Assembly (NCBI GenBank): GCA_019313695.1
Contig: JAFDAS010000001.1
Span: forward strand, 530 to 64,529
DNA length: 64,000 nt
Direction: 5' to 3'
Source: Deltaproteobacteria bacterium
GTDB lineage: Bacteria; Desulfobacterota; Syntrophia; Syntrophales; UBA2210
Below the pieces are notes generated by a model. The model was given only the letters and a program-made list of their open reading frames with translations. It had not been told where the DNA came from and did no database searches. The position numbers and the translations under genes are program-made. Shown piece after piece: positions 1 through 64,000 of this stretch (positions within the stretch are counted from its first letter, which is position 1; each line of letters begins with the position of its first letter).

Positions 1-91
1 TAGGCGGGAATCCAGAAACGTGTAACTGTTTAAAAACACTGGATTCCCGTTTCCACGGGAATGACAAAATTGTGCATGCTTCGATTTTTTA
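1..91. repeat. Family-1 palindromic intergenic element (paired GTCATTCCCG..CGGGAATCC hairpins), copy truncated by the window edge
   Basis: taggcgggaatcc...ctggattcccgtttccacgggaatgac plus the tail aaaattgtgcat..cgattttttac. Near-identical to the reverse complement of 34161-34281 and to 58590-58708. Confidence 0.8.
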
Positions 92-106
92 CAAAGCCAG
101 CACTGC

Positions 107-1279
107 TTATCCGGCAAGACTGCCATAAATTAAACCCGCGATAGTGGACATAATGACAATGATACCGCAGAATGTAGCTGTTTTCTTGACACCCATGATG
201 CTGCCGATCACCAGCATGTTCGGCAATGACAAGGCCGGACCAGCCAGAAGCAGGGCCAGGGCGGGCCCCTTGCCCATGCCTGAACCCAGGAGCCCCTGCA
301 GAATAGGGATTTCAGTCAGGGTGGCGAAATACATCAGGGCTCCCGCAACCGAGGCAAACAGATTGGCCCACAACGAGTTTCCCCCCAGGAGGGACTGGAC
401 GTAGTGCTCCGGGATCAGGGCCGGATGTCCCGGCCTCCCCAGCATGAAGCCAGCCACCAGCACGCCGCCGATTAAAAGCGGAAATATCTGTTTCATGAAA
501 CCCCAGGTAGAGTCCACCCAGTTGACACATTCATCCCTGGTAAACCAGGCTTTGAGCATGAGAGCCAGGATAACAAGAAAGGCGATGGTGATGTACCATT
601 TGCAGGCAAAGATCATCGGCCAGAAACCGGTCGCGCCGGCGGCGGGCCGGGCAAAGGAAGCGAACACCAGGATCAGTACCATAGTCAAGAGATACAAACT
701 GTCTTGCAGCAGGGTGCGCTGCCCGGCGTCTGTATCCGGCACATAAATCTGTCCTGAAGTACGCGCCGCATCGTCTTTCCGGAAAATCAGGGCCATAAGC
801 AGGCCGGTAACAATAGCAAAGATTACCGCGCCGACAGCGCGGGCAAGTCCCATTTGCCAGCCCAACACCTTTGCTGTAAGAGTGATGGCCAGAACGTTGA
901 TGGCGGGTCCGGAATAAAGAAAAGCTGTTGCCGGGCCGATGCCGGCTCCCCGTGTGTAAATGCCGGCAAAAAGCGGCAGCACCGTGCAGGAGCATACCGC
1001 GAGAATTGAACCGGACACGGAGGCCACGGAATAGGAGAGCACTTTTTTTGCCTGGGCCCCGAAGTACTTCAGTACGGAAGCCTGGGATACGAACACCGCG
1101 ATGGCGCCAGCGATGAAGAAGGCCGGAATCAGGCATGTCAGTACATGCTCTCGGGCGTATTCCTGAAGCATCATGAACGCTTCAAGACCGGACTGGCGGA
1201 TGATGGGATGACCCCAGGGGATATAGTAGGCCGCTAAAAAAACACCGGCGATTAACAATAGCTTGGTTCGTTCTTTCAT
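107..1279 (-). CDS. Multi-pass permease of the COG0701/YraQ (ArsP-like) family
   Basis: Hydrophobic 390-aa ORF with the CSCTVLP motif typical of this permease family. It lies directly downstream of an ArsR regulator. ATG at 1279 preferred over the TTG at 1285. Confidence 0.7.
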   Translation of the reverse strand: MKERTKLLLIAGVFLAAYYIPWGHPIIRQSGLEAFMMLQEYAREHVLTCLIPAFFIAGAIAVFVSQASVLKYFGAQAKKVLSYSVASVSGSILAVCSCTVLPLFAGIYTRGAGIGPATAFLYSGPAINVLAITLTAKVLGWQMGLARAVGAVIFAIVTGLLMALIFRKDDAARTSGQIYVPDTDAGQRTLLQDSLYLLTMVLILVFASFARPAAGATGFWPMIFACKWYITIAFLVILALMLKAWFTRDECVNWVDSTWGFMKQIFPLLIGGVLVAGFMLGRPGHPALIPEHYVQSLLGGNSLWANLFASVAGALMYFATLTEIPILQGLLGSGMGKGPALALLLAGPALSLPNMLVIGSIMGVKKTATFCGIIVIMSTIAGLIYGSLAG

Positions 1280-1395
1280 TGACAATATTCTCTAATATCT
1301 GCTGCGATCCGCGGGAAACTCTCCGGGTAGTGAGTGTCGCCCAATAATTTCCTGTTTAGCGATATAGCGATGTATGAAGGGCAAAAAAATTACAC

Positions 1396-1740
1396 TTAAC
1401 TTCCGCAGATGTTTCCCCTCCGGATTTGCGGCAGTTGTTTTGCCAGCTCCATAACCCCCGGATCATCCTCCATCCAGTGCTTTAAATTGCCGATCATGCT
1501 GGCGGCATAAGGGCTATTACCACCGTCCGCCAGTGTGTAATTAACCCACAGTCCTTCTTTATGAAAGGTGATCAGACCGGCGGCTTCCAGAATCTTCAAA
1601 TGCTTGCTGGCGGTGGACTGGGCAATGTGTAGCGCTTCCTTGATTTCGCAGACGCACATAACCCGTTTTTGCAGCATCTTCATGATCTTGACGCGGCTCG
1701 GATCGGACAGGGCTTTCATCACTTTCAGAAATGGGTTCAT
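1396..1740 (-). CDS. ArsR/SmtB family metalloregulatory transcription factor
   Basis: MNPFLKVMKALSDPSRVKIMKML..CVCEI..STASKHLKIL is a wHTH with the CVC metal site. A GGAGG RBS precedes the ATG at 1740, so the longer N-terminus in the ORF track was rejected. Confidence 0.85.
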   Translation of the reverse strand: MNPFLKVMKALSDPSRVKIMKMLQKRVMCVCEIKEALHIAQSTASKHLKILEAAGLITFHKEGLWVNYTLADGGNSPYAASMIGNLKHWMEDDPGVMELAKQLPQIRRGNICGS

Positions 1741-1879
1741 AATCACGACCTCCATATCGCCTTTTGGGAATATAGTGCCTGGACTTGACATTGTCAACTA
1801 AAATTTTACGTGGTGCAATTTGAAGTTGAATTCACTGGAGATCCACGATAAGCATAGTCAAGGAAAATTTTTACGGCTT

Positions 1880-3058
1880 ATGAAAAATCTATCGTTAGCA
1901 TTTCTTGTTATTCTAATCATTCTGGGATGCTCTGCGTGGGATGCTGCCCGCGTAGCCAGGATAGCGGTTACCGGGGATATCGCGTCCGCCCAGCGAATGG
2001 CCGCGGAAAAGGCGGTCAGGTATGCCGCGAACCCGAAGGCGCTGGATCGGGACATAAAGCGCTTTCAGAAAGAGTTTGCAAAACTTACGGAAACATTCAG
2101 AAAATCCGTGGGAGGTGTCTGGGGAAAAGAAGAAATAAAAGAACCCGGACCCAGGGAGTACGTCAAATACACCCAGAACTATCTTTCCCGTGCTTCAGTC
2201 GATTTTGACAGGGGGATAATCACTGTTGAAACGCTGGACCGGAAAGATCCATTAAAAAGCCTGAAAAACGCCATCATTACAACCCTGCTTACACCCGATG
2301 ATCCCAGAGCTGTGGATATTTATTCCGCCAGAGCCGTAAAACTGGGTAAAATGCCTTTTCTTTATGGTGAAGTAAATGACCACGAAGGCAAAGATATTCG
2401 ATGGTCCTGGCGGGCAGGATATTTTGCCGATTATCTCATTAAAAACAGGCTTCAGATCAGGCAAATCAAAACCGGCGATATAACTAAAGACGTGCCCTGT
2501 GTGGTTATCCCGATGGTAAAAGATCACGGTGAGATACGGGCGCTGAAGTACAAGGCGCTCGTTGAACGCTTTGCGAAGAATTTTTCCATCAGCAGGAACC
2601 TTGTCTATGCTATTATCAAGACCGAGAGCGATTTCAACCCATACGCGGTGAGTAACGCTCCGGCATTTGGACTCATGCAGATCGTTCCCACGACTGCCGG
2701 ACAAGACATTCACAGGTTTTTGAATAATGCTGATGGCCTGCCCTCCGGGGAGTTTCTCTTTAATCCCGGGAACAACATTCAATATGGCACCGCTTACCTT
2801 CACCTCCTGCATTACAAATACCTGAGCGATATTCAAGACCCCGTATCCAGAGAATACTGTGTAATTGCCGCCTATAACGCCGGCGCCGGCAATGTCCTGC
2901 GCATCTTTGACTCCGACAGAGGCCGCGCGCCGCAACGCATAAACAAGCTCGGCCCGCTTCAGGTATTCAGGACCCTTCAAACAAAACTGCCCCACGATGA
3001 AGCAAGAAGATATCTGGCAAAAGTAATGGATGCCAAGAAAAAATTCGTGAATTTTTAG
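1880..3058 (+). CDS. mltC: Membrane-bound lytic murein transglycosylase (MltC-like lipoprotein)
   Basis: Lipobox LILGC after the Met at 1880. SLT catalytic block ESDFNPYAVS..GLMQIV..AAYNAGAGNV. Confidence 0.8.
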   Translation: MKNLSLAFLVILIILGCSAWDAARVARIAVTGDIASAQRMAAEKAVRYAANPKALDRDIKRFQKEFAKLTETFRKSVGGVWGKEEIKEPGPREYVKYTQNYLSRASVDFDRGIITVETLDRKDPLKSLKNAIITTLLTPDDPRAVDIYSARAVKLGKMPFLYGEVNDHEGKDIRWSWRAGYFADYLIKNRLQIRQIKTGDITKDVPCVVIPMVKDHGEIRALKYKALVERFAKNFSISRNLVYAIIKTESDFNPYAVSNAPAFGLMQIVPTTAGQDIHRFLNNADGLPSGEFLFNPGNNIQYGTAYLHLLHYKYLSDIQDPVSREYCVIAAYNAGAGNVLRIFDSDRGRAPQRINKLGPLQVFRTLQTKLPHDEARRYLAKVMDAKKKFVNF

Positions 3059-3145
3059 TTCCTGAAACTCCTTAAAATGACGGAATTAAAAGTTTGCAAT
3101 GCATCATGCGTTTCGATAAAGTCCTACAAGAAACGGAAGAAATGG

Positions 3146-3213
3146 GATCTTGCAATACAACATTTAATCAGCCTGTATTAAGCGGTTTACCCATAATGTG
3201 TCATTGCAAGATC
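3146..3213. repeat. Inverted repeat with 11-bp arms (gatcttgcaat / attgcaagatc) and a 46-nt spacer
   Basis: Arms read directly at 3146-3156 and 3203-3213. The right arm is embedded in tgtcattgcaagatctgacccc, which is a TGTCATT-type terminus. Confidence 0.6.
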
Positions 3214-3239
3214 TGACCCCAATTTTTCAATTTTTTATT

Positions 3240-3319
3240 GTCATTTCGACCGCAGGGAGAAATCTTAGATTTCCTCCTGACGAGGACTATAGCTCGTCGC
3301 TTATGCTCCTCGAAATGAC
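3240..3319. repeat. Family-2 palindromic element (GTCATTTCGA..TCGAAATGAC termini), full copy
   Basis: Termini gtcatttcgac...ctcctcgaaatgac, with internal hairpins gagaaatct/agatttc(c)tc and gacgag/ctcgtc. Related copies at 7120, 7354, 8081, 36415 and 47746. Confidence 0.8.
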
Positions 3320-3419
3320 AAAATTCAAAGGTTTGAGGAGATATTCCGGACAAGCAACGGATCAACTCAACCGATAACTTTGCTGATTGAAAAACTTTAA
3401 AAAAGAAAGGAATTATACC

Positions 3420-4199
3420 ATGGGTTACAAAAACATTATTGTTGAAATCGGAGATGACTATGTCGCTGAAATAACGCTAAATCGTCCCGGCAGCCTTAAT
3501 ACTTTCAATGTTCCTCTCGCGGTAGAGCTCAATAAGGCTCTTTGGGAGCTTGACTCGGAAACACAGGTACGAGTGATTATCCTCAAAGGCGCCGGCAGGG
3601 CGTTTTGTGCCGGTATTGATATCAGCGATTTTTCCAGTAAGAGTACCATGGAATATCGGGAGTGGGTAGAATGCATGGTAACCCCGCTGGTTACAATCAG
3701 CCGTATGAACAAGCCTGTTATTGCTCAGGTCCATGGAACCGCCGCGGCAAACGGAGCCGGTCTGGTCGCGGCCGCCGACCTCGCTGTTGCCGGTGAAAAA
3801 GCACGCATAGGTCTGACTGCCATCAACGTCGGCCTGAACTGCGTAGGGCCGGTAATCCCGGTTACAAGGTCTGTAGGGAGAAAACGGGCCCTCGAATTAT
3901 TATTTTACGGGAACTTGATCACCGCCCAGGAAGCTTTAAGCATGGGGCTTGTCAACAGGGTTATACCTGAAGCCGATCTGGACAAGAAAACCCGCAGATG
4001 GGCCGCGATTCTGGCTCAAAAGAGTCCTGTAGCTCTGCAGATCGCCAAAAAGGCATTTTATGCGGCAGCGGATCTGGATTATTACAAAGCCTTTGAATAT
4101 ATGAACGAAGCTTTTACTCGTCTTTGTTCGACGGAAGATGCCAGAGAAGGGATAAGCGCCTTCATGGAGAAGCGAAGCCCCGTATGGAAACAGAAGTAG
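3420..4199 (+). CDS. Enoyl-CoA hydratase/isomerase (crotonase) family protein
   Basis: Crotonase fold signature ...LNRPGSLNTF...GAGRAFCAGIDI...VHGTAAANGAGL. RBS aaagaaagg precedes the ATG at 3420. Confidence 0.85.
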   Translation: MGYKNIIVEIGDDYVAEITLNRPGSLNTFNVPLAVELNKALWELDSETQVRVIILKGAGRAFCAGIDISDFSSKSTMEYREWVECMVTPLVTISRMNKPVIAQVHGTAAANGAGLVAAADLAVAGEKARIGLTAINVGLNCVGPVIPVTRSVGRKRALELLFYGNLITAQEALSMGLVNRVIPEADLDKKTRRWAAILAQKSPVALQIAKKAFYAAADLDYYKAFEYMNEAFTRLCSTEDAREGISAFMEKRSPVWKQK

Positions 4200-4222
4200 G
4201 AAAATTTTTATAAGGAGATATT

Positions 4223-4987
4223 ATGAGTATAGTAAAAATCATGCCATGCCTGGACATGAAAAACGGCCGAGTGGTTAAGGGGATACATTTTGTTGAACTC
4301 AAAGATGCTGGTGATCCTGTTGAATCTGCCGCGTATTACCAGAAGGAAGGCGCCGATGAACTGGCTATGCTGGATATAGCGGCAACCTTGGAAGACCGGA
4401 AGACGAGACTCGAATGGGTCAAGAACGTCTCCGCGGTGATCGATATACCATTAACGGTGGGCGGAGGTATTTCCACTCTGGAAGACATCGAAATGGTTCT
4501 CGAAGCCGGCGCTGACAAAATCTCCATGAACAGCGCCGCGGTCAAAGACCCGGAGCTGGTGAGACGGGCAGCGGAGCGGTTTGGCGCCGAAAAGGTGACA
4601 GTGGCCGTTGATGCCAGGAGAAACAGGGAGATGCCTTCCGGGTTTGAACTGGTTGTCTCCGGGGGCACAAACCCGGTCGGTCAAGACGCGGTAGCTTGGG
4701 CAAAACAATGCCAGGAACTGGGAGCGGGGGCGATCCTGCCGACAAGTATGGATGGAGATGGGACACAGGCAGGCTATGATTTGGAATTTACCAGGGCCAT
4801 TTCAGACGCGGTGGACCTCCCCGTAATAGCCTCGGGTGGGGCAGGCAGTCTGGAACATTTCTATGACGGCGCCGTGAAAGGGGGCGCTCAGATTCTGCTC
4901 GCGGCCTCGGTTTTTCACTATCGCATCCTGGGCATCAGACAGGTAAAAGAATATCTGAGAGAAAAAGGGCTGCAGGTCAATTTGTGA
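4223..4987 (+). CDS. hisF: Imidazole glycerol phosphate synthase cyclase subunit HisF
   Basis: IMPCLDMKNGRVVKG..DELAMLDI..TVGGGI..SGGAG are classic HisF motifs. Confidence 0.9.
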   Translation: MSIVKIMPCLDMKNGRVVKGIHFVELKDAGDPVESAAYYQKEGADELAMLDIAATLEDRKTRLEWVKNVSAVIDIPLTVGGGISTLEDIEMVLEAGADKISMNSAAVKDPELVRRAAERFGAEKVTVAVDARRNREMPSGFELVVSGGTNPVGQDAVAWAKQCQELGAGAILPTSMDGDGTQAGYDLEFTRAISDAVDLPVIASGGAGSLEHFYDGAVKGGAQILLAASVFHYRILGIRQVKEYLREKGLQVNL

Positions 4988-5039
4988 GATTTTAAATTAA
5001 ATGGGGTCAGACTCGATTTAAATTTTTTCGCCCGCATTT

Positions 5040-5112
5040 GTCATTCCCGACCTGATCGGGAATCCAGTTTTTTGTTCATTTTCCTCTGGATTCCCGCCTT
5101 CGCGGGAATGAC
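5040..5112. repeat. Family-1 palindromic element, copy between convergent hisF and the EamA gene
   Basis: gtcattcccgacctgatcgggaatccag....ctggattcccgccttcgcgggaatgac. Confidence 0.8.
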
Positions 5113-5146
5113 AGAGTATCGGGAGCATGACGCTGAGCATATTCTA

Positions 5147-6016
5147 TCATTTTCTGTTGGTCAGATATGCCCCGCCGATTACCATGATGGCGCCTGTGAT
5201 GAGGGACAGGTCGAGTTTTTCCTTCAGGATCAGGCAGGCGAGTATGACGGCGCTTACAGGGACGAAATTGATAAACACAGACGCCTTCGCTGCGCCGATC
5301 TTCTTTATTCCCTGATAATACCAGGTAAATCCGAGAACCGAGCCGAAGAATCCGAGATAAAAGATGCCTGACCAGTCCACCGCGCTGTATTTTGCGATAT
5401 CTCCGGGCATTCCCTCCATGCAGGCGGGAAAGAAAAGCAGGATACCGCCGACAAGGCAGGAATATGTGACAGCGACCAGGGGGGACATATCTTTCATGGC
5501 GCTTTTCCCGATCAGGGAATATAAGACCCAGCTCGCGACGCATCCAAGGATGTAAAGCTCTCCTTCCCCGAGGCCCCCTTGAATTATTCCCAGAGGACTT
5601 CCCTTTGAGATGACGATAATTGCACCCGATACGCAGAGCAAGATCCCGAGCACATTTATCCCGGTCAGTTTTTCTTTGAAAAAGGTGTAAGCGAAGAGGG
5701 CTATAAAAATCGGATTCGTTGCTACAATAATAGAACCCCGGCTGGCCGCGACAGTTTTCAGGCCGGAGAAAAAGAAGAAATTATATGCGAATACGCCTGT
5801 CATGCCGAGAAGTATGACGGGCAGTATCTGATGCTTCTTCAGCCGGGGGATTCTGCCTTCCAATTTTATGGTGATAAAGACAAGAAAAATGGATGCAATG
5901 GCGAACCGCAGGAAAGAGGCGCTGAAAGGATCGACATTCTGCGCGACGACCCGCGCGGCTATAAAGGTTCCACCCCAGAGGATGGCCATAAACAGGAGCT
6001 TGACATAAACGATCAA
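5147..6016 (-). CDS. EamA/DMT-superfamily transporter
   Basis: About ten predicted TM helices in two EamA-like halves, 289 aa. Confidence 0.75.
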   Translation of the reverse strand: MIVYVKLLFMAILWGGTFIAARVVAQNVDPFSASFLRFAIASIFLVFITIKLEGRIPRLKKHQILPVILLGMTGVFAYNFFFFSGLKTVAASRGSIIVATNPIFIALFAYTFFKEKLTGINVLGILLCVSGAIIVISKGSPLGIIQGGLGEGELYILGCVASWVLYSLIGKSAMKDMSPLVAVTYSCLVGGILLFFPACMEGMPGDIAKYSAVDWSGIFYLGFFGSVLGFTWYYQGIKKIGAAKASVFINFVPVSAVILACLILKEKLDLSLITGAIMVIGGAYLTNRK

Positions 6017-6037
6017 ATCGGAATTACCAGACTTTCC

Positions 6038-6361
6038 TTAAAAGAATTTCCCCGCGAACCAGAATAGAAACATTCCAACAATTACCGTTCCCGCGAGGGA
6101 CCTTGTCTTCACCGCAAAGGCAAGGGTCGGCACTGCCACGATAAGCTCAGGCCGCAAAAGATCAAGATGCCGGGGCTCTCCCGTCGTTATGAGTATCGGG
6201 AGTATCAGGGCGCTCAATATCGCGGCCGGGATAAGATCGAGCCATTGTTCAAACCATTCCGGCAGTCTTCGACGTGACAGAAATACGAGCGGAAGCCACC
6301 GCGGTATATAGGTGACGAGGCCCATTCCGAGAACGATATACAGGTAATTGTCATGTATCAT
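6038..6361 (-). CDS. azlD: AzlD branched-chain amino-acid transport accessory protein
   Basis: The 107-aa hydrophobic C-terminal part of the 217-aa ORF, MIHDNYLYIVLGMGLVTYIPRWLP.... Its ATGA overlaps the azlC stop. The upstream 110 aa are Arg/His-rich and overlap azlC out of frame. Confidence 0.75.
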   Translation of the reverse strand: MIHDNYLYIVLGMGLVTYIPRWLPLVFLSRRRLPEWFEQWLDLIPAAILSALILPILITTGEPRHLDLLRPELIVAVPTLAFAVKTRSLAGTVIVGMFLFWFAGKFF

Positions 6362-7083
6362 GATTTTTGTTCCGCCCATGCGAAGAGTTTTGATCTTTTG
6401 AGAAAAACTCCCAGCGTCGCCGCGATTACCGAGGCTGCTACTATGTACGTGTTCCCGGGGAGAAGGAGTGATAAGGCAACAGCCAGTATCCCGGCGATGA
6501 TGGCCACGATCACGTAAAGCCTTCCCCTCAACTGGAAAACGAGGAGACATATGAACATGGCGCTCAGGGCGTAGTCGATCCCCAGTGCCCCGGCGGGTAT
6601 GAACTGCCCGCCGAATCCGCCCGCTACCGTGCTGGCTATCCAGGTGAGATTCGTCGCGTGGTTGAGAACGAGGGCGCGCCTCCAGTCCCATTTCCCGTCC
6701 CTGAATTTGGCGCTGTTGAGGGCGAAGCTTTCATCCGTTACCCCGTAGGCGAACAGGGAAAGCCGGCCTATACCGAGATTGCGCATGAAGGTTGAAAGGG
6801 ACGAACTCATCAGCATGTGACGCAGGTTGACGGTAAAGGTGGTGATCACAATGGGGACGATCCCGGCACCGGCGCTCAGCATCGATACGGCGATAAACTG
6901 GGAACTGCCCGCATAGACGAGAAGAGACATGAGGCCGATTTCCACCGGGTGAAATCCCGCCTTCTGGGCGATTACCCCGAAGGCCAGGCCGATGGCAAGG
7001 TAGCCAAGACAGATGGGCCACGCGCCGATAACCCCGTCCTTTATTATTGCCGTCCAGTCGGCGGTTCTTTCTTCAGATTTCAT
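6358..7083 (-). CDS. azlC: AzlC family branched-chain amino-acid permease
   Basis: 241-aa membrane protein with an AzlC-like sequence (GAWPICLGYLAIGLAFG...), translationally coupled to azlD. Confidence 0.8.
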   Translation of the reverse strand: MKSEERTADWTAIIKDGVIGAWPICLGYLAIGLAFGVIAQKAGFHPVEIGLMSLLVYAGSSQFIAVSMLSAGAGIVPIVITTFTVNLRHMLMSSSLSTFMRNLGIGRLSLFAYGVTDESFALNSAKFRDGKWDWRRALVLNHATNLTWIASTVAGGFGGQFIPAGALGIDYALSAMFICLLVFQLRGRLYVIVAIIAGILAVALSLLLPGNTYIVAASVIAATLGVFLKRSKLFAWAEQKS

Positions 7084-7119
7084 TGGTGTTACCTGTTCAG
7101 TAAGAGAACTTTGAATTTT

Positions 7120-7190
7120 GTCATTTCGAGGAGCATAAGCGGCAAGCTATAGTCCTCGTCAGGGGGAAATCTTATTTCAATCCCGAAGAC
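7120..7190. repeat. Family-2 element, copy lacking the distal terminus
   Basis: gtcatttcgaggagcataagcggcaagctatagtcctcgtcagggggaaatctta matches the reverse complement of 3240-3319 and then diverges. Confidence 0.7.
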
Positions 7191-7353
7191 ATTAGCCCGG
7201 GAACTTACTACAATACAAACAGTAAGTCAAAAATGGGTGACATAATCATATTGCGTTAACCGAACCAGGATAAAGCTTGACATATATGGCACGTATGTAT
7301 AGAAAAATCCGGTTAATCATATGATGTAATTATTGATTGAGAGCTTCAATTTT

Positions 7354-7400
7354 GTCATTTCGAGGAGTGGTGGCGACGAGAAACCTTAGAAAATAGTCGC
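7354..7400. repeat. Family-2 element, partial copy
   Basis: gtcatttcgaggagtggtggcgacgagaaaccttagaaaa. Confidence 0.6.
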
Positions 7401-7445
7401 TGTCACTATTTTATTCTATTTTATTTTGTCTGGGGCGAGCATATT

Positions 7446-8051
7446 ATGACACTTCGTGAAAAAATTGTTTATACGGCCATGAAACTCTTTTCCGTAAAGG
7501 GGTATGAGAGCACATCTCTGACGGATATATTGGATGCGGCGGGGACGTCTAAAGGGGGCTTCTACAATCACTTTAAAAGCAAGGACGAACTGTTTTACGC
7601 AGTGCTGAAAGAGGCCAGGAAAATCTGGAGAGAGTGTTGTTTTCATGGGTTGGATGAGATTGAAGACCCGATTGAAAAACTGAAGGCATTTCTCCTCAAT
7701 TATAAGGATAGATATCTCAAGAATTCAAAATCCTTTCCCGGAGGCTGCATTTTTATTACTTTTTCAGTTGGACTGAACGGTAAGCGTCCTGATCTTACAT
7801 CCGATATTACTGAAAAATTCAATAACCTCAAGCAAATGATTAAGTCCTTTTTGGACAAAGCAAAGGAAACTGGAAAGATTGGAGCTGATACCGATACTGC
7901 CGGTGCGAGTGAAATAATCTTTTCAACGATGCTTGGTTCTTCGGTCTTGCATCGTGCTGATAGATCGGAGGACAACCTGGACCACACTATCGGTACGCTC
8001 ATAGATTTCATAGATTCCCTGGTACAAAAAGCCGATAACAAGGCAAATTAG
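7446..8051 (+). CDS. TetR/AcrR family transcriptional regulator
   Basis: N-terminal HTH: LREKIVYTAMKLFSVKGYESTSLTDILDAAGTSKGGFYNHFKSKDELF. Confidence 0.9.
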   Translation: MTLREKIVYTAMKLFSVKGYESTSLTDILDAAGTSKGGFYNHFKSKDELFYAVLKEARKIWRECCFHGLDEIEDPIEKLKAFLLNYKDRYLKNSKSFPGGCIFITFSVGLNGKRPDLTSDITEKFNNLKQMIKSFLDKAKETGKIGADTDTAGASEIIFSTMLGSSVLHRADRSEDNLDHTIGTLIDFIDSLVQKADNKAN

Positions 8052-8080
8052 AGAAATCTTAATGGTATCTCTGGAGGGTT

Positions 8081-8105
8081 GTCATTTCGAAGGAGTAGCG
8101 TGGGG
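8081..8105. repeat. Family-2 element terminus (fragment)
   Basis: gtcatttcgaaggagtagcgtgggg, preceded by the gagaaatctta motif. Confidence 0.5.
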
Positions 8106-8361
8106 CCTCTGTGCTCCACCATCATGTTGCCCAGGGGCAAATACTACCCGAAAAGACAAGATTCAAGGCCCTTATAACAACTTTGATGCCGACGGATAAA
8201 TTGCTTGACAGCCCGGAAAGCGTACGATAGTAGCATGAGGCACGAAACAGACCGGTCGGTCTCTCCTGATATGAGATGTCCGAATAACATGATCTGGTAT
8301 TTAGCGCTTTTTACAGTGCTGGTCCGGGTCAACAACCAATAAATCAATAAGGAGACAGATT

Positions 8362-9507
8362 ATGGAGTTTGCATTTACCGAAAGAGAAGAAATGTTGAGA
8401 AAGGCTGTCCGTGAATTTGCGGAGGCGGAGATACCTCCCAGGATGGAAGCGATGGAGGAAACAGGGGAGTTCCCCATGGACCTTTTAAAGCCTATGGCTC
8501 AGGTAGGAATTACCGGCATTATAACGCCACCGGAATATAGTGGAGTCGGGATGAATTATGTCGCGAGAACCATAGTGCTGGAAGAGCTTGGCCGCGTATG
8601 CGCCGCCTTCCCCATGGCGCTTCAGGTTCACCACATGGCCTGTGCCGCGTTGAATGATTTCGGGACCGACGAGCAGAAAAAGAAGTATCTGCCGGCGCTT
8701 GCGACCGGTGAAACCCTGGGTACGGTGGGAGTTACCGATCCCTCAGGCGGGTCTGACCTTATCGGCATGAAGACCACCGCAGAGTTAAAAGGTGACAAGT
8801 ATATCTTAAACGGGCGTAAATGTTTCATCACCAATTCGCATCTTTCGGATTTCTGGATTGTTATCGCCAAGACCGGCGAAGGGGCCAAGGGCTTAAGCGC
8901 CTTTATCGTTGATAAGGATACACCCGGCGCGAAGCTCGGCAGAAAAGAGAATAAATTCGGTCTGCGCGGCGCAAATACGGGTGAATGGGCCTTTGACAAC
9001 TGTGAAGTTCCGAAAGAGAATCTGATCGGTCAGGAAGGCCAGGGGCTGACCGTTGCGCTCAAAACGATCAGCGAGACGGGGAGAACCGGTATGGCGGCCA
9101 CCGCTCTGGGTATTCTGCAGGCGGTATATGAAGAAGCCGGCAAATTTGCCAATGAAAGGGTCCTCTACGGAAAACCTATCAGCACCCTTCAGGCAATCCA
9201 GTTCCTCGTGGCCGAGATATATACGCAACTGGATATCTGCCGGCTGCTGAACTATCGCGCAAGCTGGATGAAGGATCAGAACATGCGCTGCGATACGGAA
9301 ACCGGCATGGCGAAATATTATACCTGTAACGCCGCGGTAGAGGCGGCGAAGAAGGCGATAGAGATTCACGGGTCCTACGGCATAATGAAGGAATACGCCG
9401 TTCAGCGACTCTTCAGAGACGCAATGGTTACCGTCCCGGCAGGGGGCACGGCGGAGGTAGCCAAGACAGGTATCGGAAGGGCGGCGCTGGCTCCTTTTAA
9501 AAAGTAA
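8362..9507 (+). CDS. Acyl-CoA dehydrogenase (short/medium-chain, butyryl-CoA dehydrogenase-like)
   Basis: 381 aa with full ACAD architecture (..GVTDPSGGSDL.., ..FITNS.., C-terminal ..YGIMKEYAVQRLFRDA..). Followed directly by etfBA. Confidence 0.9.
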   Translation: MEFAFTEREEMLRKAVREFAEAEIPPRMEAMEETGEFPMDLLKPMAQVGITGIITPPEYSGVGMNYVARTIVLEELGRVCAAFPMALQVHHMACAALNDFGTDEQKKKYLPALATGETLGTVGVTDPSGGSDLIGMKTTAELKGDKYILNGRKCFITNSHLSDFWIVIAKTGEGAKGLSAFIVDKDTPGAKLGRKENKFGLRGANTGEWAFDNCEVPKENLIGQEGQGLTVALKTISETGRTGMAATALGILQAVYEEAGKFANERVLYGKPISTLQAIQFLVAEIYTQLDICRLLNYRASWMKDQNMRCDTETGMAKYYTCNAAVEAAKKAIEIHGSYGIMKEYAVQRLFRDAMVTVPAGGTAEVAKTGIGRAALAPFKK

Positions 9508-9548
9508 AAAAAGAACAGAAGAGAGGTATGCTACAGGAAGGTGCGATT

Positions 9549-10352
9549 ATGAACAGGATTATTGTCTGTGTGAAACCTGTGCCCGATCCGAAACACTGGG
9601 ATAAGGTCAGTATGGACCCTGAAACAAAGACACTGAAACGAGAGGGGATTCCAAACATAATGAATCCCCTCGACAAGCATGCCCTTGAGGCCGCCCTTGC
9701 ATTGCGGGAGTCCCATGGCGGAGAAGTGGTTCTGCTGTCGATGGCGCCGCCCTTTGCGAAGACCACTATTCGAGAAGGGCTCGCGATGGGGGCCGACAGG
9801 GCGGTTCTTTTATCTGACCGCGTGTTTGCGGGATCGGACAGCCTGGCCACGGCCGAGATACTGGCAGCCGGCTGCCGCTGGATAGGGGGTTTTGATATCG
9901 TCCTTTGCGGCAATCTATCCATCGATGGTTCAACGGCACAGATCTGTTCACAGCTGGCGGAGATGCTGGATCTTCCCAATGTGATGCATGTAACCGGCAT
10001 GGAGGAATCCGGCGAGGATAACCTGATAATCACACAGAAGATAGAAAACGGTTATGTAAAGCTTTTCTCCGGGTTCCCGGTAGTGCTTTCCGTGCGGAAA
10101 GAGGTGAATAAACCTCGATATATACCATTCACAGGCATATTGGCGGCAGAATCGAAGGAGATTACGATGCTCTCCAATAAGGATTTGTGTGTGGATCCGG
10201 AGCGCATAGGACTGAAGGGTTCTCCCACAAAAATGGCGGGGCTGGAGGTCCGAAAATTCGAAAGGAAGAAAGAAAAACTGGAAGGCACAGTCGATGATAT
10301 CGTCGAAAAACTGGTGGAGAGGATATACCAGTGCGGCGTGATTGAGTGTTAG
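9549..10352 (+). CDS. etfB: Electron transfer flavoprotein beta subunit
   Basis: MNRIIVCVKPVPD... is a typical EtfB N-terminus. RBS ggaagg precedes the ATG at 9549. Confidence 0.9.
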   Translation: MNRIIVCVKPVPDPKHWDKVSMDPETKTLKREGIPNIMNPLDKHALEAALALRESHGGEVVLLSMAPPFAKTTIREGLAMGADRAVLLSDRVFAGSDSLATAEILAAGCRWIGGFDIVLCGNLSIDGSTAQICSQLAEMLDLPNVMHVTGMEESGEDNLIITQKIENGYVKLFSGFPVVLSVRKEVNKPRYIPFTGILAAESKEITMLSNKDLCVDPERIGLKGSPTKMAGLEVRKFERKKEKLEGTVDDIVEKLVERIYQCGVIEC

Positions 10353-10363
10353 GAGTTTTATCA

Positions 10364-11395
10364 ATGGATGAGAAGAGAAACCGTGATGTATGGGTTTTCG
10401 CGGAGCAGCGGAATGGCGAGTTACATGATGTGAGCCTCGAACTTCTGGGGAAAGCCAGAGATCTGGCGGATAAGACCGGGAGCAAGGTTATAGCGGTTCT
10501 TATTGGTTATCATGTTCGTAAGCTTGCGCAGACGCTTGTCAATCACGGGGCGGATGTGGTCTTTGTCGCCGACGACACCAGGTTGGAAAATTATCGACTT
10601 CTTCCCTATACGCATGTATTCGAAAGCTTGATCAAGGAGCATGGGCCGGATGTTGTGTTAATCGGGGCGACTGCCATGGGGGTTGAACTTGCCCCCCGTG
10701 TGGCGGCAAGAATCAGGACGGGTCTCTCAGCACATTGTATCGATCTAAAGTTGGACGAAAACGGAAATCTGCTTCAGGTGGTGCCCGGATGGGGCGGAGG
10801 AGTTGTCGCGACCATTGCCTGCCCCGATCATCGACCTCAAATGTCCACAGTAATGCCCGGAGCCATGAAGGCTTTGCCGGAGGAGGAGCGTGAAGGGCGG
10901 ATAGAAGAAATGTACGTCGATCTGCCCGACTCAAATATGGGTCCTGAGATTCTTGGAATTGAGCGGGTGGTGGCCGGGGAACAGCCTCTGGAAAAGGCCG
11001 AAGTTGTTGTTGCCGGCGGATGGGGTGTTGGAAGCGAGGAAAACTGGTCGCTTCTGGAAGAGCTTGCACGGCTGCTGGGCGGGGCAGTGGGCGCCACACG
11101 GCCGCCGGTTGATGAAGGTTGGGCCCGGGAAGGGCAGATGGTAGGACAGAGCGGAAAGACCATTCGTCCGACCCTGTATATAGGGGTAGGAATCTCCGGA
11201 GTGATGCACCATGTCGTGGGCATGGATCAGTCGAAGAACATCATCAGCATCAACAGCAATCCTGATGCGGATATCTTCGAAGCCTCCGACGTCATTGTTG
11301 CTGAGGATTTCATGAAAATTCTGCCCCCGCTGATTAGAGAACTTAAATCCAGGGTCAAGAGCTGGAGGAGTATCAACATAAGCGAGGAGAAATAA
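10364..11395 (+). CDS. etfA: Electron transfer flavoprotein alpha subunit
   Basis: RBS AGGAG at 10351. C-terminal FAD block ...GQSGKTIRPTLYIGVGISGVMHHVVGM... Confidence 0.9.
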   Translation: MDEKRNRDVWVFAEQRNGELHDVSLELLGKARDLADKTGSKVIAVLIGYHVRKLAQTLVNHGADVVFVADDTRLENYRLLPYTHVFESLIKEHGPDVVLIGATAMGVELAPRVAARIRTGLSAHCIDLKLDENGNLLQVVPGWGGGVVATIACPDHRPQMSTVMPGAMKALPEEEREGRIEEMYVDLPDSNMGPEILGIERVVAGEQPLEKAEVVVAGGWGVGSEENWSLLEELARLLGGAVGATRPPVDEGWAREGQMVGQSGKTIRPTLYIGVGISGVMHHVVGMDQSKNIISINSNPDADIFEASDVIVAEDFMKILPPLIRELKSRVKSWRSINISEEK

Positions 11396-11396
11396 A

Positions 11397-12854
11397 ATGG
11401 GATTAAGAACAAGGGAAGATTACTTGTCAAGTTTGAAGGAGATGAGGCCGAATGTGTATAAGTTCGGAGAACTCATCGAAGATGTTACCACTCACCCTGC
11501 CACACGTCGTACCGTGGAGAGTCATGCCAGGGGTATAGATGCGGCTCATGACCCGGAATTGGCGGGGATATTTACCACAACCTCGAATTTGACCGGAGAA
11601 ACGATCCATAGAAACACATCATTGATGGGAACGGCCGACGAGATGATGTTCAATTCCAAATTCAAGAGGGAGATGTACCATTTGACCGGAACATGTACGG
11701 GCGCTCTCTGCTGTGGCTGGAATTGTCTGAATGTTATGTGGTCGGTGTCGCATGAGATGGATGAGGAGCTGGGCACAAATTATCATGAACGTGTCAAGGC
11801 CTGGGGCCTGAAGATGCAGGCAAAAGGCCTTCTGGTGTCGGGCGCTCTTTCAGATGCCAAGGGCAACCGCAAGTTGAAACCTCATCAGCAGGAAGATCCG
11901 GACACGAATCTGCGTATCGTGGAGTACAGGGATGACGGCATCGTTGTACGTGGCGCGAAGGTGATGATCTGCGGAACCGCGGCAGCCGAAGAGATATTTA
12001 TCGTGCCCGGCAGTGGGTACGGAGAAGCCGACAAGGATTTTGCCGTATCGTTCGTGATTCCAAAGGACATTGAAGGCCTTACCATTGTGGAGACCAGGCA
12101 TCCAAGCGATGGCCGCGAACTGGAAGATGGTTTCGATGTGCCGACGGAAACAGGCATAACGCAGGCATATCTGCTTTTTGACGATGTATTCGTTCCCAGC
12201 GAACGCGTATTCATGGCGGGTGAGTTTAAATTTACCGGGAATGTTATAGGCCGTTTCACGGCGACGTATCGTGCCTGTATCGGCGCCTGTGTTGCCGGGC
12301 AGGGTGACGTCATGATCGGCGCGGCGGCCCTTATGGCGCGCGCAAACGGCCTGAGCCCGAAGGTGTTCCGGGACAAGATTACCCAGATGGAAATCCTGAC
12401 TGAGACCACATACACTATGGGAATAGGAGCGATCGCCCTCGGTCGCAAGCATAAATCAGGAGTATGGCTCGCAGATCCACTTACGGCGCATGCGAACAAG
12501 GTCCACGTTGCGACGATGCCCTACGAAACGAAGCGGCTCTGTCAGGAGATAGGCGGCGGCATCGCAGAAACGGGATGCCTGCCTTCCTATAAGGATTTGC
12601 AGAATCCCGAATACGGTCATCTTATCAAAAAATATCTCACGGCCGGCGCCGGATCCGGAGAGACAAGAGCCCGGATCGCCCGTCTGATAGAGTGGCTTAC
12701 TCTGGGCGCCGGTGTCCCCGGATGTATGCACGGTGGCGGCTCGCCGGACGGCGCAAGAATGGTCGTATTTGCCGTTTCGCCGTTAGAAAAATATGTAGGA
12801 TATGCGAAGAAAGTGGGCGGAATCGAGGAAGATGTTCCCGAACCTGGGAAATAG
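11397..12854 (+). CDS. abfD: 4-hydroxybutyryl-CoA dehydratase/vinylacetyl-CoA isomerase family protein (AbfD-like)
   Basis: Recalled similarity to Clostridium aminobutyricum AbfD: LRIVEYRDDGIVVRGAKV, ADKDFAVSFVIP, HGGGSPDGARMVV, and a Cys pair CCGWNC at the cluster-ligand position. Confidence 0.8.
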   Translation: MGLRTREDYLSSLKEMRPNVYKFGELIEDVTTHPATRRTVESHARGIDAAHDPELAGIFTTTSNLTGETIHRNTSLMGTADEMMFNSKFKREMYHLTGTCTGALCCGWNCLNVMWSVSHEMDEELGTNYHERVKAWGLKMQAKGLLVSGALSDAKGNRKLKPHQQEDPDTNLRIVEYRDDGIVVRGAKVMICGTAAAEEIFIVPGSGYGEADKDFAVSFVIPKDIEGLTIVETRHPSDGRELEDGFDVPTETGITQAYLLFDDVFVPSERVFMAGEFKFTGNVIGRFTATYRACIGACVAGQGDVMIGAAALMARANGLSPKVFRDKITQMEILTETTYTMGIGAIALGRKHKSGVWLADPLTAHANKVHVATMPYETKRLCQEIGGGIAETGCLPSYKDLQNPEYGHLIKKYLTAGAGSGETRARIARLIEWLTLGAGVPGCMHGGGSPDGARMVVFAVSPLEKYVGYAKKVGGIEEDVPEPGK

Positions 12855-13024
12855 GTAGTATGGAGCCGCTGTCACGGAAAGATTCTCCGGGTGGCGACCC
12901 CTCATGTGATTTTTCAGCTATGACTGTGGCGGAATTGGCCTGGAAAGCCGTATTGACATACCATAATGGCTCATGTATACGCTTCTCCAACGGGCGATAA
13001 AACACTTTTCAAGGGGGCTGTGGC

Positions 13025-14188
13025 ATGCAAAATTTTGTATTTGAAAATCCGACAAAAATAATTTTCGGCAGGGATCAGATAAAGAAGACGGGCCGCGCAG
13101 TAGCGAAATTCGGTAAAAAAGTTCTGATGGTATATGGTCAGGGCAGCATAAAGAGTAGTGGTATTTACAATCAGGTCGTCTCCTCGCTGAAGGAGGCGGG
13201 CCTTGATATTGTGGAATTTCCGGGCGTCAAGTCAAACCCGGTTCTTTCCTGTGCCCTGAAGGGGATAGATGTAGCGAAAAAAGAAGGAGTCGATGTGGTG
13301 CTCGCGGTCGGAGGCGGAAGTGTCATGGATACGGCGAAAACGATAGCGGTGGGGGCAAAAACGGACGATGATGTGTGGGATTATTTTGTGCACGCAAAGA
13401 CGATACAGGATGCTCTCCCTGTTCTGACGGTTGTCACCATCTCCGCCAGCGCGTCGGAGATGAATCCGGCGGCGGTTATCACCAGGGAGGACGGGGCCAA
13501 GAAGTACAGCATCAGGTCCCCCTTTATTCAGCCGAAGGCATCCATCCTTGATCCCACGGCGCTTTTTACACTCAGTCCAGCGTACAGCGCGTACAGCGCC
13601 GTCGACGTGATAGCGCACATGCTGGAACCGTATTTCAAAAATACGGAACCGAACAGTCTCCTCCAGGACAGGCTCGTGGAGGGCCTGATGAAGACAATCA
13701 TGGAAAGCACGGAAATGATACTGAAAGAACCGGCAGATTACGACGCGAGGGCAAGCATGATGTGGGCCGCCATCCTTGCCTTCAACGGCATTACCACGGC
13801 GGGCATGGGAATGATAGGCCTCCCCGCCCACATGGTAGAGCATTCGTTGAGCGCGATTTATAATATAGCGCATGGAGCCGGACTTTCAATTGTCCTTCCG
13901 GGATGGATGTACTATGCCGTTGAAAAAGACCCGGTGAAATTTGCACGATTAGGCCGGGAGATTTTCGGCATCGAGGATAATGACAACCTGAAGGCGGGGA
14001 TTGAGGGAATAAACCGTCTGAAAGGATGGTTTGCGGCCATCGGAAGCCCCGTGTCACTGGGAGATGCGAATATACTTGAGGAAGACATAGAAAAAATCGC
14101 GGAAAACGCGTACGCCCTCGCGCAGATATGGGGGCTCAGGGACTATACCGAAGAGGTGATAGTGGATGTCCTCAAACTCTGCAAGTAA
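13025..14188 (+). CDS. Iron-containing (group III) alcohol dehydrogenase, butanol/4-hydroxybutyrate dehydrogenase-like
   Basis: MQNFVFENPTKIIFG..VLAVGGGSVMDTAK.. and His-rich metal site ..HMLEP.., ..HGAGL... Confidence 0.85.
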   Translation: MQNFVFENPTKIIFGRDQIKKTGRAVAKFGKKVLMVYGQGSIKSSGIYNQVVSSLKEAGLDIVEFPGVKSNPVLSCALKGIDVAKKEGVDVVLAVGGGSVMDTAKTIAVGAKTDDDVWDYFVHAKTIQDALPVLTVVTISASASEMNPAAVITREDGAKKYSIRSPFIQPKASILDPTALFTLSPAYSAYSAVDVIAHMLEPYFKNTEPNSLLQDRLVEGLMKTIMESTEMILKEPADYDARASMMWAAILAFNGITTAGMGMIGLPAHMVEHSLSAIYNIAHGAGLSIVLPGWMYYAVEKDPVKFARLGREIFGIEDNDNLKAGIEGINRLKGWFAAIGSPVSLGDANILEEDIEKIAENAYALAQIWGLRDYTEEVIVDVLKLCK

Positions 14189-14200
14189 AACAGGAAAGCT

Positions 14201-14794
14201 GTGAACCGGATGACAGGCATAATACTATCGGGTGGGAAGAACGCCAGAATGGGTGAAAATAAGGCGTTTATAGAAATAGACGGGGAGAGGATCATTGACA
14301 GGACAATAAGTATCTTCGGGAAGATTTTTCAGGAGATAGTCCTGGTCACCAATTCACCCCTTGAATATCTTGACCTGGATGTTCAGATTGTAACAGACAT
14401 TGTAAAGGGAAAGGCCGCTCTGGGGGGCATCTATACAGGCCTTTTTCACTCATCCTGCGACCATGCCTTCGTATGCCCCTGCGACATGCCCTTTCTGAAT
14501 GGTGATTTTATAAGGTATATGGCAGAGAGGGCAAAGGGCCACGATATTGTGGTCCCGGCTCCCTCCGACGGGCTTCAGCCCCTTCACGCGATATATTCCA
14601 GAAAATGCATGCCTTCTATAAAGAAACTCATCGATGAAGACAGACTGAAGATAACCGGCTTCTACAGAAACGCGAAGGTGCTGGAAATCCCGGCCGGCGT
14701 GATTGCGACTTTCGACCCGGAGGACAGGATGTTTTTCAATATCAACTCGCCCGATGACCTCGGAAAGATGCGCTCGGGGAGCTTGAATCCTTGA
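14201..14794 (+). CDS. mobA: Molybdenum cofactor guanylyltransferase MobA
   Basis: TGIILSGGKNARMGENKAF...LQPLHAIY. The start is uncertain (GTG 14201 or ATG 14210). Confidence 0.8.
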   Translation: MNRMTGIILSGGKNARMGENKAFIEIDGERIIDRTISIFGKIFQEIVLVTNSPLEYLDLDVQIVTDIVKGKAALGGIYTGLFHSSCDHAFVCPCDMPFLNGDFIRYMAERAKGHDIVVPAPSDGLQPLHAIYSRKCMPSIKKLIDEDRLKITGFYRNAKVLEIPAGVIATFDPEDRMFFNINSPDDLGKMRSGSLNP

Positions 14795-14823
14795 CCCCTG
14801 TCCCGACGAGTCGGGATTGGCCC

Positions 14824-14850
14824 CTCTTCTTCAACTAAATTGAAGAAGAA
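14824..14850. terminator. Bidirectional hairpin between convergent mobA and the DUF401 gene
   Basis: cttcttcaa-ctaaa-ttgaagaag forms a perfect 9-bp stem. A short palindromic repeat lies just upstream at 14801-14816. Confidence 0.55.
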
Positions 14851-14852
14851 CC

Positions 14853-16151
14853 TCATGGAAACCGAGACATCATCCATCGTACAAAGAAAAAATACACGAA
14901 ACCTGTTGTAAAGAGGGATATGCAGGGCAGGACAATGTGTTTGTACGCGCGTCCGAAAGCGACTCCGAAATACTGATTGGAGAGCAGAAGGCAGAGGTGG
15001 AGAGGCGAGAGAAAAACCCCTACGATACCACTGACAAGCGCAAGCATGACATAGGCCGGAATAAAGGAGCCTTCACCCATGGAATGGACAAGAGGGACGA
15101 TAATGGGGAAGGTGCTCCCCACAAAGGCTATCGTTATCCCTGTAATCCCTCCCACTATGAAGGGGAGAGCAACGGTAATAAGCACGAGGGGCACGGAAAA
15201 ATCCATGAACTCCCGGCTTATGGCCGCGACGGCATGGCTGTCCTCGAGCATTCCCTTGAAGACCAATATGGCGATAACCATGTAAAACATCTTCAAAAGA
15301 TGCGGGTCTATGACAACCTTACGAATTTTGTGGCCATCCATTCCGTTTTGATGCCAGACGCAGGCTATTGTCAGAACAAGAGCGATAATCAGACCTGCTT
15401 CCTTCGCAATGTGGAAAGCGGGAAAAATGTGCGAGAGAAGTATGCCGACACCGAGACCAATAAGTATCACCATAAGGATGGGAGTAAGTTCTTTTAAAAA
15501 TGGTCCTACGGAGCGTCTTGCCCCCTCCTTTTTTATGGCATGTTTAAGGTCGGCCCCTTTTACGGAAAGAGAACCGAAGAAAATGGCTGCAATGGTAAAC
15601 GGCCACATAACCATCATAATTGTCCAGAGATCTATGTCTGCCAGTGTCACAGAAAGGAGTATTCCCGGATAGAGGGGCCACCAGTATTCCCAGATATGAC
15701 GGTACCAGTAGTTGATGAAACTGAGCTGGTCCGGCCTGAGACAGCTTCTATTCCCCAGTTCTTTTACCATGGGAGCGGAAAAAATCGCGCCTCCGGGCAT
15801 GGGGAGAAGACCGATAAGGGCAGGAAACATGGCGAGATTCAGCCGGGGATTTACCACAAGACCGCGAAAGTTGTTCAGGAGCCGCTCCATATGTCCTCCC
15901 TGCTCCATGCTGCTGCTGAGGACGAGGATGAGTGTAACTACAACGGCAAGGGAAAGGGTCTTGGGCATCACGATCGAGCCGATGACTGAGCGAAACATTG
16001 CATCCGGCGTCAATCCGAAGAGCACACCTATGAGGGTGGCCCCCAGGATGAAGGCATTCCCCAGCGAGACATCCTTTCTGATGGCAATGAGGATGCAAAC
16101 GAAGACTATAAGTATTCTCACGATGGGAGAAATGTTCAGAATAATCGACAT
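14853..16151 (-). CDS. DUF401-family integral membrane protein (putative transporter)
   Basis: Polytopic membrane protein. MSIILNISPIVRIL...ALIGLLPMPGGAIFSAPMV resembles the DUF401 family. Start taken at the internal Met. Confidence 0.6.
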   Translation of the reverse strand: MSIILNISPIVRILIVFVCILIAIRKDVSLGNAFILGATLIGVLFGLTPDAMFRSVIGSIVMPKTLSLAVVVTLILVLSSSMEQGGHMERLLNNFRGLVVNPRLNLAMFPALIGLLPMPGGAIFSAPMVKELGNRSCLRPDQLSFINYWYRHIWEYWWPLYPGILLSVTLADIDLWTIMMVMWPFTIAAIFFGSLSVKGADLKHAIKKEGARRSVGPFLKELTPILMVILIGLGVGILLSHIFPAFHIAKEAGLIIALVLTIACVWHQNGMDGHKIRKVVIDPHLLKMFYMVIAILVFKGMLEDSHAVAAISREFMDFSVPLVLITVALPFIVGGITGITIAFVGSTFPIIVPLVHSMGEGSFIPAYVMLALVSGIVGVFLSPLHLCLLLSNQYFGVAFGRAYKHIVLPCISLFTTGFVYFFFVRWMMSRFP

Positions 16152-16240
16152 ACTATCTCCGCTAACCCGGCGCCCGGGTGACTCCGTCACCGGAAGACAG
16201 GGAGATAATGTTTAAAAGTTCATTTGTCAAGGATTTAAAA

Positions 16241-17290
16241 TCAGTGCGGTAATTGCTTTTTCGTGTTGCCCTGTTCTTTCCGGAAAAACACCTGATTTTT
16301 CCCCTGCCTCTTGGCCTGGTACATGCTGGAATCCACACGTTTTAGAAAAGGATTCACGCCCTCTTGAGGGATATACTGGGCCACTCCAACGCTCACGGTT
16401 TCGTGCAGGGATTCCAGACTGTCCAAGGGGTGAAAGTCCTCATTTTCGTATTCTTCTCTTATTCTTTCCGCGAGAATGGTTGCCGCGTCTCCGGTTGTCT
16501 CGGGCAGGATAACGGTAAATTCCTCCCCGCCGAACCGGTATGCGGAATCCGTTTTTCGCAGGCATCGCCGGATTACCTCTCCCAGCCTGATAAGAACCAC
16601 GTCTCCTTCAAGATGTCCGTATGAGTCGTTGAATTTCTTGAAATTGTCGATGTCCAGGAGCAGAAGGGAGAGGGGGTGACCGTAACGATCGGCCCGCTCT
16701 ATCTCCAGTCTTAACTGGTCGTAGAACTGTCTCGAGTTATAAAGACCGGTAAGAGCATCGGTGATACTCAACGTCCGGTATCTTGCTTCACTCTCTCTCA
16801 ATGCATCCTCGGCAAGCTTGCGGCCTGTTATATCTTCAAGGGTTTCAACTGCCCCTATGAGAGTTCCTGTGGAATCCTTCAGCGCGGATGCGGTGAACCG
16901 CAGCCATTTCCCTTCGCCTTCCAGGGCCGGGAAAAAATCGGTTGCCTCATAGGCGTCTTCTATCAAATCTGATTTCTTGTACTTGCCCATGTACCAGAAC
17001 GAAATTTCGCCCTGGCGCTCGTTCACGATAAGATCGGCCATGGTGGGTCTATATTCATGGTAGAATGCCTTCCAGTGATCTTTCGAACCGATCACATCTT
17101 CAGCCATTATGCCGCTCATCTTCTCCAGCGCCCCATTCCAGTATATTATGCTGCGGTCTTTACCTATAACAAACGCTGGAATGGGAGAGTTTTTGAAGGA
17201 CGCTTTTAACAGCTGTTCTCCTTCTCGGAGGGGCTGTTTGTCTCCCGGGAGGTTGGCGGGCTTTTTTGTGCTGTTGACTGGTTTTGCCAT
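16241..17290 (-). CDS. PAS-domain diguanylate cyclase (GGDEF)
   Basis: The C-terminal domain has RFGGEEF and DIDNFKKFND. A PAS-like region lies upstream. The Met at 17290 avoids overlap with the upstream gene. Confidence 0.85.
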   Translation of the reverse strand: MAKPVNSTKKPANLPGDKQPLREGEQLLKASFKNSPIPAFVIGKDRSIIYWNGALEKMSGIMAEDVIGSKDHWKAFYHEYRPTMADLIVNERQGEISFWYMGKYKKSDLIEDAYEATDFFPALEGEGKWLRFTASALKDSTGTLIGAVETLEDITGRKLAEDALRESEARYRTLSITDALTGLYNSRQFYDQLRLEIERADRYGHPLSLLLLDIDNFKKFNDSYGHLEGDVVLIRLGEVIRRCLRKTDSAYRFGGEEFTVILPETTGDAATILAERIREEYENEDFHPLDSLESLHETVSVGVAQYIPQEGVNPFLKRVDSSMYQAKRQGKNQVFFRKEQGNTKKQLPH

Positions 17291-17300
17291 TTGCGATGTC

Positions 17301-18503
17301 CTAACAGCAAAAGATGCCGTTTTCATAGATTGTGACGGTCTTCCCGTCTGATAGACGGGCGCTTACGATCTTTTCTTCCGTGTTTACCATGTCCCAGTGC
17401 AGCGCCGAGTCGTTGAAACCGAGACTCTTTTTCGTGGCCTTTGTCAACCCGGCTGGATTTCCATTGTATGTTTCGGAGAAAGATGCCCCGAGGGCTATAT
17501 GGCAATTCCCCCATTGGCCCCCATAATTTTCGTCAAAGAGGGTGTCGGCCATGAATGTGTCGATTCTGGAGAAACGCCTGTCTGTAAGGGAAAACTCTCC
17601 AACCCTTCCAGCGCCTCTGTCCATGGACAGTTGTTTTATCGTAAAGTCTTCACCGGTTAAGGCCTCAATTTTGACGGCGCGGCCCTTTTCAAAGACAAGC
17701 CTTATGTTCTCCACGTAATTTCCACTTCTGAAAGAGGGCTGGTTGGCGAAATAACAGCCCTCGGTTCCTCTCCAGTCGGGAGAGAGGAAAAGCTCGAAGC
17801 TCGGTATATTGTGACCTGAAACGCCTATCCACCTTCTTTTCTCTCCCGGTCTTATGCGAAGGTCGATATTCTCAGACTGAATATGATAGTGCGAAACAGT
17901 CATGCCGTTCAACCATTTTTTTATCGCGCCTGCCTCTCTGTATATGGTTTCCCACTTGGAGGCCGGATTGTTGCTGTCCAGGAAACATGCCTTTATTATC
18001 TGGTCGGTGTATTGCGCAAGGGTGAGTTTCGCGTTTTTTGCGAGTTCACGCGTTGGAAATGTGCAGAGTGTCCAGCCGAATTCGCCGATTTCTTCTCTCC
18101 TGTCCAGAATCTCGCGCAGCGCTTTTCTCGCGATCAGTGACTTTGCTATCTTTTTAGGATCCGCGTTTTTCAGGTGGGTAAGGGATTCGGGTGCGCAGAT
18201 AACGATACTTCCATTGAGCGATTCATACAGCTCTTTTTCACCTGGGGGATGGAAAACGAGTTGGCGGCTGTTCGCCCTGTCAAAAAAACCGCGTTCCATG
18301 TTTGCGGTAAGTCCAACGCGGGAGATGGGATTCATCCCCATGCCGAGCAGCCTGTCGTAGAGAATCTCGACCAGACTCAAGGCGGGCGATTCGTAACGAA
18401 TCAGAACAATATCACCCCGTTTGAACCGTCCTGTCCTGGCTTTCAACAGTCCCCACAACAGGGCGTCGGCGTATCTGTTCAACTGGGTTTTGGTCAGCGG
18501 CAT
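17301..18503 (-). CDS. Aminopeptidase, M29 (AmpS/PepS-like) family
   Basis: 400 aa. The N-terminus LNRYADALLWGLLKAR.. and the overall layout match thermophilic metalloaminopeptidase family M29. Confidence 0.7.
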   Translation of the reverse strand: MPLTKTQLNRYADALLWGLLKARTGRFKRGDIVLIRYESPALSLVEILYDRLLGMGMNPISRVGLTANMERGFFDRANSRQLVFHPPGEKELYESLNGSIVICAPESLTHLKNADPKKIAKSLIARKALREILDRREEIGEFGWTLCTFPTRELAKNAKLTLAQYTDQIIKACFLDSNNPASKWETIYREAGAIKKWLNGMTVSHYHIQSENIDLRIRPGEKRRWIGVSGHNIPSFELFLSPDWRGTEGCYFANQPSFRSGNYVENIRLVFEKGRAVKIEALTGEDFTIKQLSMDRGAGRVGEFSLTDRRFSRIDTFMADTLFDENYGGQWGNCHIALGASFSETYNGNPAGLTKATKKSLGFNDSALHWDMVNTEEKIVSARLSDGKTVTIYENGIFCC

Positions 18504-18539
18504 GGGCTCTTTCTCTAAAATATATAGGATACTGTGGCT

Positions 18540-19097
18540 TCATTCATCCTTGAAAATCTTGTCGAAAAACAGGGACTTCTCTTTGGGAAAGTAGATTGTT
18601 GTTCCACGGTCGACTATGAGCTTTCCATCAAGGTGATCGAGCTCATGCTGAACGACGCGGGCAAGGAACCCCGTGTAACGTTTGTTTATCTTCTCTCCTT
18701 TTTCATTGTACGCCTTAACCTTTATGGAGGTAGCTCTGACAACATCGGCGCTTATATCGGGGCAGGACAGGCAGGCCTCCTGCGTCTTTTCCATGTCTCC
18801 CCTTATCTGTGTGATCCTCGGGTTTACAAGGACATCATAATTGCCGTCACCCTTTTTTATCGGTGCTTTGTCGGTGAAGTTCCCATTTCTGAATACCACG
18901 ATTTGTTTGCTTATCCCTATCTGCGGGGCGGCAAGTCCCGCGGCGTCATCCCTTCCAACAAATGTATCGACGAGGGTTTCTACGTCTCTTCTTCCCTCTT
19001 CATCGAAGGGAACCGGGATCTCGTCGGCGTGTCTCCTCAGGAGACTTGCTTCCTCTTTGTTGATCTTTTCATTTTCCCATAATTTCCAAGTCTTCAT
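18540..19097 (-). CDS. def: Peptide deformylase
   Basis: GLAAPQIG, a Cys-containing EACLSCP motif-2 equivalent, and QHELDHLDG motifs. Confidence 0.9.
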   Translation of the reverse strand: MKTWKLWENEKINKEEASLLRRHADEIPVPFDEEGRRDVETLVDTFVGRDDAAGLAAPQIGISKQIVVFRNGNFTDKAPIKKGDGNYDVLVNPRITQIRGDMEKTQEACLSCPDISADVVRATSIKVKAYNEKGEKINKRYTGFLARVVQHELDHLDGKLIVDRGTTIYFPKEKSLFFDKIFKDE

Positions 19098-19238
19098 TTT
19101 TCTTGAACAGGGCCTTTCGGTTTTTTATCTCCGGTTTTTATAACACTATGGGATTGTTATTTCAACGCTATTGAAATAATATGAGAACCCTGATAATTAC
19201 AGCAACGCACAACATAAATAAAGAGAGAATTATTTGAA

Positions 19239-20477
19239 TTGATAGGCAGAATTATAACAGAGGTGACAAAACAGGAATTTTCCCGGGCCATGCGGTTCGA
19301 GGAAGGAATGGGTGTATCTCTCCCACAGGGGAGCGCAAATCATGGAAGGCTTCTTTATCTCCACATCCCATTCTGTGAAAGTTTGTGTCCATACTGCTCA
19401 TTTAACAGGATTGTGTTCGATAAGGATCTCTGCCGCAGGTATCATGACGCCCTGAGAAAAGAGATAAGACTTTACGGGGATAAAGATTATGATTTCACAG
19501 GCGTGTATGTGGGAGGAGGCACGCCTACGATAATGATGGATGAACTGGAGAAAACCCTGCTGTTGACAGCGGATTGCTTCAACATCAGAGAGATTTCAGT
19601 GGAGACCAATCCGAATCACCTTACTCCGGAAAATGTTGATATCCTGAATCGGATCGGTGTCAACAGGCTTTCGGTGGGGGTGCAAAGCTTTGATGACGGG
19701 CTTTTAAGGGCAATGGGGAGGTATGAGAAATATGGGAGCGGCGCCGCGATTGCCGAAAAGATTGTGGATATGGCGGGGCAGTTTGATACCCTGAATGCCG
19801 ACATGATCTTTAACTTTCCCGCTCAGACCGAAGAAAGCCTGGACAGTGATCTGGACATCCTGATTAATGCCGGTGTGGACCAGGTGACCTATTATCCCCT
19901 GATGGTCTCGGACTCCACACGCAGAAAGGTGGAGGGAACGCTGGGAACGGTTGATTACCGGAAGGAAAGGAAATTCTATCAACTGATTTCCAGAAGACTT
20001 GCCCCGTATTACAGGTTTTCCTCGGCATGGTGCTTTTCCAGAAAAGGGACCATGGTTGATGAGTATATAGTGGATTATGACGAATATGCCGGCCTGGGAA
20101 GCGGATCCATCGGATACCTGGGTGGCAGGTGTTACGCGAACACCTTCGACATACCTCGATATATCGAAACATTAAACAGGGGGGAAATCCCCCTGATGGC
20201 GTCGCGTGATTTTACACCCCCGCAGCAGGCGCGCTATGACTTTCTGATGAAACTGTTTGGCATGGAGCTGGATATCGCCCTACTGAGGGAAAAATATAAT
20301 GGCAGGGGGATTCGATATCTCTGGAGAGACATATTCGCCTTCATGCTGGCCGGAGGTCTTCGATATAACAACGGAGTTCTTTATCTTACAGACCGTGGCA
20401 GGTACTATTGGGTTGTAATGATGCGGGAATTCTTCACCGCGGTCAACAATTTCCGTGACTTCTGCCTGGGCAGATAA
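19239..20477 (+). CDS. Radical SAM protein, HemN/HemW (oxygen-independent coproporphyrinogen oxidase-like) family
   Basis: LYLHIPFCESLCPYCSFN is the CxxxCxxC motif. HemN-like C-terminal domain. The TTG start is uncertain. Confidence 0.8.
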   Translation: MIGRIITEVTKQEFSRAMRFEEGMGVSLPQGSANHGRLLYLHIPFCESLCPYCSFNRIVFDKDLCRRYHDALRKEIRLYGDKDYDFTGVYVGGGTPTIMMDELEKTLLLTADCFNIREISVETNPNHLTPENVDILNRIGVNRLSVGVQSFDDGLLRAMGRYEKYGSGAAIAEKIVDMAGQFDTLNADMIFNFPAQTEESLDSDLDILINAGVDQVTYYPLMVSDSTRRKVEGTLGTVDYRKERKFYQLISRRLAPYYRFSSAWCFSRKGTMVDEYIVDYDEYAGLGSGSIGYLGGRCYANTFDIPRYIETLNRGEIPLMASRDFTPPQQARYDFLMKLFGMELDIALLREKYNGRGIRYLWRDIFAFMLAGGLRYNNGVLYLTDRGRYYWVVMMREFFTAVNNFRDFCLGR

Positions 20478-20525
20478 GGAATGAAGTTGCGAGTTGCAAA
20501 AATGATCTTTGAGGAAAGTGATACT

Positions 20526-21947
20526 ATGGATGACAAGATCAGAGAATTATTGAAAACTCTTCCAAAGATTGATGAAGTGCTCCTTGTTCTTGAAAAGGAC
20601 GATGCGTTTGAAGGCGTCTCAAGGGATATAGTGGTGGAAAAATGTCGTCAGATTGTCGGAGAAATGAGGAAGGACATATTGGGTTCGAAAAAAAGGGGTG
20701 AAAAAGTTTCCGTTCCCTGTTCCGCCGTCAAGGCGGCGCGGGAGGTGCGAAAAAGGCTGCTTGCCCTTCATGACTACAGCCTCCGCCGTGTGGTGAATGC
20801 CACCGGAATCATCCTGCATACCAATCTGGGGAGGGCCCCTCTCTGCGGGGAGGCCCTGAAAAGGATCATTGATGTCAGCGAGGGCTATTCAAATCTTGAG
20901 TTCAACCTTGACAAGGGGAAGCGCGGGATAAGATACGATCATGTGAAGGAGATACTCTGCTGCGTATCGGGGGCGGAAGATGCCATAATCGTCAACAATA
21001 ACGCCGCCGCTGTCCTCCTTGCCCTTAATGCCCTCTCGGAGGGAAAAGAGGCGATTGTTTCGCGGGGAGAACTTATTGAAATAGGGGGTGCCTTCCGTAT
21101 CCCCGAGGTTATGGAAAAGAGCGGCGCCATTCTCAGGGAAGTGGGCACCACCAACCGCACGCACTTTTCTGATTATGAGAATGCGGTGTGCGGTGATACC
21201 GGTTTGATTCTGAAGGTTCATACGAGCAATTTCAAGGTGCTTGGCTTTACGGATGAGATAGGTCTGGATGAGCTGGTGGAGCTTGGCAAAAAGAAAAACA
21301 TTCCGGTGATGAATGATCTGGGGAGCGGGTGCTTTGTGCCGCTGGATAAATATGGCTTTGAAAGAGAACCAACGGTTCAGGAGGTTTTGAAGACGGGGGT
21401 GGATGTGGTGACATTCAGCGGCGACAAGCTCCTCGGTGGGCCGCAGGCCGGGATAATTCTGGGCAAAAAGAGGATCCTGGACAAGATAAAGGAGAATCCC
21501 CTCAATCGCGCCCTGAGGATAGACAAACTTACACTGGCTGCCCTTGAGGCGACGATGATGCATTATCTGGATCTCGACAGGGCGGTGGATGATGTAAGGG
21601 TGTTGCGGTCGCTGACGGAACCGGTTGCCGGGGTCAAAAAAAGGGCGGACGAGCTTTTGTCTATCCTGGAGGGATTATCCCTTAAAGATATGACTTTTTC
21701 TATCGTGGAAGAATATTCCATGGCCGGTGGCGGATCGCTTCCCACGCAGAAGATTCCCACTGTTGTCGTGGCCGTGAGTTCCCACAGCATCTCTCCTAAC
21801 AGACTGGAAAGAGAATTAAGAAAACTGGAAGTTCCCATAATCGCGAGAATATGCGAAGACAAAGTCATCTTCGATCTTAGGACGATAACTGAAGAGGAAT
21901 TTGTGTTCATGAAAGACGGTATGGAACTCATAGCGGGGGTTTCGTGA
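20526..21947 (+). CDS. selA: L-seryl-tRNA(Sec) selenium transferase SelA
   Basis: MDDKIRELLKTLPKIDEVL..., ..NATGIILHTNLGRAPL.., ..FSGDKLLGGPQAGII.. (PLP lysine). Confidence 0.9.
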   Translation: MDDKIRELLKTLPKIDEVLLVLEKDDAFEGVSRDIVVEKCRQIVGEMRKDILGSKKRGEKVSVPCSAVKAAREVRKRLLALHDYSLRRVVNATGIILHTNLGRAPLCGEALKRIIDVSEGYSNLEFNLDKGKRGIRYDHVKEILCCVSGAEDAIIVNNNAAAVLLALNALSEGKEAIVSRGELIEIGGAFRIPEVMEKSGAILREVGTTNRTHFSDYENAVCGDTGLILKVHTSNFKVLGFTDEIGLDELVELGKKKNIPVMNDLGSGCFVPLDKYGFEREPTVQEVLKTGVDVVTFSGDKLLGGPQAGIILGKKRILDKIKENPLNRALRIDKLTLAALEATMMHYLDLDRAVDDVRVLRSLTEPVAGVKKRADELLSILEGLSLKDMTFSIVEEYSMAGGGSLPTQKIPTVVVAVSSHSISPNRLERELRKLEVPIIARICEDKVIFDLRTITEEEFVFMKDGMELIAGVS

Positions 21948-22005
21948 TCTTCAGAATCTTATTTTTTCATTCCTCCGATTCCCCTTCTTTCCGACCGGTT
22001 TCCCG

Positions 22006-23010
22006 ATGAAAAAGAAAATGACATCCACAGATGACAGAGAGTTCAAATTCAGTGTAACTCCCGCCGAGAGAGGAGAGAGGCTTGATATCTTTCTGTCGCG
22101 GAAAGATGTTTTTGTTACGCGATCACAGGTCAAAAGAGCGGTTGAAAAGGGACAGATACTGGTAAATGACATCGAGGTAAAACCGGGACATCGCCTGAAA
22201 AATGGTGATATGATTCTTGTCCATAAAAAAGAGCCGGAAGAGTGTGACATTGCTCCGGAGGAAATACCCCTTGACATCATCTATGAAGACGCGCACATCC
22301 TCGTGGTGAACAAGTCCCACGGTATGGTCGTCCATCCCGCGGCGGGGAATCGCAGAGGCACCCTCGTCAATGCCCTGCTGTTTCATTGTGGGGATCTTTC
22401 CGGCATTGGCGGTGTTAAAAGACCCGGCATAGTGCATCGCCTGGACAAGAACACATCGGGGCTTATGGTGGTGGCGAAATCGGATGAGGCCCACATCGGA
22501 CTGTCGAAACAGTTCAAGGAACATCTCGTCAAAAAAACCTACAGGGTTCTTGTGCATGGCGATATGAAGGAAGAAGAGGGGACAATCGATCTGCCCATAG
22601 GGAGGCATCCTGTGGACAGGAAAAAGATGTCCACCAAGAGCAAAAGGGGAAAGGAATCGCTGACCCGCTGGAGCGTGGAAGAGCGCTACAATGTTATTAC
22701 GCTCCTCTCTGTCCGGATTGAAACGGGCAGGACACATCAGATCAGGGTACACCTGAACGCCATAGGGCATCCTGTTGTCGGGGATGCCGTTTACGGTAAT
22801 TCGAAAAGAACAATAGAAATGATAAGGGATACTGTCCAGCAGGTGGTGCTGAAAAAGATTCGCAGGCAGGCCCTCCATTCAAGCGAACTTTGCTTTACCC
22901 ATCCGATTGCAGGCAATCTTGTGGAATTTTCATCCCCCCTTCCGGATGATATGGCGTGGGTATGCGGGGCACTTCGTGCTTCGGCTCGCAAATATAATGA
23001 TGTATTGTGA
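22006..23010 (+). CDS. rluD: RluA-family 23S rRNA pseudouridine synthase (RluD-like)
   Basis: S4 domain followed by ..HRLDKNTSGLMVVAK.. and ..GRTHQIRVHL... Confidence 0.9.
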   Translation: MKKKMTSTDDREFKFSVTPAERGERLDIFLSRKDVFVTRSQVKRAVEKGQILVNDIEVKPGHRLKNGDMILVHKKEPEECDIAPEEIPLDIIYEDAHILVVNKSHGMVVHPAAGNRRGTLVNALLFHCGDLSGIGGVKRPGIVHRLDKNTSGLMVVAKSDEAHIGLSKQFKEHLVKKTYRVLVHGDMKEEEGTIDLPIGRHPVDRKKMSTKSKRGKESLTRWSVEERYNVITLLSVRIETGRTHQIRVHLNAIGHPVVGDAVYGNSKRTIEMIRDTVQQVVLKKIRRQALHSSELCFTHPIAGNLVEFSSPLPDDMAWVCGALRASARKYNDVL

Positions 23011-23059
23011 TAAACTGCCGCAGAGCAGACTATTGTCCAGACCTGAGAGACAGAGAGAG

Positions 23060-23920
23060 ATGATATCTGAAAACCCGGGCCAGAGATATGGCACGTCGGA
23101 CGCGTTCAGATTTTCCAGGAGAGATGATGTGCGGTATCTGGAATGCCTGGCGCTTGGTGAGTGCGGGTTTATAACCCACGCGTTTTGTACCAGGTGGGGG
23201 GGCATAAGCGAGGGGAGTCTGGCAAATCTCAATTTCGGCGCGCGTTCGGGTGACAGGGAGGAACATCTGTCGCGAAACAGGGAAATACTCTGCTCCGCGT
23301 TTGATATCCAGGAGAAAAACCTTATTACTGTTACTCAGGTTCATGGAGACAGACTCCTGGTTATTGATGAGAAGACGCGGGATTGGCGGTACGGTGGATC
23401 TCTTGAATATGACGGCATTATTTCCGCGATGCCGGGGATGCCTGTCGGTGTAAAAACGGCTGACTGTGTTCCGGTATTTCTTGTCGACCGCGCAAGGCGG
23501 GTGGTCGGGGCGGTGCATGCCGGGTGGAAGGGGACATCCCTGGGGATTACCGCAAAGGCTATCGGTGTTTTCGTGAAAGAGTTTGCCTCCACACCGGCGG
23601 ACATTCTGGCTGTTATAGGTCCCGCCATAGGTCCCTGCTGCTATGAGGTTGATGAGGTCGTTTTTCGCGACTTTGATAAAAAACGAGGAGAATCGTTCTT
23701 TACCAGGTGTGAAAAAGAAGGAAGATGGATGTTTGATCTGCCCGCCGCCAATAGATTCCAGTTGCTTGACGCGGGTGTTCCCCCGGACAATATATTTTCT
23801 GCCGGTATCTGCACATCCTGTAGCAGAGACGCATTTTTCTCACACCGGGGGGAGAAAGGCGACACGGGAAGACAGTTGAGCTTCATAATGCTGCGACAGG
23901 CTGACGCCCGGCAAACGTGA
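23060..23920 (+). CDS. pgeF: Peptidoglycan editing factor PgeF (YfiH/laccase-domain protein)
   Basis: ..TQVHGDRLLVIDE.., ..DCVPVFLVD.., ..HAGWKGT.., ..CTSC..FFSHR are the DUF152 motifs. Start set at 23060; the ATG at 22997 is also possible. Confidence 0.85.
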   Translation: MISENPGQRYGTSDAFRFSRRDDVRYLECLALGECGFITHAFCTRWGGISEGSLANLNFGARSGDREEHLSRNREILCSAFDIQEKNLITVTQVHGDRLLVIDEKTRDWRYGGSLEYDGIISAMPGMPVGVKTADCVPVFLVDRARRVVGAVHAGWKGTSLGITAKAIGVFVKEFASTPADILAVIGPAIGPCCYEVDEVVFRDFDKKRGESFFTRCEKEGRWMFDLPAANRFQLLDAGVPPDNIFSAGICTSCSRDAFFSHRGEKGDTGRQLSFIMLRQADARQT

Positions 23921-24459
23921 AAAAAATCCACGTGAAAAAACTCCTTGACATGTTCGCTTATTTGATATAGACAGACCCCCTGTTAGTAACAGGTTGCGCG
24001 CCAAGACCTTCCTTTCAAAGTATTTCAGGAGACCAGAGTAGCTACCGAGAAGAAAAGAAGATTATAGAATATACCTTGAACTGAATCCCGACTCGTCGGG
24101 GCATTCACCGTTGCTTGCAGCGGGGTTGGCGAGCGAATAAAAAATAGAGGGTTTCCTTAATCCCGTTTATACGGGATTAAGGGGAGCTTCAATACAGAGG
24201 ACTTTTGACGGTTCCAAATCCATTATAAATTCAAAATTTGTTCTGTAACACAATCAACCGGACTCACAATGTTTAAATTTTGAAGAAGTTGACACTTCAA
24301 AGAAATTCTGCTTTGCCTCCAGGGCCCGTTTTTATGATTTCTATAGTTTTAGAGGTGTGACGCGAAGCTTGTCTGAACCGGAGGGAAGGTCTCCGGGCGC
24401 GTCCTCTGAAGAATAAATATTAAAATCTGACGTCAGATCACATAATAAAGGAAAGATAC
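23921..24459 (+). promoter_or_regulatory. Long structured 5' leader/promoter region of rho
   Basis: TTGACA at ~23945 followed by a TATAGA-like -10. Several strong hairpins: ccttaatcccg-tttata-cgggattaagg (24166-24192) and gacgcg..ccggag-ggaaggt-ctccgg..cgcgtc (~24360-24405). Confidence 0.5.
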
Positions 24460-25707
24460 ATGAATATTTCAGAGGTCAAAAGCAAATCCATAAGTGAGCT
24501 TAATGAATTGGCAAAGGGACTTAACATCGCCGGTACGAGTGGGATGAAAAGGCAGGATCTTATCTTCGCAATTCTCCAGTACCAGACAGAGAAAAATGGC
24601 GTCATCACGGGAGAGGGAGTTCTGGAAACACTTCCGGATGGATTCGGATTTCTCAGGTCGGTAGGTTACAACTATTTTCCGGGTCCCGATGATATCTATG
24701 TTTCCCCCTCTCAGATACGCAGATTCGGGATGAGAACAGGGGACACAATATGTGGGGAGGTGCGGCCTCCGAAAGAGGGAGAGAAATATTTTGCCCTTTT
24801 GAAGGTGGAATCCATAAATTTTGAGGCTCCGGAATCGGCCAGGGGTAAGATACTCTTTGATAATTTGACACCACTGTATCCCGAAGAAAAGTTGTTGCTG
24901 GAATCGGACCCGGAGAATTACTCGACAAGGGTTATGGATATTTTTACACCGATAGGCAAAGGGCAGAGGGGGCTTATCGTATCGCCGCCCAGGACTGGGA
25001 AAACGGTCCTTTTGAAAGACATTGCCAACAGTATTACCGCGAATCATAAAGATGTCATCCTGATGGTTCTTCTGATAGATGAACGTCCTGAAGAGGTAAC
25101 GGACATGGAGAGGAGCGTTACCGGTGAAGTTATTTCTTCAACCTTTGATGAGACCGCCACGAGGCATGTCCAGATTGCGGAGATGGTTATCGAAAAGGCC
25201 AAACGCCTGGTAGAGCATAACAGAGATGTTGTTATACTTCTGGACAGTATTACCAGGCTTGCCAGGGCATATAACTCCGTTGTGCCACCCAGCGGGAAGG
25301 TGCTCTCCGGTGGTGTTGATTCCAACGCCCTGCACAAGCCGAAGAGGTTTTTCGGCGCCGCGAGAAATATAGAGGGAGGCGGCAGCCTGACAATAATCTC
25401 TACGGCTCTCATCGATACGGGAAGCCGGATGGATGATGTTATATTTGAAGAGTTCAAGGGAACGGGGAATATGGAGCTGCATCTCGACAGGAGAATTTCC
25501 GATAGAAGGATTTTCCCCGCGTTCGATCTTATCCACTCCGGTACGAGGAAAGAAGAGATGCTGATCCCGAAGGAAAATATGAACAAAATATGGATACTGA
25601 GGCGGCTCCTGCAGGAGATGAACACTGTGGATGCCATGGAATTCATTATCGATAAAATGCGAAAAACAACCACCAACAAAGAATTCTTCGCATTGATGAA
25701 CCAGTAA
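24460..25707 (+). CDS. rho: Transcription termination factor Rho
   Basis: Full-length Rho with the N-terminal RNA-binding domain, P-loop SPPRTGKT and the C-terminal ATPase. Confidence 0.95.
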
Positions 25708-25797
25708 CAGAGAAGTTTGGGAATTATTTTCTTGAAATTCATTCTGATATGGATATAATAGCAACTTTTTAAATATCGAGGGAGGCCGACAGGAATT

Positions 25798-26007
25798 ATG
25801 AAAAAAGATATTCACCCGGAATATGAGGAAGCAAAAATAGCATGTGTCTGCGGGAATGTTATTGAGACAAGATCCACCAGAGGCAATATCAAGGTTGAGA
25901 TATGCTCAAAGTGTCACCCGTTTTTTACTGGAAAACAGAAAATAATGGATACCGCCGGGAGGATCGAGAAGTTCAATCGCAGATATGCCGGCCTTGAAAA
26001 GCAGTAA
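25798..26007 (+). CDS. rpmE: 50S ribosomal protein L31
   Basis: MKKDIHPEY...CVCG...[10 protein letters not shown]. Confidence 0.95.
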
Positions 26008-26200
26008 CAGGTGTAACCGATCAGGCGCAAAGTGGTTTCGTTTCAGCTGACAATCTTTCGCAAGATACTTGTTTCCAGTCCTTCTTTGTGCCTCTGCAAA
26101 CCTGAGCAGTTGCTTTTTATCAGGCATCTTCCGGCCCGTAAGGGCTGTCCGTTTAGAGTCCCCCTCTGAAGAAAACCATCACCAATCCAGGAAGAACAGC

Positions 26201-27271
26201 ATGCTGACAAAGCTTAGGGAAATCGAGAAAAGATATCAAGATCTGGAAGGATTGTTGAGCGATCCTGCTGTAATCAGTAATTATAGTGAGTACCAGAAGT
26301 ATGCCAGAGAACACGCCGGCATTTCTGATATTGTGCAGGCCTACAGGCAATACAGAGATATAGTGTCTCAGATTGAGGACAATAAAGATCTTCTTAAAGA
26401 TGGTGATGCGGAGTTGCGGGAGCTGGTAAAAGAAGAACTCCCTCCGTTGCGGGAAAAGCTGCAAGCCCTGGAAGAAAAACTGAAGATCCTTTTACTTCCG
26501 AAAGACCCCAATGACGAGAGAAATGTCTTTCTGGAAATAAGGGCCGGCACAGGAGGAGATGAAGCGGGACTTTTTGCCGGAGATCTTTTCAGGATGTATA
26601 CCAGGTACGCGGAAAGATGTAACTGGAAAGTGGAGGTTATAAGTTCCAGCTTGTCCGGAGGTGTAGGAGGATTCAAGGAAGTTATACTGCTTGTCGAGGG
26701 AGGTGGCGCATACAGCAGGTTGAAATACGAAAGCGGCGTCCACCGTGTGCAGAGGGTTCCCGTTACCGAGGCGCAGGGGAGAATTCATACATCCGCTGTG
26801 ACGGTTGCGGTTCTTCCTGAAGCAGAAGAAGTGGAAGTGAATATTGACCCGAATGACCTTCGGATAGACGTCTATCGTTCCACGGGCCACGGGGGGCAAA
26901 GCGTCAACACCACAGATTCCGCGGTAAGGATTACCCATCTTCCAACGGGACTTGTGGTAACCTGCCAGGACGAAAAATCGCAACATAAAAACAAGGCGAA
27001 GGCTCTTAACGTGCTCCGGGCCAGGCTTTTTGAGCAGATAAGCGGGGAACAGGACGCCGCGATTTCCGAGACGAGGAAGCAACAGGTGGGGAGCGGAGAC
27101 AGGAGCCAGAGGATACGGACCTACAACTTCCCCCAGGGGCGGATGACAGACCACAGGATCGGGCTTACCATGTATAATCTGGAAAATATCCTTGATGGAG
27201 ATATCAACGCCATTATTGATGCCCTCAGCACCCACTATCAGGCGGAAGCCCTGAAATCTCCCGCTGTGTAA
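26201..27271 (+). CDS. prfA: Peptide chain release factor 1
   Basis: [16 protein letters not shown].., [12 protein letters not shown] (PxT-type motif for RF1) and the GGQ motif HGGQSVN. The upstream 44 codons of the ORF track were rejected. Confidence 0.95.
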
Positions 27272-27364
27272 CAGGGCAGATTATACGATTGATAAGTTTT
27301 CCATTTGACTTTTAAACGCTCCCGTTATAAAAGAACACGTGTTTTTTTGAGAGGGAAGTTACAG

Positions 27365-27466
27365 ATGACAGATTTTTCCGCGAAAGGGCTTTTGAATTTA
27401 TCCAGCTTGCTTAGCCTCACTCTTAGCAAGGGTAAATACCTGCGGCCTGTCATCTCTGTGGTATAA
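27365..27466 (+). CDS. Candidate 33-codon mini-ORF (MTDFSAKGLLNLSSLLSLTLSKGKYLRPVISVV)
   Basis: ATG at 27365, 6 nt after gagagggaag. Rich in Leu and Ser. Lies between prfA and a strong terminator. No homology claimed. Confidence 0.25.
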   Translation: MTDFSAKGLLNLSSLLSLTLSKGKYLRPVISVV

Positions 27467-27490
27467 CGAAACAACAGATAAAGATTTGAA

Positions 27491-27526
27491 AGGCCATGGG
27501 CGAAAGTCTCATGGCCTTTTTTTTTG
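27491..27526 (+). terminator. Rho-independent terminator
   Basis: aggccatggg-cgaaagt-ctcatggcct stem followed by nine T. It ends 10 nt before the start of the oxidoreductase operon. Confidence 0.8.
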
Positions 27527-27535
27527 GGAAAGGCA

Positions 27536-28150
27536 ATGGCAATGTACGAAATAATATGGCATGGCAGGGGCGGTCAGGGGGTTGTTCTGGCGGCGCAGAT
27601 TTTAGCGGAGGCGGCTTATATCCAGGGGTTCCGGGGCGTCACATCCGCACCCACTTTCGGGCCGGAGAGGCGAGGCGCTCCCCTCACTGCCTCAACAAGG
27701 ATATCGGACGGGCCGGTCAGGACCTTTTCGCAGATCGCGTCTGCCGACATTGCCGTCATTCTGGACGAATCTCTCCTTGAGACTGCGACCGGCACAGGAA
27801 GGATAAAAAAAAATGGCCTGGTTATTGTCAACACGACCCTGACACCGGAGCAGATCGGAGGCGACGGGAGTTTTTCGGTGGCAACAGTCGACGCCGCCGG
27901 GATAGCAAGGGAACACCATCTCAGCATGAGCGGAGTTCCCGTTGTGAATACCCCCCTTCTTGGAGCACTCTCCATGGCATCGGGCCTTGTCTCTCTTGAA
28001 AATATTGAAAAGGGAATAAGAAAGAAGATGCCGCGGAGCAAGGCAGCTTTCAATTTTCAGGCCATCAGGACGGCTTTTGAAAGAACGCTTTACGTAAAGA
28101 ATAAAAAGCAACCCGAAACTCAGGAGATGAGCGAAGATGGAAAACATTGA
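27536..28150 (+). CDS. 2-oxoacid:ferredoxin oxidoreductase gamma subunit
   Basis: MAMYEIIWHGRGGQGVV.. is a typical PorG/VorG N-terminus. Confidence 0.85.
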   Translation: MAMYEIIWHGRGGQGVVLAAQILAEAAYIQGFRGVTSAPTFGPERRGAPLTASTRISDGPVRTFSQIASADIAVILDESLLETATGTGRIKKNGLVIVNTTLTPEQIGGDGSFSVATVDAAGIAREHHLSMSGVPVVNTPLLGALSMASGLVSLENIEKGIRKKMPRSKAAFNFQAIRTAFERTLYVKNKKQPETQEMSEDGKH

Positions 28151-28430
28151 CACCAATGTATCGGGCGTTTGCACGCCGGCTGTGGGTGAAGCGGGCAGGA
28201 CGGGTGAATGGAGAGAGTTAAGACCCGTGATCGACAGCACGAAATGTATACCGGAGGTCAAGGGCAAACCGGCCTGCTTCCTGTGCTGGCTCTATTGCCC
28301 GGATGGGGTTGTATCCATGACGATACCGGTTGAGATCGACATGGATTACTGCAAGGGATGCGGTGTCTGCGCGGAGGAATGCCCCCCCAACGCGATAAAG
28401 ATGGTAAGAGAGGTGGATGCTGATGAATGA
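28137..28430 (+). CDS. 2-oxoacid:ferredoxin oxidoreductase delta subunit (4Fe-4S ferredoxin)
   Basis: CKGCGVCAEECP plus a second Cys cluster (CFLCWLYCP). Overlaps both neighbouring genes. Confidence 0.85.
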   Translation: MENIDTNVSGVCTPAVGEAGRTGEWRELRPVIDSTKCIPEVKGKPACFLCWLYCPDGVVSMTIPVEIDMDYCKGCGVCAEECPPNAIKMVREVDADE

Positions 28431-29634
28431 TGTCCGTATTATCACGGGGAATGAGGCGGCGGCGCTGGCGGTGAAACTTGCCAAACCCGGTGTCATCGCG
28501 GCCTATCCCATAACACCCCAGACCAGCCTCGCGGAAAAATTGTCCGAATATGTCGAGAAGGGAGAGTTGAAGTCGGAATATGTCAGGGTGGAAAGCGAGC
28601 ATTCTTCTCTGACTGTTTGTATATCGGCATCCACAGTGGGCGCCAGGGTGTTTACAGCGACAAGTTCCAACGGCCTCCTCTATATGCATGAACAGCTGCA
28701 CTGGGCGGCGGGCTCCAGGTTGCCGGTTGTCATGTGCTGCGTCAACAGAGGAGTGGGAGCGCCCTGGTCCATCTTCAATGATCAGCAGGACTCCTTCTCG
28801 CAGAGAGACACGGGATGGATACAGATATACTGCAGAGACAACCAGGAGATTTTAGACACCATCATACAGGCATACCGCATAGCGGAAGAGGTCTATATCC
28901 CGGTAATGGTTTGCTACGACGGGTTTATTCTCTCACACACGATGATGCCCGTGGAGATTCCGGATTCCGGGCTGATAGAGGAATTTCTGCCTCCATACAG
29001 ACCCCATACCATCCTTTCCCCGGATGACCCGAAAACGATCAACCCAGTGTTTTTTCCGACAAGAAGGGAAAACTCGGAAGGCATTCTCTGTGATGGCTAC
29101 ATGGAGATGAGATACAAGCTGCAGGCCGCGTTCGAAAAATCTGGAGAGGTAATCAGGAACGCGAGCAGGGAATGGGCAGAGATAACCGGGCGGGACCATG
29201 GTGGTCTGATCTGGGAATATATGACCGAAGACGCCGAGTTGATACTGACGGGAATGGGCTCCATCGCCACAGAGGCCACACTGGCCGCTGACGCGCTGCG
29301 TGACGAGGGGATCAGGGCCGGTGTTGTAGGAATCAGGGCATACAGACCTTTCCCAAAGGAGGAGGTTGCGCAGGCCTTCAAAAAGGCAACAGCCATCGCG
29401 GTCTTTGAAAAGTGCATAAGCTACGGTTACGAGGGAGGTGTCTGTTCGGACCTGAAGGCCGCCTTTTACGGCACGGACATCAAGGCTCCCATCCACGATT
29501 ACATAGCGGGACTGGGAGGAAGGGACGTCAAAACAGGAGAGATTGTGGACGCGGCAAGGGCTACCCTTGAGACCGTCGGGTCCGGAGATACGGGCAACAA
29601 GACGATATGGCTCAACTGTTACAAGGGGATATAG
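28417..29634 (+). CDS. 2-oxoacid:ferredoxin oxidoreductase alpha subunit
   Basis: ITGNEAAALAVKLAKPGVIAAYPITPQT..., 405 aa. Confidence 0.9.
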   Translation: MLMNDVRIITGNEAAALAVKLAKPGVIAAYPITPQTSLAEKLSEYVEKGELKSEYVRVESEHSSLTVCISASTVGARVFTATSSNGLLYMHEQLHWAAGSRLPVVMCCVNRGVGAPWSIFNDQQDSFSQRDTGWIQIYCRDNQEILDTIIQAYRIAEEVYIPVMVCYDGFILSHTMMPVEIPDSGLIEEFLPPYRPHTILSPDDPKTINPVFFPTRRENSEGILCDGYMEMRYKLQAAFEKSGEVIRNASREWAEITGRDHGGLIWEYMTEDAELILTGMGSIATEATLAADALRDEGIRAGVVGIRAYRPFPKEEVAQAFKKATAIAVFEKCISYGYEGGVCSDLKAAFYGTDIKAPIHDYIAGLGGRDVKTGEIVDAARATLETVGSGDTGNKTIWLNCYKGI

Positions 29635-29689
29635 GCTGAAGACAACGGGTAAGAGGTAACCCGCAACCCGAACATCACAGGACGGAAAA

Positions 29690-30589
29690 ATGCATGAAAA
29701 TATATTCAAGATGAATGAAAAGGAGTACATCCTGCCGGGAAACCGGTCGTGTCAGGGATGCGGGCTTTCTCTCGCGTATAGATACATCCTCAAGGCCCTG
29801 CGGGAAAACACGATTGTGGCGATACCCCCGAGCTGCCTGTGCGTGTTGCACGGTTTGTATCCCACGACATCCACAATCATACCCGCTCTCAACACCACAT
29901 TTGCCAGTAACGCGGCATCTGCCGCCGGAATCGTGGCCGGCCTGAACGCGCTCAATAAAACGGATATAACCGTCCTGGCCCTCTCAGGGGATGGCGGAAC
30001 CTATGATATCGGCATACAGTCTCTGAGCGGCGCGGCGGAGAGAAACACCGACTTCATATTCGCATGTTATGACAACGAAGGTTACATGAATACGGGGACA
30101 CAACGCTCCGGAGCGACACCCATGGGCGCCATAACCACAACCACACCCGTCCTGACAAAACAGGAGCCGAAGAAGGATTTTCTGAAGATAATGGAGGCCC
30201 ACCATATCCCCTATCTGGCCACCGTCTCGCCCGCCTATCCGGCTGATCTGTACGACAAATTCGTCAAGGCCAAGAGGATAAGGGGAACGCGGTACATCCA
30301 TATCGACACCCCCTGCCCTCCGGGGTGGGGTTATCCCACGAGGGACACCATCAAAATAGGGCGACTCGCCGTTGAAACGGGGCTGTTCATCCTCTTCGAG
30401 ATAGAAAACGACCGGTTCCGGTTTACCGGCAGGAGCAAGACCATGGCAGAAAGAGGAAAACTCCTTCCCCTCGTCAATTATATAGAGAAGCAGGGAAGAT
30501 TCAAAAAAATGAGTATCGAACAGTTGAGCAGCCTTCAGGCATCGGTGAACAGCCGATGGAATGAATGTCTGAAACGGGCGGAGGGATAA
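29690..30589 (+). CDS. 2-oxoacid:ferredoxin oxidoreductase beta subunit (TPP-binding)
   Basis: CQGCG near the N-terminus and the GDGGTYDIG TPP motif. Confidence 0.9.
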   Translation: MHENIFKMNEKEYILPGNRSCQGCGLSLAYRYILKALRENTIVAIPPSCLCVLHGLYPTTSTIIPALNTTFASNAASAAGIVAGLNALNKTDITVLALSGDGGTYDIGIQSLSGAAERNTDFIFACYDNEGYMNTGTQRSGATPMGAITTTTPVLTKQEPKKDFLKIMEAHHIPYLATVSPAYPADLYDKFVKAKRIRGTRYIHIDTPCPPGWGYPTRDTIKIGRLAVETGLFILFEIENDRFRFTGRSKTMAERGKLLPLVNYIEKQGRFKKMSIEQLSSLQASVNSRWNECLKRAEG

Positions 30590-30734
30590 CAACCGTTCGT
30601 CCTGTTATATTACAATTCGTAACTACTCCGGTTGTTTAGGCTGTAGGTATTTAGGTTTAAGCTAACAGACTTTAGCCTAATAGCCTTCAGTCTAATCCTG
30701 GCTCGTCGGGACAGCCTGACTACGTGAGTAGTCA

Positions 30735-32033
30735 CTACGGTTCAAGATTCTTTGCTATCATTTCGGCGTATCTTCGTGCGGCCCCCATGTTGGAGGCGAC
30801 TATCTCACGGCCCGCCTCTCCTTTCCTGTGGAGGGCTTCAGGGTCCTCCATCAGTTTCAGCGTCTCGGCCAGAAGTTCTCTGCCGTTCCTGACGGTAATG
30901 CCGCCCCCCGCCATCTCCAGCCTTTCTCTCTCATCCATGAAATCTTCCATTGAAGGGCCATAGAGAACGATCTTTCCCCACGCAGCGGGTTCCAGGATGT
31001 TCTGCCCTCCCCTGGGAACCAGACTTCCGCCGCAGAAGACCATGGTGGCGAGGCTGTAAACCTTGAAAAGTTCTCCTATGACATCAACAACAATAATTCG
31101 CCGGCCGGCGCGCTTCTTGCCGCTGTTTATCTCTGCCATCGTAATGCAGTCATAAAAACCCGCGTCATTAGCAAGAGAAAGTACAGAGTTGCCCCTCTCG
31201 GGATGCCTCGGGACAATAATCATAAGCATATCAGGATATTTTTCAAGCAGCCCCCGATAGGTTTTAAGAACCACATCGTCCTCGCCCTCATGTGTGCTGC
31301 CCGCCACGAAGACCTTTGCTCCGTGAGGTATATCCAGTCTTGCCTCCATTTCGTTCCTCAGAGCGTCATCCGCTCCCGCGGCAAGGCTGTCATACTTCGC
31401 GTTTCCCCGAACATGTATCCTGGATGGTTCCACTCCCAGCGTCTCCAGCCTGGAGGAGTCAATCTCGGATATGGCTCCTATCATATCAAGCATATTCATA
31501 ATCCGCTTCCAGAAAAATTTCGTCTTTCGGTACCTTCTGAAGGAACGGGGAGAAATCCTGCCATTTACCATCACGATTCTGGTCCCCCTCTTCACGCAGG
31601 CACGGATGAAGTTGGGCCATATTTCCGTCTCGACAGGAACAAATATATCCGGGTTCACCCTGTCCATGACTCGTCTGACAACAATGGGAATGTCAAGGGG
31701 GTAGTAGATATGTGATGTGGCGTCTGTAACCAGGCGGCGGGCCATCTCCTGGCCCGTCTCCGTGCTTGTGGAGAGGACAATGCATGCCCCCGGATACATC
31801 TCTCTCAGCGACGAAACTATGGGAGCGGCAGCGGTAACCTCACCCACTGACACCGCATGCACCCATATCCGGGGGGAGCCCGTCATCTCTTCGAAGACCC
31901 TCTCAGGGATGAGTCCGAATTTGGGGCCGATGCTCTTTCTGTACTTTCCAGTAAACACGATTTTTACCGCGAAAAATGGTATAAGGAAAAAAGCTGTGAT
32001 AAACAGCAATACATTGTAAAATGAGATAGCCAT
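30735..32033 (-). CDS. waaA: 3-deoxy-D-manno-octulosonic acid (Kdo) transferase
   Basis: N-terminal membrane anchor, ..WVHAVSVGEV.. and a C-terminal GGSLVPRGGQNILEPAA block. Confidence 0.85.
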   Translation of the reverse strand: MAISFYNVLLFITAFFLIPFFAVKIVFTGKYRKSIGPKFGLIPERVFEEMTGSPRIWVHAVSVGEVTAAAPIVSSLREMYPGACIVLSTSTETGQEMARRLVTDATSHIYYPLDIPIVVRRVMDRVNPDIFVPVETEIWPNFIRACVKRGTRIVMVNGRISPRSFRRYRKTKFFWKRIMNMLDMIGAISEIDSSRLETLGVEPSRIHVRGNAKYDSLAAGADDALRNEMEARLDIPHGAKVFVAGSTHEGEDDVVLKTYRGLLEKYPDMLMIIVPRHPERGNSVLSLANDAGFYDCITMAEINSGKKRAGRRIIVVDVIGELFKVYSLATMVFCGGSLVPRGGQNILEPAAWGKIVLYGPSMEDFMDERERLEMAGGGITVRNGRELLAETLKLMEDPEALHRKGEAGREIVASNMGAARRYAEMIAKNLEP

Positions 32034-32158
32034 AATCGGTGGAATATAATGATCTTTTTGTCTTCTGTCAAGTCTTCACAAAACGAATTGACAGGTGGGG
32101 AAAAAAATAATAGGGTTATGGCGCTTGCACGCAAAAACAAATGAAAGGAAAACCGGTC

Positions 32159-32896
32159 ATGACACGAATAAACAGGGCTTATATACTGGCGGCCCTCCTT
32201 GTTATCCTTATTATAATCGCTGGGTGCGCAAGGTATGAGAGAAAGGTTGTCCCCTTCAAGATGCCTGACGCCTACACGAACGCGACAGAGGTGGCGGGCG
32301 CCACCATAGCGGTCAAGGCATATAACCGGGAAGAGGCGAAGGCCGCTTTCGGATTTGATATGGTAGGTTCGGGAGTGCTTCCCGTCCAGGTAATCTTCGA
32401 CAACAGGGGGAAGCATCCCCTGGAAGTCGTCGCGGACAGAACCTATCTGGTGGATATCCAGAATAACCTCTGGCCGATCCTTGATCAGGAAATAGCTTAT
32501 GACAGGATAGCGAAGGAATCGGAATTCGGAGAGATTCTACCCGAAGGGTCAAAGGCCGGTCTGCTGGCAGGCGCGGCGGGCGCTGTTATCGGCGCGGCAA
32601 TAGGAATAGTTACCGGGACCAATGTTGGTGAGGCGGCGGGCAAGGGAGCTGCCGTCGGAGCTGCCGCGGGGCTTACCCTGGGCGGGGCCAAGGGACTGGG
32701 AGATACAAAAACGCCTCATAAGATAGGCCAGGATCTGCATGACAGATCTCTTGAACGCAGGCCGGTGTCTCCTGGTGATATATCTCACGGGTTTATATTC
32801 TTCCCGGGAGAGGCAAAAGAGCAGGCGAAAGAGCTCCGGTTGACTATCAGGGAAGTTGACACGGGTGTAATACATAGCCTCATCATGAATTTTTGA
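32159..32896 (+). CDS. Hypothetical lipoprotein with a Gly-zipper segment
   Basis: Lipobox IIAGC. Gly/Ala-rich GAAGAVIGAAIGIVTGTNVGEAAGKGAAVGAAAG. No family assigned. Confidence 0.5.
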   Translation: MTRINRAYILAALLVILIIIAGCARYERKVVPFKMPDAYTNATEVAGATIAVKAYNREEAKAAFGFDMVGSGVLPVQVIFDNRGKHPLEVVADRTYLVDIQNNLWPILDQEIAYDRIAKESEFGEILPEGSKAGLLAGAAGAVIGAAIGIVTGTNVGEAAGKGAAVGAAAGLTLGGAKGLGDTKTPHKIGQDLHDRSLERRPVSPGDISHGFIFFPGEAKEQAKELRLTIREVDTGVIHSLIMNF

Positions 32897-32897
32897 T

Positions 32898-33554
32898 ATG
32901 AAAAAGATTGCGCCATCCATACTGTCCGCCGATTTCAGCAGACTCGGTGAGGAAATCCTCGCGGTCGAAGACGCCGGGGCGGATCTGATCCACGTGGACG
33001 TCATGGATGGGCATTTTGTCCCGAATATAACCATAGGCCCTCCTGTTGTGGCATCCATAAAGAAAACCGCGCGCATCCCCCTCGACGTCCACCTGATGAT
33101 TGAGGCCCCCGACAGGTATATCCGGAGTTTTGCGGATGCGGGAAGCGATATCATTACCGTTCATGCCGAAGCGACCATTCACCTTCACCGGGCGATTCAC
33201 CTGATCAGGGAAACAGGGGCGAGGGCCGGCGTCGCGCTCAATCCCGCGACCCCCCTTTCCGACATTGAACAGGTCGCAGGCGATATAGACCTGCTGCTTG
33301 TTATGACTGTGAATCCCGGATTCGGGGGACAGGAATTCATAGAAAGCATGCTGCCCAAGATAAGGGAGGCGAGAGACATGATCGACCGCGTTTCGCCCGA
33401 TGTTCTTCTCGAAGTGGACGGGGGAATTACCCTTCAGAACATAGGTGCAGTGAAGGAGGCCGGAGCCGATGTTTTTGTGGCAGGTTCCAGCATCTTTCTC
33501 AGCGACAATTACCGGCAGACGATAGAGAAAATGAAGTCTGTCCTGAGTGGTTGA
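32898..33554 (+). CDS. rpe: Ribulose-phosphate 3-epimerase
   Basis: IAPSILSADF..HVDVMDGHFVPN..MTVNPGFGGQ. Confidence 0.95.
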   Translation: MKKIAPSILSADFSRLGEEILAVEDAGADLIHVDVMDGHFVPNITIGPPVVASIKKTARIPLDVHLMIEAPDRYIRSFADAGSDIITVHAEATIHLHRAIHLIRETGARAGVALNPATPLSDIEQVAGDIDLLLVMTVNPGFGGQEFIESMLPKIREARDMIDRVSPDVLLEVDGGITLQNIGAVKEAGADVFVAGSSIFLSDNYRQTIEKMKSVLSG

Positions 33555-33582
33555 TCTAAACCCGCAACTCGCAACCCAAATC

Positions 33583-34113
33583 ATGCACATCATCATAGAC
33601 GGATATAATCTCATCAGACAATCAGATTCTCTCAGACGTCTCGAAAGGTTCAGCCTGGAGGAGGGCCGCAACGAGTTGATAAAGAGGGTTGCCGGGTACC
33701 GGAGGTTGAAAGGTCATAAAACGACAGTAGTCTTCGATGGATGGATGGACGGCTCCGCAAGAGAAGAACATCTAAAAGAAGACGGGGTCCATGTTGTATA
33801 TTCCAGAAGGGGTGAGAAGGCGGATGAGGTCATAAAAAGGATGGCAAGGGCGGAAAGGGGAGGAGAGATCATCGTTGTCACATCCGATAGAGACGTGGCG
33901 GACTCGGCCGTAAAGGCGGGGGGTGTGGCGATATCCTCACCTGAATTCGAGGCAAGAATAAAGGAAGAGGAAATGAAGGCGATGCTCTACGGCGATGAGG
34001 CATCAGAAGATGATGATTACGACCTGCCGAGGGATGGAACCGGAAAGAAGGGAACCGCAAGGAAGAAATCCAAAAGAGAGAGACAGGCCCAGAGAAGATT
34101 GAGCAAGCTGTGA
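33583..34113 (+). CDS. NYN-domain (YacP/Rae1-like) putative RNase
   Basis: MHIIIDGYNLIRQS...VVFDG...VVYS...ADEVI...VVTSDR. Confidence 0.7.
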   Translation: MHIIIDGYNLIRQSDSLRRLERFSLEEGRNELIKRVAGYRRLKGHKTTVVFDGWMDGSAREEHLKEDGVHVVYSRRGEKADEVIKRMARAERGGEIIVVTSDRDVADSAVKAGGVAISSPEFEARIKEEEMKAMLYGDEASEDDDYDLPRDGTGKKGTARKKSKRERQAQRRLSKL

Positions 34114-34160
34114 GGACCTTTTTACGAGGGCATCAACATTCAACATTCAACACTGGCGTA

Positions 34161-34281
34161 TTCGTAAAAAGTCGAAATATGCACAATTTTGTCATTCCCG
34201 TGGAAACGGGAATCCAGTGTTTTTAAACAGTCATACGCTTCTGGATTCCCGCCTACGCGGGAATGACAGATTTTTTACGAA
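34161..34281. repeat. Family-1 palindromic element, full copy with outer arms
   Basis: ttcgtaaaaagtcgaaatatgcacaattttGTCATTCCCGtggaaaCGGGAATCCAG...CTGGATTCCCGcctacgCGGGAATGACagattttttacgaa. Confidence 0.85.
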
Positions 34282-34301
34282 ACCGTCAATATTGAGCCCC
34301 C

Positions 34302-35660
34302 TCACTGCCGGCACATACCGATGAGAAGGCGTTTCAGCGCGAGCTGCGGGTCTGCGCCGGAGGACTTCATGGCGAGGTCCAGATCAGCAAGTCGTTTCAT
34401 GTAACCGATAAGTTCCTCCCGGGAAAATCTGCCGGCATTTCTGAGGGTCTTGTAGATCACGTAGGGATGCTGGTTCGCAAGCCATTTACTCTTCTGCCCC
34501 AACCTGTTCGCCATATCCTTTACCAGGGGATAGACCCCGGCCTGAAAATTCCTGTAATCCATGCCTGGTCGGAAGGCGGGAACTTCCCCCGACTCAAGGA
34601 TTATGTTTCCCTGAAGCAGAAGTCTCACCTCTCTGGCTATCATTGAAAGTATAAGTATGTGGTTGACTCCCTGGTCAAGGAGCTGCTGGAGGGTCTGAAG
34701 CGCCCTGCCGGGATTTTTTTCCACGATGGAAGATGTGAGGTCGAAAACCGAATCCTCCGCGGTCTTTTTTACAACCTCATCTATGTCATTTCTATCAATG
34801 GTCTCCCTGTCTCCCGCGTAGGTAATCAGTTTTTCAACCTCTTTCAGGGAATCCCGGAGATTGAGCCCCGTCTTTTTGCCCAGCGCTAAAAGGGCATCCG
34901 GAGTAAGTCTCTTTCCCTTCTTCGCCAGGGCATCCTTCACTGTGCCCATAAGGACACCCTTTTGCCCTGCTTCATTTCCGGATTTTGAGAAGGAAAGGAC
35001 GACCCCCGTATTGGTTATGGTTTTGAAGAGTTTCTTTCTTTTATCAACGGCGCCGGCGGTCATGAGCAGACAGTTGCCGGCGGGGACACCGCTCTTCAGC
35101 ACGTCTTCGAGCCTGTCTGCATCCTTCAGCTTTCCTCCCCCGGCGATCTTGAGGCTGTCACACAGATCCATCACCTTCGGAAGCCATTTTTCTCTGTCCG
35201 TTTCTGCCGCGCCGCCGGTCGCGCTCCTCCAGTCGTCATCGGAGATCTTCTTCCACTGCCCGTCCTTCAGGTCTTCGATGGACCAGCCCGCCATTTCCAG
35301 AAAGGAGACAAACGCCCTCGCGGCCCTGCCGGGGTTCTTTTCAATATTTGAGATGATTTCTCTTATCACGTCGGCCGACGAGACTTTTGAATAAAAGAGG
35401 CGGGTGTTTCTTACAAGCACGATCTTTCCGCCCGGTATGAGAGGAGGGGTGAGAATGGAATCGCATATGGCGTCTATATCTTCATCTTCCCCCTCCAGAT
35501 GAAAGAGATTGAGGTCTTTCTGGTCCGGGGGGAGAATGCCGTCAATAATCTGACCCAGGGCATTTTCCACCAGGTATTCCTCATCCCCGTATATGAGGTA
35601 GCAGGGAGCCGTTTTACCCCTGCCGATATCGCCAAGGACTGTCTTCAATGTTTCCTGCAT
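34302..35660 (-). CDS. holA: DNA polymerase III delta subunit (HolA)-like, unusually long
   Basis: The N-terminus ..APCYLIYGDEEYL.. and the C-terminal helical domain are HolA-like. It is 452 aa where about 330-350 is usual. Confidence 0.6.
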   Translation of the reverse strand: MQETLKTVLGDIGRGKTAPCYLIYGDEEYLVENALGQIIDGILPPDQKDLNLFHLEGEDEDIDAICDSILTPPLIPGGKIVLVRNTRLFYSKVSSADVIREIISNIEKNPGRAARAFVSFLEMAGWSIEDLKDGQWKKISDDDWRSATGGAAETDREKWLPKVMDLCDSLKIAGGGKLKDADRLEDVLKSGVPAGNCLLMTAGAVDKRKKLFKTITNTGVVLSFSKSGNEAGQKGVLMGTVKDALAKKGKRLTPDALLALGKKTGLNLRDSLKEVEKLITYAGDRETIDRNDIDEVVKKTAEDSVFDLTSSIVEKNPGRALQTLQQLLDQGVNHILILSMIAREVRLLLQGNIILESGEVPAFRPGMDYRNFQAGVYPLVKDMANRLGQKSKWLANQHPYVIYKTLRNAGRFSREELIGYMKRLADLDLAMKSSGADPQLALKRLLIGMCRQ

Positions 35661-35678
35661 GGCAGATGTTCAAGGTGT

Positions 35679-36332
35679 TCAGAGTATTACGAACTTTTGT
35701 ATATGTCTTACCACCTGATCGGGCTCATCGATTATCTGAATAAAATCGAGGTCCGTTTCAGATATCTTGCCCTCAGGCAGCATGGTCTTCTTCATCCAGT
35801 CTATAAGCCCGCCCCAGTATTCGCTTCCCATAAGGACTACCGGAAAGCTCCTTATCCTTTTCGTCTGGATAAGGGTGAGGGCCTCGAAGAATTCATCCAT
35901 TGTGCCGAATCCCCCGGGAAGGATGACGTAGGCCATGGCATACTTGACAAACATCACCTTTCTGACAAAGAAATATTTGTAGTCGATATTTATATTGGCG
36001 TAGGAGTTAGGGGCCTGCTCGAAGGGAAGCTGGATGTTCATACCTACCGACTTGGCGCCGGCCTCGCTGGCGCCCCGGTTTGCAGCCTCCATGATGCCCG
36101 GGCCCCCGCCGGTAATCACGCCAAACCCCTCCTCGCCGAGGAGACGGGCAACCTCCCGGGCTTTCTCGTAATATTTGTCTCCGGGGGCATCTCTGGCCGA
36201 CCCGAATATGCTCACGGCATGTCCGATCTTTGAAAGCTCTTCAATGGCATCGACAAATTCCGCCATGATCCGGAAAACACGCCACGATTCATCGACAGAC
36301 AGGGCGTCCACTATATATTGTTTCTCTTCCAT
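35679..36332 (-). CDS. LOG-family (TIGR00730) nucleotide 5'-monophosphate nucleosidase
   Basis: ..GGGPGIMEA.. and PGGFGTMDEFFEALTLIQT. A GGAGGAG RBS precedes the ATG at 36332. Confidence 0.85.
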   Translation of the reverse strand: MEEKQYIVDALSVDESWRVFRIMAEFVDAIEELSKIGHAVSIFGSARDAPGDKYYEKAREVARLLGEEGFGVITGGGPGIMEAANRGASEAGAKSVGMNIQLPFEQAPNSYANINIDYKYFFVRKVMFVKYAMAYVILPGGFGTMDEFFEALTLIQTKRIRSFPVVLMGSEYWGGLIDWMKKTMLPEGKISETDLDFIQIIDEPDQVVRHIQKFVIL

Positions 36333-36414
36333 AACTCCTCCGGAAAATGTCCGGTGGTCAGGGGGATACGTGTACAATGTGACTCCCCCGTCAATACCAC
36401 GTCAACGATACTCT

Positions 36415-36497
36415 GTCATTTCGAAGGAGTTTTCATGACTGAGAAATCCTGGATTTCACCCTAACGGGCACTATAGCTCCCTTCGGTCAAAATGACA
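36415..36497. repeat. Family-2 palindromic element
   Basis: gtcatttcgaaggag...tgagaaatcctggatttca...ctatagctcccttcggtcaaaatgac. Confidence 0.75.
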
Positions 36498-36535
36498 TTT
36501 CTTGATGGACACGACACTAAACCACCATCGCCTAT

Positions 36536-36736
36536 CTATCTGGGCGACCACTTTCGTCTTCTCGCTGCCTTGGCCACTCTTCTTCGCGCCTCCAGGGCCT
36601 TTCTCTTCTTCTTTACAGATGGCTTTTCGTAAGCCCTGCGCAATTTGAGTTCCTTGAAAAAACCGTTTTTTGAAAGCTTGTTTTTCAGTATTTTAAGGGC
36701 TCTTTCAACATCGTTTTCTATCACTCTTACTTCCAA
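36536..36736 (-). CDS. rpsU: 30S ribosomal protein S21
   Basis: MEVRVIENDVERALKILKNKLSKNGFFKELKLRRAYEKPS... The start is TTG, preceded by AGGAGG. Confidence 0.9.
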   Translation of the reverse strand: MEVRVIENDVERALKILKNKLSKNGFFKELKLRRAYEKPSVKKKRKALEARRRVAKAARRRKWSPR

Positions 36737-36832
36737 AAACTATCACCTCCTTCCTTAAAGACATAAAAAAGGAGCAGAACGACCCTGCAACAAAGTCGCC
36801 TTCCGCCCCATGTTTTTACCTATATACTATTA

Positions 36833-37903
36833 TCACTCTCCCTGCATAACAACCTTCAGGGTTTCTATAAACTCCCTGTTTTCCTCTTCCGTCCCGACTG
36901 TCACCCTCATGCAGTTTTTGAGGATATCAGGGGATGTAAAGTTTTTCACCAGCACCCCCCTGTCAATCAGTCGCCCATATACATCATCCTTTTTCATAAA
37001 ACAACTAAAAAGGATAAAATTCGCGTCTGAAGGGTAGGGATTAAGCCCTTCGATGGCTGTCAACTCGTTAAAGAGCCACTTTCTGCCGGAAATTATCCTG
37101 TCCGTCAGGTCCAGAAATTTCTCGCTGTGTTCAACAAATAAACTCCCGATTACCTGTGAGAAGATATTCACATTATAGGGCAGTCTCACTTTATTCAAGT
37201 GGTGAACCAGCGAAGGGTGTCCTATGAGGATGCCCAGTCTCAGAGCCGCCAGTCCCACCTTGGAGAGGGTTCTCAGGATTACAAGATTATTCCACCGGTC
37301 GAGATCGCGCAGAAAGGTCTTTCCCGAAAAATTGAAATAGGCCTCATCGAGCACCACAAGACCGCTGGATGCCTCCAGAATCTTTTCAATATCGTCTCTG
37401 TCGAAGCATCCTCCTGTGGGGTTGTTGGGATAACTGAGAAATATAAGGGAGGGCGCTTTATCGGCTATCGCGCCCAGCATGGCGTCTGTATCCAGGCCCA
37501 GGCGGTCGTTCAGGGGCACTTCAATAATGGCATGTCCCGTGTTCAGCGCGCTTATCCCGTACATGGCAAAGGTGGGAATCGGAAACATGACGCTGCCTGA
37601 CGGGGAGGCGCTGACGGCCGTCAGCAATATATGGATAAGTTCATCCGATCCGTTTCCGATAAGAACCATGTCTTCATCAACCCCGTAATACCGCGCGAAA
37701 TCCTCTCTAAGGCCGGGCGAACCGGGCGCCGGATAGCGGTTGAGGGACACGGTCTCCAGGCGTTCGGAGATCATGCGCTTCAGGCCGGGGGGCAGGGGAT
37801 AGGGATTCTCATTGGCGTCAAGTTTGATCCTGCACAATTTTTCTTCCACAGAGTAGGCCTCCTGCGAAAGCACGGCGTTTTTTATAATCTTTTCAATGTT
37901 CAC
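36833..37903 (-). CDS. hisC: Histidinol-phosphate aminotransferase
   Basis: ..KLDANENPYPLPP.., ..YPNNPTG.., ..LRTLSKVGLAALRLG.. (PLP lysine). Confidence 0.9.
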   Translation of the reverse strand: MNIEKIIKNAVLSQEAYSVEEKLCRIKLDANENPYPLPPGLKRMISERLETVSLNRYPAPGSPGLREDFARYYGVDEDMVLIGNGSDELIHILLTAVSASPSGSVMFPIPTFAMYGISALNTGHAIIEVPLNDRLGLDTDAMLGAIADKAPSLIFLSYPNNPTGGCFDRDDIEKILEASSGLVVLDEAYFNFSGKTFLRDLDRWNNLVILRTLSKVGLAALRLGILIGHPSLVHHLNKVRLPYNVNIFSQVIGSLFVEHSEKFLDLTDRIISGRKWLFNELTAIEGLNPYPSDANFILFSCFMKKDDVYGRLIDRGVLVKNFTSPDILKNCMRVTVGTEEENREFIETLKVVMQGE

Positions 37904-38720
37904 TCTTTATCCCTCGACCTTTCATGTTCCATCGGTCACTCGAGTATTTGCTCTCAAGGAGACTGTCCCTGAGCGTCTCCTCTTCGGGAGACAGTTTCCC
38001 CTCTGTAAGGCGTACGTTCAAAATCTCTTCAAACCCCGCCGCGATGTTCCGGCACAATATATCTATGCCGATATTATCTCTGATACTCTTCCGGACGGAA
38101 GAGACAGATGCCTTGAGCTTTTCGATCTCTATTGCGGCATTTTTCGTTATAATTGCCGCGCAGACCGCCAGCGGATCAAAATCCATAAGAAGAGACCCGT
38201 GCTGCAGGAACACCCCTCTCGCCCTTACCTGGGCGCTTCCGCAGATCTTTCTGCCGTCCGCGAGGAGTTCATTCTTATATGTGGCAGCAAAACAGAAGGC
38301 CTCTGATGAGCCGTCTCCAACCCGGCCTTCTTCCACCATTTTGGCCTCAACCCCTGACTCTTCAAGGCCTCTTATTATGCACCCGCTTATTATCCTGTAC
38401 GTCTCGACAACATCAGAAGAAAAGAGCTGGTTGTCCTCTCTGGCTACAAGAGAATAGGTCAGGTCGTCCCCGTGAAGAACAGCCTTGCCCCCCGTAGGTC
38501 GTCTAACGATATCTATACCCCTGTCGCGGCAGTATTCGCAATTTATCTCTTCTTCCGCATTCTGAAAATATCCCAGGGACACTGCCGGTTTTTTCCAGCC
38601 ATAAAACCGGAGCGTGGGAGGCATTTCCCCCTGCCGATTCACTCTGAATATGGCCTCATCGATAGCCATATTTTCAAAAGAATCACAACGTTCGAAAGGG
38701 ATAATCCTCCACTTATCCAC
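37893..38720 (-). CDS. Lipoate-protein ligase A / octanoyltransferase (LplA/LipM) family protein
   Basis: BPL/LPL catalytic domain (..RRPTGGKAVLHGDDLTYS.., ..KICGSAQ..). Adjacent to gcvH. Confidence 0.75.
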   Translation of the reverse strand: MDKWRIIPFERCDSFENMAIDEAIFRVNRQGEMPPTLRFYGWKKPAVSLGYFQNAEEEINCEYCRDRGIDIVRRPTGGKAVLHGDDLTYSLVAREDNQLFSSDVVETYRIISGCIIRGLEESGVEAKMVEEGRVGDGSSEAFCFAATYKNELLADGRKICGSAQVRARGVFLQHGSLLMDFDPLAVCAAIITKNAAIEIEKLKASVSSVRKSIRDNIGIDILCRNIAAGFEEILNVRLTEGKLSPEEETLRDSLLESKYSSDRWNMKGRGIKSEH

Positions 38721-38726
38721 CTGATG

Positions 38727-39122
38727 TCACCCGATCTCCTCGCTCTCGTCAACATAATCCGAGTATCCCTCAGCATCCAGCAGGTTGTCCAGTTCTTCCA
38801 CATCTCTTACTTCAACAGTAATCATCCACCCCGTGTCGTATAAATCACTGTTGAGGATACCCACATCGTCGGCAAGGTCTTCATTGGCGGTGATAATGTC
38901 ACCGCTCACAGGGGAAATCAGTTCGGTAGTTACTTTCAGAGATTCTATAACACCGAAAGGTTCGCCCTGCTCAACATGGGAGTCCACCGGGAAAAGCTCC
39001 ACCGACAGTATCTCATCCAGTTTATCCTGGGCATAATCCGTTATTCCCACTGTCGCGATATCTCCATCAATCCTTACCCATGTATGGTCACGGCTGTAAA
39101 GCAGATCTTCCGGAAACGACAT
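38727..39122 (-). CDS. gcvH: Glycine cleavage system H protein
   Basis: ..YSRDHTWVR..GITDYAQ..IESLKV.. (lipoyl-lysine context). Confidence 0.9.
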   Translation of the reverse strand: MSFPEDLLYSRDHTWVRIDGDIATVGITDYAQDKLDEILSVELFPVDSHVEQGEPFGVIESLKVTTELISPVSGDIITANEDLADDVGILNSDLYDTGWMITVEVRDVEELDNLLDAEGYSDYVDESEEIG

Positions 39123-39150
39123 AAACCGACAACCTCCTTGATTATAAATT

Positions 39151-40218
39151 CTACAGTATCTTGAGATCCTTGGGCATCCTCGTCAGGATCTCGCATCCGT
39201 CCTTTTCGACCATGACAGTGTCTTCTATTCTTACTCCCCACAGGCCCGGTATATAGACGCCGGGTTCCACCGTAATGACCATTCCCTCCTCCAGAATGTC
39301 TTTTGCTCTTTCAAACACTCTGGGGGGTTCATGGACATCAAGCCCCACGCCATGTCCGGTGCCGTGCGAAAAATACCCGCCGTAACCCGCATCATCAATA
39401 ACTGTCCTGGCAATTTTGTCGATATCCCTGCAGGAAACCCCCGCCTTTACCGCGTCCACTGCTTTGTCATGCGCGTCCTTTACGATAGAGTACACGGCGG
39501 CCTGTTTCTCATCCGCGCCTCCAACGGCAAAGGTGCATGTCTCGTCGGAGTGGTATCCCCCGCACACGGTTCCATAATCTATTATTACAAAGTCACCATC
39601 TTTTATCTCGCGGGTACCGGGAATCGCGTGAGGGAGAGCTGAGTTGCCGCCCGAGGCCACGATAGTCTCAAAAGAAGGTTTTTCACTCCCGGCCTCCCTC
39701 ATCTTCATCTCCAGGATTGAGGCAATATCCCTTTCAGTAACACCGGGCCTGATGTGCTCCAGCGTTTTCTCAAGGGAGTGTGCCGCCATTATCGCGGCAT
39801 CCCTGAGGGAAGAAGCCTCTCCTGCATCTTTTATCATCCTTATGCGCTCTATCTCCCCCGACAGGGGTTTCAGGGAGACACTTTCCACCCGGTCCCGCAA
39901 TTTAAGATAGTTGTCAAGTGCGATGGCCGGAGACTCAATGCCTACTCTTTTCAGGCACAGATCGGCGATTATTCCGGCCATGCCTTCCGTTCGGTCTCTG
40001 AATTCAACGACATCACAGTCCGCCGCTTCGTCTTTTGCCTGCGTTATATACCTTCCATCCACCAGCAGGAAGACCCTTCCTCCACCCACAAAAAGGGCTC
40101 CGTCGCTCCCGGTAAAACCTGTCAGATAGCGGATATTTGCTTCTTCAAAAAAAAGTATGCCCTCCACATCAAACCCGGGCAGCATCGATCGTACGCGCTC
40201 AATCCTGTTTTTTAGCAT
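39151..40218 (-). CDS. Xaa-Pro aminopeptidase (M24B family)
   Basis: Creatinase-like N-domain plus the pita-bread domain ..HGTGHGVGLDVHE.., ..EPGVY.., ..IRIED... Confidence 0.85.
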   Translation of the reverse strand: MLKNRIERVRSMLPGFDVEGILFFEEANIRYLTGFTGSDGALFVGGGRVFLLVDGRYITQAKDEAADCDVVEFRDRTEGMAGIIADLCLKRVGIESPAIALDNYLKLRDRVESVSLKPLSGEIERIRMIKDAGEASSLRDAAIMAAHSLEKTLEHIRPGVTERDIASILEMKMREAGSEKPSFETIVASGGNSALPHAIPGTREIKDGDFVIIDYGTVCGGYHSDETCTFAVGGADEKQAAVYSIVKDAHDKAVDAVKAGVSCRDIDKIARTVIDDAGYGGYFSHGTGHGVGLDVHEPPRVFERAKDILEEGMVITVEPGVYIPGLWGVRIEDTVMVEKDGCEILTRMPKDLKIL

Positions 40219-40225
40219 GGAGAAC

Positions 40226-40891
40226 TCACCGATCGGTTTTCTTTTGCAGTTCATTCAGCCATCCGTCCAGTTCATCAATAACCGGCCCCCATCCCTCCTC
40301 CATCAGACGTTCCACGTGCCCCGCGTATTTCCCGGCCTCAATATTTTCCGGATCTCCTTCCAGTATCTTGCCAAGCACATCCCCTGCCATTTTGAAGTAG
40401 CCCTGTTTCACATACAGCCTGGCCAGGGTGATGGTGTGAAAATCAGGTGACATGTTAGCGGGTTCATCCGCGCCCCTCTCTTCGATAGAGATGTCTCGCA
40501 ATGAAGCGATCTTTTCAGAGACACGCCCGGATGCGGGGGTGTCAGGGTTCAGCATCACGAATCTCGTATAGGCCTCTATCGCCTCTTCTGCCATTCCATC
40601 CCGGTTGTACGCGTCCCCCAGCACCTCACAAACCCGCGACTGGTCCCGCACGATATCGCGCCACTGCTCAACAATCTCTCCGGCTTCTACCGGATTGCCC
40701 ATCCCGGCCCGGCACGAGGCTATGACAAGACAGGCGTCCATGTCCCCGGGAAAGCGATTCAGTCTTGCGTCCGCGAGGGCAATGGCGTCATCATACCGTT
40801 CTTCTTCCATGTTTCTCATGGCATCCGACAAAAATTTTTCTCTATCCTCAAGATATGTCCTGTCCATAATGTCTGCCTTTATCACCGGCAA
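40226..40891 (-). CDS. TPR-repeat protein
   Basis: Repeated 34-aa helical-pair pattern (..YDDAIALADARL.., ..GDAYNRDGMAEEAIEAY.., ..LARLYVKQGYFKMA..). Confidence 0.6.
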   Translation of the reverse strand: MPVIKADIMDRTYLEDREKFLSDAMRNMEEERYDDAIALADARLNRFPGDMDACLVIASCRAGMGNPVEAGEIVEQWRDIVRDQSRVCEVLGDAYNRDGMAEEAIEAYTRFVMLNPDTPASGRVSEKIASLRDISIEERGADEPANMSPDFHTITLARLYVKQGYFKMAGDVLGKILEGDPENIEAGKYAGHVERLMEEGWGPVIDELDGWLNELQKKTDR

Positions 40892-40907
40892 TTTTCTGAA
40901 AAATCAA

Positions 40908-40936
40908 TTGACATAATTCATACCGCAGTGATATTC
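40908..40936 (+). promoter_or_regulatory. Candidate sigma70 promoter for yhhQ-queF
   Basis: TTGACA, 17 nt, ATATTC, about 35 nt upstream of the start. Confidence 0.4.
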
Positions 40937-40970
40937 CTCTTACCCTTATTTGATTTGCAGATATCTTTCA

Positions 40971-41615
40971 ATGGAAATTTTGATGGCTCCACAAAATATT
41001 CAATTTATAAAATATCTTTTTGTATGTTCCCTGCTTCTGGCCAATATCATTGCGTCTAAGATCATCGTGGTGGGAGGGCTGGTGCTGCCCGCGGCGATCA
41101 TCCTCTATCCTCTTACCTTTCTCTTCACCGATGTGGTGGCGGAGGTTGAGGGTAAAAAGAGCGCCGGCAATCTTGTCATGACGGGTTTTTACATGTCGCT
41201 GTTCATGGTGCTTGTGATATTAGCGGGCAAGCTGCTCCCGCCGGCCGGGTTCTGGAAGCACCAGGAGGCGTACAACATTATCCTCGGATCAACGCCGAGG
41301 ATAGTGGCGGCATCCATGATAGCATATATAATATCCCAGAAGCACGATGTGTGGGCGTTTCACTGGTGGAGAAAGAAAACCGCGGGAAGGCACCTGTGGC
41401 TGAGGAATAATCTTTCGACGATTGTTTCCCAGTTGATCGATTCCGTCCTGTTCATAACCATAGCCTTCTGGGGCACATTCCCTCCGGCGGCAATAGGCAT
41501 GATGATCCTCAGTCAGTATCTTGTCAAGATAGGAATAGCCATTCTTGACACACCGATTTGTTACATCTTAGTGAGGTTTTATGGAGGCAATAGAGAACAG
41601 GTACAGAGAGCGTGA
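40971..41615 (+). CDS. yhhQ: Queuosine-precursor transporter (YhhQ/DUF165)
   Basis: Six-TM protein. ..LLLANIIASKI.., ..YPLTFLFTDVV.. and ..SQLIDSVLF.. match the YhhQ family. Overlaps queF. Confidence 0.8.
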   Translation: MEILMAPQNIQFIKYLFVCSLLLANIIASKIIVVGGLVLPAAIILYPLTFLFTDVVAEVEGKKSAGNLVMTGFYMSLFMVLVILAGKLLPPAGFWKHQEAYNIILGSTPRIVAASMIAYIISQKHDVWAFHWWRKKTAGRHLWLRNNLSTIVSQLIDSVLFITIAFWGTFPPAAIGMMILSQYLVKIGIAILDTPICYILVRFYGGNREQVQRA

Positions 41616-41946
41616 TTACGAGATAGATATACGATTCCCCGAATTTACATGTCTCTGCCCGATGACCGCGCAGCCCGACTTCGCGGAGATAATCATCACC
41701 TATGTGCCGGGTGAATTTCTGGTTGAGCTGAAGTCTCTGAAGGTCTACCTGAATTCCTACCGTGACAAGGGGATCTTTCACGAAGAGGCGGTAAATGAAA
41801 TCCTGAAAGACTTTGTGGAAAAGATACGCCCGAAGAGGGTTGAAGTCGTCGGCAACTTCAACGTGCGCGGCGGAATACACACGACGGTAAGGGCATCATA
41901 TCCTGCATTGAAAACTGTTTTGGATTCAAAAACAGTACAAAAATGA
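41581..41946 (+). CDS. queF: NADPH-dependent 7-cyano-7-deazaguanine reductase QueF (unimodular type)
   Basis: ..FPEFTCLCPMTAQPDFA.. (catalytic Cys) and ..ELKSLKVYLNSYR..IFHE... Confidence 0.9.
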   Translation: MEAIENRYRERDYEIDIRFPEFTCLCPMTAQPDFAEIIITYVPGEFLVELKSLKVYLNSYRDKGIFHEEAVNEILKDFVEKIRPKRVEVVGNFNVRGGIHTTVRASYPALKTVLDSKTVQK

Positions 41947-41983
41947 CCGTCGGCTGAATTAGCCTTGATACTCATTGTTAGCC
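41947..41983 (-). repeat. attC-like site A (left half only) of the hicAB cassette
   Basis: Minus strand: GGCTAAC (41983-41977, inside the hicB 3' end)...GCTAATTCAGCCGACG. This shares 16 nt with site G, and the second arm is missing. It ends at the queF stop codon. Confidence 0.6.
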
Positions 41984-42333
41984 CGTGATACATCAGCATG
42001 TAGAATTGTTTTTTTTAATACTTTCACACAAAAATTGTTTAAACTTTCATCGGCTTGCATTGCCTTAATAGCAAGGGCTTTATGCAAATCACTGTCAATT
42101 CGTAACTGAAACTTACCAGAATATTTTTTTGCCGTAATACTTGAAGGTAAAGGAATTTTATCTTCTTCATAAATTTCGATCCATTCTTCGAGTATCTGAC
42201 CCAGTTGATGATAAACTTCTACCTCATTGTCACCATGGCAACATTGCCCGATCCAACCAGGAATTGAACCAATATAACATTGATCTTCATCCGACCATTC
42301 AACAATTTTTAAGTAGCGATCTCTCTTTTTCAT
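41959..42333 (-). CDS. hicB: HicB-family antitoxin
   Basis: HicB fold N-terminus (..YLKIVEWSDEDQCYIGSIPGW..) plus a C-terminal RHH-like ..HKALAIKAMQADESLNNF... Confidence 0.85.
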   Translation of the reverse strand: MKKRDRYLKIVEWSDEDQCYIGSIPGWIGQCCHGDNEVEVYHQLGQILEEWIEIYEEDKIPLPSSITAKKYSGKFQLRIDSDLHKALAIKAMQADESLNNFCVKVLKKTILHADVSRANNEYQG

Positions 42334-42524
42334 TTTTCAGACCTCTTAATTTTACTCTCGACCTCTTTTTCTTGATAATGCTTTGCGTCATCCCCAAGTT
42401 TACCGGAAACCGTAATAGCAATTCCTTTGGGATGAATAAAATTACGATGGCTTCCCTTACCACCTCTATTAATAAAACCTGCTTTTTCAAGGTCCTTAAT
42501 AAGTTGTTTGATTTTTCGGGCCAT
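42330..42524 (-). CDS. hicA: HicA-family mRNA-interferase toxin
   Basis: MARKIKQLIKDLEKAGF..GKGSHRNFIHP.., 64 aa. ATGA overlap with hicB. Confidence 0.85.
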   Translation of the reverse strand: MARKIKQLIKDLEKAGFINRGGKGSHRNFIHPKGIAITVSGKLGDDAKHYQEKEVESKIKRSEK

Positions 42525-42530
42525 GAAATT

Positions 42531-42559
42531 ATAGTATCAATGTGATATCAAAAAGTCAA
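42531..42559 (-). promoter_or_regulatory. Cassette-internal promoter for hicAB, probably giving a leaderless mRNA
   Basis: Minus strand: TTGACT, 17 nt, TACTAT, then aatttc, then ATG. No SD is present. Confidence 0.45.
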
Positions 42560-42581
42560 TATAAACTCTTTGAAAAGGATG

Positions 42582-42640
42582 GGCTAACGCTAAAGTTCAC
42601 CGGCGCCGCTTGCCGGCGTCCGGTGCAGCGCCTTGTCCCC
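42582..42640 (-). repeat. attC-like site B (GNAT cassette), R'' degenerate
   Basis: Minus strand: GGGGACAAGGC-gctg-caccgg(a)cgcc-ggcaagc-ggcgccggtg-aactttagc-GTTAGCC. The stem has one extra base on the 5' arm. Confidence 0.6.
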
Positions 42641-42645
42641 TGTAA

Positions 42646-43182
42646 TTACCAATAGGCCGGATCATTGAATTCCTTAACGCATATAGGACGTTCATTGATA
42701 GTTGGAATTGGCTCTCCCGTTAAAGACTGGCCCAGCCAACCTTCAGGCATTGAAAGCTTAATCGGAGCCTGAATGACATTTTCTGACAGAGCTTGAAAGC
42801 CCACTTTGGAGTAAAAAGACGGATCACCATATGTGATAGCGACAGCCACAGATCGATTCTTCAGTTCATTAAGGCCATGATTGATAAGAGCCTGTCCAAC
42901 TCCCTTTCCTTGATGCTCTGTGTTAATAGCAACAGGCGCAAGCATGTAAACCTGGATAGCCTCTTTGAATTGAAGCCGACTAAAGAAAATCGATCCAATG
43001 ATTGATTTTTCTACGTATGTGCCAAAACAGATAATGTTCTGATTGTCGATTCCTGAAGATAGCTCCGAGACAAGATTGCCAATCAGCTTTCCTTCTTTCT
43101 CTCCCTCTGATGATGTGAAAACCGACGTAAAAAGATTTGTTACTTCGTCTTGACTGTTTTTATCGAGAGTTTTGCAATTCAT
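42646..43182 (-). CDS. GNAT-family N-acetyltransferase
   Basis: Acetyl-CoA motif A ..APVAINTEHQGKGVGQALINHGL.., 178 aa. Confidence 0.85.
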   Translation of the reverse strand: MNCKTLDKNSQDEVTNLFTSVFTSSEGEKEGKLIGNLVSELSSGIDNQNIICFGTYVEKSIIGSIFFSRLQFKEAIQVYMLAPVAINTEHQGKGVGQALINHGLNELKNRSVAVAITYGDPSFYSKVGFQALSENVIQAPIKLSMPEGWLGQSLTGEPIPTINERPICVKEFNDPAYW

Positions 43183-43220
43183 GCTTTTCCTTCAAATTAG
43201 TTTCGTGCAATTGCTCGGGG

Positions 43221-43351
43221 ACATAACGGTGAAGCTGAGGGGGCGGGCAACGATAACCAAAAACCATGATAAAGGTAAAAACTATCGCTTAAATACTACC
43301 TTTCAAAAGCGGCACAGCTTTGCCCCGTCCATCTCAAGCGCTTGGTTCGCT
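43221..43351 (-). repeat. attC-like site C (phd-vapC cassette), long variant
   Basis: Minus strand: AGCGAAC-c-aagc(gct)tgag ... ctcagctt-cacc-GTTATGT. The 3' half resembles the 3' half of site D. Confidence 0.6.
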
Positions 43352-43375
43352 GTTTTGTTATATTATTACAAGATG

Positions 43376-43753
43376 TTATGGCCTGAACCTTTTTATTTTC
43401 AGGTCTTTCAAAATTTTGTAATGTTTATCGTTCCCTGTAAGAACAGGATTACCATAAGTGATTGCCGTGGCTCCGATGAGCGCATCTGCCAGTTGCATTG
43501 AATGACTTAGAAAATGTTGCTCAACGTAAAACATTGCTTTGGCAGATATCTCTTCGGAAATATAGAGAATTTTAGCATTCCAAATATGCAGAGCTTTGCG
43601 GAGATTGTTTAATTCTTTTTTGTTTCTCATTCCTTGGACAAGTTCCATATAGGTCACAACAGAAATAAAGAAATTGCTTGAATTCTCAATAACTTGATAT
43701 GCATTCTCATTTCCTTTTAAATACCAAATGAGGACATCAGTATCGACTATCAT
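43376..43753 (-). CDS. vapC: PIN-domain toxin VapC
   Basis: MIVDTDVLI.., ..YMEL.., ..ADALIGATA.. are the acidic PIN residues. Abuts the antitoxin stop. Confidence 0.85.
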   Translation of the reverse strand: MIVDTDVLIWYLKGNENAYQVIENSSNFFISVVTYMELVQGMRNKKELNNLRKALHIWNAKILYISEEISAKAMFYVEQHFLSHSMQLADALIGATAITYGNPVLTGNDKHYKILKDLKIKRFRP

Positions 43754-43987
43754 TTAGAATCTTCCTTTTCTTAAATTTCTAACGTACTCATTAACATTAT
43801 CGACAATATCATTATCATTCCACATTCCAAACACTTCATTTTCTTCTGTTTTATTCTTAAGTTTCTGGTAGGGAACAAGCTTGGCGCAGGGCTTTCCACG
43901 GAAAGTGATAACGACCTCCTCACCTCTTCTGACAGAATCAATGAGTTCTTTTGAATGAAACCTCAGATCTTTTGCTGTGGCTTTCAT
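43754..43987 (-). CDS. Phd/YefM-family antitoxin
   Basis: ..DLRFHSKELIDSVRRGEEVVITFRGKPCAKLVP... An AGGAGG RBS is present. Confidence 0.8.
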   Translation of the reverse strand: MKATAKDLRFHSKELIDSVRRGEEVVITFRGKPCAKLVPYQKLKNKTEENEVFGMWNDNDIVDNVNEYVRNLRKGRF

Positions 43988-44019
43988 GATACCTCCTACA
44001 AATTAAGTTTACATTTAAA

Positions 44020-44048
44020 AGTATAAACTCCCCGCCAATCTGAGTCAA
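44020..44048 (-). promoter_or_regulatory. Cassette-internal promoter for phd-vapC
   Basis: Minus strand: TTGACT, 17 nt, TATACT. Confidence 0.5.
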
Positions 44049-44092
44049 TCATTTTTTTTGAGACGATGTTACTTGCGTTGGATGATTTTTAC

Positions 44093-44157
44093 AGCGAACG
44101 AAAAGCTCAGCCGGAGCGGCCCAGCGGGCCGCGATCGGCTGGAGCGACGGGTTAGCG
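44093..44157 (-). repeat. attC-like site E (4-TM protein cassette)
   Basis: Minus strand: CGCTAAC...GTTCGCT. The 65-nt site differs from site F at two internal positions plus the boundary 7-mers. Confidence 0.75.
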
Positions 44158-44175
44158 TCCTTTTTGGTATATATT

Positions 44176-44607
44176 TTATGCCAGAAAGAACCACGCGACT
44201 GCCAGGATGAGTCCACATACATCACCAACCACTACGCCCCAAAAGTTCCCGACTTGATTCGATAGCCACCCTTTTTCGGAAGTTTGGAACTCTGCTCGTG
44301 TTTGCGCCTGCTTCCGCGCAAGCTGAACGTCCTTCTGGATTGAAATGGTCAATATCAACACGGATGCGAAAAACGGAAATAGTGTAAATGTCCCAGGACC
44401 CACTCCCCAATTAAAGACACACCACCCAAATGCCACTGCAGAAACGACACCTCCTATACCTGCAACAATGCCAGCGATTGCAGAACGCACATAGACGGAT
44501 GCTTTGATTAGTGCGAAAGCTATGGGCACGGTAGCCACAAATGTGCCCAACCTGAATGCTAAGTAGGATAGAGGCAATACCAATACATATGCGAATATCG
44601 TTTTCAT
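44176..44607 (-). CDS. Hypothetical small membrane protein (about 4 TM)
   Basis: 143 aa with four hydrophobic segments. No recognisable family. Confidence 0.55.
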   Translation of the reverse strand: MKTIFAYVLVLPLSYLAFRLGTFVATVPIAFALIKASVYVRSAIAGIVAGIGGVVSAVAFGWCVFNWGVGPGTFTLFPFFASVLILTISIQKDVQLARKQAQTRAEFQTSEKGWLSNQVGNFWGVVVGDVCGLILAVAWFFLA

Positions 44608-44615
44608 TTATACCC

Positions 44616-44677
44616 CGCTAACGTTACCGGTGAGGGGCGCGGATTTTTTCGCGTCCCCTCAACCGGGGGGTTATAAC
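44616..44677 (-). repeat. attC-like site D (zinc-ribbon cassette)
   Basis: Minus strand: (G)TTATAAC-ccc-ccgg(t)tgagggg(a)cgcg-aaaaaatc-cgcgcccctcaccgg-taac-GTTAGCG. Two extra bases on the 5' arm. Confidence 0.75.
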
Positions 44678-44685
44678 TGATTTTA

Positions 44686-45060
44686 TCACGAAACAGGGTA
44701 ACGGTCTGGTGGAAATTCATAGCCACAAAAAGAGCAAAAATTACTGTCGTCTCGGATTATTTTCTTGTTACAGTTTGGGCATTTTTCAAAATATTTGGTT
44801 CCACATTGGCAATATATTCCAGGGCTTTTTGCATCAATCCCGATTTCGCAATCTGGGCAATACTTATAGTATTTTGGTTTGGGGGTAAGTATAGATGAAC
44901 GAGATTTGGATATTCTTAGGTAAATATATACACCCGATAGAAACACCAGAGCAATGGTTGCCCATAGTGGCGTTGGTGATTGGATGGTATCTTGCAACCA
45001 GGTCCACGTATTTTTTGCAAAAAGATAAATACCTCCAAGACTCAGCACTGCCGCAGACAA
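44686..45060 (-). CDS. Membrane-anchored double zinc-ribbon protein
   Basis: Two N-terminal hydrophobic helices. C-terminus CPDC..CQCG..CPNC..CSFCG. The only available start is TTG/GTG and is uncertain. Confidence 0.5.
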   Translation of the reverse strand: MSAAVLSLGGIYLFAKNTWTWLQDTIQSPTPLWATIALVFLSGVYIYLRISKSRSSILTPKPKYYKYCPDCEIGIDAKSPGIYCQCGTKYFEKCPNCNKKIIRDDSNFCSFCGYEFPPDRYPVS

Positions 45061-45162
45061 TATTATTCCAACGGTTGCTTGGCGCAGTCAGAAAATATTG
45101 TTTTTGTCATTTTTAATAATAATTGTTTCATGGTCATTGATTTATCATATCGCACATTAGAG

Positions 45163-45227
45163 TTATAACGAAAAGCTCGGCCGGAGCGGCCCCGCGGGCC
45201 GCGATCGGCTGGAGCGACGGGTTAGCC
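45163..45227 (-). repeat. attC-like site F (259-aa orphan cassette)
   Basis: Minus strand: GGCTAAC...GTTATAA. Same family as site E. Confidence 0.75.
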
Positions 45228-45235
45228 GTCGTTAT

Positions 45236-46015
45236 TCAATCATTGCCATCCACCGCTGGTATTTCAAAAGGATGTTTTTCGGTATAGCTTTTAAGATTTT
45301 TCTGAAATTCGACAATTCTATTCTCAATCTCACTGAGCTTATTATCTGCTATATGAATAAACACTTCTCTCCAATAGAGTAACCAAATGTTGAAATAAGT
45401 CACTAGAACACACGCCAGCCATTTATGAAAATCATCATGTTTTTCCTCATAATCGAAATACTTTGCCAGAAGCATACTACTTCCCTTGTCTTCTTGGTAT
45501 CTGTGTAATATGCCTAATGCGTCCGAATGCGAGTAAATACTACAAAACTCATGGATTTCCGGGAGGCCTTTCGCAAGAGGAAATTCTTCTATATTGTCAT
45601 TTATCGTCCGCTTGATATTCCTGAAGGTCTTATTCCATTTTTTTAACATTTCTTTATTTTTATCATCACCCAATTTACTTAAATATACATCTAATTTCTC
45701 AGGATATTTAAGTAGATAATAAGACGTAAAAGCACTATCTAGTGCTGATCTCATGCATTTGAAGGAAATAGCTTTGTGCAACCTCAAATATGAAGATATT
45801 GAATTGTAAAATTCTGCATTTACTATCAGATAAAGAAATATAGGCATTTTCAGTGATCGATCATCTATTGGCCGCAATTCGGTACAACTTCTATACAAGA
45901 CATCTAAGTTATGGATCAAAAAAAAATCATTTCCTAGATTTGCAATGTTTCCAAACATATGGCTTTCTTCAATACCAAAATATTGAATGATATCTTTTAT
46001 GGTATCTGTACTCAT
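45236..46015 (-). CDS. Hypothetical protein, 259 aa, predicted all-alpha, no family recognised
   Basis: Clean ORF. RBS aggtga lies 6 nt upstream of the ATG, and the start is only 10 nt after the attC core. AT-rich codon usage. Confidence 0.6.
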   Translation of the reverse strand: MSTDTIKDIIQYFGIEESHMFGNIANLGNDFFLIHNLDVLYRSCTELRPIDDRSLKMPIFLYLIVNAEFYNSISSYLRLHKAISFKCMRSALDSAFTSYYLLKYPEKLDVYLSKLGDDKNKEMLKKWNKTFRNIKRTINDNIEEFPLAKGLPEIHEFCSIYSHSDALGILHRYQEDKGSSMLLAKYFDYEEKHDDFHKWLACVLVTYFNIWLLYWREVFIHIADNKLSEIENRIVEFQKNLKSYTEKHPFEIPAVDGND

Positions 46016-46025
46016 ACTTTCACCT

Positions 46026-46085
46026 GGCTAACGCTGCTAATCAGCCGCGCGGTTTTTTGCGTCGGCTGAATTAGCAGCGTTCTGC
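46026..46085 (-). repeat. attC-like site G (DUF4268 cassette)
   Basis: Minus strand: GCAGAAC-gctgctaat(t)cagccg-acgcaaaaaaccgcg-cggctgattagcagc-GTTAGCC. One extra T on the 5' arm. Confidence 0.8.
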
Positions 46086-46088
46086 GAT

Positions 46089-46904
46089 TTAGGTGTCTGA
46101 TTCCTTGATTTTGTTGTAAACATCTTCACCAAACTTGGTCAGTTTTTCACGTATGTCGGGCCAATGATCGTGGTCCTTCTTTCCCTTGTCCAAGACAGGG
46201 AAAATAATACTTGCGAACTTAGGCGACTCACGCAACTCGTAAGTGTACTCTGTTCCCGGGAACAGTTCTAAAACTTTGGTCCTTCGATCCAGCCTTTCAT
46301 TACCTTGGAATGAGAGGAGGACGGAGCACGCATGATTGTGGAGTTGAAGAAGAAGGCTGATGCCCTTGATTCCCTTTCCGATCCAACCTTCATCTCGCAC
46401 AGGCACCGGTTTGCCAGCAAACAATCCACTCTTCCGGATTGGCTCCCAGAATTCGCTGTATTCCACACCAGTTCTTTCAGTTTGCACATCAATTGCAGGT
46501 CGAGCCACATGGTGAAAGGAAAGCTCGTTATGCAAGTTCACCTGAGCTTGGATTAGATACCAATCCGTCTTGCTGTCCTCATTCCGGAGATTGCAAGTTA
46601 CTATCATGAGTTCCTCAAAATTCTCCGCAACGAGTACCGCGACATTGGCTTCCTTCAGTCTCGCATACGCCTCTAATCGTCCCCAGTGGTCCCAATCCGC
46701 CCGGCCAAATTGATTCTCAATAACAAGAATACCATCATCACCCACGGCAACAATGTCAGCCTTTCGAGTGCCTACCTTGGACTCAGTTTCTGCATCCTCA
46801 AACGATCCAACCCCAAGAGATGCAACGTTATTTGCGAGATCTAACGAGAAATCCTCTTCGCGGTTGTAAACGGTTGACAAGGGTTTTGACTGCTGTAGTT
46901 TCAT
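46089..46904 (-). CDS. PD-(D/E)XK nuclease-like N-domain plus DUF4268-type C-domain protein
   Basis: ..KADIVAVGDDGILVIENQFGRADWDHWGRLEAY.. is a D..E.Q nuclease-fold pattern typical of DUF4268 proteins. Start set at MKLQQ (RBS gaagga). The ATG at 46925 overlaps the recombination core. Confidence 0.65.
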   Translation of the reverse strand: MKLQQSKPLSTVYNREEDFSLDLANNVASLGVGSFEDAETESKVGTRKADIVAVGDDGILVIENQFGRADWDHWGRLEAYARLKEANVAVLVAENFEELMIVTCNLRNEDSKTDWYLIQAQVNLHNELSFHHVARPAIDVQTERTGVEYSEFWEPIRKSGLFAGKPVPVRDEGWIGKGIKGISLLLQLHNHACSVLLSFQGNERLDRRTKVLELFPGTEYTYELRESPKFASIIFPVLDKGKKDHDHWPDIREKLTKFGEDVYNKIKESDT

Positions 46905-46916
46905 AGTTTTTCCTTC

Positions 46917-46923
46917 GCAGAAC
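46917..46923 (-). repeat. 5'-most cassette boundary core GTTCTGC
   Basis: Exact reverse complement of GCAGAAC, which opens site G. No convincing attC palindrome lies immediately upstream of it. Confidence 0.6.
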
Positions 46924-47184
46924 ATTTACATATAAGGCAATTTTGCCTGATACCCTGATATTGAACCGACAAACAGGCAAATTTGCTTGTTTTCAATATT
47001 CAATATAGGAGGGAAAAGGGATCAGACTCCTTTTCCTTCCCAGTTTTGTTTCTCCTCTTTCAGACACTTGAGTATTGTCTGTTATGGCAGGGAGATGTTT
47101 TTGTCAACAAAAAAAGGGGACAAAGGGTACGTTGGTGAAATGTTGACATTTTTCCATCGGTGGATTCACTTCGCTTAATCCACC

Positions 47185-47650
47185 CTACAACCTATTCTTT
47201 GACATGATGACGTATCTGCCGGTTACGCCGATTATTTTTCTCTTTTGCATGGCGGATACAACATTGGTCTGAAATCGTTCGGAAGAAAGGGAAGCCTGAA
47301 TGATATGGGTTTCCTGCCAGCCGCTTTGGTTTAAAATTCGAAGGTAATCATTGATTAAATTCGAATTTGTCCGGGTCTCATTTTCGGCAGGGGTGCTCTG
47401 GATCAAACACCAGATCGTTCTGATCTAAAAAATAGTTGTGTTTTTCGGCTATCTGAGGAACTGTGAAGCCTCTGGACAGGTCGGTATTTATTGAATTTGG
47501 CAGTGTTGCCATTTTCAATAAATGGTGATGAAGCTCGGCTTTTGGCTGATTTGCCAATACTGGCATTTTGGCTAAATGGTTCGATATTGTCTTTTGTGGA
47601 AGGCCCAATCTCTTTGCGATCCTGTCCTGGGTTATGCCGAGGCGGTTCAT
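47185..47650 (-). pseudogene. HTH-domain gene apparently disrupted by a frameshift
   Basis: Two overlapping minus-strand ORFs in different frames (47378-47650 and 47185-47406). The first begins with an HTH (LGITQDRIAKRLGLPQKTISNHL). Confidence 0.4.
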
Positions 47651-47745
47651 GCAAAATATTTTGAGTTCCAGTTCAGTCCGGGTTGCTGCCCGAAGATCGG
47701 CGATATAAGAATCTACTGCCTGTCTGGAACGTCCAATGACACTCT

Positions 47746-47800
47746 GTCATTTCGAAGAAGTCTTCACGACTGAGAAACCTTAGACTTTCCCCAGCCGGTC
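47746..47800. repeat. Family-2 element, partial copy
   Basis: gtcatttcgaagaagtcttcacgactgagaaaccttagactttcc. Confidence 0.6.
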
Positions 47801-47878
47801 ATTGACGGCATTTCTTCTCACAATCAATTAAGTTGTCGTTTCCCCGGAATTCTGGGGAATTCCGGCAAAAATACATGC

Positions 47879-47907
47879 TTGATTTCTGGATCATGCTGAC
47901 CTATATT
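47879..47907 (+). promoter_or_regulatory. Candidate sigma70 promoter for the phd/parE module
   Basis: TTGATT, 17 nt, TATATT. The palindrome ccggaatt-ctgggg-aattccgg lies at 47844-47865 just upstream. Confidence 0.5.
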
Positions 47908-47943
47908 AAGACCAGAAAAAAAGTCAATATAAGGAGCTTTATT

Positions 47944-48228
47944 ATGAAAGTAATATCAATTTCAAATGATATCGTCCCAATTGCAGAATTTAAGACAAGC
48001 ATCTCGAAATGGTTCAAAAGCCTCAAGAATACGGGACATCCCTTGATTATTACGCAGAATGGCAAACCTGCCGGGGTTCTGTTATCGCCAAGCGACTACG
48101 ACGAATTAGTATATAAAAAGTCTTTTCTTGATTCCATTGGAAGAGGAATATCGGATGCCGATAGTGGAAGGACTTACCCTGCTGAAGAAATCAAGACAAC
48201 ATTAGCTGCGAGAAGAAGCAAGAGATAA
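47944..48228 (+). CDS. Phd/YefM-family antitoxin
   Basis: MKVISISNDIVPIAEFKTSISKWFKSLKNTGHPLIITQNGKPAGVLLSPSDYDEL... RBS AAGGAG. The upstream 37 codons of the ORF track were rejected. Confidence 0.8.
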   Translation: MKVISISNDIVPIAEFKTSISKWFKSLKNTGHPLIITQNGKPAGVLLSPSDYDELVYKKSFLDSIGRGISDADSGRTYPAEEIKTTLAARRSKR

Positions 48229-48234
48229 TCACCG

Positions 48235-48531
48235 ATGAAAATAATTTGGACACAAGAAGCTCTTGAGCAATTAATCGAAATTGAAGATTATATTTCGAAG
48301 GACAGCGGGGATCGAGCGGAAAGATTTGTCAATCAACTTATTGAACATGCTGAATTATTGCCTGAGAACCCTCGTTTAGGCCGGACGGTACCGGAAATCG
48401 CTAATCCCACCATAAGAGAATTAATATTCAAAAAGTATAGAATAGTTTACAGACTAAATGAAGATAGCGTTGAAATATTGACTGTTTTTGAAGGACATAT
48501 GCTCTTGCGAATCGACGAAACCAAGGTGTAG
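48235..48531 (+). CDS. RelE/ParE-family toxin
   Basis: MKIIWTQEALEQLIEIEDYI..ERFVNQL..LPENPRLGR..RELIFKKYRIVYRL..VEILTVFEG. Confidence 0.8.
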   Translation: MKIIWTQEALEQLIEIEDYISKDSGDRAERFVNQLIEHAELLPENPRLGRTVPEIANPTIRELIFKKYRIVYRLNEDSVEILTVFEGHMLLRIDETKV

Positions 48532-48587
48532 GATTATCTTTTTCTTATAACTATGCATACCCCGGAATTGTTGTTCGCAATATGTAC

Positions 48588-50210
48588 TTATTCCTCTTCC
48601 ATGACAATCTTCGGGGTGACAAATATCAGGAGTTCCCTCTTATCATTACTGACCGTCTTGTATTTGAATAGCCAGCCCAGGACGGGTATCTTCGACAGCC
48701 ACGGAACACCCGACATTGTCTCGTTTGTAATCGTCTTATATACGCCGCCGACAACGATCGTGCCCCCGTCCCTGACTACCACGGTTGAGTCCACCGAGCT
48801 GGTGTTGATGGGGGGGTTAGCGACGCGCAGTCCGTCGGCACCAGTCTCCCAGTCCGCGTAATCGTTACTGGCTTTCACCTTTAGGGAGATCCTGCCGGCA
48901 GGAGTAAGGGTTGGCGTTACCTCCAGACTCAGCAGTGCGTCCTTGAAACCCGAAACCACTGGATTGCCATTATCATCCAAAGTCGTAAGTGGGATTTGCT
49001 CTCCCTGTTCTATCGTAGCCTTTTCACCGTCAAGCGTGGTGACTTTGGGAGACGAAATAATCTTGCCGTCGCCAGTGGATTCCAGGGCTGACAGCTTGGC
49101 ATCCAGGATCATCTTGCTCGTTCCTAAGAGCAGGCCGATTGCCGGTGCAGCGGCGAGGGCCGATGGAAAATTGACCGCAACATTACTGTTTGTAAATCCT
49201 ATCCCGCCGCCCGGGATCGGAGTCACGAGCCCCGAGGATGCGCTCCCTATCCCCATGGCGAAACTCCCCGCCTTATAACCACCACCCCACCTGATACCCA
49301 GCTCTCTGGCAAAGGTTGTGTTCACTTCTACGATCTTCGCCTCTATGGAGATCTGCCTGAGTCTGCCCTGGGTCACATCCTTCTTCTTTTGCGCTTCTTC
49401 GGCCTTCTTGAGTTCTTCAAGAGGCAAAACGGTTATCACCTTTCCCGACTGTTTCTTCCCGAGGCCGTTTACTTCCAGAATAGTATCCAGGGCCTGGTCC
49501 CAGGGGACATTTTTCATGTGCGCCGTCACGTCGGCCTTTACATCAGGACCCGCGACGATACTGAACCCGCTTATCTCCGATATCAGCCTGAACACGCTGT
49601 TTATATCGGCGCCCTGGAAATCGAGGGTCATTTTTTCACCGGTGTACAGGCCGCCCTTCTCTGCCTGCGGATCGACTTCCCGGCGCGTGATCTCCAGGGC
49701 CTTTGCCGCTGGCTTGCCCTTCTGGGTTGCCGCCGCGTAGGACAGGGTAGAGACATCAAAATCGACGACTACCTTTGTACCGTCTTTCCTGTATCTGTAA
49801 GGGACCATCTTTTTCAGAAGCATCCTGGCATACGCCTCGTTTCCCTCCGCTGTCGTCTTCTGATAAAGGGTTAAATTCTTAAGGTTTTTCAGCCCGTCTC
49901 CGCCGTATTCTTTTTTCATCCCATCGGGAATAGATACACCCTTCAACTTTATCACCAGGGCGTTGTCCGATTCCCTCGACATGTCAAAATCGGGGGCATC
50001 GGAAAGGAGTATGGACACCCTCTCTTTTCTGCTCATCTTTTCAAGGATCACGTCTTTGATATGAGCGCCATCGGTATTTTCCGCAGTTTTTTCCTGCGCG
50101 GAAGAAACTTCCACGGGAGTTTTGTCTCCGACGGTCGCGCAGCCGGACATAAACAAAAGGCCCACCAGGAAAGAAAGGACAAAAGGAGTTATACTTCTCT
50201 CTGGTTTCAT
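48588..50210 (-). CDS. pilQ: Type IV pilus secretin PilQ
   Basis: Signal/lipobox MSGC, AMIN-like N-domain, and a secretin C-domain ..VVVRDGGTIVVGG..PWLSKIPVLGWLF... Confidence 0.9.
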   Translation of the reverse strand: MKPERSITPFVLSFLVGLLFMSGCATVGDKTPVEVSSAQEKTAENTDGAHIKDVILEKMSRKERVSILLSDAPDFDMSRESDNALVIKLKGVSIPDGMKKEYGGDGLKNLKNLTLYQKTTAEGNEAYARMLLKKMVPYRYRKDGTKVVVDFDVSTLSYAAATQKGKPAAKALEITRREVDPQAEKGGLYTGEKMTLDFQGADINSVFRLISEISGFSIVAGPDVKADVTAHMKNVPWDQALDTILEVNGLGKKQSGKVITVLPLEELKKAEEAQKKKDVTQGRLRQISIEAKIVEVNTTFARELGIRWGGGYKAGSFAMGIGSASSGLVTPIPGGGIGFTNSNVAVNFPSALAAAPAIGLLLGTSKMILDAKLSALESTGDGKIISSPKVTTLDGEKATIEQGEQIPLTTLDDNGNPVVSGFKDALLSLEVTPTLTPAGRISLKVKASNDYADWETGADGLRVANPPINTSSVDSTVVVRDGGTIVVGGVYKTITNETMSGVPWLSKIPVLGWLFKYKTVSNDKRELLIFVTPKIVMEEE

Positions 50211-50677
50211 GAATTCCCCCCATTTTTTCTAAGCGTAAGGATAACGCGTTCTGTATTTATGTTTCCCTCAAAATCTTTTATCTTCTCCAACACGACCACA
50301 CTGTCGGAGAGTATCTTTATCACTTTGCCACGATTTATTCCTATATAGGCGCCCCTGCGAAGGATATAACGTTTTCCTTCCGGGGTCTCCACCATGGCAA
50401 TCCTTTTGTTTCCGGCCAGGACAATACCGGTAAGACGAAACTCGTCTACAGCGAATCTCCGGAGGGGAGGAAGGAACACTGCCTGTTCTTCGATCAGTTG
50501 CGTGTCCGGCGTTTCCCCCGCAGACTTCTCCTTTTCCACTATCTTGATAAAAGGTTTGAAGGGATCCGGTTTTCCCTCCGGGTTATATCTCCAGGTCCCG
50601 GCATCCGCCTCTCCCGGGTCGGCACAATACACCACGGCGGGCACAGGAAAGAGAAACAGCACAACAAGCGCCGCCAT
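50207..50677 (-). CDS. pilP: Type IV pilus assembly protein PilP
   Basis: Small lipoprotein-like protein in the pilMNOPQ position. ATGA overlap with pilQ. Start set at the Met that avoids overlapping pilO. Confidence 0.7.
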   Translation of the reverse strand: MAALVVLFLFPVPAVVYCADPGEADAGTWRYNPEGKPDPFKPFIKIVEKEKSAGETPDTQLIEEQAVFLPPLRRFAVDEFRLTGIVLAGNKRIAMVETPEGKRYILRRGAYIGINRGKVIKILSDSVVVLEKIKDFEGNINTERVILTLRKNGGNS

Positions 50678-50696
50678 AACCCATTTAAACTGATGG

Positions 50697-51296
50697 CTAT
50701 TTCTTTTTTTCGTCCGGTTTTTCATTCGCCTCTTCCAGGAACATGTATATCTTCATTGAACAGTCGGCCTTAAGGATGTCTTTTTCGGTGTCTTTTCCGC
50801 CCTTTTTGATTTCAACATCCGTTATGTTGGCTATGCGCGGAAGATTAGCCACGCTGTCGAAAAAAACAGCGATATCATTATACTTCCCCTCGACTGTAAT
50901 CCTGACCGGTATCTCCGCGTAGAAGTCCTTCGAGACGGGGGCTTTGGGCTCGAAAAGCACAAAATCGAGCCCCGCGTCCCTCCCGGCTTCGGAGACGGAT
51001 GTGAGAAGGCGGGGAATTTCTTTCTGCTCAGGAAGTTTTGCCAGGATTATTTGCAGAGCTTCCTCCAACCTGGCTATTTCTTTTTTATGTTGTTCTATCT
51101 TGTTTGCTACCTGCTGCCTTGTCACTATCTGTCTGTTGATATTTTCCAGGTCTTCACCCAGTTTGACCTTCTTTTCGAAGGCGGGCTGAAAAAGATAAAA
51201 CCAGTAGAAGTACCCCAGGAGGAGAAACAGGCCAAGGCCTATCAGCAGCTTCTTCCCGGTAGACAGTTTCTTTATGTCATCCAGTCCTATCGCCAT
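50697..51296 (-). CDS. pilO: Type IV pilus assembly protein PilO
   Basis: Single TM, coiled coil and a ferredoxin-like C-domain, in operon position. Confidence 0.75.
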   Translation of the reverse strand: MAIGLDDIKKLSTGKKLLIGLGLFLLLGYFYWFYLFQPAFEKKVKLGEDLENINRQIVTRQQVANKIEQHKKEIARLEEALQIILAKLPEQKEIPRLLTSVSEAGRDAGLDFVLFEPKAPVSKDFYAEIPVRITVEGKYNDIAVFFDSVANLPRIANITDVEIKKGGKDTEKDILKADCSMKIYMFLEEANEKPDEKKK

Positions 51297-51299
51297 TTC

Positions 51300-51845
51300 T
51301 CATCCCTTTTCCGCCGTACATAAGAGCACAAACCCCATCAGCTTCACCCCCGAGATAACCGTCTGTTTAGACGAAATCAGGTCTACAGTCCCAATATAGG
51401 GAGAGTCTTCAAGTCTTTTCATGAATTGTGCTATGGCGGGATTATTGACGGCCACTCCCTTCACGCGCAGATTATTGTCCTTCTTTGTAACGCTGGTAAG
51501 CCACTCACTCTGGGGAGAAATCCTGGAAGCTAATTCATCCATGATATGTACCGGGTAGGTTCTGTTTTTTTCAAGATCTTTTATTATGCCTATCTTTTTT
51601 TCCAAGAGCTCTTTATCCGCCTTGAACTTTTCCAGGTCTCCCGTCACCTTTATAAGTGCATCCAGTTGGACGCGCGCCAATTTGACCTCGGCCTCGAGTT
51701 TCGCGACGCCCATAACCATATAGATGTGAATGGAGGCCGCCAGCAGGAAGAGCCCTCCGAAGGCAACCAGCCCGATGAGAACCTGACGCTTGGCGCCGGC
51801 CTTCTTTTTTTCTTCACGATATGGAAGGAGGTTGATTCTTATCAT
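51300..51845 (-). CDS. pilN: Type IV pilus assembly protein PilN
   Basis: MIRINLLPYREEKKK is the conserved PilN N-terminus. Confidence 0.85.
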   Translation of the reverse strand: MIRINLLPYREEKKKAGAKRQVLIGLVAFGGLFLLAASIHIYMVMGVAKLEAEVKLARVQLDALIKVTGDLEKFKADKELLEKKIGIIKDLEKNRTYPVHIMDELASRISPQSEWLTSVTKKDNNLRVKGVAVNNPAIAQFMKRLEDSPYIGTVDLISSKQTVISGVKLMGFVLLCTAEKG

Positions 51846-52909
51846 ATGTTTTCTGCCCCCCTGAGGGCCAGGCCAACTCCGACAGCAGCGCCGGGGCCGA
51901 TATCTTTCATATAAGACGAACTGAAAGTATTTTTATCGCAGGCTATATTTTTAAATGGATTGAATATTTCCACTTCGCAAAAAAACTTGTTTTTCATGGC
52001 GTCAACTATATCCGGAATTCCGGCGCAACCACCACTGACGAGGATACGGCTGATATTTGACTCACCTGCCGTTGAGCTGAAATAATCGAAAGATCTTCCT
52101 ATTTCCAGAAAAACAGGTTCGAGATAGCTGAGAAATTCTTCCTGTGTGTTGTCATGCTTGTCCGAACCTTCAACCTTTATCATCTCGGCTTCTTCGAAAG
52201 AAACATCAAGTTTTTCTTGAAGGGCCTGTGTGATGGAATCTCCCCCCAACAGAATGTTTCTTGTAAAAACGGACTCCTCGTCCTTGACAATATTGATATT
52301 GGTCATGCTCGCGCCGATATTTACCAGGGCAATTGTATCATCGGCCTCAAAATCATAATTTTCCCCATAGGCCGTTTCCAGAGCAAAAGAATCAACGTCT
52401 ATTATCGCTACTTTTCGCCCCGCCCCTTCAATTGCATGGACATAGCTTTCAGCAATATCCCTTTTCGCGGCAGCAATGATAACTTCCATCTGATCCGGAT
52501 TGAGACCCCGTTCGCTGCATATATGAAAATCAAAATGGACATCTTTGATGTCGTCGAAAGGCATGTATTCCCCGGCGTCATCGATTATAAGATCACGCAG
52601 CTCCTCTTCTTCCATTTTCCGGAAACCTGACTTCTTAATCATGACGACATGCCCGGAGAGGGCCGTTACGACATTCCCTGCCCCGCAGCCCGACACCTTA
52701 AAAAGCTCTTTTATCTTTCTGACAAGAGCATCATGATCCTTGACCAGACCACTCTCTATGACACCCCTCTCCAGGGGCACCTGCGCAAACTTGTGCAGCA
52801 TGTACCCTCCTGAGGCATACCGCAGCTCAACAAGCTTGATAAGGCTTGATCCTATATCAATTCCAGCGATTTTCCTGCTTCCAGGAAGCAGATTCCTTAC
52901 TGAAAACAT
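51842..52909 (-). CDS. pilM: Type IV pilus assembly ATPase-fold protein PilM
   Basis: Actin-like fold (..IAGIDIGSSLIKLVEL.., ..GGCAGIPDI..). Confidence 0.85.
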   Translation of the reverse strand: MFSVRNLLPGSRKIAGIDIGSSLIKLVELRYASGGYMLHKFAQVPLERGVIESGLVKDHDALVRKIKELFKVSGCGAGNVVTALSGHVVMIKKSGFRKMEEEELRDLIIDDAGEYMPFDDIKDVHFDFHICSERGLNPDQMEVIIAAAKRDIAESYVHAIEGAGRKVAIIDVDSFALETAYGENYDFEADDTIALVNIGASMTNINIVKDEESVFTRNILLGGDSITQALQEKLDVSFEEAEMIKVEGSDKHDNTQEEFLSYLEPVFLEIGRSFDYFSSTAGESNISRILVSGGCAGIPDIVDAMKNKFFCEVEIFNPFKNIACDKNTFSSSYMKDIGPGAAVGVGLALRGAENI

Positions 52910-52928
52910 CCGGTTTGTCCACTTTCCA

Positions 52929-53195
52929 TCAGTCAATAAACTGATAAACAATATCGCCCTTTTTCACCATTCCGAGTTCTCTTCTCGCCACTGTCTCAAC
53001 GTGGCGGAGATCGGTCTTGAGCAACCCTATCTTTCTTTTCAGTTCATCATTCTCGGCCGCGATACATTCATTGGTCTCTTCCAGGGCCGCCTGTTTCTCT
53101 TTCAGCATACGATAATCTGTAAATCCTCTGTTCCCAAAGATTATAAAAAGCGCCATGATAATGAAAATTCCGAACAAAAGTCTGCCAATCTTCAT
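52929..53195 (-). CDS. ftsB: Septum formation initiator FtsB/DivIC family protein
   Basis: 88 aa, N-terminal TM plus a leucine-zipper coiled coil, ..ARRELGMVKKGDIVY... Confidence 0.75.
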   Translation of the reverse strand: MKIGRLLFGIFIIMALFIIFGNRGFTDYRMLKEKQAALEETNECIAAENDELKRKIGLLKTDLRHVETVARRELGMVKKGDIVYQFID

Positions 53196-53353
53196 ACAGA
53201 GACCCTTTTCCCATTCGAAACGACAAAATTTTTACACATCATACATTCTTTCTGTTTTTCTGTACAAGCAAAAAATGGTGGTTTTAACCGGAAAAACAGT
53301 GTTTTCCTGTATGATTGACGGCTATTCACAAAATCGGTGGACATGGCTTGTTG

Positions 53354-54529
53354 TCAGGAGCCGTCGGAAGGGAGAAGCTGCTGAGGTTCGCCCAAAAGGA
53401 ATTCTCCCTTTTCAATCCAGTCTTTAAGGATGTTGGCGATTTCTATTGCCTTATAATAACTGGACATGGGCGCGGCGGGGATAACCCTTCCCCCTAGCTT
53501 TATTTTGCCGCTTCTCAGCTCTTTATAGCTTACCTCGCCAAGGCTCTTTGAAATTCCGTTGGGATAATCAACGCCATAGTCGTAGACCTGCGCGTATATA
53601 TCTTTATCTCTGACAGCAGTATATCGCGCCATCTCTTCATTAAGTATCGGTATGGGCACTCCTATTCCAACATAAAGGGATACCCCGTAGCCTAACATGC
53701 TTGCCCCCACCAGCCACTCCGGGTTCATCTCCTTCAGGTTTCCTATAGTCGCCAGTGTTCCCGCTCCCTCCTTCGGGACGCCGTTTTCGCCCCTCAGCAC
53801 ATCGGGGTTGTGCTGGGTGCCCGGCCAGGCCACAAACCCCTGGGCGCCGCCGAGAAATATCCTCGTACCTATGCCGATGGTCTTGAAATAAGGGTCATTG
53901 AAGAGAGGACTTAACTGCCCCGATGTGGAGTAGGTCGCGTTCGCCATGTCGGGTCTCAACACGCCCATATAGGTGTAGATTGTCCGGTCGGACATGTTCA
54001 CAGCGCAATTGTAGTTCTGATAGGCATTTCTGGGATTGAAAAGGACAGCGTCCCTGAGATCATGTATCGTGATGTTTTTTTCATGCTTCCGGGCGGGATA
54101 GCAATCGGTGCCATAGGATCCAAGGCGCACCCGGATGACTTTTCCCGCCACAAGATCTTCCAGGACATGCCCTCCGCCGTAATTGAAATCTCCCGGGTGT
54201 ATGCTGTTGAGGGGATCTCCCTCCACGACCTCGGTGGCTCCGATATAACAATCCACAGCGGCGATGCCGCCATAAGCGGGGACATCGTTGAGCCATACTC
54301 TGGAGGCCCTTATCTTGGGAGAGGTGTGGCCGAAGTTGAGAAATGCACCCGATGAGCACATGGGACTAAAGGTTCCGGTCGTGACGACATCCACCTCTCG
54401 GGCAGCCGCGACGTCTCCCTTTTCCTCTACAATATCTATGATTTCTTCCGCGGTGACGACTACGGCCCTGCCTTTTTTTATCCTCTCGTTTATTTCCCTG
54501 TAGGTTTTATTTACTTTGTGTTTTTTCAT
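53354..54529 (-). CDS. COG1900/DUF39 homocysteine biosynthesis protein (aspartate-semialdehyde sulfurtransferase-like)
   Basis: ..KKGRAVVVTAEE..VDVVTTGTFSPMCSSGAFLNFGH.. is characteristic of COG1900a proteins. Confidence 0.75.
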   Translation of the reverse strand: MKKHKVNKTYREINERIKKGRAVVVTAEEIIDIVEEKGDVAAAREVDVVTTGTFSPMCSSGAFLNFGHTSPKIRASRVWLNDVPAYGGIAAVDCYIGATEVVEGDPLNSIHPGDFNYGGGHVLEDLVAGKVIRVRLGSYGTDCYPARKHEKNITIHDLRDAVLFNPRNAYQNYNCAVNMSDRTIYTYMGVLRPDMANATYSTSGQLSPLFNDPYFKTIGIGTRIFLGGAQGFVAWPGTQHNPDVLRGENGVPKEGAGTLATIGNLKEMNPEWLVGASMLGYGVSLYVGIGVPIPILNEEMARYTAVRDKDIYAQVYDYGVDYPNGISKSLGEVSYKELRSGKIKLGGRVIPAAPMSSYYKAIEIANILKDWIEKGEFLLGEPQQLLPSDGS

Positions 54530-54595
54530 TTGATCATTATCCCTTATGTGTAGCACTGCGCCGTGAAAATACACCAAATCAGTAAATAAGACAAA

Positions 54596-54631
54596 TAAAA
54601 AACCCCTGCCATGATAATGAACAGGGGTTTT
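54596..54631 (-). terminator. Rho-independent terminator after dut
   Basis: Minus strand: aaaacccctg-ttcattatcatgg-caggggtttttt. Confidence 0.7.
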
Positions 54632-54653
54632 GGCGTCAAATCAGCCGGGTTTT

Positions 54654-55127
54654 TCAAAAACTGTGCGGGTCGTTTTGCCCTGTATGACCAAATCCTCCAT
54701 CGCCCCTCTTTGTCGTCTCCAGGTTGTCGGTTATACTCCACAAAGCCCTGTATGCCTTGTGAACAACCATCTGGGCAATACGATCTCCCCTCTTTACAAC
54801 AAAGGGTCCGGCGCCATGATTGATTATCAGGATCTTCACCTCCCCGCGATAGTCCGCGTCTATCGTACCTGGGGAGTTCAGCACGGTAATTCCCGCCTCC
54901 ACGGCCAGCCCGCTCCTTGGTCTTATCTGGGCTTCATAACCGGGGGGCAGCGCGACGGCAATGCCCGTGGGTATCAATTTCCTCTCACCGGGAAGCAGGA
55001 TTTCTTCATCATCCACCGCCGCGAATATATCCATCCCCGCCGAGTTTTCCGTCATGTAGCGGGGAAGGGGTATATCCTTGCCATGCAGTCTTTTAACAGA
55101 AATTGCCACTTCGTTATTCAAGGGCAT
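54654..55127 (-). CDS. dut: dUTP diphosphatase
   Basis: ..NSAGMDI.., ..RPRSGLA.., ..[11 protein letters not shown]... Confidence 0.95.
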
Positions 55128-57222
55128 CCTTCCTGCTCAGTCTTATCTTTCCGCCCCTGTCAATCTCGATAACCTTGACACGAACGGTGTCGCCTTCATT
55201 AAGCACGTCGGTAACCTTTTCCACCCTTTTGTTGTCCAGCTGGGATATGTGCACAAGCCCATCCGTGCCGGGCAGGATCTCCACAAAGGCTCCGAAATCG
55301 AGAACCTTTTTCACGGTGCCTTCGTAAATTCTGCCGATTTCGGGCTCTTCGGTCAGTGCCTTGACCATGGCAACCGCCCTTTCCGACGCCTGTGCGTCAC
55401 TGGAGGCAATGGTGACTGTGCCGTCATCATCCACGTTCATCGACACGCCTGTTTCGCTTATAATTCCCCTTATATTCTTTCCTCCGGTGCCTATGACGTC
55501 TCTTATCTTTTCCTGTTTTACCACCATAGTGGTAATCCTCGGGGCATACGCGGAAAGGTCTTCCCTGGGGGTGGTCATATTTTCATTCATCTTGCCAATA
55601 ATGAACTCTCTGCCCTCTCTTGCCTGATAAAGGGCATCTTTCAGTATATCCTCCGCAAGTCTGTCAACTTTTATATCCATCTGCAGAGCGGTTATACCTT
55701 TCTTCGTGCCGCACACCTTAAAGTCCATATCTCCAGCGTGATCCTCATCGCCGAGAATATCCGAAAGAATCACGACTTCATCCCCTTCCTTCAAAAGTCC
55801 CATCGCAATGCCCGCGACGGTATCTTTGATCGGAACGCCGGCATCCATAAGCGCGAGAGAGCCTCCGCATACTGTTGCCATGGAAGATGAGCCATTTGAG
55901 GATAACACCTCGGAAACAAGCCTGATGGTATATGGAAATTCTTCATGTGACGGAAGGAGTGGAAGCAACGCTCTCCTGGCAAGGGCTCCGTGTCCTATCT
56001 CTCTTCTTCCGGGGCCCCTCATGAACCTGGCTTCTCCCACGGAGTAGGGGGGGAAGTTGTAGTGAAGCATGAAAGTTCTCGACTCTTCCCCGTCGATGAA
56101 GTCTAGCCTCTGTTCATCCGAAGATGTTCCCAGCGTAAGAACGACAAGGGCCTGCGTTTCACCCCTCGTGAATAGTCCGGATCCATGTGCCCTCGGGAGG
56201 ATACCGACCTCGGAAGTAATCGCCCTGATGTCCCTGCTGGATCTGCCGTCTATCCTTCGCTTATCCACCAGTATCATGTTACGGAGGATCTCTCTCTCCA
56301 GTTCCTCAAAGACCGCTCTTGCCTGAGGATCAAGCCCGGCATCGTCACTGCTGAGCTCTTCCGCCATCTTCTTCTTTACTTCACCTATTTTCGCGTATCT
56401 CTCCAGTTTCCTTCCCTCAAGATAGGCATCCTGGAGTCCGGCATAGGCAACATCTTTGACCCTTTGCCTGAGGTCTTCTCCGATCACAACCGGTTCAACT
56501 TCCCTCTTTGCCTTGCCCACTGCCTGGCAGACTCGATCCTGAAGCTCGATGGCCGGCTTCATTGACTCTAATCCGAAACTGATAGCATCAAGTATTTCAT
56601 CCTCAGGGATTTCCAGGGCCCCTCCTTCCAGCATGATGAGATTGACATCAAAGTCTCCCTCTCCACCAGATGAAGGCACTTTTCTTCCAACAAGGAACAT
56701 GTCCAGATCGCTCTCGTCCATTTCCTCTGCGGAAGGGTTGCAAATCAGCTTTTCATCCACCCTTCCCACTCTGACTCCCGCGATAGGTCCCTTGAATGGT
56801 ATGTCGGACATACCAAGAGCCACGGAGGTTCCAAGCATGGCCGCGACGTTGGAATCATTTTCATCATCCACTGAAAGCACCGTCGCGACTATCTGGGTCT
56901 CATGAAAATATCCCTCGGGGAAAAGGGGGCGTATCGACCGGTCGATAATTCTCGATGTAAGAATTTCCTTCTCGTTGAGGCGCCCCTCTCTCTTGAAAAA
57001 TCCGCCGGGGATCTTCCCCGCGGCAAAGGTCTTTTCCTGATAGTCTACAGTCAGGGGCAGAAAATCCAGCCCCTCTCTTTTGGATTTAAGTGATACCGCC
57101 GTTACAAGCACAACCGTATCGCCATACGTAACCACTGCGGATCCATCCGCCTGCCCTGCGAGATAGTTCGTCTTTACAGACACATCCCTTCCCGCAAAGG
57201 TTGTTTTAAATACTTCGCTCAT
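55114..57222 (-). CDS. pnp: Polyribonucleotide nucleotidyltransferase (PNPase)
   Basis: 702 aa: two RNase PH domains, then KH and S1 (..[20 protein letters not shown]..). Confidence 0.95.
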
Positions 57223-57246
57223 ATTAATATTTACTCCTCTATTTTT

Positions 57247-57513
57247 TTATCTTCTTAATCCGAGACGCTTGATGAGTTCTCGATATCTTTCTATGTCTTT
57301 TTTCTTGAGATAATCAAGCATACTTCTTCTCTGTCCCACAAGTTTCAGGAGTCCCCTCCGGGAATGATGATCCTTTTTGTGTGTCTTGAAGTGATCTGTC
57401 AGGTACGTTATCCTTCCGCTCAGGAGCGCAACCTGGACTTCCGGAGACCCTGTATCGCCCTCATGGGTCTGAAAATCAGTTATTATCTCTTTTTTTCTTT
57501 CTTCATCTAACAC
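57247..57513 (-). CDS. rpsO: 30S ribosomal protein S15
   Basis: ..[38 protein letters not shown].. Confidence 0.95.
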
Positions 57514-57578
57514 GTTTATTTATCCTCCCTATACATTTATCTCGTTTTTTTAATTAATGCACTCGTAAAAAGTCTGTC

Positions 57579-58508
57579 TTAATTAAATACCCTTAAAATT
57601 TTAACTATTTGCTCTTTGTCACTCAACAGGAAAATTTCCTCCGAAGAGAAAAGCGCCTTTGCGACAGCAACGATCCTGCCATCCTGAAGAACAAATTTTA
57701 CCAGATCTCCCTTCTCCAGCAAAGGAGTATTTTTATCATTCAAAACATCGCAATCGGGCTGATATCCTTTCCTTATCCTGTCCGCGGTATCCTGATCAAC
57801 AACGATTTTGCGGAGGCCGGGCAAAGTGTCCGCTATGGGAAGCAAGTTTTTTTTGAGGATTTCAACCTTTTCCCTGTCAGCGAGACCCTCAAGTGATATG
57901 GCATTCTTCTCATCGAAGCAACCGCTTCTCGTTCGTCTGAGGCCTGACAGACAGGCGCCGCATCCCAGCCTGTTCCCGATATCGGCACACAGCGATCTTA
58001 TATAGGTGCCCTTCGAACAGGAAACCGTAAAAGTCACATAGGGGATTCTTACCTCTTCCACGTTTATATGATATAAATCAACCTTCCTCAAGGGAGGTTC
58101 GATGTCAACCCCCTGCCGTGTCCATTTGTAGAGAGGTTTGCCCCTGAACTTGACAGCCGAATACTTCGGGACTCTCTGCTCTATCCGGCCGGTAAAACCC
58201 TCCACCACATCTTTCAGCTCTTCTGTCTGAAGGTGGGGTTTACAGCGTTCCAGCACCTCGCCCTCTATGTCGAGGGTGTCCGTCCTGACGCCCAGAAGCA
58301 TCGTGGCGCGATACTCTTTATCATCATTTGAAAAGAACTGCACAAGCTTGGTCGCCTCATTTATGCAAACGGTAAGGACTCCAGTTGCCAGTGGATCAAG
58401 CGTCCCCGCGTGTCCGACTTTTTTCGCCCCTAACAATTTCCTGACATCGCGGACAACATCATGCGATGTCCTGCCGGACGGTTTGTCAATGATCAGCACT
58501 CCATTCAT
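57579..58508 (-). CDS. truB: tRNA pseudouridine(55) synthase TruB
   Basis: MNGVLIIDKPSGRTSHDVV..GHAGTLDPLATGVL. Confidence 0.95.
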   Translation of the reverse strand: MNGVLIIDKPSGRTSHDVVRDVRKLLGAKKVGHAGTLDPLATGVLTVCINEATKLVQFFSNDDKEYRATMLLGVRTDTLDIEGEVLERCKPHLQTEELKDVVEGFTGRIEQRVPKYSAVKFRGKPLYKWTRQGVDIEPPLRKVDLYHINVEEVRIPYVTFTVSCSKGTYIRSLCADIGNRLGCGACLSGLRRTRSGCFDEKNAISLEGLADREKVEILKKNLLPIADTLPGLRKIVVDQDTADRIRKGYQPDCDVLNDKNTPLLEKGDLVKFVLQDGRIVAVAKALFSSEEIFLLSDKEQIVKILRVFN

Positions 58509-58589
58509 ATCACAATATCACAAACTTGATACACGAGTTTGTCAAACTTCATATCTTTAAAAATTTGACAGGATCAACTTTGATGCACC

Positions 58590-58708
58590 CGTAAAAAGTC
58601 TGTCATTCCCGCGTAGGCGGGAATCCACAGAGCGCTAAGTACTTGAAAACACTGGATTCCCGTTTTCACGGGAATGACAAAATTGTACATATTTCGACTT
58701 TTTACGAA
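58590..58708. repeat. Family-1 palindromic element, full copy
   Basis: cgtaaaaagtctGTCATTCCCGcgtaggCGGGAATCC...CTGGATTCCCGttttcaCGGGAATGACaaaattgtacatatttcgactttttacgaa. Confidence 0.85.
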
Positions 58709-58738
58709 TGCATCAACTTTATCTTGCCAAAATACTTT

Positions 58739-59701
58739 TCATAAAGTACTGCACACCGCCCTTATAGCGCCGAGCACTTTCCCCTTGACTGCTTTAATGC
58801 TCCCTTCAACCCTGCAGGCGGAGGCATTCACATGTCCTCCCCCTCCCAATTTGCCCGCAATTTTCTCCACATCCACTGTTCCCTTTGATCGCAGGCTTAT
58901 CTTAAACCGGTTTCTGGAAACTTCATAATAACATACGGCAATTTCAACGCCCTGTATTGAGCGGACTATATCCACAAAACCTTCTGTGTGTTCCGGCAAC
59001 GCCCCTTCCCTGCGAAGCATCTCCTGCGTGACATAAATGGAACCCACTCTTCCACCTTCATAAAACTCCATGGTGTCCAGCGCTTTTCCCATCAGCCGAA
59101 TCTGAATCACAGGTCTGGTCTCATAAATGTTCTCAGCTATATATCGGCAGTCCGCGCCTTTTCCCATCAGATCAGCTGCCACCCTGAAAGTATCGATTCC
59201 CGTGTTGGAATAACGGAAACTGCCGGTATCTGTCAGGATAGCCGTATATATATTCGTGGCAATGTCCGCGGTTATCGCAATCCCCATCCTGTTCAGGAGG
59301 CGGTGGACTATCTCTCCGGTGGAACTCGCCGAGGGATCAACCAGCAATATTTCCGAAAAGGTGCCGCCTGAGACATGATGGTCAATGCTTATAATCTTGT
59401 CTATGGAACCTATCCTGTCTGCTTCATTTCCGACCCTCTTGATATCGCTGCAGTCCAGAACAAAAACCGCGTCAAACCCGTTTACAGAGTCCATGGAATG
59501 TATAATATTCTCAGAGCCGGGGAGAAATCCATACACATCAGGTGTCTGATCCTGATTATACACAACGGCGTTTTTGCCCATGCCACGCAGCGCGTGATAT
59601 ATGGCCAGCTCAGACCCCAGGGCATCACCATCCGGTCTTACATGGGCGGTTATGAGAAAGGTGGCGCAGGAATTTATGACTTCAATAACTTCATTAAACA
59701 T
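58739..59701 (-). CDS. nrnA: DHH-family phosphoesterase (NrnA-like oligoribonuclease/pAp phosphatase)
   Basis: ..HVRPDGDALGS.., ..DHH.. and a DHHA1 domain with GGGH. Confidence 0.85.
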   Translation of the reverse strand: MFNEVIEVINSCATFLITAHVRPDGDALGSELAIYHALRGMGKNAVVYNQDQTPDVYGFLPGSENIIHSMDSVNGFDAVFVLDCSDIKRVGNEADRIGSIDKIISIDHHVSGGTFSEILLVDPSASSTGEIVHRLLNRMGIAITADIATNIYTAILTDTGSFRYSNTGIDTFRVAADLMGKGADCRYIAENIYETRPVIQIRLMGKALDTMEFYEGGRVGSIYVTQEMLRREGALPEHTEGFVDIVRSIQGVEIAVCYYEVSRNRFKISLRSKGTVDVEKIAGKLGGGGHVNASACRVEGSIKAVKGKVLGAIRAVCSTL

Positions 59702-60041
59702 CTTTTTCTATTCCCGCTAACAATCTGTTAATGCGGTCTCCATATTCGAATGATTCATCAAATATAAACTTTATTTCAGGAACATAGCGAAGTCGCAATC
59801 TTTTCCCCAATTCCCTTCTCAAAAAACCGGTAACCCTCTGCAGGCCCTTCGTTGTTTCGTCACTGCAACTGTTCTCCCCTGTCTGGACAAAAAAGACTTT
59901 CGCCTGGCGGAGGTCGTCCGTAACCTTAATGCCGGTGACGATTACCTTCCTTACCTGCGGATCATTTATATCTCTCAACAGAATGTCCGAAACCTCAGCC
60001 TTTATGAGATCGGCAACCCTGTCAGCTCTCTTGAAACTCAT
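59694..60041 (-). CDS. rbfA: Ribosome-binding factor A
   Basis: MSFKRADRVADLIKAEVSDILLRDINDP... The start at 60041 or 60050 is preferred over 60065. Confidence 0.9.
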   Translation of the reverse strand: MSFKRADRVADLIKAEVSDILLRDINDPQVRKVIVTGIKVTDDLRQAKVFFVQTGENSCSDETTKGLQRVTGFLRRELGKRLRLRYVPEIKFIFDESFEYGDRINRLLAGIEKDV

Positions 60042-60363
60042 TGAATCCATCTTGCCTACAAACACTCCAGGTATCAGAAATGTTATAAATCTCTATATTG
60101 ACATTAACTACATCAGCCAGATTCAGCCCTTCCACAAAATTTACAACCTTATCCATCTTTGAATTGATAAAGCTCCTCTCGTTTCCCACCATGCTGAATC
60201 CAATCCGGCATTTCTTCCAGTCGTTCTGCTGCCCGACCTCCGCTATGGAGATGTTGAATTCGTTCTTCGTTCTGCTCAGGATTCTCCGCAGTACGGACCT
60301 CTTTTCTTTCAAAGATCTGCTGCTCTCGACGAAAATATCAATTATTCCCGTGCCGACCACCAT
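60022..60363 (-). CDS. DUF503 (YlxP-like) protein
   Basis: MVVGTGIIDIFVESSRSLKEKRSVLRRIL.. is typical of the DUF503 gene found between infB and rbfA. Confidence 0.75.
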   Translation of the reverse strand: MVVGTGIIDIFVESSRSLKEKRSVLRRILSRTKNEFNISIAEVGQQNDWKKCRIGFSMVGNERSFINSKMDKVVNFVEGLNLADVVNVNIEIYNISDTWSVCRQDGFNEFQES

Positions 60364-60421
60364 TCTTGCGAACCCCTGACAGATCAAACAGAGACTTTTA
60401 TGCAAAAACAACAGGGATTTT

Positions 60422-62938
60422 CTATAACTTCCTGGCTGTTTTTTTCCTTGTATAAGTTTCTATGATATCCCCTTCCTTGATATCATTAAAGCTTTCTATC
60501 CCGATGCCGCATTCAAAACCGGAGAGAACCTCCTTGGCATCATCCTTGAATCTCTTGAGCGACAGGAATTTGCCGTCATGAACAACCGTTTCGTTCCTCA
60601 ACAACCTTAAACCGGCATTTCGTGTCAGTTTGCCGTCGGTCACGCGGGCTCCGGCAATAGTGCCGATTTTTGACACCTTGAACACCTGAAGAACTTCCGC
60701 CCGTCCCTGAACAACTTCTTCGTAAATGGGATCAAGCAGCCCTTCCATAGCATCTTTTACATCAGCAATGGCGTCATATATGACGTCGTAAAGCTTTACG
60801 TCAACGCCTTCATTTTCGATAATTTCCGAAACCCTCGCGTCAGGCCTGACCTTAAATCCTATCACTATCGCATCGGACGCCGACGCCAGCATGACGTCCG
60901 TTTCGGTGATCGCGCCAGCGGAACCGTGTACCAGACTCAACTTTATATCGTCTGTGCTGAGCTTGATGAGGGCCTCCGAAAGCGCCTCCACCGACCCCTG
61001 AACATCCGCCTTGATAACAACGTTCAGCTCCTTGGCGCCTTCCTGGATCCTCTCGTACAGTTGTTCAAGGGTGATCTTTGAAGTCCTGGAGAGTTCTTTC
61101 TCCCGTTCTTTTCTTAACCAGTGTTCACCTACGGCCCGCGCCTTTTTGTCGTCTTCCACACACACAAAGTCCATGCCGGCCTGCGGCACGCTGGAAAAGC
61201 CCACAACCTCCACCGGCATGGCAGGCCCCGCTTCTGTAACCCTGAGCCCTTTGTCGCTGGCCATGGCTCGCACTTTGCCATACTCCATCCTTGAAACAAT
61301 GGCATCACCCTCTTTCAGGGTACCCTCCTGGATGATAACAGTAGCTACAGGCCCTCTTCCCCTGTCAAGTTTCGCTTCAATAACAATTCCTCGTGCCAAT
61401 CTGTCCGGATCGGCTTTAAGCTCCATGATATCCGCCTGGAGGAGGATCAATTCCATCAATTCCTCTATTCCCGTTTTTTCTTTCGCCGAAACCTCCGCGT
61501 AAATGGTATCCCCTCCCCATGCCTCGGGCACAAGGTCGAGGTCCGCAAGCTGCTGTTTTATCCTTTCCGGGTCGGCATTTGCCTTGTCGATCTTGTTAAC
61601 AGCAACTATGATGGGAACGCCGGCGGCTCTGGAATGATTGATTGCTTCAATTGTCTGATCCATAACGCCATCATCAGCGGCAACTACAAGTACCACAATA
61701 TCGGTTACCTGGGCGCCTCTCGCCCTCATCGCGGTAAAGGCCTCGTGTCCCGGCGTATCAATAAACACGATATCTTTTTCGTTGACACGCACATGATATG
61801 CCCCTATTGCCTGGGTTATTCCGCCTGATTCCCCATCTATAACATTCGTCTCTCTTATAACATCCAGAAGAGATGTCTTACCATGATCAACATGACCCAT
61901 GATGGTCACCACGGGCGCCCTCGGCGCGAGATTCTCAGGCAGAGGTTCCTCTCTGTGCATGATATCTTCGTAATCGGCTTTGGCAGATTCCACCTGATAT
62001 CCGAATTCACCGGCAACGAGGGTCGCGGCATCGAAATCTATTGACTGATTGATTGTAACCATCATGTCCAGAGAAACAAGCTTGCCGATCAACTCACCAG
62101 CCTTAATGCCCATTTTCTTCGCGAGATCACTTATTCTTATGGCATCTTCTATCTTTATCCTTCTCTTTATCGCCCTGGGGGTTGTAATTTCCGTCGTCTG
62201 CATCCGGGTCGTGGAAATCTTGTCCTCTTTCCAGCTCCGGCGGCCTTCCCCGGTTTTCCCGTTTTTGGATCGTTTCGCTCTTTTGTCGACACGTTGTTTG
62301 ACAAAGACCTTTTTCCGTCGTTGTTCCCTGTCTATATGTACTTCAACAGGTTTTTTTGCCTTATGTGAAGGTTTAGGCGCCGGCTTTTTTTCCTCCTTCT
62401 CGCGGGTGGGTTTGACCTCTTGAGGTGCCGGAGTCTTTTTCTCCTGCCTGAGGGAGACATCCTCTTTCGGAGGTATTTTCTTTGTTTCTTTTTTTGGAGC
62501 TTCCCGGATGATTTTTATTAGAGACTTACGAGGCTTTACTACCGGTGTGGCGCTTTTTTCTTTTTTCTCGTCCCTCTTTTCTGTTGCCCTGTCTTCTGCC
62601 GGAACGTCTTCCTCTGAAACCACCACCGGGGGTTCCCCCGTTTCCTTTATCGTTTCTCCCTGCTCTGTCTCAGGTTGAAGTTCATCATGAGTTTCTTCAA
62701 TCTCAGGAACTTGCTGCCGAATCGCTCTCCTTCTGATAACCGTCCGCTTGACCCTTTTTTCTACGACTGCATTCTTCTCACCCAGCGCGAACTCTTTGCG
62801 CACCCTCTCAGCATCACTATCTTCGAGAGAGCTGGAAGAGCCCTTGACGGCTATTCCGAGTTTCTCCAGTCGTGCGACAAGATCTTTATTATCTATGTCG
62901 AGCTCTTTCGCTAATTCGTAGACTCTTGTTTTGGACAT
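60422..62938 (-). CDS. infB: Translation initiation factor IF-2
   Basis: 838 aa. Lys/Glu-rich N-region. G-domain [26 protein letters not shown]. Confidence 0.95.
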
Positions 62939-62982
62939 TATTGGGACTCCTGATTGCCTTGTCGATAGTGTGCGAACGGTTT

Positions 62983-64000
62983 TTAAATATCTTCAGGGAG
63001 ATTCTCGCTACTTTCGTTATCAATAATTTTCTTTGCTTCTTCAATCCAGCCGATGGCTTTCTTCTGGCTGATTCCCTTTATGGAACTCAGCGCCTCGGGT
63101 TCTGCCGAAGCCACCATCGCAATACCCTTATATCCTTCCTCATAGAGAAGATTGGCTGTACGCTCACCAATGCCGGCGATCCTCATGAGAGATGTGTACC
63201 CCTCTTTTTCCTCTTCCGCCACTCCTGTTTCATTCTTGACATCAATTCTCCAGCCGGTGAGCCTGGCTGCCAGCCGGACGTTTTGCCCTGCCCTGCCAAT
63301 AGCCAGAGAAAGCTGGTCATCCGGCACGATGACCTCCATAGTCCGGGCATCTTCATCCATGTACACCCTGTCGACCTTGGCCGGAGACAGGGCGTTGCAT
63401 ACATATCTCACCGGATCATCGGAGCAGGGAACAATATCTATTTTTTCTCCCCGAAGTTCCTGTACGACACCCTGCACCCTCGATCCTCTCATTCCCACAC
63501 ACGCTCCGACCGGATCAATATCTTTATCCACTGACTTTACGGAGATCTTGGTTCTGTTTCCCGGTTCCCTTGCTATATTGACAATATCTATCAGACCTTC
63601 TGATATTTCAGGGACCTCCATTTCAAAGAGTGTCCTGATAAAACCGGGGTGTGTTCTGGATAACAGTATCTGGGGGCCTTTGGATATCCTCTTCACGTCA
63701 TATATATATGCCCTTATCCGTTCACCCCTTCTGAATGATTCTCTCTTTATCTGCTCAGAAGGAAGGATTACTCCTTCCGACATGCCGAGACTTACGATTA
63801 TGCTTCCCCCCTCAAATCTTTGCACGAAGCCGTTGACAAGGTCGCCTTTTCTGTCTTTGTACTCCTCGTAAACGTTGTCACGCTCGGCATCTTTGACCTT
63901 CTGGATTATAATCTGCTTGGCTGTCTGAACGGCTATTCTGCCGAAGGTGTCCGTCTCTATCCTTATTCCGAGACTGTCTCCGAGTTCCGCGTCTTCATCC
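62983..64000 (-). CDS. nusA: Transcription termination/antitermination factor NusA (5' end beyond the window)
   Basis: The frame stays open to the window edge (hand-translated ..[29 protein letters not shown]..). S1, KH1/KH2 (..[12 protein letters not shown].., ..[12 protein letters not shown]..) and a C-terminal HhH. Confidence 0.9.

Follow-up and report, generated by a model that had tools for sequence, protein, structure and literature searches.

A single-gene cassette in a chromosomal attC array encodes a predicted all-alpha protein, possibly with a new enzymatic or defensive function

What kind of genetic unit is the 259-aa reading frame with an ATG start, found on the minus strand in the open reading frame listing of a 64,000-nucleotide stretch of DNA (hereafter the window), to what family does its product belong, and what could the protein do? 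Integron arrays carry very many genes without an assigned function; in recent screens, many such genes have turned out to give protection against phages. A preliminary description of the locus, made from the sequence alone, had portrayed the gene as a single-gene integron cassette encoding an orphan protein, and had considered it, as a hypothesis, the best candidate there for a genuinely new function. Here we describe the boundaries and the surroundings of the gene, its relatives and the predicted structure of its product, and weigh the possible functions.

The cassette and the array that carries it

Integron cassettes circularise and re-insert, with the consequence that the R'' core of a cassette is complementary to the R' core of the previous site and not to its own R'. 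In the cassette studied here R'' (GGCTAAC) is the exact complement of GTTAGCC, the R' at the 5' boundary of the cassette, rather than of the adjacent R' (GTTATAA), and this match is the expected mark of a cassette that was once circular. The first letters of the cassette are the TTAGCC that comes after the crossover in the upstream R', and its last letter is the G of the downstream one (Table 1). The same rule is satisfied at six junctions of the window array between 41977 and 46923, and at eight consecutive junctions of an unrelated metagenomic array (L028).

Table 1. Features of the cassette and its surroundings, in window numbering
Feature	Position	Strand	Evidence or remark
attC array	41977..46995	-	at least seven co-oriented attC sites, no integrase
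Complete gene cassette, 863 bp	46031->45169 (45169..46031)	-	R'/R'' complementarity, covariance-model attC matches, identical boundaries around an 85%-identical copy
Upstream attC	46026..46085	-	sequence, inverted repeat, covariance model (29.9 bits, E 3e-6)
R'' of upstream attC, GCAGAAC	46079-46085		
R' of upstream attC, GTTAGCC	46026-46032		read 46032-46026 on the gene strand
Leader, 10 nt	46016..46025	-	RBS-like AGGTGA at 46025-46020, 4 nt ahead of the ATG
Start codon, ATG	46015-46013		
CDS, 259 aa	45236..46015	-	homologues, conservation, model, dN/dS, hydropathy
The cassette's own (downstream) attC	45163..45227	-	sequence, R'/R'' rule, covariance model (41.7 bits, E 8e-10)
R'' of own attC, GGCTAAC	45221-45227		
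R' of own attC, GTTATAA	45163-45169		
Covariance-model attC match	44093-44157	-	E 9e-11, full length
Covariance-model attC match	42582-42641	-	E 9e-4, full length
Covariance-model attC match	44616-44676	-	E 0.13, full length
Vut_1 transporter gene	40950-41615		array flank
Small HTH protein gene	47378-47650		between the array and pilQ
pilMNOPQ operon	from 48588		array flank, pilQ nearest

The two hairpins that flank the gene have AAC...GTT ends and extra unpaired bases in the 5' arm of the stem. The upstream site, which is the property of the preceding cassette (coding for a 278-aa protein), has a stem of 19 bp with one extra T in the 5' arm, and is paired over nearly its whole length. In the cassette's own site the order of elements is AAC, a 5-nt unpaired spacer, a bulged stem, a second 5-nt unpaired spacer and GTT. 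Hand-written scanners for attC hairpins proved either too strict or too noisy, and they were replaced by the R''/R' rule and by a covariance model, which was built from six attC sites of array L028 as a stand-in for the IntegronFinder model. In the structure of this model 88% of the cells were paired, with five compensatory pairs, compared to 30-44% paired in slid controls. All 64 kb of the window were scanned with the filters switched off. The matches were the five listed in Table 1, among them both sites flanking the gene, and a weak match on the opposite strand (E 0.21) fell on the near-palindromic upstream site; the 64-kb window had no further match to the model at E<1, and none at all outside the island. 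Because the flanking hairpins obey the boundary rule and are recognised by an independent covariance model, they can be regarded as attC sites and not as chance palindromes, and the segment between the two crossover points is almost certainly a genuine mobile integron gene cassette. The single-gene cassette between two attC sites that the preliminary description had proposed is borne out by these results, as is its placement of the ribosome binding site and the ATG directly after the recombination core: the 5' end of the gene strand reads GTTAGCC-AGGTGA-AAGT-ATG.

A copy of the gene (P0004), whose product is 85% identical to the window protein, sits in arrays L028-L030. Its 5' junction (GTTAGCC...AAAGTATG) and the R'' GGCTAAC after its stop codon match those of the window cassette. 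The attC stem of the copy differs, as do its neighbours: upstream lie cassettes for AbiGi and DUF4145, and downstream a gene of 171 aa. The boundaries are identical and the neighbours are other ones, therefore the unit moves as a cassette, and to judge from these junctions it has been transferred between arrays by attC recombination. Further homologues flanked by attC sites were found with the covariance model in L004 (an array of seven sites), L010, L031, L036 and L037, and for the homologue in L007 the R''/R' boundary rule is satisfied. The L031 copy, with its degenerate 5' core, resembles a fossil cassette.

The array of the window is chromosomal and comes from an environmental bacterium (a Deltaproteobacteria MAG). 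Its cassettes encode the 278-aa protein, which has no assignment, the protein studied here, a zinc-ribbon membrane protein, a 143-aa membrane protein, a Phd/PIN pair, a GNAT acetyltransferase and HicAB. The array is flanked by the gene of a Vut_1 transporter and by the pilMNOPQ operon, and the interval between the array and pilQ is occupied by the gene of a small HTH protein and, encoded on the other strand, by a Phd/ParE pair. None of the open reading frames of the island encodes an integrase, and all frames of the 64-kb window are free of the tyrosine-recombinase box II motif; the scope of this search was the window, and approximately 1.7 kb of the source contig lie outside it. The window contained neither an attI site nor a Pc promoter. 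In the terminology of IntegronFinder (Cury et al. 2016) a cluster of attC sites that lacks an integron integrase is reportedly called a CALIN. The window array is alike in that its cassettes come with at least seven attC sites of one orientation, whereas the 64 kb contain no intI, and since there is no integrase in the window, we class it as a CALIN. As a genetic element the locus is ordinary and of a known kind, an integron cassette without assigned function in a CALIN. The cassette also shares its architecture with the described BRiCs, which are promoterless single-ORF units with a short leader after R' and an attC of their own at the 3' end, occur in varied arrays beside varied neighbours, and in many cases encode no recognisable domain. 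The likeness is one of cassette architecture, and the present case differs in that the array is chromosomal, belongs to an environmental MAG and lacks an integrase.

The GC content of the gene (32.9%) is lower than that of the flanking chromosome (about 50%), which points to a foreign origin. A scan for promoters within the cassette gave nothing above chance, and the 10-nt leader is too short to accommodate one. To be expressed, the gene would need transcripts that run on from the cassettes upstream. As neither an integrase nor a Pc promoter is close by, it is possible that this genome does not express the cassette.

The protein and its family

The window protein had no match above threshold in Pfam, NCBIfam, PADLOC or PHROGs, and the whole window gave zero matches in Rfam. 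Profile searches of the PDB sequences with three alignments returned chance matches only. Foldseek searches with two AlphaFold models found no match in the PDB or in BFVD, i.e. among solved or viral folds; this comparison had been proposed in the preliminary description. The protein belongs to an undescribed family without detectable fold relatives. The earlier statement that it has no recognisable family is true for the curated libraries Pfam, NCBIfam, PADLOC and PHROGs, and a confident match to a housekeeping family, which had been named as a finding that would speak against a new function, was found neither in these libraries nor among the PDB sequences.

The term orphan, on the other hand, has to be abandoned, because relatives exist. 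The closest set consists of 76 homologues at E<1e-48, each of about 250 aa and none with a Pfam annotation. An exhaustive profile search yielded 214 clusters at 50% identity, the total of homologues being more than 180, and a search started from a distant member added 107 further homologues, which make up a sister subfamily. A profile search with the broad alignment A2 brought almost no new members. The family is widespread yet rare, and its distribution across phyla is patchy: search patterns derived from the alignment of the close subfamily matched only 14 of 185,579 species genomes, and these 14 loci were in MAGs of Nitrospirota, delta-proteobacteria, Omnitrophota, Planctomycetia and Peribacteria.

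Two domains of unknown function were considered as possible homes of the family. Among 53 diverse relatives, DUF5677 (PF18928) was the only Pfam family with more than one match (four relatives, best E 0.0013), and it was also matched by one of 50 members of the sister subfamily (E 0.014). DUF5677 is, like the family described here, an uncharacterised helical protein of similar size, and the sub-threshold matches of the relatives to it are recurrent. Nevertheless, the matches of the relatives (E 0.0013-1) stay below the threshold, and the window protein itself has no match to DUF5677 at E<=10. DUF5618 (PF18498) matched the window protein with 15.1 bits (E 0.027) over residues 69-132 only, the gathering threshold being 33 bits, and no other member of the family matches it.

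The gene is under purifying selection: comparison with copies whose proteins share 84-85% identity with the window protein gives dN/dS values of 0.12-0.22. Twenty-three residues are invariant in 42 sequences reaching down to 40% identity.

The AlphaFold2 model calculated from the family alignment (pLDDT 88.8, pTM 0.87) is all-helical, with a small helical subdomain in addition to its five long helices and with a single beta-hairpin (residues 173-184). It agrees, save for this hairpin, with the all-helical fold that had been anticipated from the sequence. The model of P0095, a member of the sister subfamily with only approximately 20% identity to the window protein, has the same order of elements and is still more confident (pLDDT 93.3, pTM 0.91). 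The highest mean Kyte-Doolittle hydrophobicity of any 19-residue segment is 1.29, which rules out a membrane protein. According to these predictions the product is a soluble all-alpha protein.

The invariant polar residues are E16, E68, R89, D93, T97, K135, H155, C158, S159, H163, D165 and D188. The His/Asp cluster, which the preliminary description had called conserved-looking, is indeed conserved, with H155, C158, S159, H163, D165 and Y173 invariant in 42 homologues. At the level of the superfamily only R89, L151, S159 and H163 are near-invariant; H155, C158 and D165 are not kept. The sister subfamily retains equivalents of R78, H80 and R172. R89, D93 and T97 in helix 3 stand at positions i, i+4 and i+8, and H155, S159 and H163 in helix 7 have the same spacing, which places the members of each set on one side of the helix, as a stripe. 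In a mean-field direct-coupling analysis of 252 sequences (Neff 194) the pairs D93-D165, A91-C158, R89-H163 and Y99-A148 ranked within the best 55 of about 31,000. Many helical i/i+7 pairs also rank high in this analysis, which suggests that the signal is real. We infer from the covariation and the spacing that the polar stripes of helix 3 and helix 7 face each other and form one polar centre. The conserved residues of the two helices suggest a candidate active or ligand-binding site.

Genomic contexts of the homologues

Homologues restricted to core-genome contexts would, according to the preliminary description, have counted against its reading. They are not so confined; they also occur in cassette arrays, as described above, and in mobile elements. 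In a Scalindua contig (L003) the homologue is near HEPN_AbiU2 and resolvases. At other loci the neighbours are an SRA+HNH protein and an integrase, or a MazG-like gene and two DNA methylases, and one homologue lies within an integrase/HTH/Rep element. The homologue in L033 is accompanied by an HTH/Peptidase_M78 pair, a type III restriction-modification system, a large serine recombinase and a DUF4011 helicase. Some of the Nitrospirota copies occupy plain chromosomal sites with unrelated housekeeping neighbours.

A different arrangement is found in a clade of Thermodesulfovibrionales, where the order queA-SPOR-phoH-7TM_HD-ybeY-homologue-PAS kinase is present in at least seven loci and the homologue begins about 35 nt past ybeY. 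Identities among the homologues of this clade (72-83%) keep pace with those of the neighbouring genes (83-92% and 64-76%), therefore the gene is inherited vertically there.

Lineage-specific synteny of this kind aside, clustering of the neighbouring reading frames revealed no conserved partner gene in 20, then in 55 loci. A type II toxin-antitoxin module was rejected on the same ground, as no conserved adjacent partner was present in these 20 and then 55 loci. Searches with tblastn, using the protein and two distant relatives, found no copy in 72,556 plasmids. No copy was found in 50,697 phage records (tblastn) or in a scan of IMG/VR.

Possible functions

The number, the type and the convergence of the invariant polar residues make an enzyme or a specific binder more probable than a scaffold. 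The protein would be self-contained and would act on its own, without a conserved partner, as an enzyme or at least as a binder of a specific ligand; its site is probably enzyme-like. The centre would be located where the stripe of helix 3 (R89, D93, T97) meets helix 7 and the following loop (H155, C158/S159, H163, D165), and H80, K135 and R172 would be close to it. A core of Arg, Ser and His with more His, Arg and Lys residues around it could serve the binding and cleavage of a phosphate-bearing substrate; that this substrate is a phosphate compound or a nucleic acid, i.e. RNA, DNA or a nucleotide, seems possible rather than probable. A metal could be bound by the His, Cys and Asp residues that the close subfamily has in addition.

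As to the biological role, we tentatively prefer a protective effector, active only under certain conditions and of the abortive-infection or stress type, because the protein has no partner, because Abi, toxin-antitoxin and restriction genes are among the neighbours of the family, and because there is a precedent in a cassette screen. [quoted passage not shown] It must be noted that several observations count against a defence function. The lack of plasmid, phage and viral copies is unusual for a widely shared defence gene, and the fixed ybeY-linked locus implies a slower turnover than is expected of such genes. The protein had no match in PADLOC-DB v2, and the 53 relatives had scattered single ones at E>=0.008. 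A single DUF5677 reading frame was tried against six Enterococcus phages, as reported in one preprint, and it is absent from the protecting reading frames listed there; this negative trial also speaks against defence, as do the Nitrospirota copies with unrelated housekeeping neighbours. An anti-phage role, which we propose by analogy with other cassettes, is plausible but less likely than not, and the functional reading as a whole can be held only with similarly low confidence. In its fullest form this reading would say that the protein represents a new enzyme family with an undescribed all-alpha fold, that its two-helix Arg-Ser-His centre cleaves RNA or a nucleotide messenger, and that it is a stand-alone protective effector triggered by infection or stress, spread by cassettes and domesticated beside ybeY in one clade of Nitrospirota. 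It is unlikely that all these elements hold together.

Whatever its role, the protein is, judged by its sequence features, a reasonable candidate for a novel role in catalysis or defence, and as neither a curated family nor a solved fold matched it, it is possibly a new fold or enzyme class. The clear boundaries of the cassette, its mobility, the selection acting on the gene, the deep family, two confident models and the candidate catalytic residues make it tractable for expression and mutagenesis, and the mobile cassette copies and the vertically inherited copy next to ybeY offer a natural comparison for studying its role. It is nevertheless one among thousands of similar cassettes.

A somewhat unlikely alternative to the protective effector is a non-defence enzyme of RNA processing or nucleotide turnover that is of general benefit, the cassettes being spread versions of a gene domesticated in Nitrospirota. 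Such an enzyme would fit the position of the homologue at the end of the phoH-7TM_HD-ybeY operon, with which it co-diverges, the strong purifying selection, the conserved centre rich in Arg, His, Ser and Lys, which would suit a phosphate substrate, and the lack of matches to defence models. However, the linkage to ybeY is confined to one clade and the neighbours elsewhere are unrelated, the distribution across phyla is patchy, with only 14 of 185,579 species genomes matched by the close-subfamily patterns, and the low GC content and the carriage by cassettes and mobile elements are what one would expect of an accessory gene.

It is unlikely that the protein is a non-catalytic binder of a metal, a small molecule or a macromolecule, acting as a sensor, as an immunity or antitoxin-like inhibitor or as an anti-defence factor. 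The all-alpha fold with long helices is typical of many immunity and adaptor proteins, H155, C158, H163, D165 and D93 resemble a metal site in the close subfamily, and cassette arrays are rich in toxin-antitoxin pairs. Against this, the 55 loci have no conserved partner, so that no cognate toxin or target is encoded close to the gene; the twelve invariant polar residues are of catalytic type and many for a simple binder, and three of the putative ligands (H155, C158 and D165) are lost across the superfamily.

That the protein is not of a new kind, but a very distant member of DUF5677 or of the HEPN-type Abi RNases, is very unlikely. The recurrent DUF5677 matches of the relatives and the weak DUF5618 match of the window protein would speak for such a membership. 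Genes of HEPN_AbiU2 and DUF4145 proteins adjoin some of the homologues, and the HEPN Abi effectors (HEPN_AbiU2, AbiV, DUF4145) resemble the present family in being stand-alone all-alpha proteins of about 200-260 aa with conserved Arg and His residues. In addition, DUF5677 genes were reported in the preprint cited for the phage trial to be enriched beside serine recombinases, and the homologues in L003 and L033 are likewise near serine recombinases. On the other side, all the Pfam matches are far under the thresholds, with none between the window protein and DUF5677. The Rx4-6H motif, which HEPN proteins have where their last core helix begins, is not among the invariant or near-invariant columns of the family; R89 and H163 are 74 residues apart and belong to different helices. 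When the family profile was compared by hhalign with the neighbouring DUF4145 and AbiU2 proteins, the probabilities were below 1%, and the Foldseek searches of the PDB and BFVD gave no HEPN or other fold.

A non-functional or decaying hitch-hiker in a dead array could be suspected from the lack of an integrase, attI site and Pc promoter in the window and of a promoter within the cassette, and from the fossil-like cassette in L031, but this explanation is effectively refuted by the selection and conservation data: a frame of 259 codons has stayed intact in DNA of 33% GC, the dN/dS values are 0.12-0.22, 23 residues are invariant down to 40% identity, and there are hundreds of full-length homologues.

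The attC array of the island

The Vut_1 gene and pilQ bound an island that is, over its whole length, an attC array from which an integrase is absent, i.e. a CALIN (Table). At six junctions of this array the inverse core R'' is the exact complement of the core R' in the preceding attC site, and this complementarity fixes every cassette boundary in the array. The attC site of the 259-aa protein's own cassette (45163-45227) mismatches the site at 44093-44157 in only 2 of 57 nucleotides (AACCCGTCGCTCCAGCCGATCGCGGCCCGC[G/T]GGGCCGCTCCGGC[C/T]GAGCTTTTCGTT), and the genes preceding the two sites are unrelated to each other. So small a difference suggests that attC sites were recently exchanged or homogenised inside the array.

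The 278-aa protein encoded by the upstream cassette had no Pfam match. Because the listed ATG of its ORF overlaps the R' core GTTCTGC (46917-46923), the true start is probably the ATG at 46904, which is preceded by GAAGG. The Phd/ParE toxin-antitoxin pair lies on the strand opposite to the remaining cassettes; its surroundings contain GTTATAA at 48545-48551 but yielded no clear attC or attI.

Table. Locations of the arrays and neighbouring genes
Feature	Position	Strand	Remarks
attC array (CALIN)	window 41977-46995	minus	between Vut_1 gene and pilQ; at least 7 attC sites
143-aa membrane-protein cassette	window 44176-44607		homologue at L004:144-575
278-aa protein cassette	window 46089-46925	minus	upstream of the 259-aa cassette
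Phd/ParE toxin-antitoxin pair	window 47833-48531	plus	pilQ end of the island
attC array L028	L028:1-7034		nine sites, textbook form

Arrays on other contigs

Contig L004, which comes from a MAG labelled Nanoarchaeia, carries homologues of both the 259-aa protein and the 143-aa membrane protein, thus its array and that of the window have at least two cassette families in common. The array of L028, another contig with a homologue of the 259-aa protein, has eight junctions in a row that follow the R''/R' chain rule, and AbiGi and DUF4145 are among its cassettes; the attC model was trained on this array as an independent set.

Architecture and genomic contexts of the homologues

The only domain fusion observed in the family is the 394-aa homologue P0215, in which the family domain (residues 158-388) follows an N-terminal extension of about 150 aa without a Pfam match. 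The source names of two other homologues, P0004 and P0042 ('ABC-type antimicrobial peptide transport system permease subunit' and 'SAM-dependent methyltransferase'), were supported by none of our searches and look like annotation errors.

At seven loci of a Thermodesulfovibrionales/Nitrospiraceae clade (L026, L027, L051, L057, L060, L064 and L066) the homologue keeps a constant place in the gene order queA-SPOR-phoH-7TM_HD-ybeY-homologue-PAS kinase, some 35 nt past ybeY, and co-diverges with its neighbours. It looks like a domesticated copy, possibly co-transcribed. The homologue of L033-L035 (L033:7001-7747) belongs to a sister subfamily; it has an HTH/Peptidase_M78 (ImmA/IrrE-like) pair on one side and a type III restriction-modification system on the other. 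A large serine recombinase adjoins it, as does a DUF4011 helicase. This region is a mobile element resembling a defence island.
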